Below, piece by piece: positions 1-64,000 of a stretch of DNA of 64,000 nucleotides. The translations under genes and the position numbers were made by a program. Source of the stretch: an uncultured Gemmatimonadota bacterium (GTDB lineage: Bacteria; Gemmatimonadota; Gemmatimonadetes; Palauibacterales; Palauibacteraceae); contig CAYXHP010000150.1 of the NCBI GenBank assembly GCA_964465015.1, positions 8,424 through 72,423 on the forward strand, in the 5' to 3' direction. Position 1 is the first letter of the stretch. Each line of letters starts with the position of its first letter. The notes under the pieces were generated by a model. The model did no database searches. It was given only the letters and a program-made list of their open reading frames with translations, and was not told where the DNA came from.

Positions 1-102
1 AGATGTACCGGGCGGAGGGATGGGGCGGCGCCGCCACCACGGTGGGCCAGGTCGCACTCCCGGCCCCCAGGGACCGGGCGCCCTGGCAGGAGGCTCCGCG
101 CA

Positions 103-783
103 ATGCACGATCCGATCGAACTCGCCGTCCTGGACATGGCGGGCACGACGCTGGACGTCGCCGATGCCGTTCCCGGGGCCATGCGCCGGGCGCTGGGCGA
201 AGTCGGCGTCGACGTGTCCGATGCGTGGATCCGGGACATTCGGGGCCGTTCGAAGCTCGAGGCCCTGCGAAGCCTCCTCGAGGCCGGCCACGCTTCCCCC
301 GGCCTCGCCGAGCGGGTCCACACCCGGTTCCACGAGGAGCTCGTTCTCCTGGCCGCCGAGGGCGTCGCGCCGATCGATGGCGCTCGCGGGGCGATCGCGT
401 GGCTCCGCGGGCGCGGCATCCCGGTGTGGCTCACGACGGGCTTCGATCGCGGGCTCGCGACGGAGCTCTTGAGCCGACTGGGCTCGTGGCCGGGGCTCGT
501 GAGTGGCGTGGTGACGGCCGATGACGTCGAGCGTGGGCGGCCCGATCCGGCCATGATCCGCCGGGCCATGGCCGGCGCCGGCGTGGTGGATCCGGGTCTC
601 GTGGTGGTGGCCGGAGACACGCGCGCCGACCTCGAGGCCGCCCGGGCCGCCGGAGCGGGCTACGCGATCGGCGTCCTCACCGGCGCCCACGACCGCGAGC
701 GGCTGGAGGGCGTGGCGCACTCCGCCATCCTGGAGACCCTGGCGGACCTCCCGGACTGGCTCGTCGGGCAAGGAGCCATCTGA
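103..783 (+). CDS. HAD-superfamily hydrolase (phosphonatase / phosphoglycolate-phosphatase-like)
   Basis: 226-aa ORF. HAD motif I variant LDMAGTT lies near the N-terminus and GDTRADLEAA near the C-terminus. Length is typical of small HAD hydrolases. Confidence 0.8.
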   Translation: MHDPIELAVLDMAGTTLDVADAVPGAMRRALGEVGVDVSDAWIRDIRGRSKLEALRSLLEAGHASPGLAERVHTRFHEELVLLAAEGVAPIDGARGAIAWLRGRGIPVWLTTGFDRGLATELLSRLGSWPGLVSGVVTADDVERGRPDPAMIRRAMAGAGVVDPGLVVVAGDTRADLEAARAAGAGYAIGVLTGAHDRERLEGVAHSAILETLADLPDWLVGQGAI

Positions 784-902
784 AGGGGGGGTCCTCCCCC
801 CCTTCTTGCTCTCCCTCCAGCCCGCCGGTAGACTCCGGCGTTTCGTTGACGACAGATGTAGACGACAGCCGGACGGACGATGGTCGTGCGGAAGGGACAG
901 GA

Positions 903-2003
903 ATGATGGGTGGCGCGCGGGGCTTCACGCGCTCGGCCGATCCCCAGCCGCACGGTGCGCGCACCCGGGCGATCCTGGTCGCGCACCCCGAGGTCCGGGA
1001 GGAGATCTCCAAGAACCCCTGGTCCTTCGCGTTCATCATCCTCCTGGTGGCGCTCCAGTTCACCCTGGCTTTCAGCCTGCGGGCGGCACCGTGGTGGGCC
1101 CTCCTGGCGGTGGCCTACACGGTCGGCGCGGTCGCCGACCACGCGCTCTTCGTCCTCGTCCACGAGTGTGCGCACCACCTGATCTTCCGGAAGCGCGCGG
1201 CGAACACGTGGGCCGGGATCGTCGCCAACCTCCCGAGCGTCCTTCCCACCTCGGTCTCTTTCGCCCGCTACCACCTCAAGCACCACTCCTACCAGGGCGT
1301 CTACGAGCTGGATGCCGATCTCCCCAGCGAGTGGGAGGCGCGCCTGGTGGGTTGCTCGCCCCGGCGCAAGGCGGCCTGGTTGCTGCTCTACCCGATCTTC
1401 CAGATGCTCCGAGCGTTTCGGATCCGGGAAGTGAGCCTGTTCGACCGCTGGCAGCTGGTGAACATGGCGGTCGTGTTCGCGGTCGACGCCGGGGTGATCG
1501 TCCTCCTCGGCCCGAGGGCCTTCCTGTACCTCCTCGCGGCCGTCTTCTTCTCGGTGGGGCTGCACCCGGTGGGAGCGCGGTGGATCCAGCGGCACTGGCT
1601 GGTGGAGGACGACGGGCAGGAGACCTACAGCTACTACGGGCGCATGAACGCGCTGGCGTTCAACGTGGGCTACCACAACGAGCACCACGACTTCCCGTCG
1701 ATCCCCTGGAACCGTCTGCCCGCGGTCCGGGAGACGGCGCCCGAGTACTACCGGGACCTCGCCTCGCACATCTCCTGGTCTCGGCTCCTCGTGCGGTTTC
1801 TGCTCGACCCGGAGCTGACGCTCTTCTCGCGTATGGTCCGGGACCGGGACACGCTGAGGCGGAGGAAGGGCCCGGCGAGCGCTCCGGCGGACGCCGCCGG
1901 CCCGGATGCCCCGCTCGCCCCGGACACCGGGGTCGCCCCGGAGCCCGCCGTCGGCCCGGACGCCCCGGGTGCCCGACGGGACCACCCCGCCCCCTCCCGG
2001 TAG
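903..2003 (+). CDS. Membrane fatty-acid desaturase of the sphingolipid delta4-desaturase (DEGS/Des1) type
   Basis: Three His boxes (HECAHH, HLKHH, HNEHHDFPSIPW). An N-terminal PQPHGARTRAILVAHPEV segment resembles the Lipid_DES domain. The ORF opens at TTG 846, but ATG 903 gives an N-terminus of DEGS-like length. Pro/Ala-rich C-terminal tail. Start is uncertain. Confidence 0.75.
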   Translation: MMGGARGFTRSADPQPHGARTRAILVAHPEVREEISKNPWSFAFIILLVALQFTLAFSLRAAPWWALLAVAYTVGAVADHALFVLVHECAHHLIFRKRAANTWAGIVANLPSVLPTSVSFARYHLKHHSYQGVYELDADLPSEWEARLVGCSPRRKAAWLLLYPIFQMLRAFRIREVSLFDRWQLVNMAVVFAVDAGVIVLLGPRAFLYLLAAVFFSVGLHPVGARWIQRHWLVEDDGQETYSYYGRMNALAFNVGYHNEHHDFPSIPWNRLPAVRETAPEYYRDLASHISWSRLLVRFLLDPELTLFSRMVRDRDTLRRRKGPASAPADAAGPDAPLAPDTGVAPEPAVGPDAPGARRDHPAPSR

Positions 2004-2119
2004 CGACGCGGACCCCGCCCGGTCGACCACCGACGCGTTGACGGTCGGCCATGCTTGGCGTACGGTATGCCATTCCGCCGACACCCCGGATCACGTACCG
2101 GTCACGCACGGGAGCCACC

Positions 2120-5100
2120 ATGCGCTCACGCAACCTCGCCGCACTCGCCTCGATCGCCGCCGGAGCCGCCCTCGTACTCCAACCGCCCGCCGCCCGAGCC
2201 CAGCAGTCCGCGGCCACCGGGACGCGCGTGGATTACGCGGGCCTCGACGCCCCCACCTCGTTCGACGCGACCTTCCTGGCGGGTCTCCGCTGGCGGGAGG
2301 TGGGCCCGGACCGTGGCGGGCGCTCGCTGGCCGTGGCCGGCAGCGCCAAGCGGCCCGACGAGTACTGGTTCGGCGCCACGGGTGGCGGGGCGTGGAAGAG
2401 CACCGACGGTGGCGGCACCTGGAAGCCGATGACGGACGGGCAGATCACCAGCTCCTCGGTGGGCGCGGTGGCGGTGGCGCCCTCCAACCCCGACGTCGTG
2501 TACATCGGCATGGGCGAGGCCTCGCTCCGGGGCAGCATCACGCAGGGGGACGGGGTCTACCGAACCACCGACGGCGGAAAGACCTGGACGCACCTCGGCC
2601 TCCAGAACACGCAGACGATCGCCCGCATCCGCGTCTCGCCCACCGACCCCGACCTCGTCTACGTGGCCGCCCTCGGACACCCGTACGGGCCCAACCCGGA
2701 GCGCGGCGTGTTCCGGTCGCGGGACGGCGGGAAGACGTGGGACAAGGTCCTGTTCGTCTCCGACAGCGCCGGGGCGGTGGACCTGTCCATGGACCCGAAG
2801 GACCCCGCCACCCTGTACGCGTCGACGTGGCAGGTCTACCGCACGCCGTGGAAGATGTGGGACGGCGGCCCGCACTCCGGCCTGTGGAAGACCACCGACG
2901 GCGGCGACCACTGGACCGAGCTCACGAAGAAGCCCGGCATGCCGGACGGTCCGATCGGCCGCATCGGCGTCACGGTCTCGGGCGCCGACCCGAATCGCGT
3001 GTGGGCCATCGTCGAGGCGCCCGAGGGCGGGCTGTTCCGCTCCGATGACGCGGGCCAGACGTGGAAGAAGGTGAACGTCGAGCGGAAGATCCGGCAGCGG
3101 GCGTTCTACTTCAGCGACATCTTCGCCGACCCCAACGACCGCAACACGGTGTACGCGGGGAACGTGAGCTTCTTCCGGAGCCGGGACGGCGGCGTCACCT
3201 TCAAGCGCGTCGACACACCGCACGGGGACTACCACGACCTGTGGATCGCCCCCGGCGACCCCGACCGCATGATCAACGGGAGCGACGGCGGGGGCGCGGT
3301 GACGGTGAACGGCGGGAAGACGTGGACGGAGCTCGACTTCCCCACCGCGCAGTTCTATCACGTCTCCACGACCGGGGACTACCCGTACCACATCTGCGGC
3401 TCGCAGCAGGACAACTCCACCGCCTGCGTGGCCAGCGACGACTGGGGCAACATGCACGCGCCGGACGAGGACCTGGGCCAGTGGATGTACGCGGTGGCCG
3501 GCGGCGAGAGCGGCTACGTGACCCCGAGCCTGAAGCACCGGGGCGTGTTCTATGCCGGGACGCAGGGCGCGATCTTCACCCGCTACGACCGCTCGAACGG
3601 CCAGGTCCGCGACATCCAGCCCGACCCGCGATTCTTCTCGGGCGAGCCCGCCGACGCCCTCCGCGAGCGCTGGCAGTGGACGTTCCCGATCGTCATCGAC
3701 CCGATCGACTCCACCTCGCTCTACATCGCCTCCCAGCACATCTGGAGGACTCGCGACGAGGGGCAGAGCTGGACCAAGGTGAGCCCGGACCTCACCTACG
3801 CCGACCCGAAGACGCTCGGGAAGACGGGTGGACCGATCACCATGGACATGAACGGTCCCGAGATCTACGCCACCGTGTTCGCCGTCGCGCCCTCGTACCT
3901 GGAGGAGGGGACGATCTGGGCCGGGTCGGACGACGGGAAGGTGAGCCTCACGCGCGACGGCGGCGCGCACTGGACCGACATCACCCCGCCGGACCTGCCG
4001 AAGTTCACCCGCGTCAGCATCATCGACGCCTCCCGGCACGACCCGGGAACCGCGTACATGGCCGCCAACCGCTACCAGATGGACGACCGCGGCTCCTACC
4101 TGTGGAAGACGCACGACTACGGGAAGACGTGGACACGGATCGGCAAGGAGCTGCGCGGGCCCACGCGGGTGATCCGCGAGGACCCGGAGCGCGCGGGACT
4201 CCTGTACGTCGGCACCGAGCACGGCGTGTTCATCTCCCCGGACGACGGGGCCGACTGGCAGCCGCTCCGCCCGGCCGGGGCCGCGGGCGACAGCGCGGGC
4301 GGGCTCCCCGACACGCCGGTCCGGGACCTCGTGCTGAAGGGGAACGACCTCGTGCTCGGGACGCACGGCCGCGGCTTCTGGGTCATGGACGACATCGGCC
4401 CGCTGCGACAGGCGACGCGCGAGACCTCCGGCGAGGCGATGCACCTGTTCCAGCCTGCCGACGCGGTCCGCCGCACCCTCGGGGCGTCCTACGGCGCGGG
4501 CGGCGCCACCATCCAGTACGCGCTCGCCTCGGCGGCCGACTCGGTGACCCTCCAGGTCCTGGACGCGCAGGGGCAGGTGGTGCGGACCTTCACGGGCCCA
4601 CCGAAGAAGAAGGCGGCGCCCGACTCGACCGCCGAGAGCGCGTACGGCTCGCGCGAGCCGGAGGCGCCCACGGCCAAGGCGGGGCTCAATCGCTTCACCT
4701 GGGATCTCCGGTACCCGGGCGCCACGAAGTTCGACGGCATGGTGATCTGGAGCGGGAACCCGACGCGCGGGCCGCTGGCGCCTCCGGGCCGCTACCAGGT
4801 GCGCCTCACGGTGGGAGGCCACACGCAGACGCGGGACCTGGCGCTGGAGATGGACCCGCGCCTCAAGGGAGTGACGGCCGCCGATCTGCAGGCCGAGTTC
4901 GACCTCGCCTCGAAGATCCGCGACGCCACCGACCTGGCCAACCGGGCCGTCATCCAGGTGCGATCCCTGCGCCGTCAGCTCGTGGAGCGCCTGGCGAAGG
5001 TGACGGGGAGTGACTCGCTCCTCGCCGCTGACACCACCGCCGGCGCCGGCGGCAAGGGCGAGTCGTGGGTGACGCGTCAGGAGGCGGAGGGGGCCGTGCA

Positions 5101-5440
5101 GGCGGCGAGCGGCAAGGCGCCCAAGCTGGCCGACGCCGCGAAGGCGCTCGTCCAGAGCCAGGCCGACGTGGAGGAGGCGCTCTACCAGGTCCAGAACCGG
5201 GCGGTCGAGGACCCGCTCAACTTCCCCATCAAGCTCAACAACCGGCTGGCGGCGCTGCGGCGCAGCCTCGAGACGGGCAACGCCCGGCCCACGGACGCGC
5301 AGGAGCGCGTCTACCGCGAGCTGAAGCAGGAGCTGGATACGCAGATCTCGCGGCTGGACGGGACGATGTCGAAGGAGCTCGCGGCCGTGAACGCGGAGCT
5401 GAAGAACCGCGGCCTGGAGGCGCTGTCGGCGGAGCGCTGA
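2120..5440 (+). CDS. Secreted BNR/Asp-box repeat protein (sortilin/VPS10-like glycosyl-hydrolase-like beta-propeller) with coiled-coil C-terminus
   Basis: Signal peptide MRSRNLAALASIAAGAALVLQPPAARAQ from ATG 2120. At least 11 Asp-box motifs (STDGGGTW, TTDGGKTW, SRDGGKTW, TTDGGDHW, SDDAGQTW, TRDEGQSW, TRDGGAHW, THDYGKTW and others). Confidence 0.85.
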   Translation: MRSRNLAALASIAAGAALVLQPPAARAQQSAATGTRVDYAGLDAPTSFDATFLAGLRWREVGPDRGGRSLAVAGSAKRPDEYWFGATGGGAWKSTDGGGTWKPMTDGQITSSSVGAVAVAPSNPDVVYIGMGEASLRGSITQGDGVYRTTDGGKTWTHLGLQNTQTIARIRVSPTDPDLVYVAALGHPYGPNPERGVFRSRDGGKTWDKVLFVSDSAGAVDLSMDPKDPATLYASTWQVYRTPWKMWDGGPHSGLWKTTDGGDHWTELTKKPGMPDGPIGRIGVTVSGADPNRVWAIVEAPEGGLFRSDDAGQTWKKVNVERKIRQRAFYFSDIFADPNDRNTVYAGNVSFFRSRDGGVTFKRVDTPHGDYHDLWIAPGDPDRMINGSDGGGAVTVNGGKTWTELDFPTAQFYHVSTTGDYPYHICGSQQDNSTACVASDDWGNMHAPDEDLGQWMYAVAGGESGYVTPSLKHRGVFYAGTQGAIFTRYDRSNGQVRDIQPDPRFFSGEPADALRERWQWTFPIVIDPIDSTSLYIASQHIWRTRDEGQSWTKVSPDLTYADPKTLGKTGGPITMDMNGPEIYATVFAVAPSYLEEGTIWAGSDDGKVSLTRDGGAHWTDITPPDLPKFTRVSIIDASRHDPGTAYMAANRYQMDDRGSYLWKTHDYGKTWTRIGKELRGPTRVIREDPERAGLLYVGTEHGVFISPDDGADWQPLRPAGAAGDSAGGLPDTPVRDLVLKGNDLVLGTHGRGFWVMDDIGPLRQATRETSGEAMHLFQPADAVRRTLGASYGAGGATIQYALASAADSVTLQVLDAQGQVVRTFTGPPKKKAAPDSTAESAYGSREPEAPTAKAGLNRFTWDLRYPGATKFDGMVIWSGNPTRGPLAPPGRYQVRLTVGGHTQTRDLALEMDPRLKGVTAADLQAEFDLASKIRDATDLANRAVIQVRSLRRQLVERLAKVTGSDSLLAADTTAGAGGKGESWVTRQEAEGAVQAASGKAPKLADAAKALVQSQADVEEALYQVQNRAVEDPLNFPIKLNNRLAALRRSLETGNARPTDAQERVYRELKQELDTQISRLDGTMSKELAAVNAELKNRGLEALSAER

Positions 5441-5498
5441 TCGATCGCCGCCTCAGGCGAAGGGTCCGACCGGGCGTGACGCTCGGCTGAAGGCTGCT

Positions 5499-5520
5499 GC
5501 CGCCGGAGGTGGCCGGCGGC
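5499..5520 (+). terminator. Possible stem-loop terminator downstream of the BNR gene
   Basis: GCCGCCGG-aggtgg-CCGGCGGC, an 8-bp perfect stem about 56 nt after the stop at 5440. No U-tract. Confidence 0.3.
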
Positions 5521-5653
5521 GGGCAAGCCTGCGCGCTCTCGACGGCGACTCCGCGCAGGCCGCGCCTTGTCCGGCCTGGACGAGTCGCTCAAGTTGAGCG
5601 TGGATGATGGGGCTTCGGGGCACCGCTCCTCCAGCCTGAGGCGCTCCATCGAC

Positions 5654-7600
5654 ATGCCGAATTCCCCGTCCTTCTTCCGCCGGCTGATTTCGGAGCTCGG
5701 GCGCCGACACGTTCTCCGCGTGGCGGCCGTGTACCTGGTCGTGGCCTGGATCGTGATCCAGGTCGCGGCCATCACCTTCCCATCCCTCCTGCTCCCCGCC
5801 TGGGCCCTGAGGCTGGTGATCGTACTGGCCATCCTCGCGCTGCCGGTCGTGCTGGTGATCGGATGGGCCTTCGAGCTCACGCCGGACGGGATCCGGAGGA
5901 CGCCGACCGATGCGGGTTCGGGAGGCGGACTCGGTCGGGGATCCAGGGTCGTTCTGGGAGCCGCCGTGCTCGCGCTCGTCGGCGTGCTGGCACTGGGGGC
6001 GCGCGAAATGTGGCTCCGACCCTCGCGAGCAGCGGCAGCCGATACGACGGCAGCTCGATCGATGACGACGGGGGGACGGACGTCTGGCGCCGCCCGCCTC
6101 GACCCAACGCGCGTGGCGGTCCTCTACCTGGACGACAACAGCGAGTCGCACGACCTCGGATACCTGGCCGACGGCCTCACGGAGAGCCTGATCCACGAAC
6201 TCAGCCACGTGCAGGGTCTCTCGGTGGTCTCGCTCAACGGCGTCAAGCCGTTCCGCAGCCATCCGGCCTCGATCGACAGCATCGGCCGAGCCCTGGGCGC
6301 AGGCAGCGTCGTCGAGGGAAGCGTTCAGCGCTCCGGCGACCAGGTGCGGGTGATCGTGCAGCTCGTCGACGTGGCTTCGGGCTCCACTCTGCCCAGCCTC
6401 CAGGTCCAGCGGCCGGCCGAGGACCTGTTCGCCCTGCTCGACGACGTCACTGCCGACGTGGCGAGCTCCCTACGACGCCAGCTCGGCCGGGAGGTGCGGC
6501 TCCAGGAGGCACACGAGGGCGCCCACGACCCCGAGGCCTGGAAGCTCTACCAGATCGCCATGCGAGTGAAGGAAGGCGGGGACTCGCTGCGCCTCACGGA
6601 CGACACCGCGGCTGCACGCAGGGCCTACCGGACGACGGACTCGCTCCTGGCCGTCGCGGAGCACCTCGATCCGGAGTGGAGCGTTCCCACCATCCAGCGC
6701 GGTTGGACGGCCTTGCAGCAGGCTCGGTTGGCACCGGTGATCACGGATGTGGACACCAAGGAGCTGCGCCGGGGACTCGCGGATGCCGACCGGGTCCTGG
6801 CCACGCATTCAGACGAGCCACACGCTCTCACCCTGAAGGGCATCGTAGAGTACTTCCTGAGCAAGCCCAGGACCTTCTCGAGCGAGGAAACTCGGGCCTG
6901 GCGCGAGGCGGCCGAACGAGATCTCCGCGCGGCGACCCTCCAGGACACCCTGCGCGACCCGGCTATGGCGGCCGCCTGGGCCCGACTCGCCTACATGCTG
7001 GACGAGCAGGGCGAGTTCGACGAAGCCCGACTGGCGGCTCAGCGAGCTTTCGAGTCCGACGCGTTCCTGTCCAACGACCGCGACTACCTCTACATCACTG
7101 CGAGCCTGGCCCTCGAGCTGAAGCGTCTGGACCAGGCGGACCGGCTCCTCGAGAAGGGGCAGTCTCTTTTTCCGAGTGACCCGGCCTATCCGGGTCTCCG
7201 GCTCGTGGTGGTGGCCTCCCAGCCACCCGGCCCGGGGCGCGTTCAACTCGCTTGGTCGCTGCTCCATGGGCTTGAGGCCCGCACCGGGGGGAGCCACTAC
7301 CAGACGGGACGGTTCATGGTCGCAGCTACGCTCGCCCGGGCGGGGCTCCGGGACAGCGCCCGGGCTGTGCGGGACCGTGCGCGGGCGCTCGACCCCGACG
7401 CGCCCCAGGAACCCTACTACGAAGCCTACGTGGCGCTCCAGCTTGGGGACCGAGATCGGGCGCTCGCTCTCCTGAGGCGCTGCGTTGAGAACGGCTGGAA
7501 GGCACCCGGTTACATCGCCCACGACTGGTGGTGGACGCCGCTCCGAGACGACCGCCGATTCCAGACTCTCATCGGCACCGGCAAGCAGGCCTCGCGATAG
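5654..7600 (+). CDS. Membrane-anchored TPR-repeat protein with TolB-N-like periplasmic domain
   Basis: ATG 5654. N-terminal RRHVLRVAAVYLVVAWIVIQVAAITFP transmembrane motif. A RVAVLYLDD...GSVQRSGDQVRVIVQLVD module follows, then a long helical TPR-like C-terminus. Confidence 0.7.
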   Translation: MPNSPSFFRRLISELGRRHVLRVAAVYLVVAWIVIQVAAITFPSLLLPAWALRLVIVLAILALPVVLVIGWAFELTPDGIRRTPTDAGSGGGLGRGSRVVLGAAVLALVGVLALGAREMWLRPSRAAAADTTAARSMTTGGRTSGAARLDPTRVAVLYLDDNSESHDLGYLADGLTESLIHELSHVQGLSVVSLNGVKPFRSHPASIDSIGRALGAGSVVEGSVQRSGDQVRVIVQLVDVASGSTLPSLQVQRPAEDLFALLDDVTADVASSLRRQLGREVRLQEAHEGAHDPEAWKLYQIAMRVKEGGDSLRLTDDTAAARRAYRTTDSLLAVAEHLDPEWSVPTIQRGWTALQQARLAPVITDVDTKELRRGLADADRVLATHSDEPHALTLKGIVEYFLSKPRTFSSEETRAWREAAERDLRAATLQDTLRDPAMAAAWARLAYMLDEQGEFDEARLAAQRAFESDAFLSNDRDYLYITASLALELKRLDQADRLLEKGQSLFPSDPAYPGLRLVVVASQPPGPGRVQLAWSLLHGLEARTGGSHYQTGRFMVAATLARAGLRDSARAVRDRARALDPDAPQEPYYEAYVALQLGDRDRALALLRRCVENGWKAPGYIAHDWWWTPLRDDRRFQTLIGTGKQASR

Positions 7601-7624
7601 CGCGGCGACGACCTCGCTGATCCC

Positions 7625-8173
7625 CTACGTTCGCGGCTGAATGTCACCGCCGGGATCGGCCGTCAGCGCGTCGTCGTTTCCGTCACGCCAGACCTTGACG
7701 CTGTAGGGGTAGAATGCGCAGTCGGCTCCGGAGCGAACCACGCCCCCGACAAGGCCACCCGAATCGCCGAGGAAGGCGGTGTCGGCGAGGGGCGTGGAGT
7801 CCTTCTTGAAGCTGACCTCGAAGCTGTCGACCCCGGTCGTTCCTGGATCGAGCCCCCACAGGAGAGCACCGGAGCCCACAGGCTGGACGATGGTGTCTGG
7901 ATGGACCGAGACGGCTCCGGCCTGAACCGAGATCCATGCGATCGGGCCCGTCAACGCCTTCTTCTTCCAGGACTTGCACGTCGGGCTCTGGGGGCCGCCA
8001 GGCGGCAGCCGCCGGCCTCCGAGGACTCCCGCGGGACGGGGCTTCCTGACCTTGGCCGTCGAATCCGGCTGCATCCCCTCGTTTGCCCCACCCGTTTCGC
8101 CCGCCTCGCAGCCCGCCAGCACCAGGGTCAGGAGCCCCGCCACCGCGACGATCGCCGTCCGTGAACGCTTCAT
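7625..8173 (-). CDS. Hypothetical lipoprotein
   Basis: Signal peptide with lipobox MKRSRTAIVAVAGLLTLVLAGC. No recognisable domain. Confidence 0.65.
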   Translation of the reverse strand: MKRSRTAIVAVAGLLTLVLAGCEAGETGGANEGMQPDSTAKVRKPRPAGVLGGRRLPPGGPQSPTCKSWKKKALTGPIAWISVQAGAVSVHPDTIVQPVGSGALLWGLDPGTTGVDSFEVSFKKDSTPLADTAFLGDSGGLVGGVVRSGADCAFYPYSVKVWRDGNDDALTADPGGDIQPRT

Positions 8174-8388
8174 GGGGCCTCCCGGATGGCACGAGGTCCG
8201 GCGACGATAACGTCCGCGCGCGGTCCGCGCCGCCAGCCCACTCGTGCGTATTGGATTGAGTAATTTATGGTAATGACAGGGGGCAACGTTGTGAAGGCCA
8301 CGGCAATCTTCGCCTGTTGCCGGCCGCTCATTTGCGGCTTTACGTTGGCCGGCCCCGTGGTATGGACCCCGCGGCGCTTCCCCGGCGC

Positions 8389-9210
8389 ATGGAGGTGAAA
8401 CTGGCTGATCCCCGCCCGTTCGGCTTCGGCGAGCTCCTGGACGGCGCTTTCACGATCTACCGGCGCAACTTCGGAAACCTCTTCGTGGCGGCGCTCCTCC
8501 CGCAGCTTCCGGCCCTGCTCCTGTGGCTCGTCCTCCCCATGCTGGTCGGTAGCCTGGGGGGCGACCTGGCCGCTGGCGGTCTCGCCCTCCTCATGGTCCC
8601 CTACACGATCGTGGCGGGGGCCTTCATCTGGGGAGCGATCACCCGGGGGGCGATGGCGGGCTACGAGGGCTCGAGGCCCTCGACCGGCGAGATCTACCAC
8701 TCCGCCGTCGAGGATTTTCCGCGGGTCCTCGGCGCGGCCCTGATCGCGGGCGTGCTCATCGCGATCGGCAGCTTCCTGTTCCTCGTACCCGGCCTCATCC
8801 TGGCGACCATGTTCTTCGCCGTCGTCCCGGTGGCCGTCGTAGAGGGCCGCGGGGTCGGAGACTGCCTGAAGCGGTCGAGCGCCCTGTCGCGCGGCGGACG
8901 ATGGCGCATCCTGGGCGTCATCATCGTCACCATGATCATCACGTACCTGCCGATGATCGCGCTGACGATGGTGGCGGGAGCGGCGGCCGGCTTCGCTCTC
9001 CCCTCCACCGACCCGCAGGCCGCGCTTCAGTCGGGGATGTGGCTTCACGCGCTCGAGCAGGCCGCCCAGCTGGTGGCGGGCGCCCTGACCACGCCCTTCC
9101 TGGTGTCGACCATGGCGCTCCTATACCTGGACCGCCGCGCCCGCACCGAAGCCCCGGACCTGGAGGCGGCCGCGGCCGAACTCGGCACATCCGCTCTCCC
9201 CGACGTTTAG
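8389..9210 (+). CDS. Polytopic membrane protein (DUF975 / GP-PDE-membrane-domain-like), first gene of the MoxR cluster
   Basis: ATG 8389 (MEVKLADPRPFGFGELLDGAFTIYRRNFGNLF...). Several hydrophobic helices. Same strand as and closely followed by the DUF4129 gene. Confidence 0.6.
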   Translation: MEVKLADPRPFGFGELLDGAFTIYRRNFGNLFVAALLPQLPALLLWLVLPMLVGSLGGDLAAGGLALLMVPYTIVAGAFIWGAITRGAMAGYEGSRPSTGEIYHSAVEDFPRVLGAALIAGVLIAIGSFLFLVPGLILATMFFAVVPVAVVEGRGVGDCLKRSSALSRGGRWRILGVIIVTMIITYLPMIALTMVAGAAAGFALPSTDPQAALQSGMWLHALEQAAQLVAGALTTPFLVSTMALLYLDRRARTEAPDLEAAAAELGTSALPDV

Positions 9211-9262
9211 GGTTCGAGCCATCTTCATCGCGCCCCCCATCCAGGAGGTCGCGCGTTCGAGC

Positions 9263-9877
9263 GTGACGCGGGCCCTGGCCCGCATCTACGCGCGACCGGA
9301 ATTCCGGGAGCGCACCACGCCGCCCTCGCTCCGCTGGCTGTCGCACGTGCGCGATGTCGTCGCGGGGTGGGTGCAGTCGATCCTACTGCGAATCCTGGAA
9401 TCCGAGCACGCGCGGCCGTTCCTGTTCTGGTTCGTGGTGGCGTGGCTGGTGGTCGCCCTGGTCGTGGCCGTGGTGCACGTGAGCCGCGCCTTCCTCCTCC
9501 GCCTTCGGGGGAGGACGCGCTCTTCGGCCGGCCAGCCGGACCGGGCGCCCCCGGCCGGGCCGCGTGCCGAGGATCGCGGCCCCGAGGCCTGGGAGGCGGC
9601 GGCGGGCGAGGCGGCGGCGGCCGGCAGGCTCCGGGAAGCGGCGCTCGCTCTCTACCACGCCGTCCTGCTGCGGCTGGACCGGCGGGGGGCCGTGCGCTTC
9701 CAAGCCGCCAAGACGCCGGGAGACTATCGCCGCGAGGCCTCGCGGGACCCGGACCTGGGTGGACGTTTCGAGGCATTCCTCCGGGTCTTCCTCCCCATCG
9801 CCTTCGGAAGCGCCCCTCGGGCGGAGGGCTGGCGCTCGCTGCGTGCGGCGGCCGACCGGGTCCTGGAGCGCGCATGA
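9263..9877 (+). CDS. DUF4129 domain-containing membrane protein
   Basis: GTG start. One TM helix (FLFWFVVAWLVVALVVAVV). C-terminal AKTPGDYRREA...FLRVFLPIAFG is typical of DUF4129. Confidence 0.65.
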   Translation: MTRALARIYARPEFRERTTPPSLRWLSHVRDVVAGWVQSILLRILESEHARPFLFWFVVAWLVVALVVAVVHVSRAFLLRLRGRTRSSAGQPDRAPPAGPRAEDRGPEAWEAAAGEAAAAGRLREAALALYHAVLLRLDRRGAVRFQAAKTPGDYRREASRDPDLGGRFEAFLRVFLPIAFGSAPRAEGWRSLRAAADRVLERA

Positions 9878-9889
9878 GGAGCGGACGGG

Positions 9890-11131
9890 ATGGGAGGACC
9901 GCGGCCAGAGGCGGGTCGCGGACCGGAACCGGAGGCGGCTCCGGAGCCGGCCGCGCGGAGCCGGATGGGTAGCCGGCGGGACGCCGCCATCCTGGTGGTG
10001 GCCGTGCTGGCGCTGCTCGCCCTCGCGGTGGCGACACGCCTCCGGGTGAGCCGGGTGGCGGGGGAGGCCCACCCCACCACGTTCAGCTCGGCTCCCGGCG
10101 GTGCCCGCGCGCTTCACCTGCTGGCCGGAGAGCTGGGCCTCCGTGACGCGCGGCGCATGCGTTCCTACGCCGATGACCCGCTGTCCGATTCGGTCGGGCT
10201 CGCCGTGATCCTCGCGCCGAGCCGGGAGCTCACGCCCCGGGAGGTGTCGAGCGTGCTGGGGTGGGTCCGCGCCGGGGGCGAGCTCCTCTACGCGGAGGCC
10301 TGGGGCGGGGCGGGCCTCCTCGCCGACTCGCTCGGGCTCCGGCTCCGCCCGCTCGCGCCCGACAGCCTGAACGCGTTCGAGGCCCTGGCCTGGTCGGGCG
10401 ACTCGGCGGAGGCCACGGCCGACTCCATCGGGCGCGACGTGGGCCGGATCCCCGGCTTCCGCTTCGCCTTCGCCGGCTCGCCGGCTCCCCGGACCGCGGT
10501 CCGCGTCCGGCCCCTGGCGCGGGCGGACGGCGGCGCCACGATCATCGAGCTCCCGTTGGGTGGGGGTCACGTGATCGCGTGGAGCGACGCGTCGCCGCTG
10601 ACGAACCACTGGCTGAGGGACGGTGGTGCCGGCCTGCTGTTCGCCCGGGAGGCCGCGCGGGCGCTGTCCGGCGGGCGGGTCCTCGAGTTCGACGAGTACC
10701 ACCAGGGCTACCGCGAGGGCGCTGGACCGCTCACGGCACTGCTCGGCTTTCTGAGGACCGGACCCGGACACGCGGCGCTTCAGGGAGCCGTCGCCCTCCT
10801 CCTCCTGCTCGTGCTCTCGGCCCGCAGGTTCGGCGCCCCGGTGCCGGAACTGCCGGCGCGTCGGCGCTCGCCCCTGGAGCACGTGAGCGCCCTGGCGGAG
10901 GCCTACCGTCGGGCGGGCGCCCGACGCACCGCGCGGACGCGTCTGGCGCAGGGCCTGTACCGACGGCTGGGCCTCCGGCTCCCGGGGATCCGGGAGCCCG
11001 GGTTGCCGGCGGGCATCGAGCGCTGGGCATCGGGCTCCGAGCTGGAGACGGTGTGGAATCGCGGCGAGGACGGCGACCTCGTGTCGCTGGCCGCCGCCGT
11101 GGACGAGGTCATCAGGGAGGTGAGACGATGA
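9890..11131 (+). CDS. DUF4350 domain-containing protein
   Basis: Position immediately upstream of MoxR, with its TGA overlapping the MoxR ATG. TM/signal segment AILVVAVLALLALAVA. Alternative start at ATG 9965. Confidence 0.6.
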   Translation: MGGPRPEAGRGPEPEAAPEPAARSRMGSRRDAAILVVAVLALLALAVATRLRVSRVAGEAHPTTFSSAPGGARALHLLAGELGLRDARRMRSYADDPLSDSVGLAVILAPSRELTPREVSSVLGWVRAGGELLYAEAWGGAGLLADSLGLRLRPLAPDSLNAFEALAWSGDSAEATADSIGRDVGRIPGFRFAFAGSPAPRTAVRVRPLARADGGATIIELPLGGGHVIAWSDASPLTNHWLRDGGAGLLFAREAARALSGGRVLEFDEYHQGYREGAGPLTALLGFLRTGPGHAALQGAVALLLLLVLSARRFGAPVPELPARRRSPLEHVSALAEAYRRAGARRTARTRLAQGLYRRLGLRLPGIREPGLPAGIERWASGSELETVWNRGEDGDLVSLAAAVDEVIREVRR

Positions 11132-12093
11132 TGGTCGAAGGGTCGAGGGAGCCGGGGCGGGTCGCCCGGGAGACGCTCGCGGCGGTCGAGCGGGTCGTCC
11201 TGGGGCAGGAGACGGTGCTCCGGCAGATGCTGATCACGCTCCTGGCGGGAGGACACGGGCTCATCGAAGGCGTGCCCGGGACGGCCAAGACGCTGGCCGT
11301 GCGGGCCCTGGCGCTCACGCTCGATGTGCGCTTCGGGCGCATCCAGTTCACACCCGACCTCATGCCCACCGACATCACGGGCGTGAACGTCCTCGACGAG
11401 CTCCAGCGCTCCTTCGTCTTCCATCCGGGGCCCCTGTTCGCCGACCTCCTCCTTGCGGACGAGATCAACCGGGCCCCGGCCAAGACGCAGGCCGCTCTCC
11501 TGGAGGCGATGCAGGAGGGACAGGTGACGGTCGACGGAGTCTCCCACCCCCTGCCGGGCGTGTTCACCGTGTTCGCCACCCAGAACCCGGTCGAGCACGA
11601 AGGGACCTACCCCCTGCCCGAGGCGCAGCTCGACCGCTTCCTCCTCAAGATCGTCGTCGACTACCCGGCGGAGGAAGCGGAACGCAGCATCCTGGACCGC
11701 TACGTGGACGGGTTCCGGGCCGATCGCGTCGAAAGCTTCGGGATCGGCAGAGTCGCCAGCCGCTCCGCGCTCGAGGAGCTGCGCGCGGCCGTGGCCGAGG
11801 TCCACGTCGAGCCCCGCGTCCGCGACTACGTCGTGGCCATCGTGCGGGCGACCCGCGGCGACCCCTCCCTCTCCCTGCCCGCCAGCCCCCGCGCCGGCGT
11901 GGCACTGTTCTCGGCTTCACGAGCGCAGGCGCTCCTGGAGGGGCGTGACTTCGTCGTCCCGGACGACGTGAAGGAGCTGGGGATCCCGGTCCTCAGGCAC
12001 AGGATCCGGCTCACGCCGGAGGCCGAGGTGGAGGGACTCACCCCGGCGGCCCGCCTCTCCGAGATCCTGGCCGGCGTCGAGGCGCCGGCCTGA
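11128..12093 (+). CDS. MoxR-family AAA+ ATPase
   Basis: Walker A GVPGTAKT, Walker B LLADEINRAPAKTQAALLEAMQE. AGGGAGG RBS at 11114-11120. ATGA overlap with the upstream gene. Confidence 0.92.
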   Translation: MMVEGSREPGRVARETLAAVERVVLGQETVLRQMLITLLAGGHGLIEGVPGTAKTLAVRALALTLDVRFGRIQFTPDLMPTDITGVNVLDELQRSFVFHPGPLFADLLLADEINRAPAKTQAALLEAMQEGQVTVDGVSHPLPGVFTVFATQNPVEHEGTYPLPEAQLDRFLLKIVVDYPAEEAERSILDRYVDGFRADRVESFGIGRVASRSALEELRAAVAEVHVEPRVRDYVVAIVRATRGDPSLSLPASPRAGVALFSASRAQALLEGRDFVVPDDVKELGIPVLRHRIRLTPEAEVEGLTPAARLSEILAGVEAPA

Positions 12094-12101
12094 GAGAGGC
12101 C

Positions 12102-13391
12102 GTGCCTCTCCTTCCCTCTCGCCGCCTGGTCGTCGTGGTGGCGGTCCTGGCCCTGGGCTTCCTGGCCGGCCCCGGACCCGCCCTCGTCCTCGACGGCCTC
12201 CTCGTGGCGGCGCTCGTGGTCGACGCGGTGGGGACGTACGTGGGCCGCCGGCCGATCGTGCGCCGCACGGTCCCGGCCCGGATCCCGCTCGGCGGCAGCG
12301 CGCTGGTGCGGGTCGAAATCGAGAACCGGGGCCCCGCCCGGCGCCTGGCCTGGACCGACGACCTGCCCGTGGAACTGGAGCGCGAGGGACCCGACCGTTT
12401 CGAGGAGGCGGTTCGGGCGCGCGGCATCGTACGGCGCCAATACCGCGTGCGCGGCGCCGAGCGCGGGAGCACGACCCTCGGGGACGTGCACGTACGCCTG
12501 CTGGGCCCCCTGGGGCTCGTCTGGCGCCGACTCCGGGTGCGGCGCGCGGACCCGACGGTGGTGCAGCCCGGCCTCCTGGACCTCCGACGGCACCGGCTCC
12601 TGGCGCTTCATCACCGCCGCCGGCCCGGGGTCCGGGCGACGCGTCGGCCGGAGGGCGGCCGCGAGTTCGAGCGGCTGCGCGAGTACGTCCCCGGGGACGA
12701 CACCCGGCGCATCGACTGGAAGGCGACGGCGCGCCATGGCCGCCTCATCGTGCGCGAGTACGAGGCGGAGCGGAGCCAGAGCGTGCTCCTGGCGATCGAC
12801 GCCGGGCGCCTCATGAGCGAGCGCATCGCCGGACGCGACCGGTTGGACCACGCGCTGGCCGCGGCGCTCGTCCTCGCCGACGCGGCCGCTCGCCAGGGGG
12901 ACGCGGTCGGGGTCCTCCTGTTCGCCGACGGCGTGCAGGCCTACCTGCCACCGGCCCGCACGTCGCTGGCGCGGATCGCGGAGATCCTGGGGTCGGTCGA
13001 GGCGCGGATAGCCGAGCCCGACTACCCGGCCGTCTTCAGGTTCCTGGGTCGGAGGCTCCGCCGCCGCTCGCTGGTGGTCCTGTTCAGCGACCTGGTGGAT
13101 CCCGCCGTCTCCGCCCCGCTCCTGGCCAACCTGGCCTCGGCGGCGCGGCGTCACCTGCCGCTGGTCGTGGCCATCCGCAACACGGAGCTGGAGGCGGCGG
13201 CCGACGACCCGGCGACGAGCGAGGAGGAGGTCTACCGGCGCGCGGCGGCCGAGGAGCTCCTGCAGGCGCGGGCCGTCGCCCTGGCGGCGGTGCGCCGCCG
13301 CGGCGTGCTGGTCGCCGACGTCCTCCCGCGGGCGGCGGTCCCGGAGACGCTGGGTCGCTACCTGGAGGTCAAGGCCCGCGGCCTCCTGTGA
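12102..13391 (+). CDS. DUF58 domain-containing protein (vWA-like MoxR partner)
   Basis: GTG start 8 nt after the MoxR stop. N-terminal TM helices. Signature GDDTRRIDWKATARHGRLIVREYEAE. Confidence 0.88.
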   Translation: MPLLPSRRLVVVVAVLALGFLAGPGPALVLDGLLVAALVVDAVGTYVGRRPIVRRTVPARIPLGGSALVRVEIENRGPARRLAWTDDLPVELEREGPDRFEEAVRARGIVRRQYRVRGAERGSTTLGDVHVRLLGPLGLVWRRLRVRRADPTVVQPGLLDLRRHRLLALHHRRRPGVRATRRPEGGREFERLREYVPGDDTRRIDWKATARHGRLIVREYEAERSQSVLLAIDAGRLMSERIAGRDRLDHALAAALVLADAAARQGDAVGVLLFADGVQAYLPPARTSLARIAEILGSVEARIAEPDYPAVFRFLGRRLRRRSLVVLFSDLVDPAVSAPLLANLASAARRHLPLVVAIRNTELEAAADDPATSEEEVYRRAAAEELLQARAVALAAVRRRGVLVADVLPRAAVPETLGRYLEVKARGLL

Positions 13392-15198
13392 GTGCCTCTT
13401 CGCGCCGGCCGGCCGCCCCCGTCCCTCCACCGGCCTCCCCCGGATCCTCCCGGCCCGCCAGCGCCAGGTAGGAGTAGAGGACGAAGCCCACGAGGCCCCC
13501 GAACACGAGCTTGGCAGCGGGCGGAAAGGGCCCGGGGGAGACGAAGCCCTCGATGAGCCCGGCGAGCACGAGGAGCATCACCACCCCTGCCGCCAGGGAC
13601 ACGGCCTCGCGGCCTCGCGTCACCAGCGCGCGGACTCTCGTCATGCGTCCCGGCAGCACCAGGGCCGAGCCCAGCCACAGCCCCGCTCCACCGGCGATCG
13701 AGATGGCGGTCAGCTCCACCACGCCGTGCGGGAGGATGAAGGACCACAGGTAGAGACCGAGGCCCTCCGAGTGGAACAGCCCCACGGTCGCCCCGAAGAA
13801 GATGCCGTTCAGGACCAGGATGAGGATCGTGCCGAGGCCGGCGATCACGCCCCCCGCGAAGGCGACGAAGGAGATCTGGACGTTGTTGGCGACGATGGCG
13901 CTGGACATCAGCGGCATGGCGGTGGTCGGGACGTCGACGTAGCCGAGCCCGCGCCGCATCCGGTCGGCTCCCTCCTCCGCCCGGGCGATCATGCGGGGCG
14001 GGAGCATGAGGCGCGCCCGGGCGGGCTCGACCGCGACCGACACGCCGGCGACGGCGGCGGGACCGAACAGGAGGAGCGCCGCGAGGACGATCACGAACGC
14101 CCGACGCCGAACGAGGGACGGGAAGCCGGCCGTGACCCAACGCCACGCGTGCCGCAGGCCGCGCCCGCGGCGTGAGTAGAGCAGGTTGTGCCCGGCACCG
14201 ACGATGCGCTCGAGGGCGTACAGGAGCTCGGGAGACCCACCGTAGGTGCGCGCTCGGGCGAGATCCGCGGCCACCTCCCGGTACAGGCCGACGAACCGCG
14301 ACACCTGGGATTCGGGGAGCGCGGAGAGGCCGCGCTTGCGGGCCACCTCGTAGACGGACCGGTACTCCACCCAGCGCCGCCGCTGGCGCCGGACCAGGGC
14401 GGCCGCCTCGCGGCTGCCGGTGACCTCCCTCAGCTCCGTGGAGGCGCGCCTCCCCGCCTCGTCCGCGTGCAGACCCGCCAGGTACGCGTCGTCGTCCCGC
14501 TCCCCGTCGTATCCCGCCGCGCGGAAGTGCGATGCCAGGCTCGCCGCCACCCGCTTCCTGGCGCGGCGATCCAGCGTCGACCTCCGGCCGGCATACTGGC
14601 GAAGCAGCTCGTACTCCTCGTCGCCGAGACGGGGCGGGCCGACCTCCACGATCCCCGCGTCCAGGTCGAAGCCCGTCGCGCGCTCGCGGACCACGAGCGT
14701 CCCCGCGGCCAGGTCGCCGACCCGCTGCGCCTTCCGGTGCAGGAGAATGAACCCACCCCCTACGAGCCAGGTCGGGATCGGCTGAATGTCGACGATGCGG
14801 AGCAGGTTCCGGATGGCCGCTCCGCGCAGCGTGATTGGATAGCCGCCGTCGTGGACCACCCGAAGGGACAGTCGCTTCTTTCCCGGCGTCTGCCCGTCGC
14901 GGAAGCCCTCGAAGTAGACGAAGTAGGCGTACGGAAGTCCGAACCACAGCGCGACCAGGGCGGCGCCGAGAACGCTCTCCGAGCCGATTCCGGTGGCCCC
15001 GTACAGGAGGATGAGCGCGAGGCTGACGGCCAGGAGGACCGAGCCGAGGAGGATGCCATCCAGCACGAAGGCCGCGAAGCGCGAACCGGGCCCCGCGAGC
15101 GCGAAGCCGACGGCCACGCGCTCGGGCGTCTCGATCTCCAGGCGCCGGTCGACCAGCGGCGAGGCCGCCTCGACCGCTGCGCTCGGCTGGGTGGACAT
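13369..15198 (-). CDS. RDD-domain / SpoIIM-like (DUF95) fusion membrane protein
   Basis: ATG at 15198 (MSTQPSAAVEAASPLVDRRLEIETPERV...). The N-terminal RDD domain includes FRDGQTPGKKRLSLRVV. The C-terminal multi-TM SpoIIM-like region includes ILPHGVVELTAISIAGGAG. The 263 in-frame codons further upstream look non-coding. Confidence 0.75.
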   Translation of the reverse strand: MSTQPSAAVEAASPLVDRRLEIETPERVAVGFALAGPGSRFAAFVLDGILLGSVLLAVSLALILLYGATGIGSESVLGAALVALWFGLPYAYFVYFEGFRDGQTPGKKRLSLRVVHDGGYPITLRGAAIRNLLRIVDIQPIPTWLVGGGFILLHRKAQRVGDLAAGTLVVRERATGFDLDAGIVEVGPPRLGDEEYELLRQYAGRRSTLDRRARKRVAASLASHFRAAGYDGERDDDAYLAGLHADEAGRRASTELREVTGSREAAALVRRQRRRWVEYRSVYEVARKRGLSALPESQVSRFVGLYREVAADLARARTYGGSPELLYALERIVGAGHNLLYSRRGRGLRHAWRWVTAGFPSLVRRRAFVIVLAALLLFGPAAVAGVSVAVEPARARLMLPPRMIARAEEGADRMRRGLGYVDVPTTAMPLMSSAIVANNVQISFVAFAGGVIAGLGTILILVLNGIFFGATVGLFHSEGLGLYLWSFILPHGVVELTAISIAGGAGLWLGSALVLPGRMTRVRALVTRGREAVSLAAGVVMLLVLAGLIEGFVSPGPFPPAAKLVFGGLVGFVLYSYLALAGREDPGEAGGGTGAAGRREEALTGGRGP

Positions 15199-15459
15199 CG
15201 ATCCTCCCGGCGCTCGGACTCGGAGGGCGATCCGGCGTGCGGCCGGACCGCGACCGGCCGCGCGCGGCGACCGGAGGTCGTGTAGGCTAACCCCGCGGCG
15301 CCACGCCGGGAAGGAACGGAGGCGCTCGGCCGCCGGTCCCGGGGGGAGGGGACGGAGGCTGCCGTCAGCACCCGCGGCGGACCCGCCGGCTCCTTGCGGG
15401 GGGGAGCCCGCGCGGCCGAGCTTGAGCCCGTCCCCCCACTCGACGCCAGGAGGCCCCCC

Positions 15460-15861
15460 ATGCCCGAGCATGACAACGATCCGAAGGCGGCCATCCGGGA
15501 GGCCACGCGGCGGCGCGTGCGCAGGATCCGCGACCAGGAGATGGACGCCATGGTCCGCGAGTTCTACGCGGACGATGCCGTTTTCATGCCCCCGAACCGG
15601 GAAGAGGTCCGGGGCACGGGAGCCCTGCTCGAATACTGGCGAGCGCGACCCGACGAGGGACTCCTCGAGCTGGAGCTGGAGCCCGTCCACATCGAGAGCT
15701 CGGGGGCGCTGGCCTACGAGGTGGGCCGGTACACGAGCATCCTGCGGCCACGCCACGGAGCGCTCCTGCAGGACTACGGAAAGTACCTGGCCGTCTACCG
15801 ACGTCAGGCCGATGGCGGGTGGAAGGCGGTCGCGGACACGTTCAACAGCGACCGGGACTAG
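15460..15861 (+). CDS. SnoaL-like / DUF4440 (NTF2-fold) protein
   Basis: AGGAGG at 15448-15453 before ATG 15460. Pattern FYADDAVFMPPN...ALAYEVGRY...YLAVYRRQADGGWKAVADTFNSD is typical of DUF4440. Confidence 0.7.
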   Translation: MPEHDNDPKAAIREATRRRVRRIRDQEMDAMVREFYADDAVFMPPNREEVRGTGALLEYWRARPDEGLLELELEPVHIESSGALAYEVGRYTSILRPRHGALLQDYGKYLAVYRRQADGGWKAVADTFNSDRD

Positions 15862-16136
15862 CGGCCCCGAGGCTCCCGCCCACGTTGCGAAATGCGAGCC
15901 GGCTCGCCACATGCGCGAGCCGGGCACCGCGGCCGGCCGGTCGCACCTCCCTCCTCTCCAACGCAAGACCGCCCGTCGCTCCGGCATCCTTCCGTTCGGG
16001 TCGTGGCCCGCGCCGCGCCGGTACGAACCTTGATGTTACGGGGAGCCCATCAACCTCTGGAATCCTCCGCCGCCGGCGTGACCCGCCGGGGCGGGCGGAG
16101 CGGGCGGCGAAGCCGTGGTGCCGGGAAGCGGAGTCG

Positions 16137-16808
16137 ATGCGGAAACGAAGCGAGCTCAAGATGGAGGCGCGCCGCGAAGCGGCCGAGGGCCGGCTGGGCA
16201 TGGCGCTGGAGCTCTACGACCGGGCCGTGCGGACGGCCGAGGAGGCCGGCGAGGCCGCCGACCCGCTCCTCCACGTGAGGATCGGCGACCTGCACCACCG
16301 GCTGGGCCACTCGCGCTCGGCCCTGGCGAGCTACCGTCGAGCCGCCGGGCGCTACCGCGAGGAGGGGCTCGCTCTCAACGCCGTGGCGGTCTGGGAGCGA
16401 ATCCTGCGCTGCTATCCCGACGAGCTGGAGGCCCACCGGTCGCTGGTGGATCTCAACCTGGAGCAGGGACTCGTGGCGGAGGCCCGACTCCACCTGATGG
16501 AGTACGTGGAGGCCGCCGACCGACTCGGACGGACCGAAGAGGCGATCGACGCTCTGGTCGACTTCCTGGCCGGCTGGTACGACGAGGAGGTCGCGGGCAT
16601 CCTGCACGCGTACGAGGCGCTGCAACGCCGGCGCACCGAGACCTCCGCCCCCATCCAGACGGAACTCCCCGCGGCCGAGCCGGCCGAGGCGGGACCCGAG
16701 GCCTCGCCGCAGGCGATCCCGACCTCGCCCGCGCGCCGTAAGCACGGCGGACGAGACGTCCGCCGCCGCCTCCCCATGCTCCCCTCCGTGGCGACGGCGG
16801 CGGGCTGA
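16137..16808 (+). CDS. Hypothetical TPR-like helical protein
   Basis: ATG 16137. Helical-repeat sequence (ALELYDRAV...ALASYRRAAGRYREEGLALNAVAVWERILRCYPDELEAH). Disordered Pro/Ala-rich tail. Confidence 0.55.
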   Translation: MRKRSELKMEARREAAEGRLGMALELYDRAVRTAEEAGEAADPLLHVRIGDLHHRLGHSRSALASYRRAAGRYREEGLALNAVAVWERILRCYPDELEAHRSLVDLNLEQGLVAEARLHLMEYVEAADRLGRTEEAIDALVDFLAGWYDEEVAGILHAYEALQRRRTETSAPIQTELPAAEPAEAGPEASPQAIPTSPARRKHGGRDVRRRLPMLPSVATAAG

Positions 16809-16866
16809 TCGCGCTCACCTTGCCCGCCCCCGGTCGAGGCCGCATCCTCCCGCCCACACGCTCACT

Positions 16867-16919
16867 GGCGATGGAGTCCGCCGGAACCGCCGCGGCGCGC
16901 CGCGGCTGATGACTCCTCC
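16867..16919 (+). promoter_or_regulatory. Fluoride riboswitch (crcB RNA motif)
   Basis: GGCGAUGGAGUCCGCC-GGAACCGCCGCGG-cgcg-CCGCGGC-UGAUGACUCCUCC matches the conserved crcB-motif core. That core is GGCGAUG..CGCC P1, a GC-rich P3 hairpin, and UGAUG followed by a pseudoknot (ACUCC pairing with GGAGU). It lies directly upstream of crcB. Confidence 0.9.
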
Positions 16920-16958
16920 AGGCCGGGTCGCCACCCGGCCTGGAGGATCTTCTGTTTC
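16916..16958 (+). terminator. Riboswitch expression-platform intrinsic terminator
   Basis: CTCCAGGCCGGGT-cgcc-ACCCGGCCTGGAG, a 13-bp stem, followed by gaTCTTCTGTTTCT. The 5' arm overlaps the riboswitch pseudoknot strand, as expected for a fluoride-ON transcriptional switch. Confidence 0.8.
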
Positions 16959-16975
16959 TGGTGCGGAGGACACGG

Positions 16976-17371
16976 ATGGTCGTTCTCTATCTCTACATCG
17001 CGGTGGGCGGGGCGCTCGGCGCCCTGGCCCGTTACGCGCTCTCGGGCTGGGTCCACGGATGGGCGGGCGCCGCATTCCCGTGGGGCACCCTCGCCGTGAA
17101 CCTCCTCGGCGCTTTCCTGCTCGGCTTCGCGGCGCGATTCCTCGAGGGGACGGCGGCGTCCGCCTCCCTCCGCGCGCTCGTCACCATCGGCTTCCTGGGC
17201 GCGTTCACCACCTTCAGCACGTTCAGTTACGAGACGGTCGCGCTCCTCAGGGACGGCGAGATGGTTTCCGGATTGCTGTACGTGACCGGGAGCGTGCTGG
17301 TCGCCCTGGTCGCGACCCTCCTCGGTCTCGGATTGGCGGAAGCGATCCTGCGGCACGGGATGGGCACATGA
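16976..17371 (+). CDS. crcB: Fluoride ion channel CrcB/FluC
   Basis: GGAGG at 16966-16970 before ATG 16976. Motifs GGALGALARY, PWGTLAVNLLGAFLLG and GFLGAFTTFSTFSYE. Confidence 0.92.
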   Translation: MVVLYLYIAVGGALGALARYALSGWVHGWAGAAFPWGTLAVNLLGAFLLGFAARFLEGTAASASLRALVTIGFLGAFTTFSTFSYETVALLRDGEMVSGLLYVTGSVLVALVATLLGLGLAEAILRHGMGT

Positions 17372-17736
17372 CCGCCGAACGCGGGTTCGCGGGCGAGAGG
17401 ACCCTCATGCGGATCTTCATCGGGGAGTCGGACCGGCACGCGGGACGACCCCTGTACGAGAAGCTGGTGGAGCTCTTTCGGCAGCGGGGCTTCGCGGGGA
17501 CCACGGTGCTGCGGGGAATCGGCGGATTCGGAGCGCACGCCCGCCTCCACACCGACAAGATCCTGCGGCTGTCCCTCGACCTCCCGATCGTGGTCGAGGT
17601 CGTGGACACCGAGGAGCGCATCCAGGCGGTCCTCCCCGAGCTGGATGGGATGATCGAGGGCGGCCTCATCACGCTCGAGCGCGCCCGCGTCATCATGTAC
17701 CGGCCTCACGAGAAGGGCGAGCCTTCCGGACTGTAG
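17368..17736 (+). CDS. DUF190 (UPF0166, PII-like) protein
   Basis: ATGA overlap with the crcB stop. RIFIGESDRHAGRPLYEKLVELFRQRGFAGTTVLRGIGGFG is typical of DUF190, which commonly accompanies crcB. Confidence 0.85.
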   Translation: MTAERGFAGERTLMRIFIGESDRHAGRPLYEKLVELFRQRGFAGTTVLRGIGGFGAHARLHTDKILRLSLDLPIVVEVVDTEERIQAVLPELDGMIEGGLITLERARVIMYRPHEKGEPSGL

Positions 17737-17831
17737 CCCTCCGATGGCGCGGCGTTGACGCGCGGCGGGACCTTCCGGACCGGCGGCCGTTCCGATGGGA
17801 CGGCCCGGTCACCCCCGGCCGCGAGGTCCCG

Positions 17832-18908
17832 ATGTCCCCGCGCCACATGCATCGGCAGGGCGGATTCGCCCTCCTCGTCACGCTTCTCGTCCTGCTCGGG
17901 CTCGCGGCCCTGGCGGCCGGCGGTCTCGCCCTGGCCGGCGAGGAGGCAGCGGCGGCCCGCACCCAGGCCGCGGGCGTGAGGGCCTACCTGGCCGCCCAGG
18001 CCGCCCTCGCCACCTTCTTGGCCGGCCCGCCGGGCCCGATCGAGGACAGCGTGGAGAGGGCCTACGTGTTCACGCCGCGGACCGGCGCCCGGCTGTGGGC
18101 CCGTCGACTGGTCCGGGCCGACGCGTTCCGCGATGTGTACCGGCTGTCGGCCACCGGCTCGCACCGGTCCGGCCGCGACGGAGCGGGCCGGACCCTGCGC
18201 CGGCTCGCGATGCTCGACCGTGCGCCGTTCCGGCCGCCCGCGGCTCTCACCGCCCTCTCGGGGACGGTCCTGGAAGGACCCGACGTGCTCCTCGAGGGCG
18301 CGGGCACCGCGAGTGCCGACGGCGCCTGCGCGGGCGCCGGCCCCTCCGGAGTCGCTGGAGCCGCCTTTCCGCCCGGCGGTTACGGGCAGGCGGCGGCGGT
18401 GCTCCAGGCCGAGGGGACGCCCGACACCCTGGCCGGCCCGACGGAGACGCTCCTCGCGGGCTCGGGGATCGACTGGCCCGCGCTGGCGGCTGGCGACGCG
18501 GCGTTCGACGTGCGCTACCCGGGCGACCCCTGGCCGGGACCGCCGTCGGCTCCGGACGAGCCGTGGCCCGGCATCCTGGTGCAGGCCGATCGCTTCGACG
18601 CCGGCCCCGGCCGCTCCGGTCGTGGAGCGCTGGTGGTGACGGGGGACCTGGTGCTGCAGGACGGCTTTCGCTGGGAGGGACTGCTGTTCGTCGGGGGCAC
18701 GCTTCGGGCGTCGGGCGCGGTCGCCGTCGGCGGCGCGGCCATCACCGGGCTGGCGGGCGGCTCCGACCCCGGGCCCGACCAGCTGGGCCCGGGGCTCGTC
18801 GCGTTCACCTACGACGCGTGCGCGGTGGCGAAGGCGGGCCGCTTCGCGGCTCGCCTGGCGCCGATGCCCGGCACCTGGAGCGAAGCCTTCTCGCTCCAGG
18901 CTCCCTGA
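17832..18908 (+). CDS. Hypothetical secreted protein with PilX-N-like (pseudopilin-like) N-terminus
   Basis: N-terminus RQGGFALLVTLLVLLGLAALAAGGLALA resembles the PilX_N hydrophobic segment. The rest has no recognisable domain. Confidence 0.45.
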   Translation: MSPRHMHRQGGFALLVTLLVLLGLAALAAGGLALAGEEAAAARTQAAGVRAYLAAQAALATFLAGPPGPIEDSVERAYVFTPRTGARLWARRLVRADAFRDVYRLSATGSHRSGRDGAGRTLRRLAMLDRAPFRPPAALTALSGTVLEGPDVLLEGAGTASADGACAGAGPSGVAGAAFPPGGYGQAAAVLQAEGTPDTLAGPTETLLAGSGIDWPALAAGDAAFDVRYPGDPWPGPPSAPDEPWPGILVQADRFDAGPGRSGRGALVVTGDLVLQDGFRWEGLLFVGGTLRASGAVAVGGAAITGLAGGSDPGPDQLGPGLVAFTYDACAVAKAGRFAARLAPMPGTWSEAFSLQAP

Positions 18909-18938
18909 GAGAGAGCCGCCGCCGGGCGGGCCGCGCGG

Positions 18939-19634
18939 TCAGCCTCCGGCTGGTGCCGGGCTGGCCTTCTGCATCGTGAAGGTGAGAGGCGCCGACTTCA
19001 CCATGGCGCGGTCTTTCTTGTCGGCGGGAGCGGCCAGCAGGTAGAGGATCGGCGTGTCCGACGAGAGGTCCTGGAGGATGCCCTTCATGTCCTTGGAGAG
19101 GAGCTCGTCCTGCGGCACTTCCACCGTGCCCACCACGAAGGTCCCCTTCAGGCCGAAGCCGGACGGGATCATGGACTTCTCGGGGAGGAGCTTGTCGGGC
19201 TCGGTGACGCTCGCCGTGGGAATCACATCGAACGGATCCGACGTCTTCTGCTGCCGAATCTCTCCGCCCTGGGCCAGCGCCGCGTACAGGACGAAGCTCA
19301 TCTTCTTGGCGGCCTTGGCCACGTCCGGCGTGGCATCGAACTGCACGGCCACGCCCTTTCGGAGATCGTCCCAGGTGATCTGCGCGGGCATGCTGTCCAT
19401 CTTGGCGTTGAAACTCTGCGTGATGAGGACGCGGACCACGTTCTCGCCCGACTGGCCGCTTCCGCCTCCCGCCGAGTCCTGGGCGGCCAGCGGGGATCGC
19501 ACCGTCACCGCGAGCAGCAGGGCGCTCGCGGCGACCAGCAGCCTCCCCGACGCGGCGCTCCACCGGTGTCCGGCGGTGCGTGCCGCCCGGCCATGGAGGC
19601 TCGTGGTCTCTTCGCCTCTAGTCTCCGTGGTCAT
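18939..19634 (-). CDS. Hypothetical secreted protein
   Basis: GGAGGAG RBS before ATG 19634 (MTTETRGEE...). Signal-like LLVAASALLLAVTVRSPLAAQ. Lower-GC codon usage but a clean ORF. Confidence 0.55.
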   Translation of the reverse strand: MTTETRGEETTSLHGRAARTAGHRWSAASGRLLVAASALLLAVTVRSPLAAQDSAGGGSGQSGENVVRVLITQSFNAKMDSMPAQITWDDLRKGVAVQFDATPDVAKAAKKMSFVLYAALAQGGEIRQQKTSDPFDVIPTASVTEPDKLLPEKSMIPSGFGLKGTFVVGTVEVPQDELLSKDMKGILQDLSSDTPILYLLAAPADKKDRAMVKSAPLTFTMQKASPAPAGG

Positions 19635-19739
19635 GCTCTCCTCCGGTTCGTGGCTCGTGATGGACCGGTCGGCGTCGACCCGTGTCTCGCCCACCGGCAC
19701 TCTCTTATCCGGCACCGGGTCGAGAGGTCCGAGCGCCGC

Positions 19740-20933
19740 TCAGAACCCGACCCCATGCAGCGCCCACGCGACTCCGAACCCCAGGTAGTTCCCGATCGCG
19801 TAGCCCAGCAGTCCGACGACGATGCCGGGAAGCACCAGCGCCGGCCATTCCCGGGACACCGCCACCGCCAGGGCGCTGGTCGGACCGCCCACGGCCGCCT
19901 GGGAGGCGACGGCCAGGGTCCCCAGGTCGATCCTGGCCAGACGGCCGAGGCCGAACGTGATCACCCCGTGGATGCCCACGGTGATCATCGTGAACACGAA
20001 CACCGACACGCCCACGGCCAGGATCTGGTCGACCCGAGAGTAGATCCCGATGACGACGAAGAACAGGTGGAGGGTGTAGTTGCCCATCTGCATCGCCCCC
20101 TCCATGCGCGAGAAGGGCCCCACGTGCGCCAGCACGAGCGCGAAGGTGGTGAGCCACAGGACGGCGGGCACTCCGGGCACCAGCCGCCCGGCCAGCGTCG
20201 CCGCCGTCAGCAGGGCGAGCCCGACCGCCACCAGCCGCGCCATGTCGAGGGCCGAGATCGAGGCGGGCGAAAAGAAGGGATGTGCCCCCTCGCTCACCGT
20301 CTTCGGCTCCCCGACGGCGGTCTCGTTGGGGGCGGCGGCGACGGGCACGTCCGAGCCCGTCCCGGCGCCGTCCAGCGTGGGGATCGGGAAGGGATAGAGT
20401 CTGCGGAGCCAGATCGGCAGGACCAGGCACGCGCCCATCCAGATGCCGGTGGTGAGCGCGTCGGCCGCGTTGGCGCCGGCGAACAGCTGAGCGGGGATGC
20501 GGAGGCCGCGCCCGACGGCGACGAAGTTGACCGAGCCACCGGTATAGGTCCCCGTGAACGCCCCGGCCAGGCGCCAGGTCTCGTCTCCGAAGATCCGGTG
20601 CAACACTCCGGTGGACACGGCCACACCCACCAGCGTCCCCAGGCACGCGATGCCGAAGGCCCCCAGCATCCGCGGGCCCGCCTTCCGAAGGTCGCCGATG
20701 TGCACGCCCAGCAGGAGCCAGGCGATGGCCAGGGAGGTCACGGGTCCCGAGATCGTGCCGTACAGGGGCGATTGGGCCGGCACGAGGCCGAAGTTCGAGA
20801 GTAGCGCCCCGAACACGATGACCATGAGAGACGCGCCGATCTTCGAGAGGGCCGGCACCCGGTGGTCCAGCCAGAACGCCAGCGCCGTGACGAGCGCGAT
20901 CACGGTCGCCAGCGCCAGGGGTGAGCGGATCAA
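19740..20933 (-). CDS. DUF819-family integral membrane protein
   Basis: Polytopic membrane protein. The N-terminus LIRSPLALATVIALVTALAFWLD..LSKIGASLMVIVFGALLSNFGLVP is DUF819-like. Proposed TTG start at 20933 is preceded by GGGAGA. The ATG at 21005 would overlap the upstream gene by 38 nt. Confidence 0.6.
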   Translation of the reverse strand: MIRSPLALATVIALVTALAFWLDHRVPALSKIGASLMVIVFGALLSNFGLVPAQSPLYGTISGPVTSLAIAWLLLGVHIGDLRKAGPRMLGAFGIACLGTLVGVAVSTGVLHRIFGDETWRLAGAFTGTYTGGSVNFVAVGRGLRIPAQLFAGANAADALTTGIWMGACLVLPIWLRRLYPFPIPTLDGAGTGSDVPVAAAPNETAVGEPKTVSEGAHPFFSPASISALDMARLVAVGLALLTAATLAGRLVPGVPAVLWLTTFALVLAHVGPFSRMEGAMQMGNYTLHLFFVVIGIYSRVDQILAVGVSVFVFTMITVGIHGVITFGLGRLARIDLGTLAVASQAAVGGPTSALAVAVSREWPALVLPGIVVGLLGYAIGNYLGFGVAWALHGVGF

Positions 20934-20967
20934 CCGCGGTCTCCCGTGAGTCCCGGCGAGGAGCCGA

Positions 20968-21651
20968 TCAGGCGCCGGCCTCCACCGGCTCCACGCACGC
21001 GGCATCGTCGTGCGCGGGGCTGTTCACCCGGCGGCTGACCGGAAAGGCCTCGAGGTCCTCCTCGTGGGGCCCCAGAAGCCGGCCCGCATCGGCCGCCGGG
21101 AGCTCCGAGTCCAGCCACGTGGCCCATCGATCGCGGGGCAGGATGGCCGGCATGCGGTCGTGCAGGCGCTCGAGGAGGTCGCCGGGTGTCGTGGTGAGAA
21201 TCGTGGCCGAGTCGATGCGCCTGCCCCCGCGCTCCCAGCGCTCCCACAGCCCCGCGAAGGCGAACAGCCCCCCGTCCTTGCGATGGATCAGGTAGGGCTG
21301 CTTGCCGGAGCCCGTCTTCCGCCACTCGTAGAACCCGTCCGCCGGGACGAGGCAGCGGCGACGGCGAAACGCGTCACGGAACGACGGCTTGGTCGGGGCG
21401 GACTCGGCGCGGGCGTTGATCAGGGTGGGAAAATGGTCCGGGTCGTCGACCCATCCCGGTAGCAACCCCCAGCGCGCCCGCGCCAGCTCGCGCGGAGGCC
21501 CCGCTCCGCTCTCCTCGCGCCGCCGGACGATGGCGATCTCCTGGGTCGGGGCGATGTTGTAGCGCACATCGAGGCCCAGCCCCGGGGCGAGCGCGTCGAA
21601 CGCTTCCGAGACCTCGGTTTCGGAATGTCGGAGCGTGAAGCGGCCACACAT
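20968..21651 (-). CDS. SOS-response-associated peptidase (SRAP/YedK family, abasic-site processing)
   Basis: Starts MCGRF with the catalytic Cys2. Also has NIAPTQ, a FAFAGLWERW-type core and PVSRRVNSP. Confidence 0.88.
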   Translation of the reverse strand: MCGRFTLRHSETEVSEAFDALAPGLGLDVRYNIAPTQEIAIVRRREESGAGPPRELARARWGLLPGWVDDPDHFPTLINARAESAPTKPSFRDAFRRRRCLVPADGFYEWRKTGSGKQPYLIHRKDGGLFAFAGLWERWERGGRRIDSATILTTTPGDLLERLHDRMPAILPRDRWATWLDSELPAADAGRLLGPHEEDLEAFPVSRRVNSPAHDDAACVEPVEAGA

Positions 21652-21811
21652 GGGCCCCAGCATAGCCGCGCGCCGGCCCCGGGTCGAGCCGGCGCGCGAG
21701 CGGCGTGCCGCGGGCGGGCGAGCCCTCCGGACCGAACCGCGCAGAGCCCGCGGAGGCGGGCGCCCGAGGACCCGGCGGCCGCGACCACCGGGTCCGAGGC
21801 GCCGACGAGGG

Positions 21812-22879
21812 TCACGGCTTGGGTCCGTTCACGGTGACGACCGGAGTGCGGACACCGGACGGGAAGGTCTCGGCCAGAGTGGCCAGGTCCACGGGCGTGG
21901 TCTCGGGCCCGGGCTTCAGGTCCCTGACCCGCTCCAGGCTCACCTCGGCCTTCTCGTAGGCGGGCGCTGCGGCGAGCGCGGCCCGATACGCGTCGGCCGC
22001 CTGGTCGGGATGGCCCGTACGCTCCAGGGCCACGCCCAGGTTGTTCTGGAAGGTGGGGTCGTCGGGCCGGAGCGACACGGCCCGGGCCAGGGGCGCCAGC
22101 GCCTCCTCGTAGCGGCCCAGCCGAACGAGCGCGACTCCCAGGTCGTTCAGGCTCCACACCTGGTCCGGGTCCCGGGTGGCCGACTCGCGGTAGAGCTCCT
22201 CGGCGTCCTCGAGGCGACCCTCCGCCGTGCGGAGGTTGCCCGCGACGCGCAGCACCACCGGATCCTCCGGCGCGATCTCGAGGGCGTGCTCGAGCGGCGT
22301 CTCGGCGTCACCGGTTCGGTCCTGCTCCAGGAGCACCCGACCCAGGTTCACCAGACTCTTCACGTGGTCGGGGTCGCGGTCGAGCGCCGCGCGGAAGCCC
22401 TCCTGCGCGAGCTCGGGATCCCCGGCCTTCCAAGCCGACAGGCCCAGCATGTAGTGACCCCACGCGTTGTCCGGCTTCCGGTCCGTATAGGCGCGGAACA
22501 GCGCCACGGCTTCCTCGTAACGCCCATCCCGGTACGCCGAGGCAGCCTCGGCGTAGCTCACCGGCCCCGAGATGGTGGGCGCCCCGGTCCCGGCCGCGGG
22601 CGAGCCGGCCGCTTCCGTGCCGGCCGAGTCGGTGCTCTCCGTCGTCCCTGCGGGGACGGCGGCCTGCGCCTGCACGGCGACCGACTCCGGGCCGCCGGTC
22701 GCGGTGGCACCGGGCGTGCCGTTCGAAGAGGCGTCTCCTCCGCCGCACGCGGCGGCGCCGGCCAGGAGCAGCGCCGCGGTGAGCGCGGCTCCGGCTCGAC
22801 CCGTCCAGGCGCCCGTCCCGTGCCACATCCTCCCCTTCCTGACCTCTCGCATCCTCGAATCGGGCTGTCTGGCGTCCAT
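21812..22879 (-). CDS. TPR-repeat protein, probable lipoprotein
   Basis: Signal peptide ending LLLAGAAAC. Multiple TPR units (AWGHYMLGLSAWKAGDPELAQEGFRAALDRDPDH and others). Start ATG 22879 is preceded by GAGGGAGGG; alternatives at 22852 and 22828. Confidence 0.75.
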   Translation of the reverse strand: MDARQPDSRMREVRKGRMWHGTGAWTGRAGAALTAALLLAGAAACGGGDASSNGTPGATATGGPESVAVQAQAAVPAGTTESTDSAGTEAAGSPAAGTGAPTISGPVSYAEAASAYRDGRYEEAVALFRAYTDRKPDNAWGHYMLGLSAWKAGDPELAQEGFRAALDRDPDHVKSLVNLGRVLLEQDRTGDAETPLEHALEIAPEDPVVLRVAGNLRTAEGRLEDAEELYRESATRDPDQVWSLNDLGVALVRLGRYEEALAPLARAVSLRPDDPTFQNNLGVALERTGHPDQAADAYRAALAAAPAYEKAEVSLERVRDLKPGPETTPVDLATLAETFPSGVRTPVVTVNGPKP

Positions 22880-22944
22880 GGTCCCTCCCTCGTGGTGCGC
22901 CCGGAGGCGCGGTGAGCGCTTCTCGCGACCGGGGAGGAGGAAGG

Positions 22945-22959
22945 GCAAGCGTACCGCCA
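22945..22959 (-). promoter_or_regulatory. Candidate sigma54 (-24/-12) promoter for the TPR lipoprotein gene
   Basis: The minus strand reads TGGCGG-TACGC-TTGCC against the consensus TGGCAC-N5-TTGCW, with exact GG-N10-GC spacing. It lies about 65 nt upstream of ATG 22879 and about 98 nt downstream of a perfect palindrome. A sigma54 activator gene is adjacent. Confidence 0.55.
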
Positions 22960-23048
22960 CCAGGGTGATCGAGCCCACGACCGAGTGTCATTCGCTTATG
23001 GTGCAACGAGTTGAGATAGCGATCCGCGGCCGGGGCAGTCCGGGCGAT

Positions 23049-23064
23049 GTGTCCATATGGACAC
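23049..23064. promoter_or_regulatory. Perfect 16-bp palindrome (candidate enhancer/UAS) with a nearby third half-site
   Basis: GTGTCCATATGGACAC is its own reverse complement. GATGTGTCCATA (23046-23057) recurs as GACGTGTCCATA at 23080-23091. It sits in the lower-GC intergenic region between the activator gene and the TPR gene. Confidence 0.6.
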
Positions 23065-23241
23065 GTATCGTGCGGGCCCGACGTGTCCATAACTACACAT
23101 CCTGGAGCGGTGTCGGCCGAGGACGCGGGCAGACTCGCATCGCCCCGAGCCGCGGACGGGCACCAGGGGCCGCGAGGCCCCGGCGCCGCGCTCGGCCCCG
23201 CACAGCCTCCCTCGGCCCCGCCCGGCCTCGTTCCGCTTCGC

Positions 23242-24642
23242 TCAGCCGCGCTCGATGCCCAGGCGACGCATGATCTTGAGAAGACTGGAGTGGTCGGCCA
23301 GACCCAGCGCGCGGGCCGTCTCCGTGACGTGCCCGTCGTGGCGGCGTAGCGCCGAGCGGACGATGCGGCGCTCGGCCTCCTCCTTGAGCTCGCGGTAGGT
23401 GAGGCCTTCGGCGCCCGGGGGAAGGATCGCGGCCGACTCGTCCCCATCCGACGCGCTGCCGTCGCGGGCCCCGGCGCCCCGGCGCACCTCCGCCGGCACG
23501 GCGTCCGCGCCCACGATGGGGGGCTCCGCGTCGATCACCATGCGCTCGATCGCGTTTCGGAGCTCGCGAACGTTGTTCCGGCGCCAGTCGTAGGTCATCA
23601 GGAGCTCCACGGCATCCGCGCCCAGCTCCAGGGGCGCGATACCGTACCGGCGGCAGGTGGCGGACAGGAAGTGGTCGGCGAGAAGCGGCACATCGGAGAG
23701 ACGCTCCCGGAGGGGCGGCACGCGCAGGACGTGGACGTTGAGACGATAGTACAGGTCCTCCCGGAAGCGGCCCTCCGCCACGTCGGCCTCCAGGTCCCGG
23801 TGGGTCGCGGCCACCACCCGGCACGCCACCGCGAGGGCCCGCGTGCCGCCCACTCGCGTCACCTCGCGCTGCTCCAGGACGCGCAGGAGCTTGGCCTGGG
23901 CGGCCCCGGGAAGCTCGCCCACCTCGTCCAGGAACAGCGTGCCCGCCGCGGCGAATTCGAAGGCGCCCTGCCGCATCCGGTCGGCCCCGGTGAAGGCGCC
24001 CTTCTCGTGCCCGAACAGCTCGCTCTCGACCAGGCTCTCGGGGAGCGCGGCGCTGTTCACGGGCACGAAGGGCGCGTCCGCCGGACGACCCAGCTCGTGG
24101 AGCCGCCTGGCCACGAGCTCCTTGCCGGTCCCGCTCTCTCCCAGGACGAGGACGGGACTCGGGATCGGCGCCAGCCGCGCGATCCTCTCCTTGAGCTCCA
24201 GCATGGGGGCGGCGGTCCCCAGGAGGCCGGCGTCTTCATCCAGCCGCTCCCGAAGGCGCGCCACCTCACCGGCCAGCCGCCCCCGCTCCACGGCGCCCCG
24301 GATCTCCTCCACCACGCGGCGCATCGGCTCGGACTTGTCGATGAAACCGTACGCGCCCAGGCGGATGGCCCGGGCGCAGCGGTCGAAGTCGCCCGTCCCG
24401 GTGTAGACGATGACCGGCACCTCGCGCTCCTCGCGGGCGAGGGCGGTGAGCACGTCGAAACCGTCCACGCCGGGCATCTCGAGGTCGAGGATCACGCAGT
24501 CCACGGCCTCCGCCGCCAGGAGCTCGAGCGCCTCACGGCCGCCGGTGGCCACCAGGGTGTGGAAGTCGCCCAGCCGGCGCAGGTCGTAGGCATATTGCTC
24601 GGCGACGGCCGACACGTCGTCCACCACGAGGACGCGCGTCAC
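23242..24642 (-). CDS. Sigma54-dependent two-component response regulator (NtrC family)
   Basis: REC domain (VLVVDD...ILDLEMPGVDG). AAA+ domain with GESGTGKE and the GAFTGA sigma54-contact motif. C-terminal Fis-type HTH. Confidence 0.92.
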   Translation of the reverse strand: MTRVLVVDDVSAVAEQYAYDLRRLGDFHTLVATGGREALELLAAEAVDCVILDLEMPGVDGFDVLTALAREEREVPVIVYTGTGDFDRCARAIRLGAYGFIDKSEPMRRVVEEIRGAVERGRLAGEVARLRERLDEDAGLLGTAAPMLELKERIARLAPIPSPVLVLGESGTGKELVARRLHELGRPADAPFVPVNSAALPESLVESELFGHEKGAFTGADRMRQGAFEFAAAGTLFLDEVGELPGAAQAKLLRVLEQREVTRVGGTRALAVACRVVAATHRDLEADVAEGRFREDLYYRLNVHVLRVPPLRERLSDVPLLADHFLSATCRRYGIAPLELGADAVELLMTYDWRRNNVRELRNAIERMVIDAEPPIVGADAVPAEVRRGAGARDGSASDGDESAAILPPGAEGLTYRELKEEAERRIVRSALRRHDGHVTETARALGLADHSSLLKIMRRLGIERG

Positions 24643-26468
24643 GCGTCCTCCTCGACCGCCGGAAGGTCGATGGTGAAGCGGGCACCTTCTCCCGGCCGAC
24701 TTTCGACCTCGATCGTTCCCTCCATGTCGGTGACCAGGCGCCGGACGATCGCCAGGCCGAGCCCGGCGCCCTCCTCCCGCGTCGTGTAGAACTCCTCGAA
24801 CACGCGCGACCGCTGATCCTGGTCCATGCCGGGCCCCGTGTCCGCCACCTCCAGTCGGACTCGCCCCGGATCGGGACTCGAGCCGACCCGCACGACCACC
24901 TCGCCCCCCTCCCCGTCCATGCTTTCGATGGCGTTCCGAACCAGGTTCTCGAGGATGCGCCGCACGGCCACCGGGTCGGCCAGCGCCGGCGGCGCGGCCT
25001 CGTCCGTGTCGGCCCGCACGTCACCGCCGCGCTCGGCCGCGGCGCCGGCGGCGTCGGCCGCCACGCGCCGCGCCAGGGCGGCCACGTCGCAGGGCCGGGA
25101 CGCCGGACGGGAAGAGAGCCTGGCGTAGCGCGTGGCCAGCGTCTCCAGGTAGCCGAGCCCACCCTCCAGGGAACCTCTACGCTCCTCGAACACCTCGGCC
25201 AGTCGGGACGGGTGCTCGCGCGCCACCTCGGACAGGTGCCGGACGACGTGGCGGAGCGGCGTGAGCCCGTTGCGGACGTCGTGGTTCACCTGGCGCGCGA
25301 TCTCGCCCAGGGTGGCGCGGCGCTCCGCGTCACGAAGGCGGACGGCCCCCGCGCGGATTCGCCCGGTGAGCGCCTCGAGGCCGCGGGCCAGCACGCCGAT
25401 CTCGTCCCGGCGCCCGGTCGGGAAGCTCACCTCCAGCCGCTCGAGGTCCAGCCGCGCGGTGCGGCGCGCCAGGTCGGCCAGGGGCCGGCTGAGCCGCGTC
25501 GCGGCCCACAGTCCGAACAGCAAGGCCGCGGCGGCCACCACGAGGAGCGCGGCCAGGAACCAGAGGTCGATCTGGCGGCGCAGCGATCGGAGCGGCGCCA
25601 GCGACCGGACCACGCTCAGGCGGGCCACGTCCGCCGCACCGGCCGCCGCGCCGGGAGCCACCCGTCCCGCTGCCGCGCTCCCCTCGGGGCCGCGACCCGC
25701 CAGGGTGAAGTCCACGAACGGCAGCGTCACCTCCTCGACCACCGCATCGGCGTCCTCCGGGTCCCCGGACGCGGCCGGACCTCCTGCCGCACGCTCCGCC
25801 CCCGGTCCAGTCGGCGGGCCGACCGACGGAGGAGATGCGGCGTCGCCCGGCACGTCCAGCACCAGGCGTACGGCCCCGCCCGGCGCGAGACCGGCGAGGA
25901 AGGCCGAATCCACGGCGACGCCGCCCACGAGCGTCAGGGGCCGGGTTGCGACGCGGACGTCGGCCTCCGCCGCCAGCGCGAGGACGGGCCCGGAAGGTGT
26001 CGGCGCCCGGACGAGGGCCTCGCCCCCGGCCGCGGCCGAGATGCGCTCCGCCACGCCGGGCTCCCGGCGGTCGTACTCGTTCCGGAAGTGGCCCGAGCTC
26101 AGGATGCGCCCGTCGGCTTCCTGGAGCTGCAGCACGGCCAGCCCCGCGAGCCTCATGGCGCGGCCGGCGTAGTCCAGGAGGTAGCCGCGATCGACCCCGG
26201 AGCGGTCGGCGAGCGCCCGGCGCAGCCGGTTGTCGAGCTCGGCAGCCTCGGCCATGGCCGCCAGCCGCGACCGGACGTCGTGGCCGTCGCGCGCCAGCTC
26301 CGTCCGGATGTCGGCGGCCAGGTCCCGCGTCTCCTGTCGGTAGCGGCCGGTGAGATCGGAGCGCACGCGGGCCCGGACGCCGAGTCCGAACACCAGGAGG
26401 GGAGCCAGCGACAGCGCCGCCAGCGCCGCGGCCAGTCGAGTCCGGAAGCTCCGGGCCGGGCCACTCAC
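24639..26468 (-). CDS. Sensor histidine kinase (TM - periplasmic domain - TM - HAMP - HisKA - HATPase_c)
   Basis: GTG start at 26468 overlaps the upstream TGA (GTGA). Two TM helices, HAMP (RRDEIGVLARGLEAL), H-box NHDVRNGL and ATP-binding VADTGPGMD...GAGLGLAIV. The stop overlaps the regulator start. Confidence 0.88.
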   Translation of the reverse strand: MSGPARSFRTRLAAALAALSLAPLLVFGLGVRARVRSDLTGRYRQETRDLAADIRTELARDGHDVRSRLAAMAEAAELDNRLRRALADRSGVDRGYLLDYAGRAMRLAGLAVLQLQEADGRILSSGHFRNEYDRREPGVAERISAAAGGEALVRAPTPSGPVLALAAEADVRVATRPLTLVGGVAVDSAFLAGLAPGGAVRLVLDVPGDAASPPSVGPPTGPGAERAAGGPAASGDPEDADAVVEEVTLPFVDFTLAGRGPEGSAAAGRVAPGAAAGAADVARLSVVRSLAPLRSLRRQIDLWFLAALLVVAAAALLFGLWAATRLSRPLADLARRTARLDLERLEVSFPTGRRDEIGVLARGLEALTGRIRAGAVRLRDAERRATLGEIARQVNHDVRNGLTPLRHVVRHLSEVAREHPSRLAEVFEERRGSLEGGLGYLETLATRYARLSSRPASRPCDVAALARRVAADAAGAAAERGGDVRADTDEAAPPALADPVAVRRILENLVRNAIESMDGEGGEVVVRVGSSPDPGRVRLEVADTGPGMDQDQRSRVFEEFYTTREEGAGLGLAIVRRLVTDMEGTIEVESRPGEGARFTIDLPAVEEDA

Positions 26469-28102
26469 CGGCTCCCCCCGCCGGAGCCCGGGCCGGCCCG
26501 GGAGAGCAGGGGCGTCCCATCCCAGTCGACCGACAGGGCGGTCACGCCGTGGCGTACGAAGAGCCCCGGGCGCGTGTCCACGAGCGGCACGAGAGCCCCC
26601 CCACTCTCCAGCCACGGGAGCGCCCGCTCGAGAGCCCCGCGCGCCGCGCAGGGCGCCAGGACCCTGCGGGGGAGAGACACCACGTAGGCGGGATCCTCCG
26701 CGCCGCGAGCCGAGGCGGTCAGCACCTCGGGAACCAGCGGCGACGAGCGCCATGCGGCGTCCGGGGACGCCCCCAGCAGCCGCTGCACCTCGGCGCCGAT
26801 CGAATCGGAGCCCGCCGGGCCCGAGGCGAGGGCCACGAGCCGGTCCGCCAGGTCCCGGGCGGCCGGGTCTCCGAGGGGATAGGCGAGCCTGAGCGGCCCC
26901 GCGCGGCGCCCCGACGCCACCGCGCCTTCCGGCCGGACGCGTAACCCGGCCGCGGCCGCCGCGACCCGCCCCCGCGCCTCCCGGGTACCCGCCCCGGGCG
27001 CGGCGGAGCTCCCCGACGGCGCTCCCGCGTCGCAGACGGCCCGGCGCCATCCGATGGGGTCGGCGGGCACCGCCCTCCCGCGCACCGCGTCCCGGGCCAG
27101 CGAGGCTCGCAGCGCGACGAGGGCTTCCGCCCCCTCGGCGGGGGCGGCCGTGGCGCCCGGAACGGCCAGGGCGTAGACGCGGTCCCGGGGGACGGGCAAG
27201 ACCTCGTAGTCCGGGAGGCTGGCCGCGTAGTCGGCGGCGCGCCGGTCGGGATCGACCAGGAGGTCCACGCCGGCGTCCAGCAGATCGCGCTCGTCCCGGT
27301 CCGGGGGCACGGTCAGAAGGCGCCAGGTCGAGAGCGCCCGCCCCCCGGTCGGCGCGGGAGCGGGAAGAAGGAGGAGCGCCACCGAGTCGCCGGTCGGGTC
27401 CCCCGGCCGGAAGGGTCCGCTCCCGAGCGGCCAGGAGCCCGGCCCGGCTCGGAGCACCGAGAGCCCGGGCTCGGCGAAGGCCGACGGCGGGGTCGGGCCG
27501 GAGAAGAAGGCCACGAGAGTGGATGCGTCCTCGACGCGCGTGCTGTCGGGAAGGACGGGCGGCGGCCGCGCGGAGGCGCTCCCGAACGCTCCCTCTCCGA
27601 CGCCGGGACCGCTTCGTTCTCTCTCCTCCGAGAGTCGGCGCCAGCTCCACGCGACATCTCCCGCCGTCACCTGCGTGCCGTCCCAGAACCGGGCATCCGG
27701 CCGCAGGCGGAAGGTGAAGCGGCGGCCCTCGTCGGACGCGCTCCACGAGGCGGCGAGGCCGCGGTGGAGTCCGCCCCGGCAGTCCACGCGAATCAGGGTC
27801 TCGTACAGCTGGCGGAAGACGAGACGCTCGGCGGCGTTCCTGGCGTACGGAACGTCGCGAGGGCGCACCGCGCCGGCGACGGCCACGGTCAGGGTTCCGG
27901 GGCGGGCCGGGAGGAGGGACTCGGACGGGCATTCCGGCTGCCCGGCCGTCCCGACGGCGATCCAGTTCCCCGGCCCTCCCGCCGCGCCCGATGGGGCCGG
28001 TTCGGCCGGTCCCGCGGGGGGACCACCCGCTGACGCGCAGGCGGCCAACGCGGCCATCCCGGCCGCGGCCGAGACGCGCCGGATCCGCGACATCATCCTC
28101 AC
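26465..28102 (-). CDS. Family-5 (DppA/OppA-like) solute-binding lipoprotein, no cognate permease in window
   Basis: Lipobox MAALAAC. Core FRQLYETLIRVD...LAASWSASDEGRRFTFRLRPDARFWDGTQVTAGDVAWSW is typical of SBP_bac_5. Confidence 0.75.
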   Translation of the reverse strand: MRMMSRIRRVSAAAGMAALAACASAGGPPAGPAEPAPSGAAGGPGNWIAVGTAGQPECPSESLLPARPGTLTVAVAGAVRPRDVPYARNAAERLVFRQLYETLIRVDCRGGLHRGLAASWSASDEGRRFTFRLRPDARFWDGTQVTAGDVAWSWRRLSEERERSGPGVGEGAFGSASARPPPVLPDSTRVEDASTLVAFFSGPTPPSAFAEPGLSVLRAGPGSWPLGSGPFRPGDPTGDSVALLLLPAPAPTGGRALSTWRLLTVPPDRDERDLLDAGVDLLVDPDRRAADYAASLPDYEVLPVPRDRVYALAVPGATAAPAEGAEALVALRASLARDAVRGRAVPADPIGWRRAVCDAGAPSGSSAAPGAGTREARGRVAAAAAGLRVRPEGAVASGRRAGPLRLAYPLGDPAARDLADRLVALASGPAGSDSIGAEVQRLLGASPDAAWRSSPLVPEVLTASARGAEDPAYVVSLPRRVLAPCAARGALERALPWLESGGALVPLVDTRPGLFVRHGVTALSVDWDGTPLLSRAGPGSGGGSR

Positions 28103-28167
28103 GCGTTCCGCCTACCCCGGGCGGCCTTCGACTTGCCCGCGGGCCGGGCGGCCGCTAGCCGTCGGCC

Positions 28168-29631
28168 ATGGCCCTCGAGCGCTATCTCGATCTCGTTCCC
28201 GAGCCGCGGCGGTTCCTGGAGGCCGTCGCCCGCCCCGAGCCCACGACCGTGCGGATCCGCGCCGGGCGGGCGGCCGCCGCCGAGGTCCTCGAGGACCTGC
28301 GGTCCGGCGGCTTCGTCCTCGAAGCGGTGCCGGGGCTGGACGACGTCTACCACGTGAGGGAGGCGCCGCGGGCCGTCAGTCGGACCCTGCAGCACTGGCG
28401 GGGCGACTTCTACATCCAGCAGGCCAGCACCGCCGTCGCCGCCCCGGCACTCGGACCGCGGCCCGGGGAACGGGTGCTCGACCTGTGCGCGGCGCCCGGC
28501 GGCAAGACCACTCACCTGTCGGACCTCATGGGGGAGCGAGGCTGCCTGGTCGCGGCCGACCGGAGCGAGAAGCGCATCCGCGCCCTCCTCGGCAACGTCT
28601 ACCGGCTGCTCCACGCCGGCGTGCTGGTCGTGGCCGCCGACGGCCGGCACTTCCCGTCGGGAGCGCTCTTCGACCGCGTGCTGGTCGATGCACCCTGCTC
28701 GGGCGAGGGGAACGTCCGGCGCCAGGGAGGCGAGGTGGACGCGCCCACCGACAGCTACCACGAATACGCCACCTCCCTGCAGACGTCGCTCCTGCGGCGG
28801 GCGATCGAGCTCACGAGGCCGGGCGGCACGATCCTGTACTCCACGTGCACGTTCGCCCCCGAGGAGAACGAGGCGGTCGTCGACGCGATCCTCCAGGAGC
28901 TTCCCGTGCACCTGGAGCCGCTCCCGCTGGACCTCCCGCACGCCCCGGGGCTGACCGGGTTCGAGGGCCGCCGCTACGATCCGTCCCTCCAGCTGGCCTG
29001 GCGCATCTATCCCCATCACCTCGACTCCGGAGGACTCTTCCTGGCCCGCCTGCGCAGGGAGGGCGGGCTCGACGAGGGAACCGACCGCGAAGGCTGGACC
29101 CCGGTACCGCCCGCCTTCCCGGGAGAGGAAGGCGCCGTCGGGGAGGGCGCACGTCGGGTGACGGACGGACTCCGACGCCTGGAGGCGAGCTTCGAGATCC
29201 CCGAAGCCCGGCTCGCGGAGGCGGGCTGGATGGCGCGTGGCGACAGCCTGTGGGGACACCGTCTGGACGCGTGGCCACTCGAGGCGTGGGAAGGCTCCGA
29301 CGCGTGGCGGTTCGTGTCGCTGGGCGTCCGGGTCATGCGAGAGGACAGGAGATACGGGTTTCGGCCCACGAACGACGGGCTCCGCTGGCTGGGGCCGGAT
29401 CTGGCCCGCCGCGTCGTGGCGTTCGGGCGCGAGGACTGCCTCCGCCTCCTGGAGGGAGCGCCGCTCGCGGCCAGAGTCCCGGGCGGGAACGGCAACGTGG
29501 CGCTGGCACTCGAGGACCGGGTGGTCGGCCGGGGCGTGCTCCGCGATGGCGTGGTCCGCTCCGAGATCCCGCGCGCTCGGGCGCGGCCGCTTCGGGAGAT
29601 CCTCATGGCCGACCTCGGATACAGCCGGTAG
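28168..29631 (+). CDS. NOL1/NOP2/Sun-family RNA cytosine-C5 methyltransferase (RsmF-like)
   Basis: Motifs FYIQQAST, DLCAAPGGKTTHL, DAPCSGEGNVRR and YSTCTFAPEENE. Confidence 0.88.
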   Translation: MALERYLDLVPEPRRFLEAVARPEPTTVRIRAGRAAAAEVLEDLRSGGFVLEAVPGLDDVYHVREAPRAVSRTLQHWRGDFYIQQASTAVAAPALGPRPGERVLDLCAAPGGKTTHLSDLMGERGCLVAADRSEKRIRALLGNVYRLLHAGVLVVAADGRHFPSGALFDRVLVDAPCSGEGNVRRQGGEVDAPTDSYHEYATSLQTSLLRRAIELTRPGGTILYSTCTFAPEENEAVVDAILQELPVHLEPLPLDLPHAPGLTGFEGRRYDPSLQLAWRIYPHHLDSGGLFLARLRREGGLDEGTDREGWTPVPPAFPGEEGAVGEGARRVTDGLRRLEASFEIPEARLAEAGWMARGDSLWGHRLDAWPLEAWEGSDAWRFVSLGVRVMREDRRYGFRPTNDGLRWLGPDLARRVVAFGREDCLRLLEGAPLAARVPGGNGNVALALEDRVVGRGVLRDGVVRSEIPRARARPLREILMADLGYSR

Positions 29632-29640
29632 CTTCGCGGC

Positions 29641-30582
29641 ATGTCTCCATCGGGTCCCCTGGTCGAATGCGTCCCCAACGTGAGCGAGGGCCGCGATCCG
29701 GCCGTCCTCGACGCGATCGCTTCCGCGCTGCGCTCGGTGGACGAAGTGGCCCTGCTCGACGTGGACCCGGATCGGTGGCACCACCGGACCGTCTACACCT
29801 TCGCGGGGCCCGCCGAGCCCGTCGCGGAGGCGGCCTTCCGGCTGGTCCGGGAGGCCTCCGAACGCATCGACCTCTCGCGGCACCAGGGCGAGCATCCCCG
29901 GATCGGGGCGGCGGATGTCGTTCCGTTCGTACCGCTGCGCGGGCTGGACCTGGGCCCACTGGAGGCCGCGGGCATGGACGTGTGCGTGGAGCTGGCCGGC
30001 CGCGTGGGCCAACGCGTGGCCGACGAGCTCGGAGTGCCGGTCTACCTGTACGGACGGGCCGCCCGGCGACCCGAGAGGTCCGTCCCCGCCCCGTTTCGGC
30101 GCGGCGGATTCGAGGCGCTCCGCGAGGCGATCGCCACCGACGCGGACCGCGCGCCGGACCTCGGTCCCGCCCGCGTCCATCCCTCGGCCGGGGCTTCCGC
30201 GATCGGCGCCCGCGAGATCCTGGTGGCGTTCAACCTCCTGCTGGACACCGACGACGTCGACGTGGCCTCCCGGGTCGCACGCCGCATCCGGCAGTCGAGC
30301 GGAGGCCTGCCGCGCGTCCAGGCCCTCGGCTTCCGGGTGGCGGGTCGGGCCCAGGTCTCCACGAATCTGCTGGACGTTGATGTCTCCCCTCCGGCGAGGG
30401 TGTTCGAGGCCGTCGCCCGGGCGGCCGCTCGTCTGGGCGCCAGGATCGTCTCGAGCGAGGTCGTGGGTCTCGCGCCCGAGCGCTGCCTGCCGCCGGACGC
30501 CGAGACGTCCCTCCTCCTCGATGCGCCGCGGGAGCGCCGGCTGCTCGAGCCCCGGATCCGGGCCGCGTTCGGCGCGGCCTGA
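29641..30582 (+). CDS. ftcD: Glutamate formimidoyltransferase
   Basis: N-terminal LVECVPNVSEGRD signature. Also HHRTVYTF and HPRIGAADVVPFVPL. Confidence 0.85.
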   Translation: MSPSGPLVECVPNVSEGRDPAVLDAIASALRSVDEVALLDVDPDRWHHRTVYTFAGPAEPVAEAAFRLVREASERIDLSRHQGEHPRIGAADVVPFVPLRGLDLGPLEAAGMDVCVELAGRVGQRVADELGVPVYLYGRAARRPERSVPAPFRRGGFEALREAIATDADRAPDLGPARVHPSAGASAIGAREILVAFNLLLDTDDVDVASRVARRIRQSSGGLPRVQALGFRVAGRAQVSTNLLDVDVSPPARVFEAVARAAARLGARIVSSEVVGLAPERCLPPDAETSLLLDAPRERRLLEPRIRAAFGAA

Positions 30583-30657
30583 GGCCCCCCACGAAGCACG
30601 CCGGCGGCGGAAGCGCCGGCCGGCCCTCTCGCGCCGGGATTCGCCGCCCGGCCGCGG

Positions 30658-31620
30658 CTAGCGGGTCGCTGCGGGCGGCTCGAGCGGAGGCAGGGCGGCC
30701 TCGATGGCGCCGCGCCGCTCCTCGAGCCACGGCGGCAGGATCAGCCGGCTCCCCAGCTCCTCCACGGCCTCGTCTCGACCGAAGCCCGGCCCCGCGGTCG
30801 CCAGCTCGAACAGGACGCCGCCGGGCTCACGGAAGTAGACCGATCGGAACCAGAAACGGTCGATGGGCTCGGTGGCCCGGAGACCCGCGGCCAGGACGCG
30901 CTCCCGCACCGCCGCCTGCTCGTCGTCGTCTTCGACGAGGAAAGCCACGTGGTGGACGCCGCCCGTGCCCCACCTGCCCTGGCGCGCGCCCGGCGCCTCC
31001 CGCACCTCCAGCCAGCGGCCCGCTCCGCCTCCCTCCACGCCGTAGCGCCACCACCCATCCGACTCGCCCGCCTCGCGGAAGCCGAGCACATCCTCCAGGA
31101 CGCGGCCGGTGGCGCCCCCATCCCGCACCACCAGTCTCACTCCGTGCATGCCGCGGAGCTGTCGGTCCGGGGAGACCGGTCCGGCGGTCCACGGCTCCCA
31201 CGCGCGCTCATCGTCGGTCTCGACGAGTGCCAGCCGCTGGCCGTGCGGATCGCGGAAGGGGAGGACCGGCTGGCCGAAGCGCAGCTCGCGGCGACCGGCC
31301 CGGATGCCGGCGTCGGCCAGACGCTCACGCCACCAGTCGAGACTCCCGGACGGCACCCCGAACTGGACCTCCTGCGCCTGGCCGGCGCCCTCGAGCACGG
31401 GGTCCATGTCGGGCCAGGGGAAGAACGTGAGATCGGTGCCGGGCGTCCCCACAGCGTCCGCGTAGAACAGGTGATAGCTGCCGGGCACGTCCTGGTTCAC
31501 GCTCCGCTTGACCAGGCGGAGGCCCAGCGTGCCGACGTAGAAGTCCAGGTTCTCCTGGGGCTCGGAGGCGATGGCGGTGACGTGGTGAAGACCGTGGACT
31601 CCCGTGCCGCTGGATGCCAT
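30658..31620 (-). CDS. VOC-superfamily ring-cleaving dioxygenase (MhqO/YfiE-like, two glyoxalase domains)
   Basis: GLHHVTAIASEPQENLDFYVGTLGLRLVKRSVNQD and a second GGVHHVAFLVEDD module. Confidence 0.8.
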   Translation of the reverse strand: MASSGTGVHGLHHVTAIASEPQENLDFYVGTLGLRLVKRSVNQDVPGSYHLFYADAVGTPGTDLTFFPWPDMDPVLEGAGQAQEVQFGVPSGSLDWWRERLADAGIRAGRRELRFGQPVLPFRDPHGQRLALVETDDERAWEPWTAGPVSPDRQLRGMHGVRLVVRDGGATGRVLEDVLGFREAGESDGWWRYGVEGGGAGRWLEVREAPGARQGRWGTGGVHHVAFLVEDDDEQAAVRERVLAAGLRATEPIDRFWFRSVYFREPGGVLFELATAGPGFGRDEAVEELGSRLILPPWLEERRGAIEAALPPLEPPAATR

Positions 31621-31920
31621 GGCGTGCTCTCCCGCTCCTTCGGTTCGTGGAACCGGCCCGGTCGTCCGCGTACAGGTGGCCGGAGGTCAGGCATACACCG
31701 CAGGCGGCGCGGAGGACCGACGCGCTCCCCACAGCGCGTGGCGCCCGCCTCCCCACGCCGCCCTAAGCCGATTCCCGACAGCCCGGGCGTGGAACGGCGA
31801 GTAGCATCAGCCTGGGATGGTCGGCCCGGTCGTATGGTCGCCGGGCGCGGTCCCGAATCTCCGGCGCGGCCGAAGTGGAGTCGCGGCACGGGGGCGCAGG
31901 ACGCGAGCGGGAGGTGATCG

Positions 31921-32436
31921 ATGAGCGGCGCGTGGAGGTGGACCGCCATGGCGTGGATCCTCGCGGGAGGCTGGGCCTGCGCGAGCGCGGCACCGGCCGT
32001 GCCGATGACGGGCGAGCTCTCGGCGATCGGCTCCCTCTCGGGCCGCTGGGCCGGCCGCTACGAGAGCCGCTCGACCGGGCGGTACGGCTCGATCGCCTTC
32101 CAGCTCGAGGCGGGACGCGACACGGCCCGGGGGGAGGTGCAGATGATCCCGGCCGGCCGCGCCGAGCCGCTGAACCGGATGGATGGCTACAGGGGCGTGC
32201 GGGCCGAGGACAACCGCTCTCCCCGCTTCCTCACTATCCGCTTCGTGGGGGTGGCCGGAGGGTCGGTGCGCGGCTCTCTCGATCCCTACCTGGACCCGGA
32301 CACCGGGCTCGTCCTCCTCACCAGCTTCCGTGGCGTGGTGCGCGGAGACTCGATCGTGGGCACCTTCGAGTCCAGGTCGGAGCGCTCGGGGGTGCTCTCC
32401 ACCGGACGCTGGTGGGTGGCCCGGCGCGCGCCGTAG
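31921..32436 (+). CDS. Hypothetical secreted protein / possible lipoprotein
   Basis: GGGAGG RBS. Signal-like WTAMAWILAGGWACASA. No recognisable domain. Confidence 0.5.
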   Translation: MSGAWRWTAMAWILAGGWACASAAPAVPMTGELSAIGSLSGRWAGRYESRSTGRYGSIAFQLEAGRDTARGEVQMIPAGRAEPLNRMDGYRGVRAEDNRSPRFLTIRFVGVAGGSVRGSLDPYLDPDTGLVLLTSFRGVVRGDSIVGTFESRSERSGVLSTGRWWVARRAP

Positions 32437-32553
32437 CGGCGACCGGCCCGGCTCGCCGGGGCCACGGCAGCTCCGGCGCGCCCCCTCACCTTCCACGTGC
32501 CGGGGAGCGTAGGCCGACCACGCGGGCGGCCGACGCTCCGGGCATCGTGCCTC

Positions 32554-34365
32554 CTACCGGTAGCGCCAGCCCATCGGCGCGTCCTTCGGTGCCTGCGACA
32601 CGATCCACTCCGCCATCTCCTTCAGGATCCCGGGCGTGGTGGTGTGCTGCCAGCCGTGGCTCTTTTCCGGCCTGCCGAAGTGGAAGGTCCCCGGGACGTG
32701 GGGGCCCGTGGTCGAGTCCATGAACGCCTGCAGCCGGTAGACGGCCAGGTTCAGGTAGAAGTTGTCGGCGTCCCCCACGTCGACGTGGATCTTCCCCTTC
32801 AGCTTCGGTCCGACCTCGGACCAGTGCTCGGCCAGGTACGCCCTGAGGTCGTAGCCGTGACGCTTCATGTACTCGGCCACCGAATGGTCGATATGCCCGG
32901 TGCGCTTGTCCCACAGGGGCTTCGGATAGCCCTCCTGACCGACCGGACCGAACACGGCCTCCCAGGCGTTGAGCTGCTGGCCCGAGCGGCCGTGGCTCCC
33001 GAGCACGGCCTCCAGCCGGCTGAACTCCCGCACCGACAGCACGGGCTGGCCGTCGGCCAGGCGCATGATGTAGCGCTCGGGGTGGCTCCACTCGGTCACG
33101 GGGGTGAACGGGAGCCCCCCGCCGGCCTGGTCGTTCTGGAACACGAAGGCGCTCGTGTCGCTGTAGATGTCCACCATGTCGTACGAGCGGAAGTCGACGG
33201 GATCCGGGTAGAGCGTCCACGTCCCGTCGAAGAAGTCCGGGTGGTAGACCTGGAGCGCGATGGACTCCCAACCACCCGTGGAGCCTCCGGTCAAAGTCCG
33301 CGCCCAGGGCTGGCGGATCATGCGGAAGTGGCTCTCGAGGTAGGGGATGAGCTCCTGCAGGATCGCGTCGCCGTACGGCCCGTCGTTGGCCGAGTTCACC
33401 GCGTAGGAGTCGTCGAAGTAGGGCGTCGGGTGCTGGAAGGTGACCGCGATCATGCGCGGGAAGCCGGGCGAGGTCCAGGCGAGGTAGAACTGGTGGCCGG
33501 TCTCGCGGTTCAGACTCGCGAACATGCTCGTGGCCCACGCGGGCATCGGCTGGCTGTCGGGGCTGAACCCGAACGGAGGCCGGAGGTTGAAGTGCCCCTG
33601 CTCGTACACCACCGGGTAGCGCACCTCCGGGTGCTTGTCGTAGCCCTTCGGCAGGAGCACCGTGGCCCCCAGGTACATCGGGTGGCCCCAGAACTTCGTG
33701 AGCAGATCGCTCTGGATCTTGACGTGCTTCACCCACTTCGTGTCCTCCGGCATCTCGATCGGCGGGATCTCGTGCCGGAGCTGGAGGGTCACATCCCACC
33801 CGGCGGCCGGGTCCAGGTGCACGTTCTGCACGTCGCTCACCAGGTTGCCCGGCGACGCATTGAACTGCTGACCCTCCCAGTGGTCCATGTGGGCCCAGAT
33901 CGTGTGCCCGTCGGAGCGCGGGAAGCGCGTGTACACGTTCAGGATTGCCTGGACGTAGTAGTCGCCGGCCGGGAGGTCCGAGAGGCGCTCGACCGGGTAG
34001 CCGGGCGTCGAGCCGTCGATGGTCGCCGCCTGCCCGGGCGAGAGGGAGTCCACGTCGACCGCGAACATCGGGATCGTCTGTACGAAGGAGCCCGCCTGGA
34101 GGCGCGGCGGGGGCGAGGATCGCCGGCTGATCACGACGAACATCCGCCCCGTGATCGGCCCGCGGTGGAGCGAGTCGGGGAAGCTCACGTGGAATGCCGT
34201 GCCAGCGGATCCGTCGCGCGTCACCGACCGCGCGGAGGATCCCGTCGAAGCCTGCGCCGGACGGCATCCGGACAGCGCCGCCGCCAGAGTCACGACCAGT
34301 CCCAGGGCCGCCGCGGCTCGCGACCTCGACACGCCACGCCCCCGGACGGCTCCGCTCGCACGCAT
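32554..34365 (-). CDS. Lipoprotein with alpha/beta-hydrolase 'putative esterase' domain
   Basis: ATG 34365 with a GGGGAGAG RBS. Lipobox AALSGC. Nucleophile-elbow-like [15 protein letters not shown] with the esterase-family (PF00756-like) context [14 protein letters not shown]. Confidence 0.65.
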
Positions 34366-34496
34366 GACTCTCCCCTCGGTTGGAGACGACTCCTCGGTGC
34401 GGCCTCGCGCCTCCCGCTCCCGCCCGGCGACTCCGCGCGGTGACGAGGGCACCCAGCATACGGGAGGGCTCCGCCCGCGGCGAGGGCCAACCGCCC

Positions 34497-34526
34497 TTGA
34501 ACCCCGTCCCGACAGCGGCGTACCAT
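34497..34526 (+). promoter_or_regulatory. Candidate sigma70-type promoter of the purE operon
   Basis: TTGAAC-N18-TACCAT, about 48 nt upstream of the purE ATG. Only a partial match to TTGACA/TATAAT. Confidence 0.35.
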
Positions 34527-34573
34527 GCGCCGAGTCCGGAGGCAGGGGACACGTGCACGAAAGCGGGAGGCCG

Positions 34574-35071
34574 ATGGCGAGCGCGCTGGTCGGGATCATC
34601 ATGGGCTCCACCTCCGACTGGGAGACGATGGAGCACGCGGTGCGGATCCTCGAGGAGCTTCAGGTGCCATTCGAGACCCGGGTGGTCTCGGCGCACCGGA
34701 CACCGGATCTCCTGTTCGAGTACGCCTCGACGGCGGAGGGACGGGGACTCGAGGTGATCATCGCGGGGGCCGGAGGGGCGGCGCACCTTCCGGGCATGAC
34801 GGCCTCCAAGACCGTCCTGCCGGTTCTGGGCGTGCCGGTCCAATCGAGGGCGCTGAGCGGGCTCGACTCGCTCCTCTCGATCGTCCAGATGCCGCGCGGC
34901 GTGCCGGTCGGCACGCTGGCGATCGGACGCTCCGGGGCCGTGAACGCCGCCCTCCTCTGCGCCGCGATCCTCGGCGCCTCCCACCCGGAGATCCGGGAGA
35001 GGCTCCGGAGCTACCGCGCCGAGCAGACCCGGGCGGTGCTGGAGGACTCGGAGCTCCCGAGCTCGACGTGA
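34574..35071 (+). CDS. purE: N5-carboxyaminoimidazole ribonucleotide mutase
   Basis: GGGAGG RBS. Motifs [14 protein letters not shown] and [10 protein letters not shown]. Confidence 0.95.
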
Positions 35072-36186
35072 AGGTCGGCATCCTCGGCGGAGGACAGCTC
35101 GGGCGGATGCTCGCCCTGGCCGGCTACCCGCTCGGTCTCGAGTTCCGTGTCCTGGACCCCAAGCCGGCCGCCTGTGCCGCGGACGTGGCGGAGCACCGAC
35201 AGGGCGACTACGACGACCCGGCGGCGCTGGACGCCTTCTGCGACGATCTCGACGTGGTGACCTACGAGTTCGAGAACGTCCCGCGGTCGGCGGCGGACCG
35301 GCTGGCCGGACGCGTCCCGGTCTACCCGCCGCCGCAGGCGCTCGACGTGGCCCAGGACCGGCTGGTGGAGAAGACGTTCTTCCGCGACCACGGAATCCCG
35401 ACCGCGCCCTTCGAGGCGGTGAGCACGCGGGAGGAGCTGGCCGATGCCCTAGACACGCTGGGGACGCCCGCGGTGCTCAAGACGCGGCGCTTTGGCTACG
35501 ACGGGAAGGGCCAGTTCATTCTCCACTCGCCCGGCGCGGCGGATGCCGCCTGGGAGGAGGTCGGTGGCCGTCCCCTGATCCTGGAGGGATTCGTCCCCTT
35601 TCGCCGCGAGCTGTCGATCCTCTCGGTCCGGGACCGGAACGGCGAGGTCCGGACCTATCCACTGGTCCACAACACGCACGCCGATGGCATTCTGGTGCGC
35701 TCGCGGGCACCCGTGCAGGACGTGGATGCTGATCTTCAGGCCACAGCAGCAGATTACGCATTACGCGTATTGAACGATCTGGAATACGTGGGGGTGCTGG
35801 CCATCGAGCTCTTCGAGCACGAGGGACGCCTGCTGGCCAACGAGATGGCGCCCCGCGTCCACAACTCGGGTCACTGGAGCATCGAGGGTGCGGAGACGAG
35901 CCAGTTCGAAAACCACGTGCGGGCGGTGGCCGGGCTGCCGCTCGGTCCCACCGACCCCGTCGGCACCAGCGTCATGGTGAACCTCATCGGGTGCGTGCCT
36001 CCGCTCGAGGCGATGCTCGCGGTCGAGGGGGCGCACGTGCACCTGTACGCCAAGTCGGCCCGACCCGGACGCAAGCTGGGGCACGTCACGGTGCGCGACC
36101 TCGATCCGGCGATCGCGCTCGAGCGCGCCGCCGTCCTGGAGGAGATGGTGGGGCGAACACCGGTCCGCGCCGGACACGACCGATGA
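35068..36186 (+). CDS. purK: N5-carboxyaminoimidazole ribonucleotide synthase
   Basis: GTG start overlaps the pur[16 protein letters not shown] and an ATP-grasp core ([28 protein letters not shown]). Confidence 0.92.
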
Positions 36187-36590
36187 GCCTCGAACCCGAA
36201 GCACCCGCTCCGGGGTATGTTACGGTGTGCGAGCTGGAGGAGCTCCAGGCGGGACGGGGGAAGCGTCTCCAGGTGGGGGACCGGTGGCTTGCGGTCTTCC
36301 TGGTGGACGGTACCGTCTATGCAATCGACGACCTGTGCCCTCACTCGGGGGGACCGCTCTCCGAGGGGACGGTCGACGGGCGTCGGGTGATCTGCTCCTG
36401 GCACTACGCGACGTTCGACCTGGCATCGGGAGAACGGCTGGACTCGATCTCCCGCTACGACGTCGATACGTATCCGGTCGTGGTGCGCGATGGTAGGGTG
36501 TGGGTGAAACCGGAGGAGTCGGTCGGCGAGGGTCCCGTCGGCGGCGACGCGCGGACGGTGGACGACGAGACGTCGGAGCGGACGACATGA
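36183..36590 (+). CDS. Small Rieske [2Fe-2S] ferredoxin-like protein (NirD-like)
   Basis: ATGA overlap with the purK stop. Rieske ligands CPH-x16-CSWH (CPHSGGPL...VICSWHYATF). Confidence 0.85.
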   Translation: MSLEPEAPAPGYVTVCELEELQAGRGKRLQVGDRWLAVFLVDGTVYAIDDLCPHSGGPLSEGTVDGRRVICSWHYATFDLASGERLDSISRYDVDTYPVVVRDGRVWVKPEESVGEGPVGGDARTVDDETSERTT

Positions 36591-37405
36591 CCATGCAGGG
36601 ACATGCGACGGCGGCGGGCCCGGAGCCCGAGCGGGAGATGTGGGAGCGGGCGGCACGCCTTCCCCCGCGGGATCCGACGGTCCGCATGTTCGAGAAGGAC
36701 TGGATGGAGCGCTTCTCGCGTGTCCATCCGCTCATTCCTCACGCGCTCTACGTTCCGCTCATCGGCTACATGGTGTGGCGCAGCCTGCACCTGGGCATGG
36801 GCGTGATAGCCACGCTCGGCCTCGCCGCTCTCGGCCTGCTGAGCTGGACCATCACCGAGTTCCTGCTCCACCGCTACGTCTTCCACGAGGTCGCCGACGA
36901 GAAGACCGAGCGCAGCGTCAAGCTCAAGGTGCACCGGTTGTCCCACGACGAGCCCATCCTGCCGGCTCTGGACGGCTGGCGGGAGAAGTTCTACTTCGTG
37001 GCCCACGGCGTCCACCACGAGTTCCCCAGCGACCCCCGACGGCTGGTCATGCCCCCGTCGGTGAGCATCCCGCTCGCGATCCTGTTCTTCACGCTGTTCA
37101 CGGTGACGCTGGGACCCCGCATCACGCCTGGCTTCTTCGCCGGCTTCGTGCTCGGCTACCTCATCTACGACAGCTTCCACTTCGCCATCCACTTCATCCG
37201 ACCGGGCGGGCGGATCGAGGAGACCATGTACCGCATGGGCAAGGGCCACATGCGCCACCACTTCTCGAACAACCGGCAGGACTTCGGCGTGAGCTCGCCG
37301 CTGTGGGACCTCATCGTCGGGTCGTACGACTGGCAGGAGAAGTCGCAGTTCTCCGGCCGGCTCCTGCGGCGCTGGATCCAGCGCCGGCGAGGTGCCGGCG
37401 ACTGA
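36587..37405 (+). CDS. Membrane fatty-acid hydroxylase superfamily protein (FA2H/Scs7-like, lacks cytochrome b5 domain)
   Basis: ATGA overlap with the Rieske gene stop. His boxes HRYVFHE, HGVHHEFPSDPRRLVMPP, HFAIH and HMRHHF. Confidence 0.8.
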   Translation: MTMQGHATAAGPEPEREMWERAARLPPRDPTVRMFEKDWMERFSRVHPLIPHALYVPLIGYMVWRSLHLGMGVIATLGLAALGLLSWTITEFLLHRYVFHEVADEKTERSVKLKVHRLSHDEPILPALDGWREKFYFVAHGVHHEFPSDPRRLVMPPSVSIPLAILFFTLFTVTLGPRITPGFFAGFVLGYLIYDSFHFAIHFIRPGGRIEETMYRMGKGHMRHHFSNNRQDFGVSSPLWDLIVGSYDWQEKSQFSGRLLRRWIQRRRGAGD

Positions 37406-37453
37406 GGTGTCGGAGGCGCGGTCGGCCGCCGGGGAAGGCGACCGGGGACGCGC

Positions 37454-38680
37454 TCAGGATTCGGTGGGGACCCCGAGCTCCAGGGCCGTGACCGGGTAGG
37501 GCTCGGCGAAGTAGTACCCCTGGCCGAACGTGCAGCCCCGCTCCCGCAACCGCTGGTGCTCCTCCCGCGTCTCGACCCCCTCGGCGGTGACTTCCAGGTC
37601 CAGCGTCCCGGCCAGCTGCAAAATGGACTCGACCAGGGCGCGATCGTCCTCGTCCTCTTCCATGCCGCGCACGAAGGCCCCGTCGATCTTGACCCCGTCC
37701 ACCCGCAAGTGGCGCAGCTGGCTCAGGGACACGAAGCCCTTCCCGAAATCGTCCACGGCGATCCGCACGCCCAGCCGCTTGAGCTCGGCCAGCTCCGATG
37801 AGGCCTCGCTGAGGGCCTGCTCGGTCACCTCGACCTGGAGGTCGCCGGGCTCCATGCCGCTCCGCCGCAGGAGATCCCGGAGCCGCTCCCTGAGGCCCGG
37901 CTGGCGGCACTGGGACGTGTCGAGGTTGACGCTCAGGAAGAAAACGGGGCTCGAGCCGAACCGCTCCTTCCAGGGAGCGTAGCGGCGGAGCGCCTCCTCC
38001 AGCACCCAGTTCCCCAGCGGCACCATGAGGCCGGCGCTCTTGGCGAGGGTCAGGAACTGGTCCGGGCTCATCAGTCCACGGGTCGGGTGCTCCCAGCGCA
38101 CGAGCGCCTCCACGCCGCGGACCTTGCCGTCCTCGAAGGCGACGATCGGTTGGTAGTGGAGACGGAGCTCGCCGTTCTCGATCGCCCGGCGCAGCTCGCG
38201 CCTCCAGCTCTCACCGGCGTCGATGCCGCGCGGGTCTCCGCCGGAACGCTGCAGCAGCTCCGAGACGGCTCCCGCCCCTGCGCTCACCACCAGCAGCGCC
38301 ACCGTGGCGACCCCGAACACCCACCAATTGATACGGCCGTCGAGGATCTCGCGCCCGAGGACCTCCGTCCCCGTCAGGGCCACCATCCCGCCCACGAGTG
38401 CGAAGGCAGCGCCGGCCCAACCCCGGTAGAAGGCCAGCAGGAACGGGGGAATGAGAGCCAGCACCCAGATGAAGCCCAGCACCGGTCCGTGCTGGGTCGG
38501 CCTCAGAAAGGCTGCCACGACCGCCGCGAGCAGGGCGAAGACACTGATGGCCAGCGCCCTGGGCGGCGTCGCTCCGCGACGCGGATGGGCCGGGACCGCC
38601 AGCTCCTGCCGGAAGGTCTCGGGCAGACCCGGTACCCGGTCCCGGACAACGTCCGCACCATCCCGCGACGAGTTCGTCAT
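37454..38680 (-). CDS. Membrane-anchored EAL-domain c-di-GMP phosphodiesterase
   Basis: About 4 N-terminal TM helices. Intact catalytic motifs (YQPIV, GVEALVRW, DDFGKG, EGVET, GQGYYF). No GGDEF domain. Confidence 0.88.
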   Translation of the reverse strand: MTNSSRDGADVVRDRVPGLPETFRQELAVPAHPRRGATPPRALAISVFALLAAVVAAFLRPTQHGPVLGFIWVLALIPPFLLAFYRGWAGAAFALVGGMVALTGTEVLGREILDGRINWWVFGVATVALLVVSAGAGAVSELLQRSGGDPRGIDAGESWRRELRRAIENGELRLHYQPIVAFEDGKVRGVEALVRWEHPTRGLMSPDQFLTLAKSAGLMVPLGNWVLEEALRRYAPWKERFGSSPVFFLSVNLDTSQCRQPGLRERLRDLLRRSGMEPGDLQVEVTEQALSEASSELAELKRLGVRIAVDDFGKGFVSLSQLRHLRVDGVKIDGAFVRGMEEDEDDRALVESILQLAGTLDLEVTAEGVETREEHQRLRERGCTFGQGYYFAEPYPVTALELGVPTES

Positions 38681-38854
38681 GGCTCCCGATGCAGCGTGTC
38701 GGTGAAGCGCCCAACGAGGAATGCCGAAAAAAGATGAACCATTCCCGTCTGTCGCACCACCCTCCGTCGCGGCGTAAGGGGGAGCCCGGCTACGACCTGC
38801 AACCCGGGGCGGACCGGTGGCGGAGGACCTGCGCGCGCGTCACATTCCACGCCC

Positions 38855-39637
38855 ATGTTCAGGCAATTCGATCCTTCGTTGCACCTTCTCATCGCCCTGC
38901 TCTGTCTCGGGGCGCTCACACCCGGTGGAATCAAGGCGCAGCAGCCACCCTGGCAGGCGCAGATGGGCCTCCAGGCGCTCTCGGTCTCCGGGAGCCAGGA
39001 CTGGCTCGAGCTCCGCGAGGCCATCTCCAGGCTGTGGCCGCGTGGCGATCGCGCCGGAGGCGCACTGGTCGAGACCCGCCGCTTCGGCCACTGGGACCAG
39101 AGCGTCGAGCTCCGGGGCACGCTCCACCCGCGGCACAGGCTGTACCTGGAGCTCGAGGGCCGGTGGACGCCCGACGCCACGATCCTGGAGACGGCCATGC
39201 TGCACGCCACGGTCTCGGTGCCGACCGGCCACTTCGTGCCGGCGCTCGGCTACGAGGTCAAGAGCTATCCGCAGGGTGCCGTCCACCAGCTGAGCCCGCG
39301 CCTGGACTGGTACGAGGGACGCTGGTTCCTGCGCGGCGAGGCGCGCTTCACGCGCAACACTTTCGGCACGATCAACTTCGCCGGAATCGCGCGCGCCCAG
39401 GCGGACATCGCGCCCGACTGGCAGGCGTGGATCGGCGTGGCCGCCGGGAACGAGGACTTCCTGGTGGGAGCGCCTCCGATCCAGAGCGTCCGGACGCTGC
39501 GCACGCGGTCGGCGTACGCGGGTGCCCAGTGGACCGGCCTGCCCGGGTGGACCCTGCGGCTCGACGTGGTGGGTGTACACTCGGAGCCCAGGCTCAGCCG
39601 GGCGGGCGCCGCCCTGTCGGTGGCCCGGAGCTTCTAG
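38855..39637 (+). CDS. Putative outer-membrane beta-barrel protein (YaiO-like)
   Basis: Signal peptide LLIALLCLGALTPGGIKAQ. About 260 aa of alternating beta-strand-like segments ending ...LSVARSF (aromatic terminus). Size and gene context resemble YaiO-family barrels next to GT2 genes. The family assignment is unverified. Confidence 0.5.
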   Translation: MFRQFDPSLHLLIALLCLGALTPGGIKAQQPPWQAQMGLQALSVSGSQDWLELREAISRLWPRGDRAGGALVETRRFGHWDQSVELRGTLHPRHRLYLELEGRWTPDATILETAMLHATVSVPTGHFVPALGYEVKSYPQGAVHQLSPRLDWYEGRWFLRGEARFTRNTFGTINFAGIARAQADIAPDWQAWIGVAAGNEDFLVGAPPIQSVRTLRTRSAYAGAQWTGLPGWTLRLDVVGVHSEPRLSRAGAALSVARSF

Positions 39638-39638
39638 G

Positions 39639-40706
39639 GTGGGATTCGGACCGCTCCTCTCGCTCGTCGCGGCCGAGGTCGGACTCCTCGTCGCGCTGCT
39701 CGTCCTCCTCCTGGCCTGGTCTCCCGTGAGCACCCTCCTGGCTCACCGGCGGCGGAGCCGGGAGCGGGCCGCGTGGGACGCCCTGCGGAGCTGGAAGCCC
39801 GGAGACCCGCTCGCCGCGGTGGCCCGCACCCTGGACCGGTGCTCGCTCTACTCGGCTCGGCGCGTGCTGGACAGCCGCGCCGGACGGCGCGCCGCCGCGG
39901 CGGGGCTCTCCCTCTCCGACGTCGCGCGGACCGGGTCGCGACTGCTCCTGGCCCGGCGCTGGTCCCGCTCGCGGCTGTGGTGGCGCCGCCTGGCGGCGGC
40001 CCAGCTCCTGGCTCTGGTCGGAGAGGAGGACCAGCTCCCCGACCTGGTCCGCCTCCTGTTCGACCCGCACCCGGCCCCGGCCAGCGCGGCCCTCCTGGCG
40101 GCAGAGCGAGTCGCGAGACCCGAGCTCATCTCCCCGCTCCTGGACCTTGCCACGGGTCGGGCGACCGGACCGCTGAGCCTGAAGGAGCACGTGCAGATCG
40201 TCCTGACGGGATTCGGAAAGCCGGTCGTCCAGCCCATGCTCCGCCGATTCCGGGATGTCGAGTCCGAGGACGGGCTCGTGGCGCTGCTCCAGCTGGCCGG
40301 CCTCCTGGGCGACGACGACCTCCGTCCCGCCATTGAGGCGCACCTCACCGATGGGGGCCTCGAGGTCCGGATCAACGCGGTGCGAGCCCTGGCGGGGCTC
40401 CCCAAGCGGGGCTCGCTGGCACCGCTGCTTGGGGCCCTGGAGGACCCCGCCTGGCAGGTGCGCGCGCAGGCCGCTTCGGCCCTGGGCCGCCTGGACGCTC
40501 CGACGGCGGCGCCGGACCTCCTGCGAGCCCTGTCGGACCCGAGCTGGTGGGTGAGGCTCCGCGCCGGGCTGGCCCTGCGACGGCTGGGCTGGAAGGGCGA
40601 TCGCCTCCTCGAGTCGGTCTCCTCCGAGGGTGACCGGTACGCGTACCAGATGGCGCGCTACGTCCTCGATCTCGAGGAGGCCGCCCTAGTGGAGTACGCC
40701 ACCTGA
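39639..40706 (+). CDS. Membrane-anchored HEAT-repeat protein
   Basis: GTG start 2 nt after the upstream stop. N-terminal TM helix (LLSLVAAEVGLLVALLVLLLAW). HEAT/PBS-lyase-like repeats (VRINAVRALAGL, LEDPAWQVRAQAASALGRL, LSDPSWWVRLRAGLALRRLG). Confidence 0.7.
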   Translation: MGFGPLLSLVAAEVGLLVALLVLLLAWSPVSTLLAHRRRSRERAAWDALRSWKPGDPLAAVARTLDRCSLYSARRVLDSRAGRRAAAAGLSLSDVARTGSRLLLARRWSRSRLWWRRLAAAQLLALVGEEDQLPDLVRLLFDPHPAPASAALLAAERVARPELISPLLDLATGRATGPLSLKEHVQIVLTGFGKPVVQPMLRRFRDVESEDGLVALLQLAGLLGDDDLRPAIEAHLTDGGLEVRINAVRALAGLPKRGSLAPLLGALEDPAWQVRAQAASALGRLDAPTAAPDLLRALSDPSWWVRLRAGLALRRLGWKGDRLLESVSSEGDRYAYQMARYVLDLEEAALVEYAT

Positions 40707-40734
40707 CGCGGTCGGTGCGGCGATCCGGAGCCCG

Positions 40735-42216
40735 ATGATCGACTTCCTGCGACGCTTCGTGCTGTTCTGGGACCCCCTCCTGCTCTGGTATTTCGGGGCC
40801 CTGAACCTGTTCTACGGGGTCCTGTTCGCTCTCTCGGTGTTCGAGGTCTGGAAGCACTGGGCGCTGGCCTCGCGGCTCCGCCTCACCGGGCGCCTCTCCG
40901 ACGAGTCCTTCCCTCCCGTCTCGGTCCTCGTGCCGGCCTTCAACGAGGAGGCGGTCATCGTCTCGAGCGTCCGGGCCCTTCTTCGGCTGGACTATCCTTC
41001 CTACGAGGTGATCGTGGTGAACGACGCCTCCACGGACGGAACGTTGGGCCTGCTCGCCCGGACGTTCGACCTGTACAGCGTTCCCCCCGCGTTCACCCGC
41101 TCGGTTTCCACGCCGCCCGTCAGGGGTTACTACCGGTCGCGGACGGACCCGAGGCTCCTGGTGATCGACAAGGCGAAGGGGCCGATCGCCACGCGATCCG
41201 CTCCGCTGAACGTGGCGCTCAACGCATCGCGCTATCCGTACTGCGCGATCGTCGACGCCGACACGGTCATGGAGCGGAGCGCCCTGCGCCGCCTGGTGCG
41301 CATCCTGTTCGTGAGCCGGAAGCCCGTCGCGGGGACGGGGGGCACGATCCGCGTGGCCAACGGTGTCCGGTTCCGCGACGGCGTGCCGGTGATGCCGAGG
41401 GTTCCGCGCAACTGGCTGGCCTGCTTCCAGGTGCCGGAGTACTTCCGCGCCTTCCTGTTCGGACGGCTGGGCTGGAACCGGCTGGGCGGCAACATGCTCG
41501 TCTCCGGCGCTTTCGGACTGTGGCAGAAGCGGCTCATGCTGGCGGTGGGAGGCTACCGGGAGGACTCGATCGCCGAGGACCTGGAGCTCACCCTGAGCAT
41601 CCACCGTCTCATGTGCGAGCGCGGCGAGCGCTACGACGTGCCCTTCGTGCCCGATCCGGTCGTGTGGACCGAGGTGCCCGAGACGCTCGCCACCCTGGGC
41701 AGGCAGCGCGAGCGCTGGCATCGGGGGCTCCTCTCCACGCTCTTCCGCCACTGGCGCGTGTTCCTGAACCCGCGATACGGCGCCGTCGGGCTCCTCACCT
41801 TCCCCTATTACGTACTGGGCGAGATGCTGGCCCCGGTGATCGAGGTGATCGGCTACTGCGTGATCGCCGCCGGACTGTGGCTGGGGCTCCTGGACGTACC
41901 CTATGCCCTCCTCTTCTTCGGTCTCGCTTTCGGCTACCAGATGCTGCTCTCGGTGGGCGCCGTGTGGCTGGAGTTCCTCACCTTCCGCGTCTACCCACGC
42001 GCGACGGACTATGCGCGCATGCTCCTGTTCGCCCTGCTCGAGCCGATCGGCTACCGGCAGCTCACGGTGTGGTGGCGGCTCCGGGGCTTCGGGAGCTTCC
42101 TGCGCGACGTGGGGGGATGGGGCAAGCAGGAGCGCAGGGGCTTCGAAGCGGTCGAGAAGGAGCCGGTCCCGGCCACGTCAATCGACCCCGGGACGGGTCC
42201 GAACATCGACGCTTAG
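40735..42216 (+). CDS. Processive family-2 glycosyltransferase (PgaC/IcaA/NodC-like polysaccharide synthase)
   Basis: Motifs VLVPAFNEE, VNDASTDGT, VDADT, AEDLELT and the Q/RxxRW motif GRQRERWHRG. TM helices at both ends. Confidence 0.85.
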   Translation: MIDFLRRFVLFWDPLLLWYFGALNLFYGVLFALSVFEVWKHWALASRLRLTGRLSDESFPPVSVLVPAFNEEAVIVSSVRALLRLDYPSYEVIVVNDASTDGTLGLLARTFDLYSVPPAFTRSVSTPPVRGYYRSRTDPRLLVIDKAKGPIATRSAPLNVALNASRYPYCAIVDADTVMERSALRRLVRILFVSRKPVAGTGGTIRVANGVRFRDGVPVMPRVPRNWLACFQVPEYFRAFLFGRLGWNRLGGNMLVSGAFGLWQKRLMLAVGGYREDSIAEDLELTLSIHRLMCERGERYDVPFVPDPVVWTEVPETLATLGRQRERWHRGLLSTLFRHWRVFLNPRYGAVGLLTFPYYVLGEMLAPVIEVIGYCVIAAGLWLGLLDVPYALLFFGLAFGYQMLLSVGAVWLEFLTFRVYPRATDYARMLLFALLEPIGYRQLTVWWRLRGFGSFLRDVGGWGKQERRGFEAVEKEPVPATSIDPGTGPNIDA

Positions 42217-42381
42217 CCGGAGCGGCCGGCCGAACGGGTACAAGGCCACCGGGACGGCGACGGTCCGACACTCGAAGGCCGGGTTGGCCAGCCGCCCCGC
42301 TGCCTGTACGTTGCGGGCCGGCCCTTCCATCTTCGGGAAGGGCATGGCTCGCGGATTGGCGATACCGAGAGAGGGAGGCCC

Positions 42382-43167
42382 GTGCCTGGATTCGGCGTTC
42401 TCGCGCACCCGTGGTGGGTACCGGTCCTTTGGATCGTGGTCCTCGGTCATATCACCAACATCTGCAACACGTTGTATCTGCACCGCGGGGTCACGCACGG
42501 CGGGGTCGAGTTCAGCCCGCTGGCGAAGCACGTCATGCGCTTCTGGCTGTGGCTCACGACCGCCATCGTGACCCGCGAATGGGTCGCCGTCCACCGAAAG
42601 CACCACGCGTTCGCCGACCGCGAGGGGGACCCACATTCCCCCGAGGTGGAGGGCCTGTGGCCGATCCTCCTGGCCAACGTGTTCTTCTACCGCAAGGCGG
42701 CCAGTGACGCGGAGATCCTGGAGAAGTACGGCGAGGGCTGTCCCGAGGACTGGATCGAGCGCAACCTGTACCAGCGCTACCGGGCGCTCGGCATTCTCGT
42801 CATGCTCCTCCTGGACACCTATCTGTTCGGTCCCCTCGTCGGACTGATCGTTTGGTCGGCGATGACGGTGTGGATCCCGATCTTCGGAGGGGTGATCAAC
42901 GGCATCGGCCACGCCAAGGGCTACCGGAACTTCGGGACCCACGATCGCAGTCACAACATCTACCCGTGGGGCATCTGGATCCTGGGCGAGGAGCTGCACA
43001 ACAACCACCACGCGGATCCGCGCTCGGCCAAGTTCAAGGCCCACTGGTGGGAGTTCGACATCGGCTGGATGTACATTCAGCTCCTGCGCCTGTTCGGGCA
43101 GGCGAAGGTGATCTACGCGCGGACGGAGAGCGTCGAGGCGTTCGCGCGAAAGCACTACGGAGGCTGA
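42382..43167 (+). CDS. Acyl-CoA/acyl-lipid (delta9-type) fatty-acid desaturase
   Basis: GTG start after GAGAGGGAGG. His boxes HRGVTH, HRKHHAFAD and HNNHHADP. Confidence 0.82.
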   Translation: MPGFGVLAHPWWVPVLWIVVLGHITNICNTLYLHRGVTHGGVEFSPLAKHVMRFWLWLTTAIVTREWVAVHRKHHAFADREGDPHSPEVEGLWPILLANVFFYRKAASDAEILEKYGEGCPEDWIERNLYQRYRALGILVMLLLDTYLFGPLVGLIVWSAMTVWIPIFGGVINGIGHAKGYRNFGTHDRSHNIYPWGIWILGEELHNNHHADPRSAKFKAHWWEFDIGWMYIQLLRLFGQAKVIYARTESVEAFARKHYGG

Positions 43168-43224
43168 CGCCGGCCCACGGCGTCCGGCCCCGACCTCGAC
43201 CTCCGGTGGGCGCCTTGCAGACCG

Positions 43225-44595
43225 GTGGTGCGAGACATGAGCATGCGTGAGGCCTCCATCGGCACCCGGCCCGCGGGCCGCGACATCCCCCGGACGGGAG
43301 ACGGGGCCGGGCCGCGCCGGACGGTCGCCGACCCCCGGGTCGACATCTGCCGCCGCATGTTCGACCGGCTGCTCGGTCCCGCCGAGACCCGCGACTTCGC
43401 CGTCCGGTACTGGACCGGTTTGTCGGAAGGTCCGTCCGACCCGGTCTGCACCCTGGTCCTCCGCTGGCCGGGCGCGCTACGACGAATGTTGCTCCCTCCC
43501 ACGGAGCGATCGCTCGGCGAGGCCTACGTCTTCGACCACTGCGACGTGGAGGGCGACCTGGAAGCGGCGGTTCGCGTGCTCGCGCCCGCGTTGCACGACG
43601 TGTGGTCGCCCCGCCGTCTGGCGGAGCTGGCGGTGATGCTCCGGCGTCTGCCCGCCCGCCGGAACACGCGCGACGCCCCTCCCGGCGAGGCGATGGGGCG
43701 CGCGGGACCGACCCGTCGCGGCCGGCTCCACTCCCGGAACCGGGACGCCCGCTCGGTCCGGTTCCACTACGATCTCGGGAACGACTTCTACGCCCTGTGG
43801 CTCGATCCGTACATGCAGTACTCCAGCGGCTACTTTCCGCGGGGCGACGAGTCGCTGGAGGAAGGGCAGAAGTGCAAGCTGGACCTCCTGTGCCGGAAGC
43901 TGCAGCTCGAGCCCGGGCAGCGCCTCCTGGACATCGGCTGCGGGTGGGGCGGTCTGATCCGCTTTGCGGCCGAGCGCTTCGGCGTCCGGGCCACGGGGAT
44001 CACGCTGAGCGAGCCGCAGGCCGAGTTCGGCCGGCGACGGCTCGCGGAAGAGGGCCTCGCGGACCGGTGCGAGATCCGGGTGATGGACTACCGGGACCTT
44101 CCGGATCCGGAGCGCTTCGACGCCATCGTGAGCGTCGGCATGGTCGAGCACGTGGGTCGCGGCAAGCTACCCGAGTTCTTCGGGGCTGCTTTCCGCCACC
44201 TGGTGCCCGGAGGGCTGTTCCTGGACCAGGGGATCGTCACGCTGGACGACACGCGCCCGTGGCTGCGCCGGCTGCGGGAACGCGTGCTCGACCGCTGGAC
44301 CAGCTTCATCGAGAGCCACGTGTTCCCCGACGGCGAGCTGGTGACCACTGGGGAGCGACTCGCCCCCGCCGAGGCGGTCGGCTTCGAGACGCGGGACGTG
44401 ACCAGCCTCAGGGAGCACTACGCCACCACGCTCCGCCACTGGGTCGGGCGCCTGCAGGCCGCCCGCGAGGAGGCCGTGGCCCTGGTCGGACGTCCCACGT
44501 ACCGGGTGTGGGAGCTGTACATGGCGGGCTCCGCATACGGCTTCGCCTCGGGTCGGATCGGGGTCGTCCACGAGGTCTACCGAAGGCCCACCTGA
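43225..44595 (+). CDS. Cyclopropane-fatty-acyl-phospholipid synthase family methyltransferase
   Basis: FHYDLGNDFYALWLDPYMQYSSGYF and SAM motif LLDIGCGWGGL. Exact start is uncertain (several in-frame ATGs at 43225-43243). Confidence 0.85.
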   Translation: MVRDMSMREASIGTRPAGRDIPRTGDGAGPRRTVADPRVDICRRMFDRLLGPAETRDFAVRYWTGLSEGPSDPVCTLVLRWPGALRRMLLPPTERSLGEAYVFDHCDVEGDLEAAVRVLAPALHDVWSPRRLAELAVMLRRLPARRNTRDAPPGEAMGRAGPTRRGRLHSRNRDARSVRFHYDLGNDFYALWLDPYMQYSSGYFPRGDESLEEGQKCKLDLLCRKLQLEPGQRLLDIGCGWGGLIRFAAERFGVRATGITLSEPQAEFGRRRLAEEGLADRCEIRVMDYRDLPDPERFDAIVSVGMVEHVGRGKLPEFFGAAFRHLVPGGLFLDQGIVTLDDTRPWLRRLRERVLDRWTSFIESHVFPDGELVTTGERLAPAEAVGFETRDVTSLREHYATTLRHWVGRLQAAREEAVALVGRPTYRVWELYMAGSAYGFASGRIGVVHEVYRRPT

Positions 44596-44681
44596 CGAGC
44601 GGCCACGTCTCGGCCGAGTCCGACGGCATCCGGCTCGGTCGCCTCGGCACGGAGACGGCACGCGGCCCGGCGGACGCCGAC

Positions 44682-45917
44682 GTGGGTCCCGGCCGACGAA
44701 TCCTGACCCTGAACGCGGGTTCCTCCAGCCTCCGCTTCTCGCTCCACCGGATCGGCCGGGCCGAGGAGCGGCTCCTGGCCGGACGCGCCGCGGGACTCGG
44801 AGGGCCCGCCGCCGAGCTCCAGGTCGAGGACGGCGCCGGCCACCCCCTGGACGACGTCCCGCTGGCCAGCTCCACGCACCGCGACGCCGTGGCGGCCGTC
44901 CTGGACTGGCTGGTCGGACCGGGCTCCTCGTCATGCGGTCCGATGGGGGCTCGGCCGGATGCGGTCGGGCACCGGATCGTCCACGGGGGGGAGCGCTTCG
45001 TGCGACCCGCGCGGGTGACCCCGGAGGTGACGGCCGAACTCGAGCGGCTGGTGCCGCTGGCCCCCGACCACATGCCCGCCGAGCTCTCCGTGGTGCGGGC
45101 CGTCTCGGAGGCGTTCCCGGACGTGCCCCAGGTCGTGTGCTTCGACACGGCGTTCCATCGGACGATGCCGGCTGTGGCCCGCCGCCTTCCGCTGCCGCCG
45201 CTACCCGGGGATGTCCGGGTCGAGCGCTACGGCTTCCACGGCCTCTCCTACGAGTACCTGCGGGCGCGGCTGAGGGAGATCCACGGCTCCGCCTCCCTCC
45301 CGGAGCGCATCGTCCTCGCTCACCTGGGGAGCGGCGCCAGCCTGGCCGCGCTGCGTCGCGGTCGGCCGGTGGATACGACCATGGGCTTCACGCCGGCCGG
45401 CGGCCTGATGATGTCCACCCGGCCCGGCGACCTGGATCCGGGCATCCTCCTCTACCTCCTGCGGGAGCAGTACCTCTCGGCCGCCGAGCTGGACGACCTG
45501 GTGAACCGGCGCGCGGGCCTGGCGGGCGTCTCGGGCACGACCCCGGACATGCGGCGGTTGCTGGAGACGGAGGGCGAGGATGACCGGGCCGCGGCGGCCG
45601 TCGAGCTGTTCTGCTATCTGGCGGTGAAGCAGCTGGGCGCCATGGCCGCCGTGCTCGAGGGGCTGGACACGCTGGCCTTCAGCGGTGGGATCGGAGAGCG
45701 CTCCGCTCCGATCCGGCGCAGGATCGCCTCCGGAGCCGCCTTCCTGGGAGTGCGGCTGGACGACGCGAGCAACGAGCGGGGGGACCCGGTGATCTCGGCG
45801 CCTCGATCGGAGGTGACCGTGCGCGTCATTCCCGCGAACGAAGAACTCATGATCGCCCGGCACGCGGCCGCCGTGCTGGATGGTCGAGAGGACGGCTGGC
45901 GCGCGCCGCAGGGCTGA
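44682..45917 (+). CDS. ackA: Acetate/propionate kinase
   Basis: Motifs ILTLNAGSSSLRF, GHRIVHGG, FDTAFH, YGFHGLSYEY and AHLGSGASL. GTG 44682 is chosen by N-terminal length, so the start is uncertain. Confidence 0.85.
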   Translation: MGPGRRILTLNAGSSSLRFSLHRIGRAEERLLAGRAAGLGGPAAELQVEDGAGHPLDDVPLASSTHRDAVAAVLDWLVGPGSSSCGPMGARPDAVGHRIVHGGERFVRPARVTPEVTAELERLVPLAPDHMPAELSVVRAVSEAFPDVPQVVCFDTAFHRTMPAVARRLPLPPLPGDVRVERYGFHGLSYEYLRARLREIHGSASLPERIVLAHLGSGASLAALRRGRPVDTTMGFTPAGGLMMSTRPGDLDPGILLYLLREQYLSAAELDDLVNRRAGLAGVSGTTPDMRRLLETEGEDDRAAAAVELFCYLAVKQLGAMAAVLEGLDTLAFSGGIGERSAPIRRRIASGAAFLGVRLDDASNERGDPVISAPRSEVTVRVIPANEELMIARHAAAVLDGREDGWRAPQG

Positions 45918-45966
45918 AGATCCCGGGAACCCGGCCGGTCGCCGGGCCCCACCAGCGTGGTCGCGT

Positions 45967-47634
45967 CTACTCGCCTCGGCCCGCCACCGTGGCCGCCGCC
46001 CGTGTCAGGATCACCGCCGACGAAGACGACATCTCCTCGTACTCGCCCACGAAGCGGTCGGTCTCGGTCGCGTGCCAGCCGGCCAGGTTGTGCGCCCAGC
46101 GGTAGGCGATCGGCTGGTACCACAGCTCGGCCAGCACGTGATAGGGGCCCGAGGCTCCGCCCAGGGGCACGCGGTAGACGACTCGGTCCCCGCCGGCCCG
46201 GAAGTCCGGGTCGGACGAGGCCGACCCGCGCACGGCGATGTCCGCCTCCGCCGCCTCCTTTCGGAAGCCCTCCGGGAGCAGGCGGTTGTCCTTGATGAAC
46301 CGCACGGCGCGCAGGAGTCCCGTCGTGACCGTCCCGGCCGGATCGACCATGATCGCCTCGTAGATCTGGACCTGGTCAGGATCGGTCACCTCCAGGTAAT
46401 GCGGTTCGAGGCGCCCGGGGTCCGCGTCGTTGTCGTTCCCGGCGATTCGGCCCGACGGGTCGAGGGCCCCGGACTCGAACACGGTCGTCCCGTCACGGTC
46501 GGTGACCTTCACGTGCAGCCAGACGCGGCGGGATGGATAGGCGGTCGGGAGCTTGTGACCCGCCAGGTTCGCGACCCGGATGGAGGCCACGAGGCGGGCG
46601 CCGGAGAGGGTGGCTGTCTCGATGTCGAGGCGGGCGGCCCTCGTCTCCAGGTGCTCGATGGTACGCCGTACCGCCGCGTCCAGCTCGGGCGCGGGAACCG
46701 GCACGCCGAGATCCGCCGCATGCCGGTTCAGGATCCGGAGCATGACGAAGTTCCCACCGCGGAACGTGTGGCGGTGCACGTTGGCCCGCGGGATCCCGAG
46801 CACGCCGGTGACGGGCACGCTGTCCTCGACGACCGGCATGTGACACGACTGGCAGCTGGTGCCCGTCCGCCCGTAGGCGCTGTGCCGCCACTCGAGGTAC
46901 GGGACCTGCTCGGGAAGCTCGCCGACGACGTTCCCGGTCTCGTCCAGAGCGGAGGTGTAGAGCGTGTGGCAGGTGGCGCACAGCTCCGAGCTCGCGGTGT
47001 GCGCGGAGCGCTGGGGACGGAATCCCGTGGCCGATCGCATCAGCCGCGCCCGGCCGCTGTCGACCGCGAACGGACCGTACACGGGTCGTCGATCCGGAGG
47101 CGAGACACTGTCGAAGGCGAACCGGCCGACGAAGCTCGCTCGCGTGCCCAGCTTCTCGGAGGCGATCTGGTGGCACGCCGTACACGACACGCCGTCAGCG
47201 GCGAGGACGTCCGAGCGGGTCGGGGGAGCCGCGCCGGGCGGGCGGGCGAACGGCAGGTGCGCGAACACCCGCGCCGCACCCCCCGCCGCCAGGGCCTCGT
47301 AGTGCGACATGGGCATGTGACAGGTGGAGCACTCGTTCTCGATCGCCGCCGCGTGTCCGGCGTGCTCCAGCGATTCCCGCCGTACGGCCGCCTGCCAGTA
47401 CGGATCGCGTCCCGAGTGGGCCATCATGGTCGCCTGCCAGCCGGCCCCGATCGACACGTCCTCTCCGGACGGCGAGACGATACCGTTATGGCACCCGAAG
47501 CACTGGTCCGAGCTGGCGAACAGCGTCTTTCCAGGCCCCTGCGTCCCGGTGGCCGGGGCGCTCTGCCCCACGGCGGGTGACGCCGAGGCGACGAGGACCA
47601 CGCATGCGGCCAGGAGCTTCATCTCGTGCTTCAT
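45967..47634 (-). CDS. Secreted pentahaem c-type cytochrome with non-haem C-terminal domain
   Basis: GGGGGAG RBS. Signal peptide MKHEMKLLAACVVLVASASPAVGQ. Five CXXCH motifs (CFGCH, CSTCH, CTACH, CATCH, CQSCH). The C-terminal ~250 aa has no haem motifs. Confidence 0.85.
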   Translation of the reverse strand: MKHEMKLLAACVVLVASASPAVGQSAPATGTQGPGKTLFASSDQCFGCHNGIVSPSGEDVSIGAGWQATMMAHSGRDPYWQAAVRRESLEHAGHAAAIENECSTCHMPMSHYEALAAGGAARVFAHLPFARPPGAAPPTRSDVLAADGVSCTACHQIASEKLGTRASFVGRFAFDSVSPPDRRPVYGPFAVDSGRARLMRSATGFRPQRSAHTASSELCATCHTLYTSALDETGNVVGELPEQVPYLEWRHSAYGRTGTSCQSCHMPVVEDSVPVTGVLGIPRANVHRHTFRGGNFVMLRILNRHAADLGVPVPAPELDAAVRRTIEHLETRAARLDIETATLSGARLVASIRVANLAGHKLPTAYPSRRVWLHVKVTDRDGTTVFESGALDPSGRIAGNDNDADPGRLEPHYLEVTDPDQVQIYEAIMVDPAGTVTTGLLRAVRFIKDNRLLPEGFRKEAAEADIAVRGSASSDPDFRAGGDRVVYRVPLGGASGPYHVLAELWYQPIAYRWAHNLAGWHATETDRFVGEYEEMSSSSAVILTRAAATVAGRGE

Positions 47635-47653
47635 GGCTCCCCCTGTGCCCCGG

Positions 47654-48820
47654 TCACCAGCCCTCGAGCGGTCCACCGTCGAACCAGTCCCACAGCACGT
47701 AGACCAGGAGCTGGGCGCTCCTCCCCTCCCGTTCGTTGAGGGGGAGGAGCACGCCGATGTTGGCCATGACGTGCTGACGGCGGCTGAGCGTCACCTGCAT
47801 CTGCGGCACCAGATCCCAGAGGGCCGGCTCGCCGGCCGCGAACTCCCGCTTGCCCAGCAGCTCGACCATCGGGGACCAGGCGCGTCCCCAGCGCCCCTCC
47901 ACGAAAGTCCGGCCCACCGCCACGCGCCAGAATCCCTCGTCGGCCCCGGGGCCGGTGGGAAGCTCCAGGCCGAACTGGGCGTGCAGGAAGCCATCTCCGG
48001 GCAGGAGCTGACCCAGGCTCGCGAATGGCTCGAACACGGTCGAACCCTTGCCGAATCCCTCGGACGGGTCGCCCGTGGGGAGGACGGCTTCCGCCGTGAG
48101 GCTGGCGATGGTGCCGCTGGCGTGACTGTGGAAGAGGTCGCGCTTGACGCCCACGGCCACGTCGCCCAACCCACCCTTCCAGTCCACCACGGGCGTGCCC
48201 CCCCGGTCGACGGTCCTCTGCAGGAAGCCGAACGGAACCGCGACCTCGATCTGGTTCCTGGCTCCGATCCGGTGCTCGTAGACGACCTCGTTCATCACCG
48301 CGCCCGAGCCCTCGACGTCCAGCGTCGTGCTCCACACGAGCTCGTCCTCCGGGTACGCCTTCTCCGTCACCAGGGGCCGGGGGAGGTTGAGCTCTCCTCG
48401 CGGCCACGCGTCGTCGCCACAGAACGCGCGCAGGCGCTCCACCGCCGCCTCGACCTGGCGATCGGACAGGAGATCGCCGAACGCCGGCATCATGCGGGCG
48501 AAGCCGCGCGCGGGACCTCCCTCGTGGATGATGGCCATCCAGTCGGAGTCCGGCTCGCGGCTGGCGAAATTGCAGTCCGTGAAGTCCGGGAGCGGCGTGT
48601 CGAAGCCGACCCGCGACTTCGGGGCGCCCCGGCCGTCCACGCCGTGGCAGTTGGCGCACGCGGTTCGAAACACATCGGCGGGGTGGACCAGCCCATCCAG
48701 GAGGCGGGGACCGTCCGTGTCCGCCTCCTGTCCGCGCAGGCCCGTCGGCAGCATCCCGGCCGTCAGGAGCAGGGAGATGCAGAGGAGGGTGCCGCGCCGC
48801 GTGTTGTCGGGCATCCGCAT
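47654..48820 (-). CDS. Monohaem cytochrome c domain fused to a putative outer-membrane beta-barrel
   Basis: Signal peptide LLCISLLLTAGMLPTGLRGQ. A single CANCH with a downstream MMPAFG (candidate Met ligand). Then ~270 aa of alternating-pattern, Gly/aromatic-rich sequence ending ...DGGPLEGW (aromatic C-terminus like an OMP beta-signal). Confidence 0.75.
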   Translation of the reverse strand: MRMPDNTRRGTLLCISLLLTAGMLPTGLRGQEADTDGPRLLDGLVHPADVFRTACANCHGVDGRGAPKSRVGFDTPLPDFTDCNFASREPDSDWMAIIHEGGPARGFARMMPAFGDLLSDRQVEAAVERLRAFCGDDAWPRGELNLPRPLVTEKAYPEDELVWSTTLDVEGSGAVMNEVVYEHRIGARNQIEVAVPFGFLQRTVDRGGTPVVDWKGGLGDVAVGVKRDLFHSHASGTIASLTAEAVLPTGDPSEGFGKGSTVFEPFASLGQLLPGDGFLHAQFGLELPTGPGADEGFWRVAVGRTFVEGRWGRAWSPMVELLGKREFAAGEPALWDLVPQMQVTLSRRQHVMANIGVLLPLNEREGRSAQLLVYVLWDWFDGGPLEGW

Positions 48821-49067
48821 CGGAAGCTCCTGGTCCGTGAGCGGGCATACGCCACCCGCGAGCGCGGGAGCGGGAGTGGGTCGACAGCGGACAGCAGCGT
48901 GGCTCGATGATCAGATTAGGCAGGACGAGAGCGCCGCACTATCGGAGAAAGCGCTTGAGTCCGCGTGGGAGAATCCCCGACCCGGCCATGCGGCGCCCCT
49001 CCCGCCGAGGACGACGACGGCGCCCATCACCGATGTCCCGCGCGAGGACGCACCGGAGTCGAGCGAC

Positions 49068-49110
49068 GGGGGGCGCGGCCTCCGGCTGCCACCCGGAGGC
49101 CGCGCCCCCC
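49068..49110 (-). terminator. Perfect 18-bp GC stem-loop downstream of the pcm-fusion gene
   Basis: GGGGGGCGCGGCCTCCGG-ctgccac-CCGGAGGCCGCGCCCCCC, 15 nt beyond the stop at 49125. No U-tract. Confidence 0.55.
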
Positions 49111-49124
49111 GCCGACCCGACCGG

Positions 49125-51140
49125 TCAGACGCCGAACGGATAGGTCTCGGGCATCCCCCGGATGTCGGGACCACTGAGCGGGCGCACGGCGCTCGTGCGG
49201 TCGAACCACACGTATTCGTCGAACTGGCGTGGAAGTACGGCCTGGAAGTAGTGGCTGGCGACCTCGGTCTCGGGCCGGTACAGGACGCCGATGGCCCGCT
49301 CGAGCCGGGGCACCGCGAGCTCGCTCCGGACCTCCGGCCGAACGGGCTCCCTGAGATGGAGGAGTCCGGCCTCGATGCAGGCATCGTGGAAGAGGCGCTC
49401 GTAGCTCTCCGGATGAGCGGGCCGGACGTCTTTGACCTCCATGGGTCCGTCCCACTCCGACGCCGCCGCCACGGTGCCCGAGTCCGTCCCGAAGCCCACC
49501 AGGTACGCCTGGTCGCCGAAGCGCTCGCGACACAGCTGGCCCACGTTGAACTCGCCCCTCACGCCCATCTCGGTGGCGCTGGCATCCCCTATGTGGGAGT
49601 TGTGCTCCCACACCACCGCCTTCGACTCCGCGCCCCGGAAGGCGAGCAGCGTGGACAGGGTGTCGAACATGTGCCGATCCCGGAGATTCCACGACTCGAC
49701 CGAGCCGTAGTACATCACCCGGTAGTATCGCTCCGCGTTCGCGACCAGGCGCGCGTTCTGCACCGCGTCCAGGAACAGCTCGCCGTCTCGCCGGGCGTAG
49801 TCGATCCTCCGCTCCAGGAGCTCGCGGAGGATCTCGACCACTTCGGACTCGCATGTCCGGTAGCTGCCCGTGAGCGCGGCGCGCCCGTACACCGCCGGGT
49901 CCCGTTCCCACGGCGTCAGGCACCCGTAGCGGATCCGGGCCACCCGCGCGGAGTCCGGGTCCACGCGGTCCAGGTACTCGAGGACCGCCTCGATGGAGCG
50001 GAACAGGCTGTAGAGGTCCAGCCCGTGAAAACTCACCCGATCTTCCGCATTGCGACTCTCGTTCCAGCCCCGCAGCCACTCCACGAAGTCCCGGACGTCG
50101 TGGTTCCTCCACATCCAGGTCGGGAAGCGGGAGAAGGCGGTCCACTCGGGAGGCGGCGTCTCACGCAGCCGCGCGTAGTGGTCGATCTTCGCGGCGTCCG
50201 GCCAGTCCGCCTCGACGGCCACCAGGCGAAAGCCCTTCCGCTCGACGAGCTCGCGGGTGATCCGGGCACGCATGCGGTAGAATTCGGAGGTCCCGTGCGT
50301 CGCCTCGCCCAGGAGGACCACGCGGGCGTCGCCCACCCGCTCGACCAGCGAGCCGAGCTCGACCTCCGAGATCTCCTCGATGGGCACCGTCGTCTCCCGG
50401 AGGAGCCGCAGCACCGGCTCCCCGGCGCCCGGGTGCGCGGGGGCCGCGACCACGGATGCCGGGGCGGTGCCCTCGAGCTCCTCGAGGCCGCCTTCGGCCC
50501 AGCCGGCCTGGCCGACCAGCGGCACGAAGCGCACGGACTCCATGGTCCCCGTCTCGAACCGGTCCTCGCCCCGGCGGACCACGCGCACCAGCCGCTGCGA
50601 GCGCAGGGTCTCGCCGACCGGGACCACCAACGCCGCCCCGTCGGCGAGCTGCTCGAGGAGGGGTCGCGGGATCTCCGGACCGCCGGCGGCGACCGCGATC
50701 CCGCCGTAGGGCGCATGCTCGGGCCACCCCAGCGAACCGTCCCCGTGGCGCACCTCGATGTTGTCGTAGCCCAGCCGGGCGAACAGCTCGCGGGCCGCGT
50801 CGGCCAGCGCCTCGTGCCGCTCGATCGTATACACGCGCGAGGCGATCCGGCTGAGAACGGCCGCTGCGTAGCCCGAGCCCGTCCCCACGTCCAGCACGCT
50901 CTCGCCGCCCTCGAGGCCCAGGGCCTCGAGCATGCGCGCCACGATGTACGGCTGGGAGATGGTCTGTCCCTCGCCGATCGGGAGCGGCGCGTCCTCGTAG
51001 GCGAACTCCCGGAGCTCCGGGGCGATGAAAGCCTCCCGGGGGACCCGGCTCATGGCCTCCAGGACCCGGGTGTCGCGAATCCCGCGTCCCCGGAGGTCCC
51101 GCTCCACCATGCGGGTGCGCCGCGCCTCGAGGCTCGTCAT
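49125..51140 (-). CDS. Protein-L-isoaspartate O-methyltransferase fused to an erythromycin-esterase-like (EreA/ChaN-superfamily) domain
   Basis: GGAGGGAG RBS before ATG 51140. Pcm motifs GQTISQPYIVA and VLDVGTGSGY. C-terminal half has LLGEATHGTSEFY, WPDAAKID and WEHNSHIGD. Confidence 0.82.
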   Translation of the reverse strand: MTSLEARRTRMVERDLRGRGIRDTRVLEAMSRVPREAFIAPELREFAYEDAPLPIGEGQTISQPYIVARMLEALGLEGGESVLDVGTGSGYAAAVLSRIASRVYTIERHEALADAARELFARLGYDNIEVRHGDGSLGWPEHAPYGGIAVAAGGPEIPRPLLEQLADGAALVVPVGETLRSQRLVRVVRRGEDRFETGTMESVRFVPLVGQAGWAEGGLEELEGTAPASVVAAPAHPGAGEPVLRLLRETTVPIEEISEVELGSLVERVGDARVVLLGEATHGTSEFYRMRARITRELVERKGFRLVAVEADWPDAAKIDHYARLRETPPPEWTAFSRFPTWMWRNHDVRDFVEWLRGWNESRNAEDRVSFHGLDLYSLFRSIEAVLEYLDRVDPDSARVARIRYGCLTPWERDPAVYGRAALTGSYRTCESEVVEILRELLERRIDYARRDGELFLDAVQNARLVANAERYYRVMYYGSVESWNLRDRHMFDTLSTLLAFRGAESKAVVWEHNSHIGDASATEMGVRGEFNVGQLCRERFGDQAYLVGFGTDSGTVAAASEWDGPMEVKDVRPAHPESYERLFHDACIEAGLLHLREPVRPEVRSELAVPRLERAIGVLYRPETEVASHYFQAVLPRQFDEYVWFDRTSAVRPLSGPDIRGMPETYPFGV

Positions 51141-51577
51141 GATGCTCCCTCCGCGCGACGTGTCCGGCCGGACTCCGCCGATGGACCGGGGCCGGGCCGC
51201 CCGGCCCCGCGGGTCCTTGCCAGATCGCTGGTCCTCCACGGCCAGTGACCGTTCACCTCGACCTCGAGAGCGAAGCTCAGCATGGTCCGAACGAGGACGA
51301 TCAGGGCCAGGACCCCCAGGTTCCGAAACGTCGGCTCGATGGCCACCGTGCCCACGATGTCGGCTGCGAGCAGGAATTCGAGCCCGAGGAGGATGGCCCT
51401 CCCCAGGTCGACCCGGTACTGCTGGTAGGCCACCGGCCCCGTCGCCCGGGCGAGCACGGAGCGCACGAAGAACACCGTGGCGGTCAGCGCTCCCACGGCG
51501 ATGATGAGCGTCCCCGTGGCCTCCATTCCCCGGGCCGTCCAGCGCAGCAGGCTGCTGAACACCGTAGCATAGCTCAT
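51137..51577 (-). CDS. DUF1622 membrane protein
   Basis: GGGGAGGTG RBS before ATG 51577. LGLEFLLAADIVGTV signature. The stop overlaps the pcm-fusion ATG (ATGA). Confidence 0.75.
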   Translation of the reverse strand: MSYATVFSSLLRWTARGMEATGTLIIAVGALTATVFFVRSVLARATGPVAYQQYRVDLGRAILLGLEFLLAADIVGTVAIEPTFRNLGVLALIVLVRTMLSFALEVEVNGHWPWRTSDLARTRGAGRPGPGPSAESGRTRRAEGAS

Positions 51578-51764
51578 GTGCACACCTCCCCGGTGTACGG
51601 ATGGAAAGTGCGCAGCCCGAAGGGGCCCGTCTGTCGGGCGGACGTTCTTTCGTGCGGTGGGGAGATCTCCGCGCATCACGCTGACGGTGGCGGAGATGGA
51701 GGCGGGTTCGGTCGCCGCGGACCGGCGCGCCGTGAGGTGACCCGGGAAACCCGGAGGCGAGCAC

Positions 51765-52439
51765 ATGCCCAGACCCGACGACTTCTGGAGCCGACCCGAG
51801 CAGGTGGAGCGATTCGCGGGCCGGGACCCGGACGGCCGGCTGGTCGCACTGGTCGAGGAGCTCGGTGAGCCGTCCGTGACGCGGGTGCTCGACCTGGGCT
51901 GCGCGGCCGGCCGGAACACCGTGTTCCTCGCCGGGAAGGGCTTCGACGTGCTGGCCCTGGACGCCTCGGAGCCGATGGTGGAGCGGACTCGGGAGCGGGT
52001 GGCGGAAGCAGCGGGCCGCGCCGAGGCCACCCGGCGCGTCCGGGTTGGCCACATGGATGACCTGGGGGCGTACGAAAGCGCCGCGTTCGAGCTGGTGGTG
52101 GCGCTCGGGATCCTCCACCAGGCCACCTCCGAGACGGAATGGGATCGCACCCTCTCCGAGGTCACGCGCGTACTGGCGCCGGGCGGGCTCCTCCTGGTGG
52201 CCAGCTTCGCCCCCGGGACCGACCTCCGCGGCGAGGGCGCGCACGCGATCCCGGGCGAACCCCGGGTATGGGAGATGGGAGGGGTCGGACGACTCTATCT
52301 GCTGGAGGCCGAAGCGCTGGACCGTGTCATGCGGGAGCGCGGCTTCGAGCCCGAGGAGCCCTCGCGCACGGTCACGGTCGACATGGACCCGGGCCGGCGT
52401 GTGGTCGTGAACGCGTTGTACCGGAAAGCCGCATCCTGA
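51765..52439 (+). CDS. Class I SAM-dependent methyltransferase
   Basis: VLDLGCAAGRNTVFLAGKGFDVLALDASEPMV and LAPGGLLLV. Confidence 0.8.
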   Translation: MPRPDDFWSRPEQVERFAGRDPDGRLVALVEELGEPSVTRVLDLGCAAGRNTVFLAGKGFDVLALDASEPMVERTRERVAEAAGRAEATRRVRVGHMDDLGAYESAAFELVVALGILHQATSETEWDRTLSEVTRVLAPGGLLLVASFAPGTDLRGEGAHAIPGEPRVWEMGGVGRLYLLEAEALDRVMRERGFEPEEPSRTVTVDMDPGRRVVVNALYRKAAS

Positions 52440-52505
52440 CCGACGCGGCGTGCCCCGTCCCCGGCCGGGCGGGAGCCCACCGGGCGGCGCCTTCGTGCGC
52501 GCTCG

Positions 52506-55064
52506 CTAGTGGGCGAACCAGTAGGAGATCTTCACCAGGAAGGTGTCGCTCGCCCGCTGGTCGAACAGGTGCCCGAAGTCTCCCCCGAAGCCCCGACTTC
52601 CCTCCAGGTCGGCGGACGCGCCGCGACCCTCGCTCCAGACCAGGAACAAGGTCGAGCCGGGTCGATACTCCCAGCGAAAGACCACGTTCGACCGGAACTG
52701 CTGGAAGTTGAATCCTCCCGGATCGCCGGCCACGGACGGGTCTCCGTAGGGCCGGTACCGGTCCGCGTACGAGGCCGCTCTCGGCGTCGCCGAGAGTTCG
52801 CGCACGTCGCTGTAGCTTCCCTTGGACACGAACGGCGAGGCGTACACCTGCAGGGTGGCGGTGGGGGAGAACGTGTAGTCCAGGCGCCACGTGAGGCTCA
52901 ACTCCTTCTGCTCCAGGTGCGCGAACGTGTAGTGGAGGCCCCCGAGCGAGTCGGTGAATGTCCCGTAGAACTGGTGGTCGTCGTGGTTACGGGTGTAGCC
53001 GGCGCTCAGGGACGTGGTGAGTCGGCTGCTCACCTTGAGGTCCACCTCCGGCGAGAGGTTGATGCGACTCGAGCGTCCTCCGTCCCGCCGCGAATAGTTG
53101 ACCCACAAGTAGGGCACGAGCGCGTGGCGATCATCGCCGCTGATGCCGCCCCACGGGGCGAAGTACGGGTCCTGCCGCACCGCCGGACCACCCCTGGCGC
53201 AGCGATCGCAGTAGGTGGTTCCGAGCTGGCCCAGCGTTCCGCCCAGATGCAGCCACCAGCGGTTGTTGAATTGCGTGTGAACGTTGGTGTTGAACGCCAG
53301 CTCGGTCGGGAGCCCCGCCAGGCTCCAGTACTCCCAGTTGTTGAAGTTCCACTGCAGCGACTGGAAGACGGCGTTCGGCGTCCGGAAGTGCAGGGCCGCC
53401 CACGTGGTCCACTCCTGCTGGTCGGCCTGTTGCAGGAACCCGATATCGTTGATCTCGAAGCCCGGGGTCCGCCGCTGGTAGGCGGTCTCGAAGCTGAGCG
53501 TCTTCCCTCCCACCTTGGCGAAGCGCAGCTCGAGATTGGACCCGCTCAGCGACGTGCGGGTGGAGTCGAAGGTGAGGGGTCCGTCGGGGCGCTGGTACAG
53601 GTGCACGGCGGTCCGCTGCGTGCGGGCGATGGCGGCCTCCGTGCCGGCCACCCGGCTGACGTCGAGCCTCCCCGAGACCTCGAATCGTCCGGCGAAGCGT
53701 CGCCGCGCATCCAGCCCCGCGGAGTACGCGCTGCGGTGCAGGTAGGGCGCGCTCGTGGAGTCCAGCCACCGGTTCACCGCCGTCACGATGAAGCCCAGGC
53801 TCCCGTTCCCTCCGTCGTAGTCCTGGTTCCCCCGGATCACCGCGTAGTTCGCGGCGGGCTCGAGCGTGGTGCCGCCCGGGCCGCCGACATGCCGGGTCAC
53901 GGCGTCCAGCGCGCCGATGGAGAGCCCACCCGGGAACCGGCCGGTGAGCTTCCCGGCCCCGAGGATGTCCGTCGACGTAGGCGACGCGTCGTTGCCGTAC
54001 TCGTCGACCAGCTCGGGAGCACGCCCGATACGCCGGGAGTAGAACAGCCCTTCCCCGGTGTTGCAGTCCACCACGACGACGCAGTTCACCGGGAAGTCGA
54101 ACAGACCCTTGGCCTGGACGAAGAAGGGCCGTCGCTCGGAGTAGAAGGTCTCGAACGCGCCCAGGTTGAGGACCGAGGGATCGGCCTCCACCTGCCCGAA
54201 GTCGGGATTCACCGTCGCGTCCAGGCGCAGGTTGGAGGCGATGCGATAGGACAGGTCGCCTCCCACCGTGACCTGCTGGCTCCGGGCGAAGCCCGAGGAG
54301 GGCGGTCCCTGCACGTTCTTGGTCACCACGTAGGGAACGACCTCGGCCCGGTCCGGGCTACCCAGTCCGTCGAGGCCGGTGAGCTCCCCGAACTGGGACA
54401 CGAACCCCGACTTCGACGGCCGCCACAGTGGCCAGGTGTCGGTCTCGGTGTGTCGCTCGACGAACCTCCACAGCAGGATCCCGAACGTGTCGTCGCTGGC
54501 GGTCGAGTAGCGGAGCTGCGAGAGGGGGATCCGGTACTCGGCCGTCCACCCCAGTGAGTCCACGGAGGTCGCGACGTCCCAGACGGCGTCCCAGGCGTCG
54601 TCCTCCGTGCCATCGTTGTAGATGGCGCGATCCGCCTTCACGCCGGCCGGATTGACCCAGAACTCGTATCCGGTCCGCCGGTCGTGGTAGGAATCCAGCA
54701 GGACGACGAACTCGTCCGAGGCCGTGATGTCGTCCCTCCGGGAGAGCAATGCGGCGATGCTGTCGGGATGCGGGTCGAACGCGCGCACGAACACGTACAC
54801 GTGGTGCGCGTCGTAGGCCACCCGAGCCTCCGTCCGCATGCTCGGGTCGGCGCCCTCGTCCGGACGCGCCTCGCGGAAACGGGAGATCACCGGCGCCCGA
54901 CTCCAGACCGGGTCGTCGTCCCTTCCGTCGATCACGGGCGCCTGGACCGCTCGGGTCGCCTCGACCGTCGTCGCGGTCGGCGGCCCCGGCGGCGGGGGCG
55001 TCGGCGGAACCTGGAGCGCCAGCGCCAGGCCGAACAGCGTCAACAAGGGAGCCTCCGTTCTCAC
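52506..55064 (-). CDS. Large secreted/outer-membrane protein (CBM9-like N-terminus + DUF5916-like beta-rich body)
   Basis: Signal peptide. VIDGRDDDPVWSRAP...AYDAHHVYVFVRAFD (CBM9-like). About 700 aa of beta-rich sequence ending ...KISYWFAH. Confidence 0.7.
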   Translation of the reverse strand: MRTEAPLLTLFGLALALQVPPTPPPPGPPTATTVEATRAVQAPVIDGRDDDPVWSRAPVISRFREARPDEGADPSMRTEARVAYDAHHVYVFVRAFDPHPDSIAALLSRRDDITASDEFVVLLDSYHDRRTGYEFWVNPAGVKADRAIYNDGTEDDAWDAVWDVATSVDSLGWTAEYRIPLSQLRYSTASDDTFGILLWRFVERHTETDTWPLWRPSKSGFVSQFGELTGLDGLGSPDRAEVVPYVVTKNVQGPPSSGFARSQQVTVGGDLSYRIASNLRLDATVNPDFGQVEADPSVLNLGAFETFYSERRPFFVQAKGLFDFPVNCVVVVDCNTGEGLFYSRRIGRAPELVDEYGNDASPTSTDILGAGKLTGRFPGGLSIGALDAVTRHVGGPGGTTLEPAANYAVIRGNQDYDGGNGSLGFIVTAVNRWLDSTSAPYLHRSAYSAGLDARRRFAGRFEVSGRLDVSRVAGTEAAIARTQRTAVHLYQRPDGPLTFDSTRTSLSGSNLELRFAKVGGKTLSFETAYQRRTPGFEINDIGFLQQADQQEWTTWAALHFRTPNAVFQSLQWNFNNWEYWSLAGLPTELAFNTNVHTQFNNRWWLHLGGTLGQLGTTYCDRCARGGPAVRQDPYFAPWGGISGDDRHALVPYLWVNYSRRDGGRSSRINLSPEVDLKVSSRLTTSLSAGYTRNHDDHQFYGTFTDSLGGLHYTFAHLEQKELSLTWRLDYTFSPTATLQVYASPFVSKGSYSDVRELSATPRAASYADRYRPYGDPSVAGDPGGFNFQQFRSNVVFRWEYRPGSTLFLVWSEGRGASADLEGSRGFGGDFGHLFDQRASDTFLVKISYWFAH

Positions 55065-55330
55065 GGGTTCTCCTCTTGGACTCCATCAGCGCCTGGATGG
55101 TTGGGAGAGGAAATCCCTACACGCCCGCCCGGGCGACCGCGACTTCCCTACGGCCCCGGCTCCGGGGAGACGACACCCCCGGCGGGGTTTCTCCCCACAC
55201 GGGTGGCGTGGAGACTCCTTACAGACACCCCCGGAGGCCGGGACCATTCTAAGGGTCACGGAGGTTCCCGCTGGCCGCTGGTCGCGCACTCCGTCGCGAT
55301 CCGGGCGGTCGGCCCATCCGGAGGGCTGCC

Positions 55331-55636
55331 ATGGCCAGGGTGCTCGCTTACTGCGCCGGCTGCGATTCTGAGGTCGAGGTCGACGTGCCGGCCACGGAGG
55401 CCGCCTCGCTCACGTCGGACCTGGTGCATTGCCCCCACGATGAGGTGTGTCGGCCCCGAGACTGCTTCCTGGCCCGCATCCCCGAGGATCGATGGCGTGA
55501 CTACCTGGAGTTCCTCCCGGGGGAGGCAGGGTCCGAGCGCGCCCGAGGTCTCGAAGAGTCGGAGCGGCTGGTGGAGATGAGCCGGCGCGCCTCACTGGCG
55601 CGCGAGATTCGCCGGTGGATCCTGTGGTGGCGGTAG
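55331..55636 (+). CDS. Small Cys-rich protein, paralog A (putative zinc-ribbon)
   Basis: GGAGGG RBS. MARVLAYCAGCDSEVEVDVP...VHCPHDEVCRPRDCFLARIPEDRWRDYL. Shares its Cys pattern with the convergent neighbour. Confidence 0.6.
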   Translation: MARVLAYCAGCDSEVEVDVPATEAASLTSDLVHCPHDEVCRPRDCFLARIPEDRWRDYLEFLPGEAGSERARGLEESERLVEMSRRASLAREIRRWILWWR

Positions 55637-55658
55637 CCGGTTCAGCGTCCGGCGGGGC

Positions 55659-55681
55659 CCCTCCCGCCGCCCGCGGGAGGG
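55659..55681. terminator. Stem-loop between the convergent small genes
   Basis: CCCTCCCGC-cgccc-GCGGGAGGG, a 9-bp perfect stem, in the 62-nt gap between the two stops. Confidence 0.45.
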
Positions 55682-55698
55682 ATCGGTGGGTGGTGGGT

Positions 55699-55932
55699 TC
55701 AGGAGCCCGCGGAGCCGCGGGCGCTCCCGGTGCGCTGGAGCAGGTCGCGCATCTCCGAGGTGGGCACCTCGAACAGCGGGCACAGGGCCCCGGTGCACTC
55801 CTCTCCGTAGTCCAGACACACGACGGCCGACTCCGAGGCCTCCGCGGGCCGTACATCTTTCGGGAATTCGGAGATCGGGATCACGCGCACGGGACGATCA
55901 CACGCCGAGCAGTAGGCTCTGTACATCCTCAT
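55699..55932 (-). CDS. Small Cys-rich protein, paralog B (putative zinc-ribbon)
   Basis: ATG 55932 (MRMYRAYCSACDRPVRVIP...VVCLDYGEECTGALCPLFEVPTSEMRDLL). GAGGG lies upstream. Divergent from korA. Confidence 0.55.
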   Translation of the reverse strand: MRMYRAYCSACDRPVRVIPISEFPKDVRPAEASESAVVCLDYGEECTGALCPLFEVPTSEMRDLLQRTGSARGSAGS

Positions 55933-56207
55933 GGGGGGACCCTCGCATGGAGCTTCCTGCCTCCGGCGAGCCGGTGCGACCCGCCTCGGACGTCCGTCCC
56001 GGCAGCGGGCGAAGGAACGCGCCGCCGGTCCGGTAGGGCAAGCTATGCGGGGCGCGAGGAGACCGGCCAGCCGGGAATCTCCCCCGGGCCGGTCGGGAGC
56101 TTCGCGCACGACGGTGTGGGGAATCCTCCCATGGCCGGCCGCTCCCGTCCTCTCCCGGAACCCGATGCCGCTACCCGGATCCACAGTCATCCGAACAGGA
56201 ACGACGC

Positions 56208-58148
56208 ATGACGACGCGAACCGACGTGAACGAGGACGCGCGGGAGACCGGGACCGTCCCGGACACCCTCGAGCGGTCCCTTGCGGACGATCGAACCGTC
56301 CACCGCCTGGATCAGCACATCGTCGAGATCGTCTCCGACTCGGGCGAGGGCGCCCAGACGTGCGGCAAGATGTTCGGCACGGTCTCGGCCCGGATGGGGA
56401 ACGGGGTCTGGACGGTCGAGATCATCCCGGCCGAGATCGAGCCCCCGGCGCGAAGCCCGGCCGGCGCCTCCGGCAACCGCATCCGCCTGGGCTCGCGAGA
56501 GGTCACGAACTGGGGCGACTATACGAACCTCGTCATCGCCTTCAACGAGCAGGTTCTCCTGGCGCGCCACCGGGCCGGCGCCCTGGCCCACGACGCCACG
56601 ATCCTCCTCGAGGACATGTGGAAGGACCACGATGATCCCGATATCCGCGCCGCGTGGTCGGCGGCCATGGAGGAGCTGGCGTCGGCCGACTACCGGATCA
56701 TCCCGGTCCCGATGGAGAGGGAGTGCCGCGAGGTCGTCGACGACCCGCGCCGCGGCAAGAACATGTTCGCGCTGGGCGTCCTGGCCTTCCTGTACGGGCG
56801 TGACCGCGAGCTCCTCGAGAAGGCCATCGCCCGGCGGTTCGCGAAGAAGGACGATGAGCTCACGAACCGCAACATCGAGCTCCTGGACCGCGGCCAGCGC
56901 TGGGCGGAGGCGCACCTGGACTTCGGCTACGAGATCCCGCCGACGCCCGACGACTCGGCCAAGGTGGTCATGAACGGCAACCAGGCCATCGCCCTGGGGG
57001 CCATCGCGGCGGGGATGGAGCTGGCGTCGATGTACCCGATCACCCCGGCCTCCTCCGTGTCCCACTATCTGGCCGAGATCTTCCAGGACTACGGCGGAAT
57101 CCTCCACCAGGCGGAGGACGAGATCGCCGCGGCGGGCGTCGCGATCGGCGCATCCTTCGCGGGGAAGACGGCCTTCACGATCACGTCCGGACCCGGAATG
57201 GCACTCAAGACCGAGTTCCTGGGCCTGGCGATCATGACCGAGACGCCGCTCGTGGTGGTGGATGTCCAGCGCGGCGGACCCAGCACGGGCCTCCCCACGA
57301 GGGTCGAGCAATCCGACCTCCTGGCGTCGCTCTTCGGCCAGCCGGGGGATGCGCCGCACGTGGTGCTGGCTCCGGCGACGATCGAGGAGTGCTTCCACTC
57401 CATGATCCTGGCCCGCCGGGTCGCGGAGACCTTCAGGGTCGTGGTGATCGTCCTCTCCGATGCCAACCTGGCCACCGGGGTGCAGCCCTTCGCGCGCCCC
57501 GTGCCCGAGCTCGAGTGGCAGGGCTCCCCGCCGGATCAGGGCGCGGTGCCCGACGACTCGCGACCCTACGACTGGGACCCGCGCACGGGCCTGTCGCGGC
57601 GCTTCGTGCCCGGCCAGGAGGGCGGACAGTTCACGGCCACGGGACTCGCCCACGACGAGGACAGTCACGTCGCCTACGACCCGCAGGTGAATCAGCGCTC
57701 GTCCCGCGCCCGCAGCCGGAAGCTGGCCGTCCTTCAGAGCACGCTGACGCCGCCGCCGATCCACGGCCAGGCGTCGGGCGACCTGCTCGTCGTCGGCTGG
57801 GGCTCGACCAGGGGGGCCATCGAGGAGGCGGTGGACCGGGCCCGGGCCGAGGGTCTCTCGGTCTCCTCGACGCACCTCACGTTCCTGTCTCCGCTGCCTC
57901 CGGGCCTCGGCGAGATGTTCTCGCGCTTCGGCCGGGTGATGACCGTCGAGATCAACTACAGCGACGAGCCCGACGACCCCTTCATCACGCCGGAGAACCG
58001 CCGGCGTGGGCAGCTGGCCTGGCTCCTCCGGGCTCAGACGCTGGTGGACGTGGACTGCTGGACCCGGGTGATGGCCGAGCCGCTCCGCCCGGGAAGGATC
58101 CTCGAGGTGATCCGGGAGCGGCTCGCCGGAACGGGAGGTGTGGCATGA
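56208..58148 (+). CDS. korA: 2-oxoacid (2-oxoglutarate):ferredoxin oxidoreductase, alpha subunit (fused gamma-alpha type)
   Basis: SDSGEGAQTCGKMF, VMNGNQAIALGAIAAG, YPITPAS and TSGPGMALK. Confidence 0.9.
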   Translation: MTTRTDVNEDARETGTVPDTLERSLADDRTVHRLDQHIVEIVSDSGEGAQTCGKMFGTVSARMGNGVWTVEIIPAEIEPPARSPAGASGNRIRLGSREVTNWGDYTNLVIAFNEQVLLARHRAGALAHDATILLEDMWKDHDDPDIRAAWSAAMEELASADYRIIPVPMERECREVVDDPRRGKNMFALGVLAFLYGRDRELLEKAIARRFAKKDDELTNRNIELLDRGQRWAEAHLDFGYEIPPTPDDSAKVVMNGNQAIALGAIAAGMELASMYPITPASSVSHYLAEIFQDYGGILHQAEDEIAAAGVAIGASFAGKTAFTITSGPGMALKTEFLGLAIMTETPLVVVDVQRGGPSTGLPTRVEQSDLLASLFGQPGDAPHVVLAPATIEECFHSMILARRVAETFRVVVIVLSDANLATGVQPFARPVPELEWQGSPPDQGAVPDDSRPYDWDPRTGLSRRFVPGQEGGQFTATGLAHDEDSHVAYDPQVNQRSSRARSRKLAVLQSTLTPPPIHGQASGDLLVVGWGSTRGAIEEAVDRARAEGLSVSSTHLTFLSPLPPGLGEMFSRFGRVMTVEINYSDEPDDPFITPENRRRGQLAWLLRAQTLVDVDCWTRVMAEPLRPGRILEVIRERLAGTGGVA

Positions 58149-59110
58149 GCACCGCGGCCTGCTCCCTCCTCCGCATGTCGGTGGAGGAGGACCGGTCCTT
58201 CGAGCTGGATGACTACATCGGGCCGCTGGCGCGCTGGTGTCCGGGGTGCGGCGATCACTCGGTGCTGGCCGCCGCACAGCGGCTCCTGCGCGAAGAGCAG
58301 CTGGCCCCCGAGAAGACGGTGTTCGTCTCCGGGATCGGCTGCTCGGGGCGGTTCCCGCACCACCTGGGCACGTACGGCTTCCACGGGATCCACGGCCGGG
58401 CCCTGCCGCTGGCCACGGGCGTCAAGCTCCAGCGGCCCGACCTGGCGGTGTTCGCGGTGATGGGCGACGGCGATTGCGCGTCGATCGGGGCCGGGCACTG
58501 GGTGCACGCGGTCCGCTACAACACGGACCTGGTCGCCCTCATGCTGGACAACCACATTTACGGCCTGACCAAGAAGCAGACCTCGCCCACCACTCCGCAG
58601 GGCTATCGGACCAACACGCAGCCGCACGGCAGCTACCTGCCGGCGCTCAATCCCCTGACGGCCACCCTGGGAATCACGAACGCGTCGTTCGTGGCCCAGA
58701 CGGCCGAGTGGATCCCGCAGCATTTGCAGGCCACGCTGCGAGCCGCGTATCGCCACCGGGGCTTCGCGTTCGTCCGCATCCTCCAGCGCTGCCCGCATTA
58801 CACGCTGTCCATGTTCATCGATGCGGTGCGCGACCCCGAGAAGATCGAGCTCCTGCTCCACGAGGACGGCGTCCAGGTGGACGGGCTCGAGAAGATCTAC
58901 CAGCACGTCCGGACGCACGACCCGTCCGACCTGGACTTCGCGCGGCGCCTGGCGGAGGAGGACTCGGACCCCGAGCGCCCCATCCGCCTGGGCGTCTTCT
59001 TCCGTGACCCGTCCCGTCCCGTGTACGACCAGGTCCGCCGGGTGGCCTCGCGCTCGGCCGGAGAGAAGGTCGAACTGCTGAACCGGGAGCTGGATCGCCA
59101 TGCCATCTGA
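58145..59110 (+). CDS. korB: 2-oxoacid:ferredoxin oxidoreductase, beta (TPP-binding) subunit
   Basis: ATGA overlap with korA. WCPGCGDH, SGIGCSGR and VMGDGDCASIG. Confidence 0.9.
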   Translation: MSTAACSLLRMSVEEDRSFELDDYIGPLARWCPGCGDHSVLAAAQRLLREEQLAPEKTVFVSGIGCSGRFPHHLGTYGFHGIHGRALPLATGVKLQRPDLAVFAVMGDGDCASIGAGHWVHAVRYNTDLVALMLDNHIYGLTKKQTSPTTPQGYRTNTQPHGSYLPALNPLTATLGITNASFVAQTAEWIPQHLQATLRAAYRHRGFAFVRILQRCPHYTLSMFIDAVRDPEKIELLLHEDGVQVDGLEKIYQHVRTHDPSDLDFARRLAEEDSDPERPIRLGVFFRDPSRPVYDQVRRVASRSAGEKVELLNRELDRHAI

Positions 59111-60128
59111 ACAGCAGGTGGACCGGGCCCTGTCCGCGCTGAGGAGCTCGATGGAAGGGTTCCGCTCCGGCGTGGCCCGCGCCGTCGACGAAGTGAGGAC
59201 CGAGCTCGAGAAGCGCCGGCGACCCGAGGAGGGCCGGGCGAGCGACGCCGAGCTCGGCGCCCTCGCGGCCCGGCTGGTGGACGCGGACCGCTTCGCGGCC
59301 CTCTTCGCCGAGGAGAGCCTCCTCGACCCGGAGGCCTACGAGCTCCTCGAGCGGGCGCACGAAGCCCTTTCCGCGCTCGACGCGGCCGACGACCGGGTCT
59401 TCGTCGAGGAAGTCCGGCCGGACGCGAGCCTCCGCGACGCGGTGGAAGCCGGGCTGGCGCGCCTCGGCGTGGCTTTCGGAGCGGCCCGCGTGGCCGAGCT
59501 GGCCCGCGAGGGGCGCCACCGGAAGGAGGCACACGCCGAGCACCTGGCGGCCTTCCCGCCTGCCGACTGGAACCGCGCCGAACGTGGCGTGGCGCCGCCG
59601 CTGGTGGTCCGGACGCCGGGAGCCGCGCTTCGGGCCGGCGCACTGGCCGAGTTCGTGGACGGCACGCAGAAGCTGGTGCTGGTGGTCGAGGGAGCCGCGC
59701 CCCCGGCCGCGCTCGTCCGCCTCGTCACGCCGGGCGTGTTCATCCTCCAGACCGAGGACCCGACGGAGCTGGAGCGGATCGACGGCTTCGCGGGTCCCGC
59801 GGTGGCCGCGCTCTTCCCCGAGCGCTCGGGCGCGGCACTGTTCGCGCACGATCCGTCCCCCGACGATGGGCTGACCGCGCGGCTCGTGATCGGCGATCTG
59901 CCCGATCGTCAGGACCTCCGACCCATCGGCCCGATCGGGGTGTCCCAGCAGGCCGAGGAGCTGGCGCAGCTGGCCACCCTCGCAGCCGCGCCGGAGCCGG
60001 CGCGCGTCGCCGCTCCATCCGCCGATGGCCACGCGGATGGGGCCGTCGCGGGGAGGCTCGAGGTCCAGCCCGCCGACCGGCTCGCCGCGTGGCTCCTCCG
60101 CCAGGCCAACCTGCGGGACCTGGGCTGA
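59100..60128 (+). CDS. Hypothetical protein, no recognisable domain
   Basis: GGGAG RBS. The ATG overlaps the korB 3' end by 11 nt. 342 aa, Ala/Glu/Arg-rich, no TM segment and no Cys motifs. Coding status rests on its tight operon position. Confidence 0.55.
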   Translation: MPSEQQVDRALSALRSSMEGFRSGVARAVDEVRTELEKRRRPEEGRASDAELGALAARLVDADRFAALFAEESLLDPEAYELLERAHEALSALDAADDRVFVEEVRPDASLRDAVEAGLARLGVAFGAARVAELAREGRHRKEAHAEHLAAFPPADWNRAERGVAPPLVVRTPGAALRAGALAEFVDGTQKLVLVVEGAAPPAALVRLVTPGVFILQTEDPTELERIDGFAGPAVAALFPERSGAALFAHDPSPDDGLTARLVIGDLPDRQDLRPIGPIGVSQQAEELAQLATLAAAPEPARVAAPSADGHADGAVAGRLEVQPADRLAAWLLRQANLRDLG

Positions 60129-60135
60129 GGCGACC

Positions 60136-61062
60136 ATGCAGCTGACCGCGGTCCTCGTCCCCATCGGTATCCTGACCGGGATCGGCGTCCTCCTGGGCGC
60201 CACCATCGCGGTGGTGAACCGGAAGTTCTGGGTGTGGGAGGACCCGCGCATCGACGAGGCCGAGGCCATGCTCCCCGGCAACAACTGCGGCGCCTGCGGC
60301 CAGCCGGGCTGCCGGGCGTTCGCCGAGGGACTCGTGGCCGGGCGCATCGCGCCGGCCGAGTGCACGGTGATGGGTACCGAGGAACGGGACGCGGTGGCCT
60401 CCTTCCTGGGCGTCGAAGCCGGGGAGGCCGAAAGGCGGGTGGCGCGCCTCCTGTGCGCCGGCGGCTCGAATGTCGCCCCGCGCAAAGCCATCTACGAGGG
60501 CACCACCAGCTGCGCCGCGGCCGTGGCCGTGACCGGCGGCGGAAAGGCGTGCCCCTGGGGGTGCGTCGGGCTGGCCGACTGCGCGATCTCGTGCGACTTC
60601 GACGCCATCCGCATGAGCGACGTCGACCTGCCGGTCGTGCAGCCAGACCTGTGCACGGCCTGCGGCGACTGCGTCGAGGCGTGCCCACTGGACCTGTTCG
60701 TCCTCATGCCGATGAGCCAGCGCCTCATCGTCCAGTGTCGCAGCCTGCTGGAGGGCCAGTCCGCGACCGAGCTGTGCGCGGTGGCCTGCGATGCCTGTGG
60801 CCGCTGCGCGATGGATGCCCCGGACCTGATCGAGATGCGGGGCGGGCTGCCGGTCATCGACTACTCGAAGAACGACCTCGCGAGCCCGGCACCCACCGCC
60901 CGCTGTCCGACGGGCGCGATCCGCTGGGTGACCGGCCGCCAGTTCGAGATGGAACCGGTGGCGGACGGGGACGGATCCTCTTCGATCGACGCGGACGGGG
61001 CGATCCCGATCCGGACACGCGAGATCGGCCGACGCTCACGCGCGGCGGCCGGAACCAACTGA
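60136..61062 (+). CDS. RnfB-like membrane-anchored polyferredoxin
   Basis: N-terminal TM helix. CGACGQPGCRAFAE (RnfB Fe-S domain). Multiple 4Fe-4S motifs (CTACGDCVEACP, CDACGRCAMDAP, CPWGCVGLADCAISC). Confidence 0.85.
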   Translation: MQLTAVLVPIGILTGIGVLLGATIAVVNRKFWVWEDPRIDEAEAMLPGNNCGACGQPGCRAFAEGLVAGRIAPAECTVMGTEERDAVASFLGVEAGEAERRVARLLCAGGSNVAPRKAIYEGTTSCAAAVAVTGGGKACPWGCVGLADCAISCDFDAIRMSDVDLPVVQPDLCTACGDCVEACPLDLFVLMPMSQRLIVQCRSLLEGQSATELCAVACDACGRCAMDAPDLIEMRGGLPVIDYSKNDLASPAPTARCPTGAIRWVTGRQFEMEPVADGDGSSSIDADGAIPIRTREIGRRSRAAAGTN

Positions 61063-61076
61063 CGGGAGCGGTTGCC

Positions 61077-64000
61077 ATGATCTGGCCCAGGAAGAACGGG
61101 AGTGGCAGGGGATCGGTCGCGAGCGAGGGGCCGGCCGGGAAGGAGTCCAGGCGCGACCCGGCCGCGGAGCCCTCGGGGGCCGGATCCGCCCGGTGGGAAG
61201 AGACCGAGACCGGAGCCACGTCCGGAGAGCCCCGCTTCCCGGGTCACCTGATGGCCATGGACGGAAGCGAAGCCGTGGCCGCCATGGAGACCGAGGCCAG
61301 CGAAGCCGCGGGCGCCTACCCGATCACGCCGGCCACGCAGATGGGCGAGTACTGGGCCGCCGCCGTGGCCAGGGGCAAGACCAACGCCTTCGGCCGCCGC
61401 CTCATCTTCTTCGAGCCCGAGGGCGAGCACGCGGCCGCCGGGGTGACCGCCGGCCTGTCCATGTCCGGGCTGCGCTCGGCCAACTTCTCGGCCAGCCAGG
61501 GCATCGCGTACATGCACGAGTCCCTGTACGCCGCGGCGGGCAAGCGGCTCACCTACGTGCTCAACATGGCCTGCCGGGCCATGACCAAGCAGGCGCTCAA
61601 CATCCACGCCGGTCACGACGACTATCACGCCATCGACGATACGGGCTTCTTCCAGCTGTTCGCGAAGAACGTCCAGGAGGCCGCGGACCTCAACCTCATC
61701 GCGCACCGCATCGCCGAGCTGGCGCTGAACCCGGGCGTGCTGGCGCAGGATGGCTTCCTGACCAGCCACGTGATCGAGTCGCTCCGCCTGCCCGGGCCCG
61801 AGCTGGTGCGCGAGTTCCTGGGCGACCCGGCCGACCGGATTCCCTCCCCGACGCCGGCCCAGCGGCTGGTGTTCGGCGAGGAGCGCCGGCGGATCCCGAT
61901 CCTGTTCGACTTCGACTACCCGACCATGCTGGGCACCGTCCAGAACCAGGACGCGTACGCCCAGGGCGTGGCCGCCCAGCGGCCCTTCTACTACGACCAC
62001 GTGGCGGAGCTGGCCGATCGGGCCATGGAGGAGTTCTTCCGCCTCACCGGGCGGCGCTACGCCCGTGCCTCCGGCTACCGGCTGGAGGACGCCGAGTGGG
62101 TGCTGGTCGGACAGGGGAGCGTGGTCGGCAACGCCGAGGCGGTGGCCGACTATCTCCGGGCAGAGCGCGGACTGAAGGTCGGCGTGCTCGACATGACCAT
62201 GTTCCGTCCCTTCCCGGCCGATCTCGTGGCCAGGCTCCTCTCCGGCAAGAAGGGCGTCACCGTGCTCGAGCGGCTCGACCAGCCGCTGGCGGTCGATGGG
62301 CCGATCCTGAGGGAGGTGCGGGCCGCTCTTTCGAAAGCTTCCGAGAACGGTCGGGCGCTCGAGGCCCGCGCGCGGGGGCGGGGCGGACGGTGGTCCCGAG
62401 ACGACGCCGGCCAGCGGGGGCCCGGCGTTCCATCCGGCCCCGGCCTCCCGCATCGCGGTCTGCCCGCGCCAGGCCCCGACGAGCTCCCCGAGCTCTACGG
62501 CGCCGGCTTCGGCTTCGGGAGCCGCGACATCCAGCCCGGCGACCTCGTGGCCGCGGTGGAGAACATGCTCCCCGGGGCGCACGGCGTGCGGCAGTACTAC
62601 CTCGGTATCGACTTCCTGCGCCGCGGGACCCGCCACCCCAAGCTCCAGGTGTGGCAGGAGAAGCTCCTCGAGGGCTACCCCGACCTCGGGGAGCTGGCCC
62701 TCTCCTCCGCCGGCGACCTCGACCTCATGCCGGAGGGCTCGGTCTCGGTCCGCATCCACTCCGTGGGCGGGTGGGGCGCCATCACCATGGGGAAGAACCT
62801 CGCCCTCACCGCGTTCGAGCTCGCGGGCCTGAACGTGAAGGCGAATCCCAAGTACGGATCGGAGAAGAAGGGCCAGCCGACCACCTTCTACGCCACCCTC
62901 TCCCCCGAGCCGGTGCGCATCAACGCCGAGCTCAAGCACGTGGACGTGGCGCTCTCGCCCGATCCCAATGTGTTCGGCAACTCCGACCCCCTGGCGGGCC
63001 TTCGCGAGGGCGGCGCCTTCGTACTGCAGAGCGACCGGGAGCCCGGGGCGGTGTGGTCCGAGCTCCCGGCGGAGGCGCGGCGGCGCATCCTCCGGCGCCG
63101 AATCCGAATGTACGTCCTGGACGGGTTCCGGATCGCCTCCGAGGAGGCCTCGGACCCGAGCCTGCGCTACCGGATGCAGGGAGCGGCCTTCATGGGCGCC
63201 TTCTTCGCCGTCTCCTCGCTGGCCCGGCGCCAGGAGCTCGACGAAGAGACGCTGTTCGAGGGCATCCGCGACCGGCTCGCGGCCAAATTCGGCAAGCTCG
63301 GCGAACAGGTGGTGGACGACAACTTCCGGGTGATCCGGCGCGGTTACCGGGAGCTCCGCCAGGTCGAGCCCGACCTGGAGTCGGAGCCGATCGCCGAAGG
63401 GGCCATCGGCCGCGAGCTCCCGCTGGCGCCGATGCCAGCCGTGATGGCGGCGCCGGAGGCCGAGGAGGGGCTGGGTGACCCGGGCCGCTTCTACGAGCAG
63501 GTGTGCGCCCTGTACGCCGAGGGCGAGGACGGCATCGCCGACCCGTTCGCGGCTCTCAGCGCCATGCCGGCGGCCTCGAGCGCGCTCCGCGACATGACGG
63601 CGATCCGCTTCGAGGTGCCGAAGTTCGTTCCGGCCAACTGCACGGGCTGCAACAAGTGCTGGACCCAGTGCCCCGACGCGGCCATCCCCGGGCTGGTGAA
63701 CACGCCGGGCCAGATCCTGGATGCCGCCATCCGGGTGGCGACCCGCGAGGACCGGCCGCTGGACCGCATCCGCCAGGTTTCCCGTCACCTGGCCGCCGAG
63801 CTGCACTCCACGCTCGAGGCGGTACCGCTCGAGCACTTCGGGGACACCCTGCGGGCCTCCTACGACAACCTGGTCGCAAAGCTGGGGTGGGATCCGGAGC
63901 GCCGGGCCGAGCTGGACCGGGACTTCGCGGCCGTCTACGAGGTGGCCGCCGAGTTCCCGGTGGCCGTCACCGCCCCCTTCTGGCAGCTCCCCGAGTCCAG
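61077..64000 (+). CDS. Pyruvate:ferredoxin (flavodoxin) oxidoreductase, single-polypeptide PFOR/NifJ type (3' partial, runs off window)
   Basis: This frame is not in the ORF track because it has no stop within the window. My own translation from ATG 61077 (GGGAG RBS) gives ...MDGSEAVAAMETEASEAAGAYPITPATQMGEYW..., NMACRAMTKQALNIHAGHDDY, and later the same frame gives NCTGCNKCWTQCPDAAIPG (ferredoxin domain). Confidence 0.85.
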   Translation, partial: MIWPRKNGSGRGSVASEGPAGKESRRDPAAEPSGAGSARWEETETGATSGEPRFPGHLMAMDGSEAVAAMETEASEAAGAYPITPATQMGEYWAAAVARGKTNAFGRRLIFFEPEGEHAAAGVTAGLSMSGLRSANFSASQGIAYMHESLYAAAGKRLTYVLNMACRAMTKQALNIHAGHDDYHAIDDTGFFQLFAKNVQEAADLNLIAHRIAELALNPGVLAQDGFLTSHVIESLRLPGPELVREFLGDPADRIPSPTPAQRLVFGEERRRIPILFDFDYPTMLGTVQNQDAYAQGVAAQRPFYYDHVAELADRAMEEFFRLTGRRYARASGYRLEDAEWVLVGQGSVVGNAEAVADYLRAERGLKVGVLDMTMFRPFPADLVARLLSGKKGVTVLERLDQPLAVDGPILREVRAALSKASENGRALEARARGRGGRWSRDDAGQRGPGVPSGPGLPHRGLPAPGPDELPELYGAGFGFGSRDIQPGDLVAAVENMLPGAHGVRQYYLGIDFLRRGTRHPKLQVWQEKLLEGYPDLGELALSSAGDLDLMPEGSVSVRIHSVGGWGAITMGKNLALTAFELAGLNVKANPKYGSEKKGQPTTFYATLSPEPVRINAELKHVDVALSPDPNVFGNSDPLAGLREGGAFVLQSDREPGAVWSELPAEARRRILRRRIRMYVLDGFRIASEEASDPSLRYRMQGAAFMGAFFAVSSLARRQELDEETLFEGIRDRLAAKFGKLGEQVVDDNFRVIRRGYRELRQVEPDLESEPIAEGAIGRELPLAPMPAVMAAPEAEEGLGDPGRFYEQVCALYAEGEDGIADPFAALSAMPAASSALRDMTAIRFEVPKFVPANCTGCNKCWTQCPDAAIPGLVNTPGQILDAAIRVATREDRPLDRIRQVSRHLAAELHSTLEAVPLEHFGDTLRASYDNLVAKLGWDPERRAELDRDFAAVYEVAAEFPVAVTAPFWQLPES

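Follow-up and report, generated by a model that had tools for sequence, protein, structure and literature searches.

The locus described here raises the question of whether a small Rieske ferredoxin and a membrane hydroxylase, encoded back to back behind two purine-biosynthesis genes, form a redox couple of their own and whether the purine genes have any part in it. The genes lie in a window of 64,000 nucleotides, the whole stretch of DNA that was analyzed, from an uncultured Gemmatimonadota bacterium. Judged from gene order and homology, the Rieske protein probably feeds electrons to the hydroxylase, and the pair is found in a small group of uncultured Gemmatimonadota. The four genes and the matches that identify them are given in Table 1.

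Table 1. Genes of the purE-purK-Rieske-hydroxylase run (positions in the window)
Feature	Position	Strand	Supporting matches
purE, N5-carboxyaminoimidazole ribonucleotide mutase, 165 aa	34574-35071	+	PF00731 1e-64; TIGR01162 219 bits (cut-off 150)
purK, N5-CAIR synthase, 372 aa, GTG start	35068-36186	+	NF004679 452 bits (cut-off 326); PF22660, PF02222, PF17769
Soluble Rieske-type [2Fe-2S] ferredoxin, 135 aa	36183-36590	+	PF00355 2e-17; PF13806; PF22543 "soluble Rieske-type ferredoxin"
Scs7/FA2H-like integral-membrane di-iron hydroxylase, 272 aa	36587-37405	+	PF04116 54.4 bits (cut-off 31)

Sequence and translations show all four ORFs to be co-directional and chained by short overlaps, as the initial annotation had described. 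The purE stop lies inside the purK start in the overlap GTGA (35068-35071), and ATGA forms both the purK/Rieske (36183-36186) and the Rieske/hydroxylase (36587-36590) junction. The beginning of the run has to be moved from position 34497, where it had been placed, because purE has no in-frame start there; the ATG at 34574 is the one that the orthologues share. The region has a G+C content of ~70% and contains many spurious ORFs, from which the four genes were picked out by coding-type GC3 together with database support. The first two belong to the class I purE/purK type: both pass equivalog cut-offs, and the genes are adjacent and overlapping. purE is the sole true copy, with one match above cut-off in a search of the whole genome to which the window belongs. 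A promoter and terminator scan of 34300-37700 predicted none on the plus strand, which has no bearing either way on read-through.

The hydroxylase has four predicted TM helices and carries four His boxes, HRYVFH (residues 95-100), HGVHH (140-144), HFAIH (198-202), and HMRHH (221-225). These motifs (HxxxxH, HxxHH, HxxxH, and HxxHH) align to those of yeast Scs7p, and their ten histidines (H95/H100, H140/H143/H144, H198/H202, and H221/H224/H225) are invariant in 18 aligned homologues. The only significant PDB sequence matches are likewise Scs7p entries, 4zr1 (4e-18) and 4zr0 (1e-17). The AF2 model (pLDDT 76, pTM 0.73, with low confidence near the fourth His box, residues 221-229) has the four-TM fold of Scs7p, and its sole Foldseek matches are chains of 4zr0 and 4zr1 (probability 1.00, TM 0.60); identity to Scs7p is ~28%. 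The FA2H/Scs7-like His boxes read from the sequence at the outset are hence borne out, and so is the absence of a cytochrome b5 domain, as Pfam finds PF04116 only. Homologues of the enzyme are annotated as ceramide fatty-acyl 2-hydroxylases by other sources. Among the ten longest of the best 150 50%-cluster representatives of the family, the fusions found by Pfam are to Cyt-b5, FA_desaturase, and Mpo1-like domains only, the last being a 2-hydroxy-palmitate dioxygenase-type domain; comparison of the hydroxylase with longer proteins gave one DUF6695 fusion.

With yeast Scs7p, human FA2H, plant FAH1-FAH2, and myxobacterial Fah, the enzyme shares the four-TM di-iron fold, the four His motifs, and an LVMPP segment. 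Animal, fungal, and protist FA2H proteins possess an N-terminal cytochrome b5 domain that is absent here, whereas plant FAH1-FAH2 also lack a fused cytochrome b5 (PMC10002949). Because these plant members of the Scs7/FA2H branch do without it, the b5 domain is not a defining part of the catalytic family. Compared with Scs7/FA2H enzymes, the hydroxylase contains an insert of ~35 aa between His boxes 1 and 2, which is common to the bacterial family, and extensions specific to its own clade, namely ~25 aa at the N terminus and a basic RWIxxRRR at the C terminus; its activity and substrate are predicted from homology. A further difference concerns the apparent donor, which would be a co-translated Rieske [2Fe-2S] ferredoxin and not cytochrome b5. 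In myxobacteria, FA2H homologues function as 2-hydroxylases and are connected with the formation of sphingolipids (Ring et al. 2009, as cited in PMC10002949).

The four ligands of the cluster, C52, H54, C71, and H74, are all present in the Rieske protein, in the motif C52-P-H54-x16-C71-S-W-H74, in agreement with the CPH-x16-CSWH first read in this 135-aa protein and with its PF00355 match. It has neither a signal peptide nor a TM segment, and its C-terminal tail is acidic. With CxH...CxxH in a small soluble protein, it has the build of a ferredoxin component (~100-135 aa). Its best PDB matches are the naphthalene dioxygenase ferredoxin and CarAc (3e-13 to 2e-12), and the BphF ferredoxin is matched as well. 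The best NCBIfam matches are the ferredoxin subunits HcaC and AndAb, although all named equivalogs stay below their cut-offs: HcaC with 70 bits (cut-offs 113 and 150), AndAb with 54 (150), the MocE family TIGR02377 with 49 (136), and NirD with 67 (75). A plasmid tblastn search with the protein, aimed at the moc locus, returned Rieske fusion proteins and unannotated DNA. The window genome and each of the other three genomes of its genus (g1) hold three Rieske domains, all in small proteins; in the window genome, one lies in the suf operon, one is likely of the bc1 type, and one is the ferredoxin of the pair. A survey of these domains in the four genomes found no Rieske terminal oxygenase and no protein of Rieske-oxygenase size. 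The ferredoxin of the pair has no other obvious client in the genus.

How firmly the two genes are linked is seen from their relatives. Wherever the DNA preceding a hydroxylase of at least 72% identity is available, namely in the window genome, four relatives, and nine metagenome contigs, a Rieske gene comes immediately before the hydroxylase gene. Of the 10 non-window loci in which the junction was measured, 9 have the two genes overlapping by 4 nt or separated by 4 nt; in the remaining one (L081), the start is uncertain. The Rieske orthologues are 51-65% identical and only adjoin a hydroxylase of the long clade; at an E value of 1e-36 or better, they are confined to the five searched genomes that contain such an enzyme, always immediately upstream of it. 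What precedes the pair varies. The window's own genus has purE-purK there; G011, in which the pair stands as a two-gene unit, has a divergent unknown gene; and L085 has a serine palmitoyltransferase (SPT) gene that overlaps the Rieske start (NF047599, 444 bits, a 290-aa fragment). What has been conserved is the Rieske-hydroxylase pair and not the run of four genes. The linked Rieske proteins form one clade (SH-aLRT 94), as do the Rieske-linked hydroxylases (SH-aLRT 90), so the pairing arose once. The stem branch of the hydroxylase clade is long, with 1.26 substitutions per site, which allows for a change of substrate.

Outside this clade, the family members examined, comprising the sister clade and relatives of 38-50% identity from several phyla, have no linked Rieske gene. 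None was found within 6 kb in the 59%-identity sister clade (L087/L107) or for 76 further family members in species-representative genomes, and such enzymes hence generally use unlinked donors. Since the linkage goes back to one origin in a narrow clade, inertia may account for part of its conservation. Rieske-hydroxylase fusions were not encountered when both proteins were compared with longer proteins and when the ten longest among the best 150 cluster representatives were inspected by Pfam; the search with the Rieske protein gave one 362-aa Rieske-only protein. A motif scan of the neighborhoods of family members detected no rubredoxin, ferredoxin, or b5 gene that adjoins them consistently. 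Clustering of the neighbors of 80 family members yielded a KaiC-like ATPase, GH9, a TPP enzyme, SNF, and PFK as recurrent, and these were rejected as functional clues as they reflect lineage synteny in Ignavibacteria.

The purine genes can be placed on the same grounds. All four genomes of the genus and eight metagenome contigs keep the order purE-purK-Rieske-hydroxylase, and this order, together with the overlaps seen here, is what speaks for a functional unit tying purine biosynthesis to the hydroxylation of lipids or to redox state. We know of no biochemical tie between purine biosynthesis and such functions, and a unit of this kind is extremely unlikely: purE is a single housekeeping copy, the spacing between purK and the Rieske gene ranges from -4 to ~170 nt within the genus, and the pair is found without purEK in G011 and L085. 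A functional link between purines and lipids was rejected for these reasons. The purK orthologues are 79-83% identical, and only in genus g1 do they precede the pair; the 4-nt purE/purK overlap is kept in every related locus carrying purEK. Because it is restricted to one genus, variable in its spacer, and absent from G011 and L085, the purE-purK linkage is incidental, and purEK forms the upstream context of the redox module without belonging to it. The coupling to purine genes, which had initially been regarded as odd, is therefore no functional oddity. In the window's genus, the pair has come to lie behind housekeeping purE-purK, from which it is probably read through. Tight gene overlap can thus come from accidental docking, and overlap alone is not proof of a functional link.

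For the pair itself, the preferred reading is a two-gene redox module in which the Rieske ferredoxin and the four-helix membrane hydroxylase would be translated together. Electrons would pass from NAD(P)H to an FAD-containing, HcaD/AndAa-like ferredoxin reductase encoded elsewhere, from this to the cytoplasmic Rieske ferredoxin, and from the ferredoxin to the di-iron center at the cytoplasmic face of the hydroxylase, the Rieske protein herein taking the place of the cytochrome b5 of eukaryotic FA2H. With O2, the hydroxylase would then add a hydroxyl group, most likely at C-2, to the acyl chain of a ceramide- or sphingolipid-like membrane lipid. We regard this route from NAD(P)H to a 2-hydroxylated sphingolipid-like acyl chain, derived from gene order and homology, as having an even chance of being correct. 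The candidate reductase lies on contig C41 of the window genome (G000), unlinked to the pair; it contains Pyr_redox_2 and Reductase_C domains, and its best NCBIfam matches, HcaD and AndAa, are the reductases that pair with HcaC and AndAb. Its distribution does not discriminate, because 20 of the 24 genomes of family f1 have a reductase of this kind, with or without the pair, against 0 of 16 in family f2.

The context for hydroxylation at C-2 comes from the SPT linkage in L085 and from the Mpo1-like fusion within the family. Elsewhere in the window genome, the gene of an SPT-like synthase precedes one with weak GNAT similarity. This SPT-like gene scores below every curated SPT cut-off, and SPT-like synthases occur in 40 of 41 genomes, being nearly universal in the order, so the gene says little about the hydroxylase. 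In a Chthoniobacterales MAG (L175), a family member has an alpha-oxoamine synthase as its neighbor.

Two further readings have to be weighed against this route. The Rieske protein may be a general-purpose or otherwise employed ferredoxin that is co-transcribed by chance, while the hydroxylase would draw on the generic donor of other bacterial FA2H homologues. The window's contig carries two other His-box enzymes, both of the FA_desaturase family, which such a ferredoxin could serve, as it could an unrelated process. Generic donors evidently suffice for almost all other family members, which have no linked redox gene; related Rieske ferredoxins (47% identity) are encoded in G012, which lacks the hydroxylase, and in G332, where the two genes are unlinked, and the pairing arose only once. 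However, the orthologue occurs solely in searched genomes with a long-clade hydroxylase and always immediately before it, and the junction of -4/+4 nt has persisted in 9 of the 10 loci despite divergence of the Rieske proteins to 53-65% identity and two changes of the flanking genes. We therefore consider chance co-transcription unlikely. Alternatively, the two proteins could be a true donor-enzyme couple acting on another lipid or position, such as a sphingoid base, ornithine lipid or other aminolipid, hopanoid, or carotenoid. The PF04116 superfamily includes sterol and sphingoid-base hydroxylases. It also comprises carotene hydroxylases, one of which is fitted by an Scs7p-based model (PMC7176425). 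The long branch that separates the clade from the rest of the family, its extra N- and C-terminal segments, and the low identity to Scs7p leave space for such a substrate. Against it stand the exclusive sequence and fold match to Scs7p in the PDB, the ceramide 2-hydroxylase annotation of homologues, the fusion of family members to an Mpo1-like 2-hydroxy-fatty-acid dioxygenase, and the SPT gene translationally coupled to the pair in L085, and a different lipid or position appears unlikely.

A route from a Rieske ferredoxin to a membrane His-box enzyme resembles several known systems. MocD/MocE/MocF form the "ferredoxin oxygenase complex" of rhizopine catabolism (Bahar et al. 1998, as cited in PMC10107442 and PMC5132102). 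As in the proposed module, a membrane His-box di-iron oxygenase is served there by a small Rieske-type ferredoxin and an FAD reductase; by analogy, MocDEF is a precedent for a Rieske ferredoxin feeding such an oxygenase and the nearest one, from the sister desaturase family. MocD is an FA_desaturase-family protein (PF00487) and not a PF04116 member, and its substrate is a methylated cyclitol, not a lipid. The oxygenase here matches PF04116 only, the Rieske protein falls below the MocE cut-off, and the candidate reductase lies on another contig. The pair would hence work like MocDEF but is not a member of a MocDEF-type system. HcaCD, AndAaAb, NDO, and CarAcAd resemble the system in that the ferredoxin and the candidate reductase are nearest to HcaC/AndAb and HcaD/AndAa, respectively. 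In contrast to these three-component Rieske oxygenases, the window's genus has no Rieske terminal oxygenase, and the presumed acceptor is a membrane His-ligated di-iron enzyme. In toluene-4-monooxygenase, the Rieske ferredoxin T4moC is able to reduce the carboxylate-bridged di-iron site of a soluble hydroxylase (PMC4200526). AlkB-type alkane hydroxylases are similar in being membrane His-box di-iron enzymes with a dedicated small iron-sulfur donor encoded beside or fused to them, but enzyme family and donor type differ, as AlkB uses rubredoxin or a fused ferredoxin and reductase (PMC8918992). A review of AlkB names rubredoxin, ferredoxin, and cytochrome b5 as donors and does not mention Rieske proteins (PMC8918992).

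For FA2H-type enzymes and the fatty-acid-hydroxylase superfamily, our literature search found no description of a Rieske donor, in keeping with the initial remark that no such pairing was known. Nor did it find a physiological electron donor named for bacterial FA2H homologues or a reconstituted electron-transfer chain for any FA2H-type enzyme. A review describes the activity of bacterial FA2H homologues and leaves the donor unnamed, and the sole in vitro FA2H assay it cites uses free fatty acids (PMC10002949). The full proposal, in which an HcaD-like reductase, the Rieske protein, and the hydroxylase would constitute a three-component system, the first PF04116 member of the FA2H/Scs7 type with a dedicated Rieske donor replacing b5, and would make 2-hydroxy-acyl sphingolipid-like lipids in Gemmatimonadota, is put forward tentatively, at slightly less than an even chance.

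The SPT linkage in L085 adds to the case for sphingolipid-like lipids in Gemmatimonadota. A clade whose enzyme is always co-translated with one ferredoxin offers a minimal reductase-Rieske-hydroxylase system for expression, spectroscopy, and structure determination. If the proposal is true, it would provide a defined, reconstitutable electron-transfer chain for bacterial FA2H, and Rieske ferredoxins would join cytochrome b5, plant-type ferredoxin, rubredoxin, and, for MocD, MocE among the donors of His-box membrane di-iron enzymes.

The region around the Rieske ferredoxin and hydroxylase genes has a G+C content of ~70%, because of which most ORFs listed in it are spurious. Coding-type GC3 together with database support is found for four plus-strand ORFs, namely purE, purK, the Rieske gene, and the hydroxylase gene. 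The initial annotation described these as a chain joined by GTGA/ATGA overlaps, and GTGA, ATGA, and ATGA are seen at exactly the junctions it named. All three junctions and all four family assignments stand; only the purE start had to be moved, from 34497 to the ATG at 34574. The genome, a MAG of roughly 3.5 Mb and 92% completeness whose nearest relatives in the database carry a Gemmatimonadota annotation, contains one true copy of purE, the one in this cluster. Hence, purE and purK are housekeeping purine genes. All features discussed herein are located in the following table.

Location of the gene cluster, its flanks, and further genes discussed in the text (window coordinates unless a genome, contig, or locus is named)
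Feature	Location	Strand	Remarks
purE	34574-35071	+	Pfam + NCBIfam
purK	35068-36186	+	Pfam + NCBIfam
Rieske protein, 135 aa	36183-36590	+	Pfam + NCBIfam
Hydroxylase, 272 aa	36587-37405	+	Pfam + NCBIfam
Esterase-like gene	32554-34611	-	divergent flank
EAL phosphodiesterase gene	37454-38680	-	convergent flank
Second FA_desaturase-family gene	846-2003
GT2, DesA-family desaturase, CFA-synthase-family genes	40735-44595	+	in a row, 3-7 kb downstream
Rieske protein, 104 aa	G000:C80:63885-64139 (L073:1462-1776)	-	between sufD-like and sufS-like genes
Ferredoxin reductase	G000:C41:18353-19579		Pyr_redox_2 + Reductase_C
Second Pyr_redox_2 protein	G000:C72:61979-63112 (L190:2652-4652)	+	AIF_C-type C-terminus
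Alpha-oxoamine synthase	G000:C152:33642-34811	-
Gene downstream of C152 synthase, 464 aa	L189:5505-6896	-	weak GNAT acyltransferase matches
Rieske domain, reductase homologue	G009:C85:5036-6445
Rieske domain, reductase homologue	G022:C181:652-2049
SPT fragment, 290 aa	L085:18-890 (JABAHQ010001102.1)	+	contig begins inside SPT gene
FA2H-like hydroxylase, alpha-oxoamine synthase	L175:3948-6137 (JBBRQE010000100.1)	+	Chthoniobacterales MAG

Members of the hydroxylase family occur in 18 of 41 related genomes, and a close orthologue (72–78% identity) in five: the window genome, three more of its genus, and G011, which belongs to another genus. The Rieske orthologue (E 1e-36 or better) is confined to the same five genomes and always lies directly upstream of the hydroxylase gene. 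The pair is also present on all nine metagenome contigs that carry a hydroxylase of at least 74% identity together with upstream DNA. In nine of the ten loci measured outside the window, the stop codon of the Rieske gene either overlaps the start of the hydroxylase gene by 4 nt or lies 4 nt from it (the start at locus L081 is uncertain), and this tight junction persists despite a divergence of the Rieske proteins to 53–65% identity. No Rieske gene lies near the hydroxylase gene in the sister clade of 59% identity (loci L087 and L107); in a genome of this clade, the sole related Rieske gene is 47% identical and located elsewhere, and genome G012 contains a Rieske gene of this 47% type and no hydroxylase. 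More distant family members have no Rieske gene within 6 kb in species-representative genomes (0 of 76) and none within 1.5 kb across 301 genomes of the phylum. In the hydroxylase tree, the Rieske-linked members are monophyletic (SH-aLRT 90) and sister to the 59% clade, with a stem of 1.26 substitutions per site separating them from the remaining family, and the linked Rieske proteins likewise form one clade in their own tree (SH-aLRT 94). Since both proteins form single clades, the pairing arose once and was then co-inherited. It is real, specific, and conserved, and it is a single-origin trait of a narrow uncultured clade.

The surroundings of the pair are variable. purK precedes the Rieske gene in the window's genus, with a spacer ranging from -4 nt in the window to about 100–170 nt. 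The G011 pair forms a unit by itself, with a divergent gene without assigned function upstream and a convergent gene downstream. At locus L085, a serine palmitoyltransferase (SPT) gene, a fragment scoring 444 bits on NF047599, directly precedes the pair, and its stop codon overlaps the start of the Rieske gene. Downstream of the pair, no gene is conserved across the loci compared. Hence, the functional unit is the two-gene pair, and the coupling to purEK, which had at first been considered odd, is an incidental, genus-specific accident of position.

The Rieske protein retains all four cluster ligands (C52, H54, C71, and H74), matches Pfam models of soluble Rieske ferredoxins, and shows neither a signal peptide nor a TM segment. 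Its nearest NCBIfam models are HcaC and AndAb, all below cut-off, and its nearest PDB entries are the NDO ferredoxin and CarAc. Its sequence most resembles those of ferredoxin components from three-component oxygenases. The window genome contains only three Rieske domains: that of the pair, a likely bc1-type subunit, and the protein encoded between sufD-like and sufS-like genes, hence a Rieske ferredoxin of the suf operon. Three Rieske domains are likewise present in each of the three remaining genomes of the genus, and no Rieske oxygenase that could be a client of the pair's ferredoxin was found in these four genomes.

The sole ferredoxin reductase with Pyr_redox_2 and Reductase_C domains in the window genome is encoded on contig C41. 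Among NCBIfam models, it scores best against HcaD and AndAa, reductases that naturally partner Rieske ferredoxins of the HcaC and AndAb types. It is unlinked to the pair and widespread (20 of 24 genomes of the family), making it a plausible but not a specific partner. The second Pyr_redox_2 protein, on contig C72, is 40% identical to it; among the relatives searched, it is confined to the window's genus, where all four genomes have it, and its gene adjoins argG and argH. In the related genomes G009 and G022, a Rieske domain lies directly upstream of a Pyr_redox_2 ferredoxin-reductase homologue, in frames of 550–565 aa, and the two are possibly fused. In family f2 (loci L049, L051, L054, and others), Rieske domains of ~40% identity are located at the end of ~360-aa open frames. 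Tandem Rieske domains are suggested for P0125, a Planctomycetota protein of 362 aa that the 135-aa query matches with 209 bits.

The only significant PDB sequence matches of the hydroxylase are two entries of Scs7p, the yeast ceramide fatty-acid 2-hydroxylase (4e-18 and 1e-17). Its AlphaFold2 model (pLDDT 76, pTM 0.73) contains four long hydrophobic helices, and Foldseek matches it to Scs7p chains alone (probability 1.00, TM 0.60). An alignment of 18 homologues shows ten invariant His residues, which fall into four motifs. A cytochrome b5 domain is absent, as in plant FAH1/FAH2. The enzyme is a b5-less member of the Scs7/FA2H branch of PF04116. The family comprises 2420 clusters at 50% identity (E 1e-3 or better) and at least 590 loci in species-representative genomes, including Gemmatimonadota, Ignavibacteria, Bacteroidota, Acidobacteriota, Nevskia, and others. 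Among the ten longest of the 150 best 50%-cluster representatives, Pfam identifies three kinds of fusion partner: Cyt-b5, an FA_desaturase domain, and an Mpo1-like domain (2-hydroxy-palmitate dioxygenase); natural examples of the latter two are P0137 (539 aa) and P0272 (373 aa), respectively. Read from its domain names, the Mpo1-like fusion would make a 2-hydroxy fatty acid and then alpha-oxidise it within one protein. For a 2-hydroxy fatty-acid product, this fusion is an independent line of support. A review states, citing Ring et al. 2009, that myxobacterial homologues are functional 2-hydroxylases with a connection to the formation of sphingolipids (PMC10002949).

Besides L085, locus L175 is a second, independent link of the hydroxylase family to SPT-like genes: its alpha-oxoamine synthase follows the hydroxylase on the same strand after ~210 nt and matches the SPT-like protein of the window genome with E 1e-78. 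The alpha-oxoamine synthase on contig C152 of the window genome scores best against SerpalmtaseCFB, the Bacteroidota-type SPT (533 bits, below the cut-off of 640), and together with the GNAT-like gene downstream, it may form a ceramide-like or aminolipid pathway. With orthologues in 40 of 41 genomes in the order, this synthase does not discriminate for the hydroxylase. The window's contig is rich in lipid-tailoring genes; the GT2 (weak Glyco_transf_21 similarity), desaturase, and CFA-synthase-family genes lie outside the operon of the pair.

In the most likely mechanism, in which the steps beyond the conserved gene pair are all inferred, electrons would pass from NAD(P)H via an HcaD-like flavoprotein to the Rieske ferredoxin. 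The latter would dock to the hydroxylase on its cytoplasmic side, handing two electrons, singly, to the di-iron centre, which would activate O2 and hydroxylate an acyl chain, by homology at position C-2 of a ceramide-like lipid. A basic C-terminal helix (RWIxxRRR) is conserved in the linked hydroxylase clade and absent from the 59% clade, and acidic C-terminal tails are seen in the Rieske proteins. Speculatively, these would be compatible with an electrostatic docking site.

The known electron donors of the superfamily and its sister families comprise cytochrome b5, plant-type ferredoxin, rubredoxin, and fused ferredoxin and reductase (among other sources, PMC10002949 and PMC8918992); Rieske proteins go unmentioned in the 2022 review of these donors (PMC8918992). 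Nothing relevant was found in the literature on Rieske proteins combined with FA2H or the fatty-acid-hydroxylase superfamily. Hence, no description of the pairing was found for FA2H/PF04116 enzymes; the donor principle already has precedent. The closest functional precedent is the rhizopine-catabolic system MocD/MocE/MocF, termed a "ferredoxin oxygenase complex" (Bahar et al. 1998, as cited in PMC10107442 and PMC5132102). In addition, the Rieske ferredoxin T4moC is able to reduce a soluble di-iron hydroxylase (PMC4200526). The pair is proposed to work like MocDEF and T4mo, yet by membership tests it belongs to neither system. The initial proposal of a dedicated Rieske donor is partly supported: the linkage is conserved and specific, but it is of single origin in a narrow clade and follows a known principle. 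If the donor role is true, the pairing represents Rieske donor logic of the MocDEF kind in an FA2H-type family where none was found described.

Follow-up and report, generated by a model that had tools for sequence, protein, structure and literature searches.

A two-gene module pairing a cytochrome c–predicted outer-membrane channel fusion with a pentahaem cytochrome in soil and sediment bacteria

Outer-membrane channels of the COG4313/PF13557 family have been linked to hydrophobic and amphipathic molecules, with transport possibly lateral into the membrane rather than into the periplasm, and family members typically share under 20% pairwise identity (PMC4493636). In one of them, Pput2725, a plug lies on the periplasmic side of a lumen that measures about 10–12 Å without it, and the channel is almost closed at physiological voltage, conducting ions only at high voltage (PMC4493636). 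Among barrels associated with cytochromes, Cyc2 carries a specific motif, AxPxFAR[Q/K][T/Y], five residues upstream of CXXCH, followed by PxL four residues downstream (PMC8406198), and known trans-membrane haem conduits need 20–26 strands around the cytochrome (PMC8406198, PMC10654088, PMC6148476). Pairs of a porin and a pentahaem cytochrome of the PHC fold (members: Thermochromatium tepidum c552 (5ZE8), MccSep/ExtKL, GSU2801 and the cable-bacteria sPHC and lPHC) also recur, as in ExtI–ExtKL (PMC6148476) and ptdAB (bioRxiv 10.1101/2023.11.21.568154). A role in sulfur metabolism has been proposed for 5ZE8, and the authors describing MccSep state that they do not know how its substrate crosses the outer membrane.

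Here we analyse a pair of adjacent genes, A and B, in a window of 64,000 nucleotides (the whole stretch of DNA analysed) from an uncultured Gemmatimonadota bacterium (GCA_964465015.1, CAYXHP010000150.1:8424-72423). An initial annotation had read the pair as a candidate outer-membrane electron conduit, and nearly all of its sequence-level statements on both genes were borne out by ORFs, motifs, Pfam and AF2. No published description of the A–B pair was found in the literature.

Locus layout and distribution of the pair

Neither gene is a chance ORF, because GC3 is 0.88–0.89 in both and each has thousands of homologues (7,170 at E ≤ 1e-3 among 8,000 candidates scored for A; 8,000 of 8,000 candidates scored for B). 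Gene B begins at an ATG (47634) 19 nt past the TGA of gene A (Table 1); a longer, GTG-started ORF for B (47676) was rejected, as the N termini of homologues do not support it. The pair had been described as flanked by convergent genes on both sides, which holds downstream, where a convergent acetate kinase gene ends at 45917, and fails upstream, where a PCMT–erythromycin-esterase fusion (49125–51140) is encoded 304 nt away on the same strand as gene A. A GC-rich hairpin (−55.9 kcal/mol, RNAfold) begins 14 nt past the stop of this upstream gene and probably terminates its transcript, in which case the A–B pair would be a separate transcription unit; a simple terminator scan made no call at this hairpin because a T-run is absent.

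Table 1 Features of the A–B locus, in window coordinates
Feature	Position	Strand	Details and basis
GC-rich hairpin	49068..49110	(-)	Stem 18–21 bp, 7-nt loop, no T-run
Gene A RBS, AGGAG	48827..48831	(-)	7 nt upstream of ATG
Gene A	47654..48820	(-)	ATG-started ORF, 388 aa; stop codon included
A, putative signal peptide, about residues 1–30, MRMPDNTRRGTLLCISLLLTAGMLPTGLRG	48731..48820	(-)	Basic n-region and hydrophobic core; read from sequence
A, class-I cytochrome c domain, residues 38–138	48407..48709	(-)	Pfam, invariant columns
A, haem motif CANCH, residues 55–59 (C55xxCH59)	48644-48658	(-)	
A, axial Met111	48488-48490	(-)	Within MMPAFG; invariant
A, pre-barrel segment, residues 139–159, WPRGELNLPRPLVTEKAYPED	48344..48406	(-)	Near-invariant, 21 residues
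A, predicted 12-stranded outer-membrane β-barrel, residues 160–388	47657..48343	(-)	Terminal Trp; AF2, Foldseek, PF13557
A–B spacer, 19 nt	47635..47653	(-)	Holds gene B RBS GGGGGAG, 47637-47643
Gene B	45967..47634	(-)	555-aa secreted pentahaem cytochrome, predicted PHC fold; stop codon included
B, putative signal peptide, MKHEMKLLAACVVLVASASPAVG	47566..47634	(-)	Not lipoprotein type; read from sequence
B, helical five-haem cap, residues 35–330	46645..47532	(-)	AF2, motifs, PF22113
B, CXXCH motifs	47488-47502, 47317-47331, 47170-47184, 46966-46980, 46840-46854	(-)	
B, haem-free C-terminal domain, residues 334–555	45970..46635	(-)	Predicted Ig-like β-sandwich with insertion; strands in AF2
B, invariant loop, GHKLPTAYPSRR	46525-46560	(-)	His360, Lys361, Tyr366

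The pair occurs in many soil and sediment bacteria, and A is encoded by at least 582 species genomes. Both genes were present in 74 of 83 loci, B lying directly downstream of A in those 74, and reverse look-up from B found A upstream in all three cases; this co-occurrence survey upholds the suggestion that the pentahaem protein is a dedicated partner of A. Eight Gemmatimonadota loci encode A without B, so A can work without B. Across 82 loci the only conserved neighbours were A and B themselves (rhodanese and ExtJ genes, for example, were not among the conserved neighbours of the B family in these loci), and the pair is a self-contained module; a dedicated link to the quinone pool is absent from it, which is compatible with many functions. 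The GC content of the pair tracks that of the host (r = 0.97) while identity of its proteins across phyla stays at 51–61%, and the pair is therefore under strong purifying selection. Hosts appear to belong mostly to heterotrophic soil and saline phyla, which are not known iron oxidisers.

Domain architecture of the two proteins

In protein A, the leader (residues 5–22 helical in the AF2 prediction) is followed by the only CXXCH of the whole protein, within a region (residues 47–128) matching PF13442 (32.6 bits) and PF00034 (27.8 bits), both above cut-off. PF13442 was matched by 45 of 45 aligned members of the A family, and sequence matches in the PDB were to CcoP, QcrC, c552 and c6. Together with the axial Met111, these matches confirm the single class-I cytochrome c domain noted initially; the cytochrome part of the AF2 model is of low confidence (pLDDT 43–70). 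Two further invariant residues, Cys83 and Cys134, likely form a disulfide.

The C-terminal part of A, which ends ...DGGPLEGW, had been read as an outer-membrane β-barrel, and modelling agrees: residues from about 160 to 378 are predicted as β-strands, with block-mean pLDDT mostly 83–98, and the best Foldseek matches of the barrel were FapF (5o68; E 6e-9) and Pput2725 (4rl8; E 8e-7). DSSP assigned 13 strand segments, or 12 if residues 209–232 are taken as one bulged strand, and on the twelve-strand reading the outward loops are variable and the short inward turns conserved, a consistent pattern. PF13557 scored 20.7 bits on the full window copy (cut-off 22) and 22.2 bits on the barrel alone, matched 34 of 45 A homologues at E ≤ 0.01 (best 2.2e-11) and is a precomputed match in many A homologues. 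Both parts of the family signature are present in the barrel (GDxxxGxK and LPTGD..GFGKG), and hhalign shows that stand-alone PF13557 barrels have them as GDxxxGxK and PTGD..GFG.G. By these measures, the barrel of A belongs to the COG4313/PF13557 small-molecule channel family, with the fold of FapF and Pput2725. Residues 135–249 align from the N terminus of a mature stand-alone PF13557 barrel, an alignment that is weak (E = 0.049), and the segment at residues 139–159 may accordingly correspond to the N-terminal segment that occludes the lumen in COG4313 channels; if so, the cytochrome would have been joined to the N terminus of a complete, plug-bearing channel.

Protein B had been described as a secreted product encoded 19 nt downstream of A, with five CXXCH motifs and a haem-free C-terminal domain, and ORF, motif counts and AF2 all agree. 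The motifs, at residues 45, 102, 151, 219 and 261, are all kept in 118 of 120 homologues; a haem motif beyond these five and a free Cys in the mature protein were looked for in B and not found, and a lipobox-like string occurs in just 4 of 120 homologues, arguing against a conserved lipobox. Haems 1–3 fall in a match to PF22113, the MtrC/MtrF pentahaem domain (residues 42–159; 36.7 bits, cut-off 30), and the AF2 model (pTM 0.83) has helices to about residue 330 and then strands. Its one significant structural neighbour in the PDB was the low-potential pentahaem c552 of T. tepidum (5ZE8; Foldseek E 2.9e-12, TM 0.65 normalised to target), and B belongs to the PHC pentahaem fold and would be a soluble periplasmic protein.

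In B, His360 and Tyr366 are invariant (each 120 of 120), as are Lys361 and Met71, Met107 and Met199, whereas only three non-motif His residues are invariant against five haems. Judging by its near-invariant polar residues and its incomplete complement of distal histidines, B may be an enzyme with a catalytic haem rather than a passive wire. The Tyr366 loop belongs to a motif, GH-x-[IL]-P-x-x-X-P, that occurs in B, 5ZE8 and MccSep: GHKLPTAYP of B aligns with PHAMPTGAP of 5ZE8 (profile E 1.8e-5, over PHAMPTGAPFR) and with GHSIPDGUP of MccSep. Against AGHSIPDGUPT of MccSep, the motif-level alignment sets Tyr366 at Sec325 (5.8 bits, not significant alone), and Cys239 of MccSep aligns with Glu239 of B in a low-confidence alignment. 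By analogy with MccSep, the catalytic haem of B would be haem 2, faced by the Tyr366 loop.

A proposed redox module at the periplasmic face of the channel

The idea that the pair conducts electrons through the membrane along protein-bound haems is not supported. With a lumen of about 10–12 Å even without the plug, a class-I cytochrome of ~100 residues cannot sit inside the A barrel, and the putative lumen-occluding segment would leave this domain hanging at the periplasmic mouth, a placement to which family precedent and size arguments both point. Nor can B insert into the A barrel in the manner of MtrA. A single haem at the periplasmic mouth would leave more than 25–30 Å of membrane without a cofactor, making a haem chain through the membrane implausible, and the structural relatives of B are solely soluble periplasmic proteins (5ZE8 and the polysulfide reductase MccSep). 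Membership of B in a characterised periplasmic reductase family, which the initial annotation had named as evidence against a conduit, applies to the fold, which is that of the MccSep family, and not to the catalytic residues, which are absent.

We instead propose, with a probability of about 0.5, that A and B form a redox module at the periplasmic side of a channel for small molecules in the outer membrane. A would be a complete COG4313/PF13557 channel with a class-I His/Met cytochrome c added to its periplasmic N terminus, which would hold the single haem at the channel's inner mouth. A small redox-active substrate, poorly handled by general porins, would cross the outer membrane through or along the A barrel, and B would oxidise or reduce it right at the periplasmic exit, with electrons moving between the haem chain of B, the tethered haem of A and the general periplasmic cytochrome pool; the membrane would not be spanned by any haem chain. 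Whereas domain architecture, fold families, pairing and conservation are shown by the analysis, we infer the periplasmic placement of the A cytochrome, an enzymatic role for B and contact between A and B, and electrons could flow in either direction. If transport by COG4313 channels is lateral into the membrane, the logic of a channel delivering to an enzyme would be weaker.

A way of working like that of Cyc2 is possible, with a small redox-active substrate diffusing into the pore as far as the haem at its periplasmic opening. Taken as an oxidase, A itself would be the catalyst: extracellular Fe2+ or a reduced shuttle (for example, hydroquinone) would enter the acidic pore, the haem of A at the periplasmic opening would oxidise it and B would be an electron acceptor or capacitor feeding the respiratory chain, amounting to uptake of electrons from outside the cell with no haem chain, which comes near the initial idea. 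The layout is indeed the same (signal peptide, one haem, then barrel), a multihaem partner is encoded downstream and invariant acidic residues abound in the putative plug and the lumen (for example, EKAYPEDE, D220, E244, D251, E264 and E295). His/Met class-I haems are typically high-potential, which would suit oxidation. The published Cyc2 model likewise has the cytochrome at the periplasmic opening, so that Fe2+ must enter the pore (PMC8406198). We nonetheless consider this oxidase unlikely. Homology to Cyc2 is absent: PxFAR[QK][TY] was found in 0 of 120 A homologues, no PxL follows the CXXCH (the surroundings of the haem motif in the window copy read HPADVFRTA-CANCH-GVDGRGAP), and the barrel has 12 strands of COG4313 type against 16 OprP-like strands. 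The acidic plug and signature motifs also occur in stand-alone, haem-less members and so are not redox-specific, Pput2725 conducts ions only at high voltage, the conservation of B is enzyme-like, the hosts do not appear to be known iron oxidisers and Fe2+ oxidation at the inner mouth would risk Fe(III) precipitation in the periplasm.

It is rather improbable that the barrel is an anchor only, tethering the cytochrome c to the outer membrane with no transport role, and that the pair acts as a periplasmic reductase for detoxification or scavenging (of peroxide, NO, nitrite or hydroxylamine, for example) fed by the cytochrome c pool. High-potential class-I cytochromes are common electron donors to periplasmic reductases, and a two-gene module in variable contexts is typical of cytochrome-c-dependent detoxification genes. 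Within B, the invariant Tyr, His, Arg, Glu and Gln residues could form a site for a small oxidant, and there is weak similarity to NrfA around haem 5. That similarity stays below threshold, however (PF02335 covers just 23 residues and scores 14.7 bits, where the cut-off is 24.1), and B lacks CXXCK, with no Ca-site or other NrfA hallmark detected; an NrfA-type pentahaem nitrite reductase was rejected on these grounds. Moreover, 51–61% identity across phyla and an intact COG4313 signature with its presumed plug mark the barrel as constrained far beyond what an anchor needs, and no regulator or stress-response gene is among the conserved neighbours of the pair (82 loci).

Very improbable, finally, is a conduit of Mtr/PCA type, in which B or the cytochrome of A inserts into or passes the barrel, giving a path of protein-bound haems from periplasm to cell surface (autotransporter-like surface display of the A cytochrome included): B does exceed the Pfam threshold for the MtrC/MtrF domain, COG4313 barrels do resemble autotransporter translocators and A has the domain order of autotransporters (N-terminal globular domain, lumen segment, 12-stranded barrel), yet the barrel is too narrow in its lumen for a haem domain and short of the strands that known conduits need, MtrC and OmcA are marginal structural matches to B (E 0.06–0.1, probability 0.13–0.21), the lipobox is not conserved, holo-cytochromes, whose folding around haem takes place in the periplasm, make poor passengers for autotransporters, and a surface-exposed cytochrome would still leave the barrel without a bridging cofactor.

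Comparison with known systems

With MtrCAB and PCA systems, A–B shares an outer-membrane barrel and a multihaem cytochrome, yet MtrCAB has 26 strands, a decahaem insert and a surface lipoprotein cytochrome, whereas A–B has 12 strands and neither of the others; assignment to the MtrCAB/porin-cytochrome conduits was rejected on strand number, the lipobox and the marginal MtrC and OmcA matches. Cyc2 and A are alike in having a signal peptide, a single N-terminal CXXCH cytochrome and an outer-membrane barrel, and the initial reading of a common architecture without homology stands: A was rejected as a Cyc2 member, there being no sequence relationship and 12 rather than 16 (OprO/OprP-like) strands. 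Its cytochrome is, as had been noted, larger, a full class-I His/Met domain of ~100 residues where Cyc2 has a short one, and A, unlike Cyc2, has a dedicated pentahaem partner and hosts not known as iron oxidisers.

The ptdAB genes, which occur in MAGs of Acidobacteriota, Gemmatimonadales and Verrucomicrobiales as well (bioRxiv 10.1101/2023.11.21.568154), belong to a seven-gene operon (ptdABCDEFG) that also encodes tetrahaem and decahaem proteins, membrane proteins and a flavoprotein, and in which the pentahaem gene comes first and the porin second. The A–B pair is set apart from ptd by this operon description and gene order, and the MAG LB_ACB_1 holds both (ptd on contig QQVD01000056, A–B on contig QQVD01000006, locus L079). 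Among proteins of the PHC fold, 5ZE8 shares with B the five-haem domain, the Ig-like domain and an H-x-x-P-T loop, although identity is 15%, Ala replaces Tyr366 and B is larger.

In ExtHIJKL of Geobacter sulfurreducens, ExtKL is MccSep (PDB 9WT8), a periplasmic pentahaem polysulfide reductase encoded beside the barrel ExtI; this system initially passed for an electron conduit, until its cytochrome proved to be a periplasmic enzyme. MccSep/ExtKL and B are alike in their helical five-haem cap and Ig-like stem with the GH-x-[IL]-P loop. MccSep, however, uses a catalytic Sec325 and has Cys239 as a haem ligand. In B a free Cys is absent and the residue aligned with the Sec is Tyr366, so that a MccSep-type polysulfide reductase was rejected for B; B also exceeds MccSep by ~100 residues and has an insertion within its C-terminal domain, and ExtI, unlike A, is a 21-strand barrel without a cytochrome.

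The barrel of A is predicted to be closest to the COG4313/PF13557 channels (Pput2725, PDB 4RL8; TcpY; SphA; and the related FapF, PDB 5O65), with which it shares 12 strands and, by the weak alignment above, possibly the N-terminal segment that lies in the lumen before strand 1. The named, characterised members of that family have no cytochrome, whereas A carries a class-I cytochrome c of ~100 residues at its N terminus, is conserved across phyla far above the family's usual pairwise identity and, unlike those channels, has a multihaem gene adjoining it in most loci.

Architecture of the gene pair

Two adjacent genes, A (a cytochrome c/outer-membrane barrel fusion) and B (a pentahaem cytochrome), make up a real, abundant and uncharacterised barrel-plus-cytochrome module at the outer membrane, here in a window of ~72% G+C.

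Features of the gene pair and its immediate surroundings (residue numbers refer to the encoded protein)
Feature	Position	Strand	Details
Gene A	47654–48820	−	ATG-started ORF, 388 codons; AGGAG ahead of start
A leader	residues 1–30		basic, then hydrophobic
A haem motif	residues 55–59		CANCH, sole CXXCH in A
A Met111	residue 111		within MMPAFG; invariant
A Cys83 and Cys134	residues 83 and 134		both invariant
A pre-strand segment	residues 139–159		WPRGELNLPRPLVTEKAYPED; putative counterpart of COG4313 pre-strand segment
A C-terminal part	about 250 residues		terminates in ...WDWFDGGPLEGW
Gene B	47634 to 45967	−	555 codons; start 19 nt past A's TGA; GGGGGAG ahead
B haem motifs	residues 45, 102, 151, 219, 261		five CXXCH
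Hairpin	49068–49110	−	perfect 18–21 bp G+C stem, 7-nt loop; 14 nt past upstream stop
Upstream neighbour	49125–51140	−	single ORF; PCMT domain fused to erythromycin-esterase domain (PF05139, E = 3e-135)

The signal-peptide-like leader and single cytochrome c domain that the initial annotation had read in A were borne out: residues 47–128 are a class-I cytochrome c by Pfam (PF13442 and PF00034 both exceed the cut-off), with a likely disulfide between Cys83 and Cys134. The closest solved sequences to this domain were CcoP, actinobacterial QcrC, c552 and c6 (PDB sequence search). Such searches, with A or with the family profile, returned only class-I cytochromes matching the haem domain and nothing matching the barrel, and the barrel family was therefore assigned via Pfam and Foldseek. 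In an AlphaFold2 model of A built on a 45-sequence alignment, residues 160–378 formed beta-strands (block-mean pLDDT mostly 83–98); the cytochrome part was poorly modelled, as expected because haem is absent from the prediction. Foldseek comparison of the barrel with the PDB returned FapF first (E = 6e-9), the small-molecule outer-membrane channel Pput2725 of the COG4313/PF13557 family (E = 8e-7) and then other 12-stranded barrels (for example, NanC and KdgM). PF13557 was found in 34 of the 45 homologues (best E = 2e-11), and the barrel of the window's own A attained the cut-off by itself. The fusion of an outer-membrane barrel with a cytochrome, as originally proposed, is thus supported by model, structural neighbours and family match alike, and the barrel falls in the PF13557 type that the annotation had named for comparison.

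By fold, A belongs to the COG4313/PF13557 family; its fusion to a cytochrome is one that we did not find described. Two motifs strongly conserved in A, GDxxxGxK and LPTGD..GFGKG, are common to haem-less stand-alone PF13557 barrels of related genomes, and residues 135–249 aligned, weakly (E = 0.049), from residue one of a mature stand-alone barrel. On this sequence evidence A is a complete COG4313-type channel, to which the cytochrome appears to be an N-terminal addition. The model contained 13 strand segments (DSSP), which would correspond to a 12-stranded barrel if residues 209–232 form a single strand bulged at the conserved Gly-Asp; all length- or sequence-variable regions would then be extracellular loops (tip 201–213, 289–294, 327–333 and 361–369), with the conserved short turns on the periplasmic side. 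In the Pput2725 crystal structure the pre-strand segment plugs the lumen from the periplasmic side, and the lumen without it is only about 10–12 Å across (PMC4493636).

For B, the 19-nt gap after A's stop, the secretion leader, the five CXXCH motifs and the haem-free C-terminal domain were likewise confirmed. The N-termini of homologues favoured the start at 47634 over an upstream GTG, and the leader looks cleavable. A lipoprotein signal (LAAC, residues 8–11) was considered and rejected, as the h-region would be too short and a lipobox-like string occurs in just 4 of 120 homologues; with no conserved lipobox, B is placed in the periplasm, as for its relatives. Apart from the five CXXCH, B contains no haem motif, and its mature chain lacks any further Cys. 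Its AlphaFold2 model (pTM 0.83) showed a helical haem-binding region that ends near residue 330; the beta-rich C-terminal domain after it matched, by itself, no Pfam family. The sole significant PDB neighbour was 5ZE8 (Foldseek E = 2.9e-12; TM 0.65, target-normalised), with MtrC and OmcA as marginal structural matches (E = 0.06–0.1). A 40-homologue B profile also matched 5ZE8 (E = 1.8e-5), via the loop NLAGHKLPTAYPSRRVWL aligned with NLQPHAMPTGAPFRNLYL. This loop aligned with identical spacing to NHAGHSIPDGUPTPNRLVL of MccSep/ExtKL, an alignment that is not significant alone and that puts B's invariant Tyr366 at the catalytic selenocysteine position. Searches of Pfam and NCBIfam gave only weak generic multihaem matches: B reached 36 bits with the ExtKL model, whose cut-off is 250, and the NrfA, NapC and c7 models fell below threshold. 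Across 120 homologues only three non-motif His were invariant (289, 360 and 412) for five haems, so that at least one or two haems would not be bis-His. Also invariant were Met71, Met107, Met199, Tyr79, Tyr366, Tyr425, Lys361 and Lys448 (120 homologues), as were the polar motifs RDPYWQ, VRRE, GELPEQxPYxEW, RHxFxGGNFF, NDNDAD, EPHY and KDNRLLPxGF. With its non-bis-His haem(s) and many invariant polar motifs, B looks, from its sequence, like an enzyme rather than a simple wire.

Locus, distribution and conservation

The convergent genes described on both sides of the pair hold on one side only, as the PCMT–erythromycin-esterase ORF directly upstream lies on the same strand as A and B. The intervening hairpin (RNAfold −55.9 kcal/mol) probably isolates the pair transcriptionally and could be a terminator of the high-GC-genome type or a REP-like element; lacking a T-run, it was missed by a simple terminator scan, and the scan for sigma-70 promoters and T-run terminators found nothing. 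Rfam models over 45800–49300 (E ≤ 1) gave chance miRNA matches only, and therefore no riboswitch hinting at a ligand. The window's neighbouring genes are unrelated (a glycosyltransferase, a CFA synthase, an acetate kinase, the PCMT-esterase, a methyltransferase, a probable outer-membrane protein with DUF5916 and a 2-oxoacid:ferredoxin oxidoreductase). Convergent with B, 42382–45917 (+) encodes in tandem a membrane protein with fatty-acid-desaturase-like histidine boxes (no Pfam match at 1e-5), the cyclopropane-fatty-acyl-phospholipid synthase (PF02353) and the acetate kinase; the DUF5916 product (52506–55085, −) is large and secreted, with a CBM9-like domain and an aromatic-rich C-terminus (...KISYWFAH). 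Antisense ORFs at 45880–47580 (+; 566 aa) and 47324–48910 (+; 528 aa) overlie both genes, as is usual at 72% G+C, and conservation of the sense genes alone explains why their homologues form clusters across loci.

A is encoded in at least 582 species-representative genomes (one genome per species scanned), and metagenomic homologues of both A and B number in the thousands; clustered at 50%, the A family resolves into a few dozen full-length clusters. Among the matches listed, hosts of A were mostly Acidobacteriota (Vicinamibacterales, Bryobacterales, Thermoanaerobaculia and Aminicenantes), Gemmatimonadota and Balneolales/Rhodothermales, with few Verrucomicrobiota and others. Cultured carriers include Fodinibius salsisoli, F. 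sediminis DSM 21194, Longibacter salinarum and Rhodohalobacter sp. 8-1. B lay directly downstream of A on the same strand in 74 of 83 loci, and the three B homologues looked up on long contigs all had A directly upstream, a co-occurrence that upholds the earlier view of the pentahaem protein as a dedicated partner. All-against-all clustering of flanking ORFs (82 loci) revealed no conserved neighbour other than A and B; the cluster next in frequency occurs in 10 loci. Identity to the window's proteins was 51–61% across phyla, which is unusually tight for an outer-membrane protein. Recent horizontal transfer as its cause was rejected, since the pair's G+C tracks host G+C over a range of 39–74% (r = 0.97): the genes have long resided in their hosts and are under strong purifying selection.

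B was absent at eight Gemmatimonadota loci (L042, L051, L052, L053, L054, L059, L066 and L070; several from 'Candidatus Palauibacter'), where A has either a secreted ~260-aa protein downstream, with a C-terminal CarboxypepD_reg-like beta-sandwich (L052 9076–9858, L059 9096–9905), or a divergent dihaem cytochrome upstream and a nitroreductase-family gene downstream (L042 and L051), which suggests that A's partners have been swapped. In a Rhodothermales MAG from a long-read assembly (L002/L005, 9079–10784), B was called as three ORFs (56 + 434 + 88 aa) and its tblastn match requires two segments; frameshift errors are the probable cause, not a real split or a recoded stop. In Fodinibius salsisoli (L001 12525–13385) and on a JGI metagenome contig (L086 9915–10784), stand-alone haem-less PF13557 barrels are encoded downstream of the pair, at a distance of two to four genes. 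The L001 barrel lies between small proteins that are secreted or membrane-bound, and one of these has a precomputed MamS_MamX match and no CXXCH.

Possible function of the pair

We favour, at roughly even odds (probability about 0.5), a channel-docked periplasmic redox module: a small substrate would cross the outer membrane via A's barrel, B would convert it at the channel exit, and A's tethered His/Met haem would connect B with the periplasmic cytochrome pool. A class-I His/Met haem is compatible with both directions of flow, as acceptor of electrons from a low-potential oxidising enzyme or as donor to the reductase of a high-potential oxidant. Pairings of porins with pentahaem (PHC-fold) proteins recur (ExtI–ExtKL and ptdAB). 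The trans-membrane electron conduit of the initial annotation is unlikely. Barrel size decides against haems leading through the membrane: a barrel of 12 strands with its putative plug has room for neither a 100-residue cytochrome nor B, and one haem at the inner mouth would leave roughly 25 Å of hydrophobic core cofactor-free. Known conduits have 20–26 strands, and Cyc2 about 16–17 (PMC8406198, PMC10654088, PMC6148476).

The main rival, itself improbable, is a Cyc2-like mechanism. Membership of the Cyc2 family is excluded, and a functional analogy is conceivable because in the published Cyc2 model, too, the cytochrome lies at the opening on the periplasmic side and Fe2+ has to enter the pore (PMC8406198). 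The pair would then be a very widespread and previously unrecognised class of outer-membrane redox gate, a doubtful reading in which A takes electrons from a diffusible extracellular reductant entering the pore (Fe2+, reduced humic or quinone shuttles, or sulfur species would be candidates) and its Tyr-bearing PHC partner relays them onward. If true, this would imply unsuspected extracellular electron exchange in common soil and sediment Acidobacteriota, Gemmatimonadota and Balneolota/Rhodothermota, and a first case of substrate channelling from an outer-membrane channel to a haem protein. Slightly less probable again is an anchor-only detoxification module, and a true Mtr-like or autotransporter-like conduit, against which the barrel dimensions speak, is very improbable. 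Because cultured carriers exist (Fodinibius, Longibacter and Rhodohalobacter), genetics and biochemistry are feasible.

Comparison with known systems

Full-text searches turned up no description of the pair, and source records name its proteins only 'c-type cytochrome', 'transporter' or 'hypothetical protein'. An identity with ptdAB, the pentahaem and porin genes of the penta/tetra/decahaem operon ptdABCDEFG (Table S7 of bioRxiv 10.1101/2023.11.21.568154), was rejected: the operon structures differ, and the acidobacterial MAG LB_ACB_1 carries the pair on QQVD01000006 (L079) and ptdABCDEFG on QQVD01000056, so the two barrel-plus-pentahaem systems coexist and are distinct. As the ExtHIJKL precedent illustrates, clusters of 'porin plus multihaem cytochrome' are readily over-read as electron conduits, a caution that applies here.

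B has the PHC fold and is not an MccSep-type enzyme. It shares its fold with 5ZE8, the soluble low-potential pentahaem c552 of Thermochromatium tepidum, and differs from NrfA (no CXXCK; PF02335 below threshold); nor is it MtrC-like. MccSep is a periplasmic homotetrameric polysulfide reductase with a five-haem cap and an Ig-like stem; its haem 2 has His and Cys239 as ligands and is faced by Sec325 (bioRxiv 10.1101/2025.11.18.688581); B, without a free cysteine, cannot use this chemistry. The authors of that study state that the outer-membrane route of the MccSep substrate is not known (bioRxiv 10.1101/2025.11.18.688581), and the pair offers a way to test how such compounds reach periplasmic PHC enzymes through the outer membrane. 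Cyc2 and the Mtr/PCA complexes are two ways of combining barrel and cytochrome at the outer membrane, and the pair adds a third.
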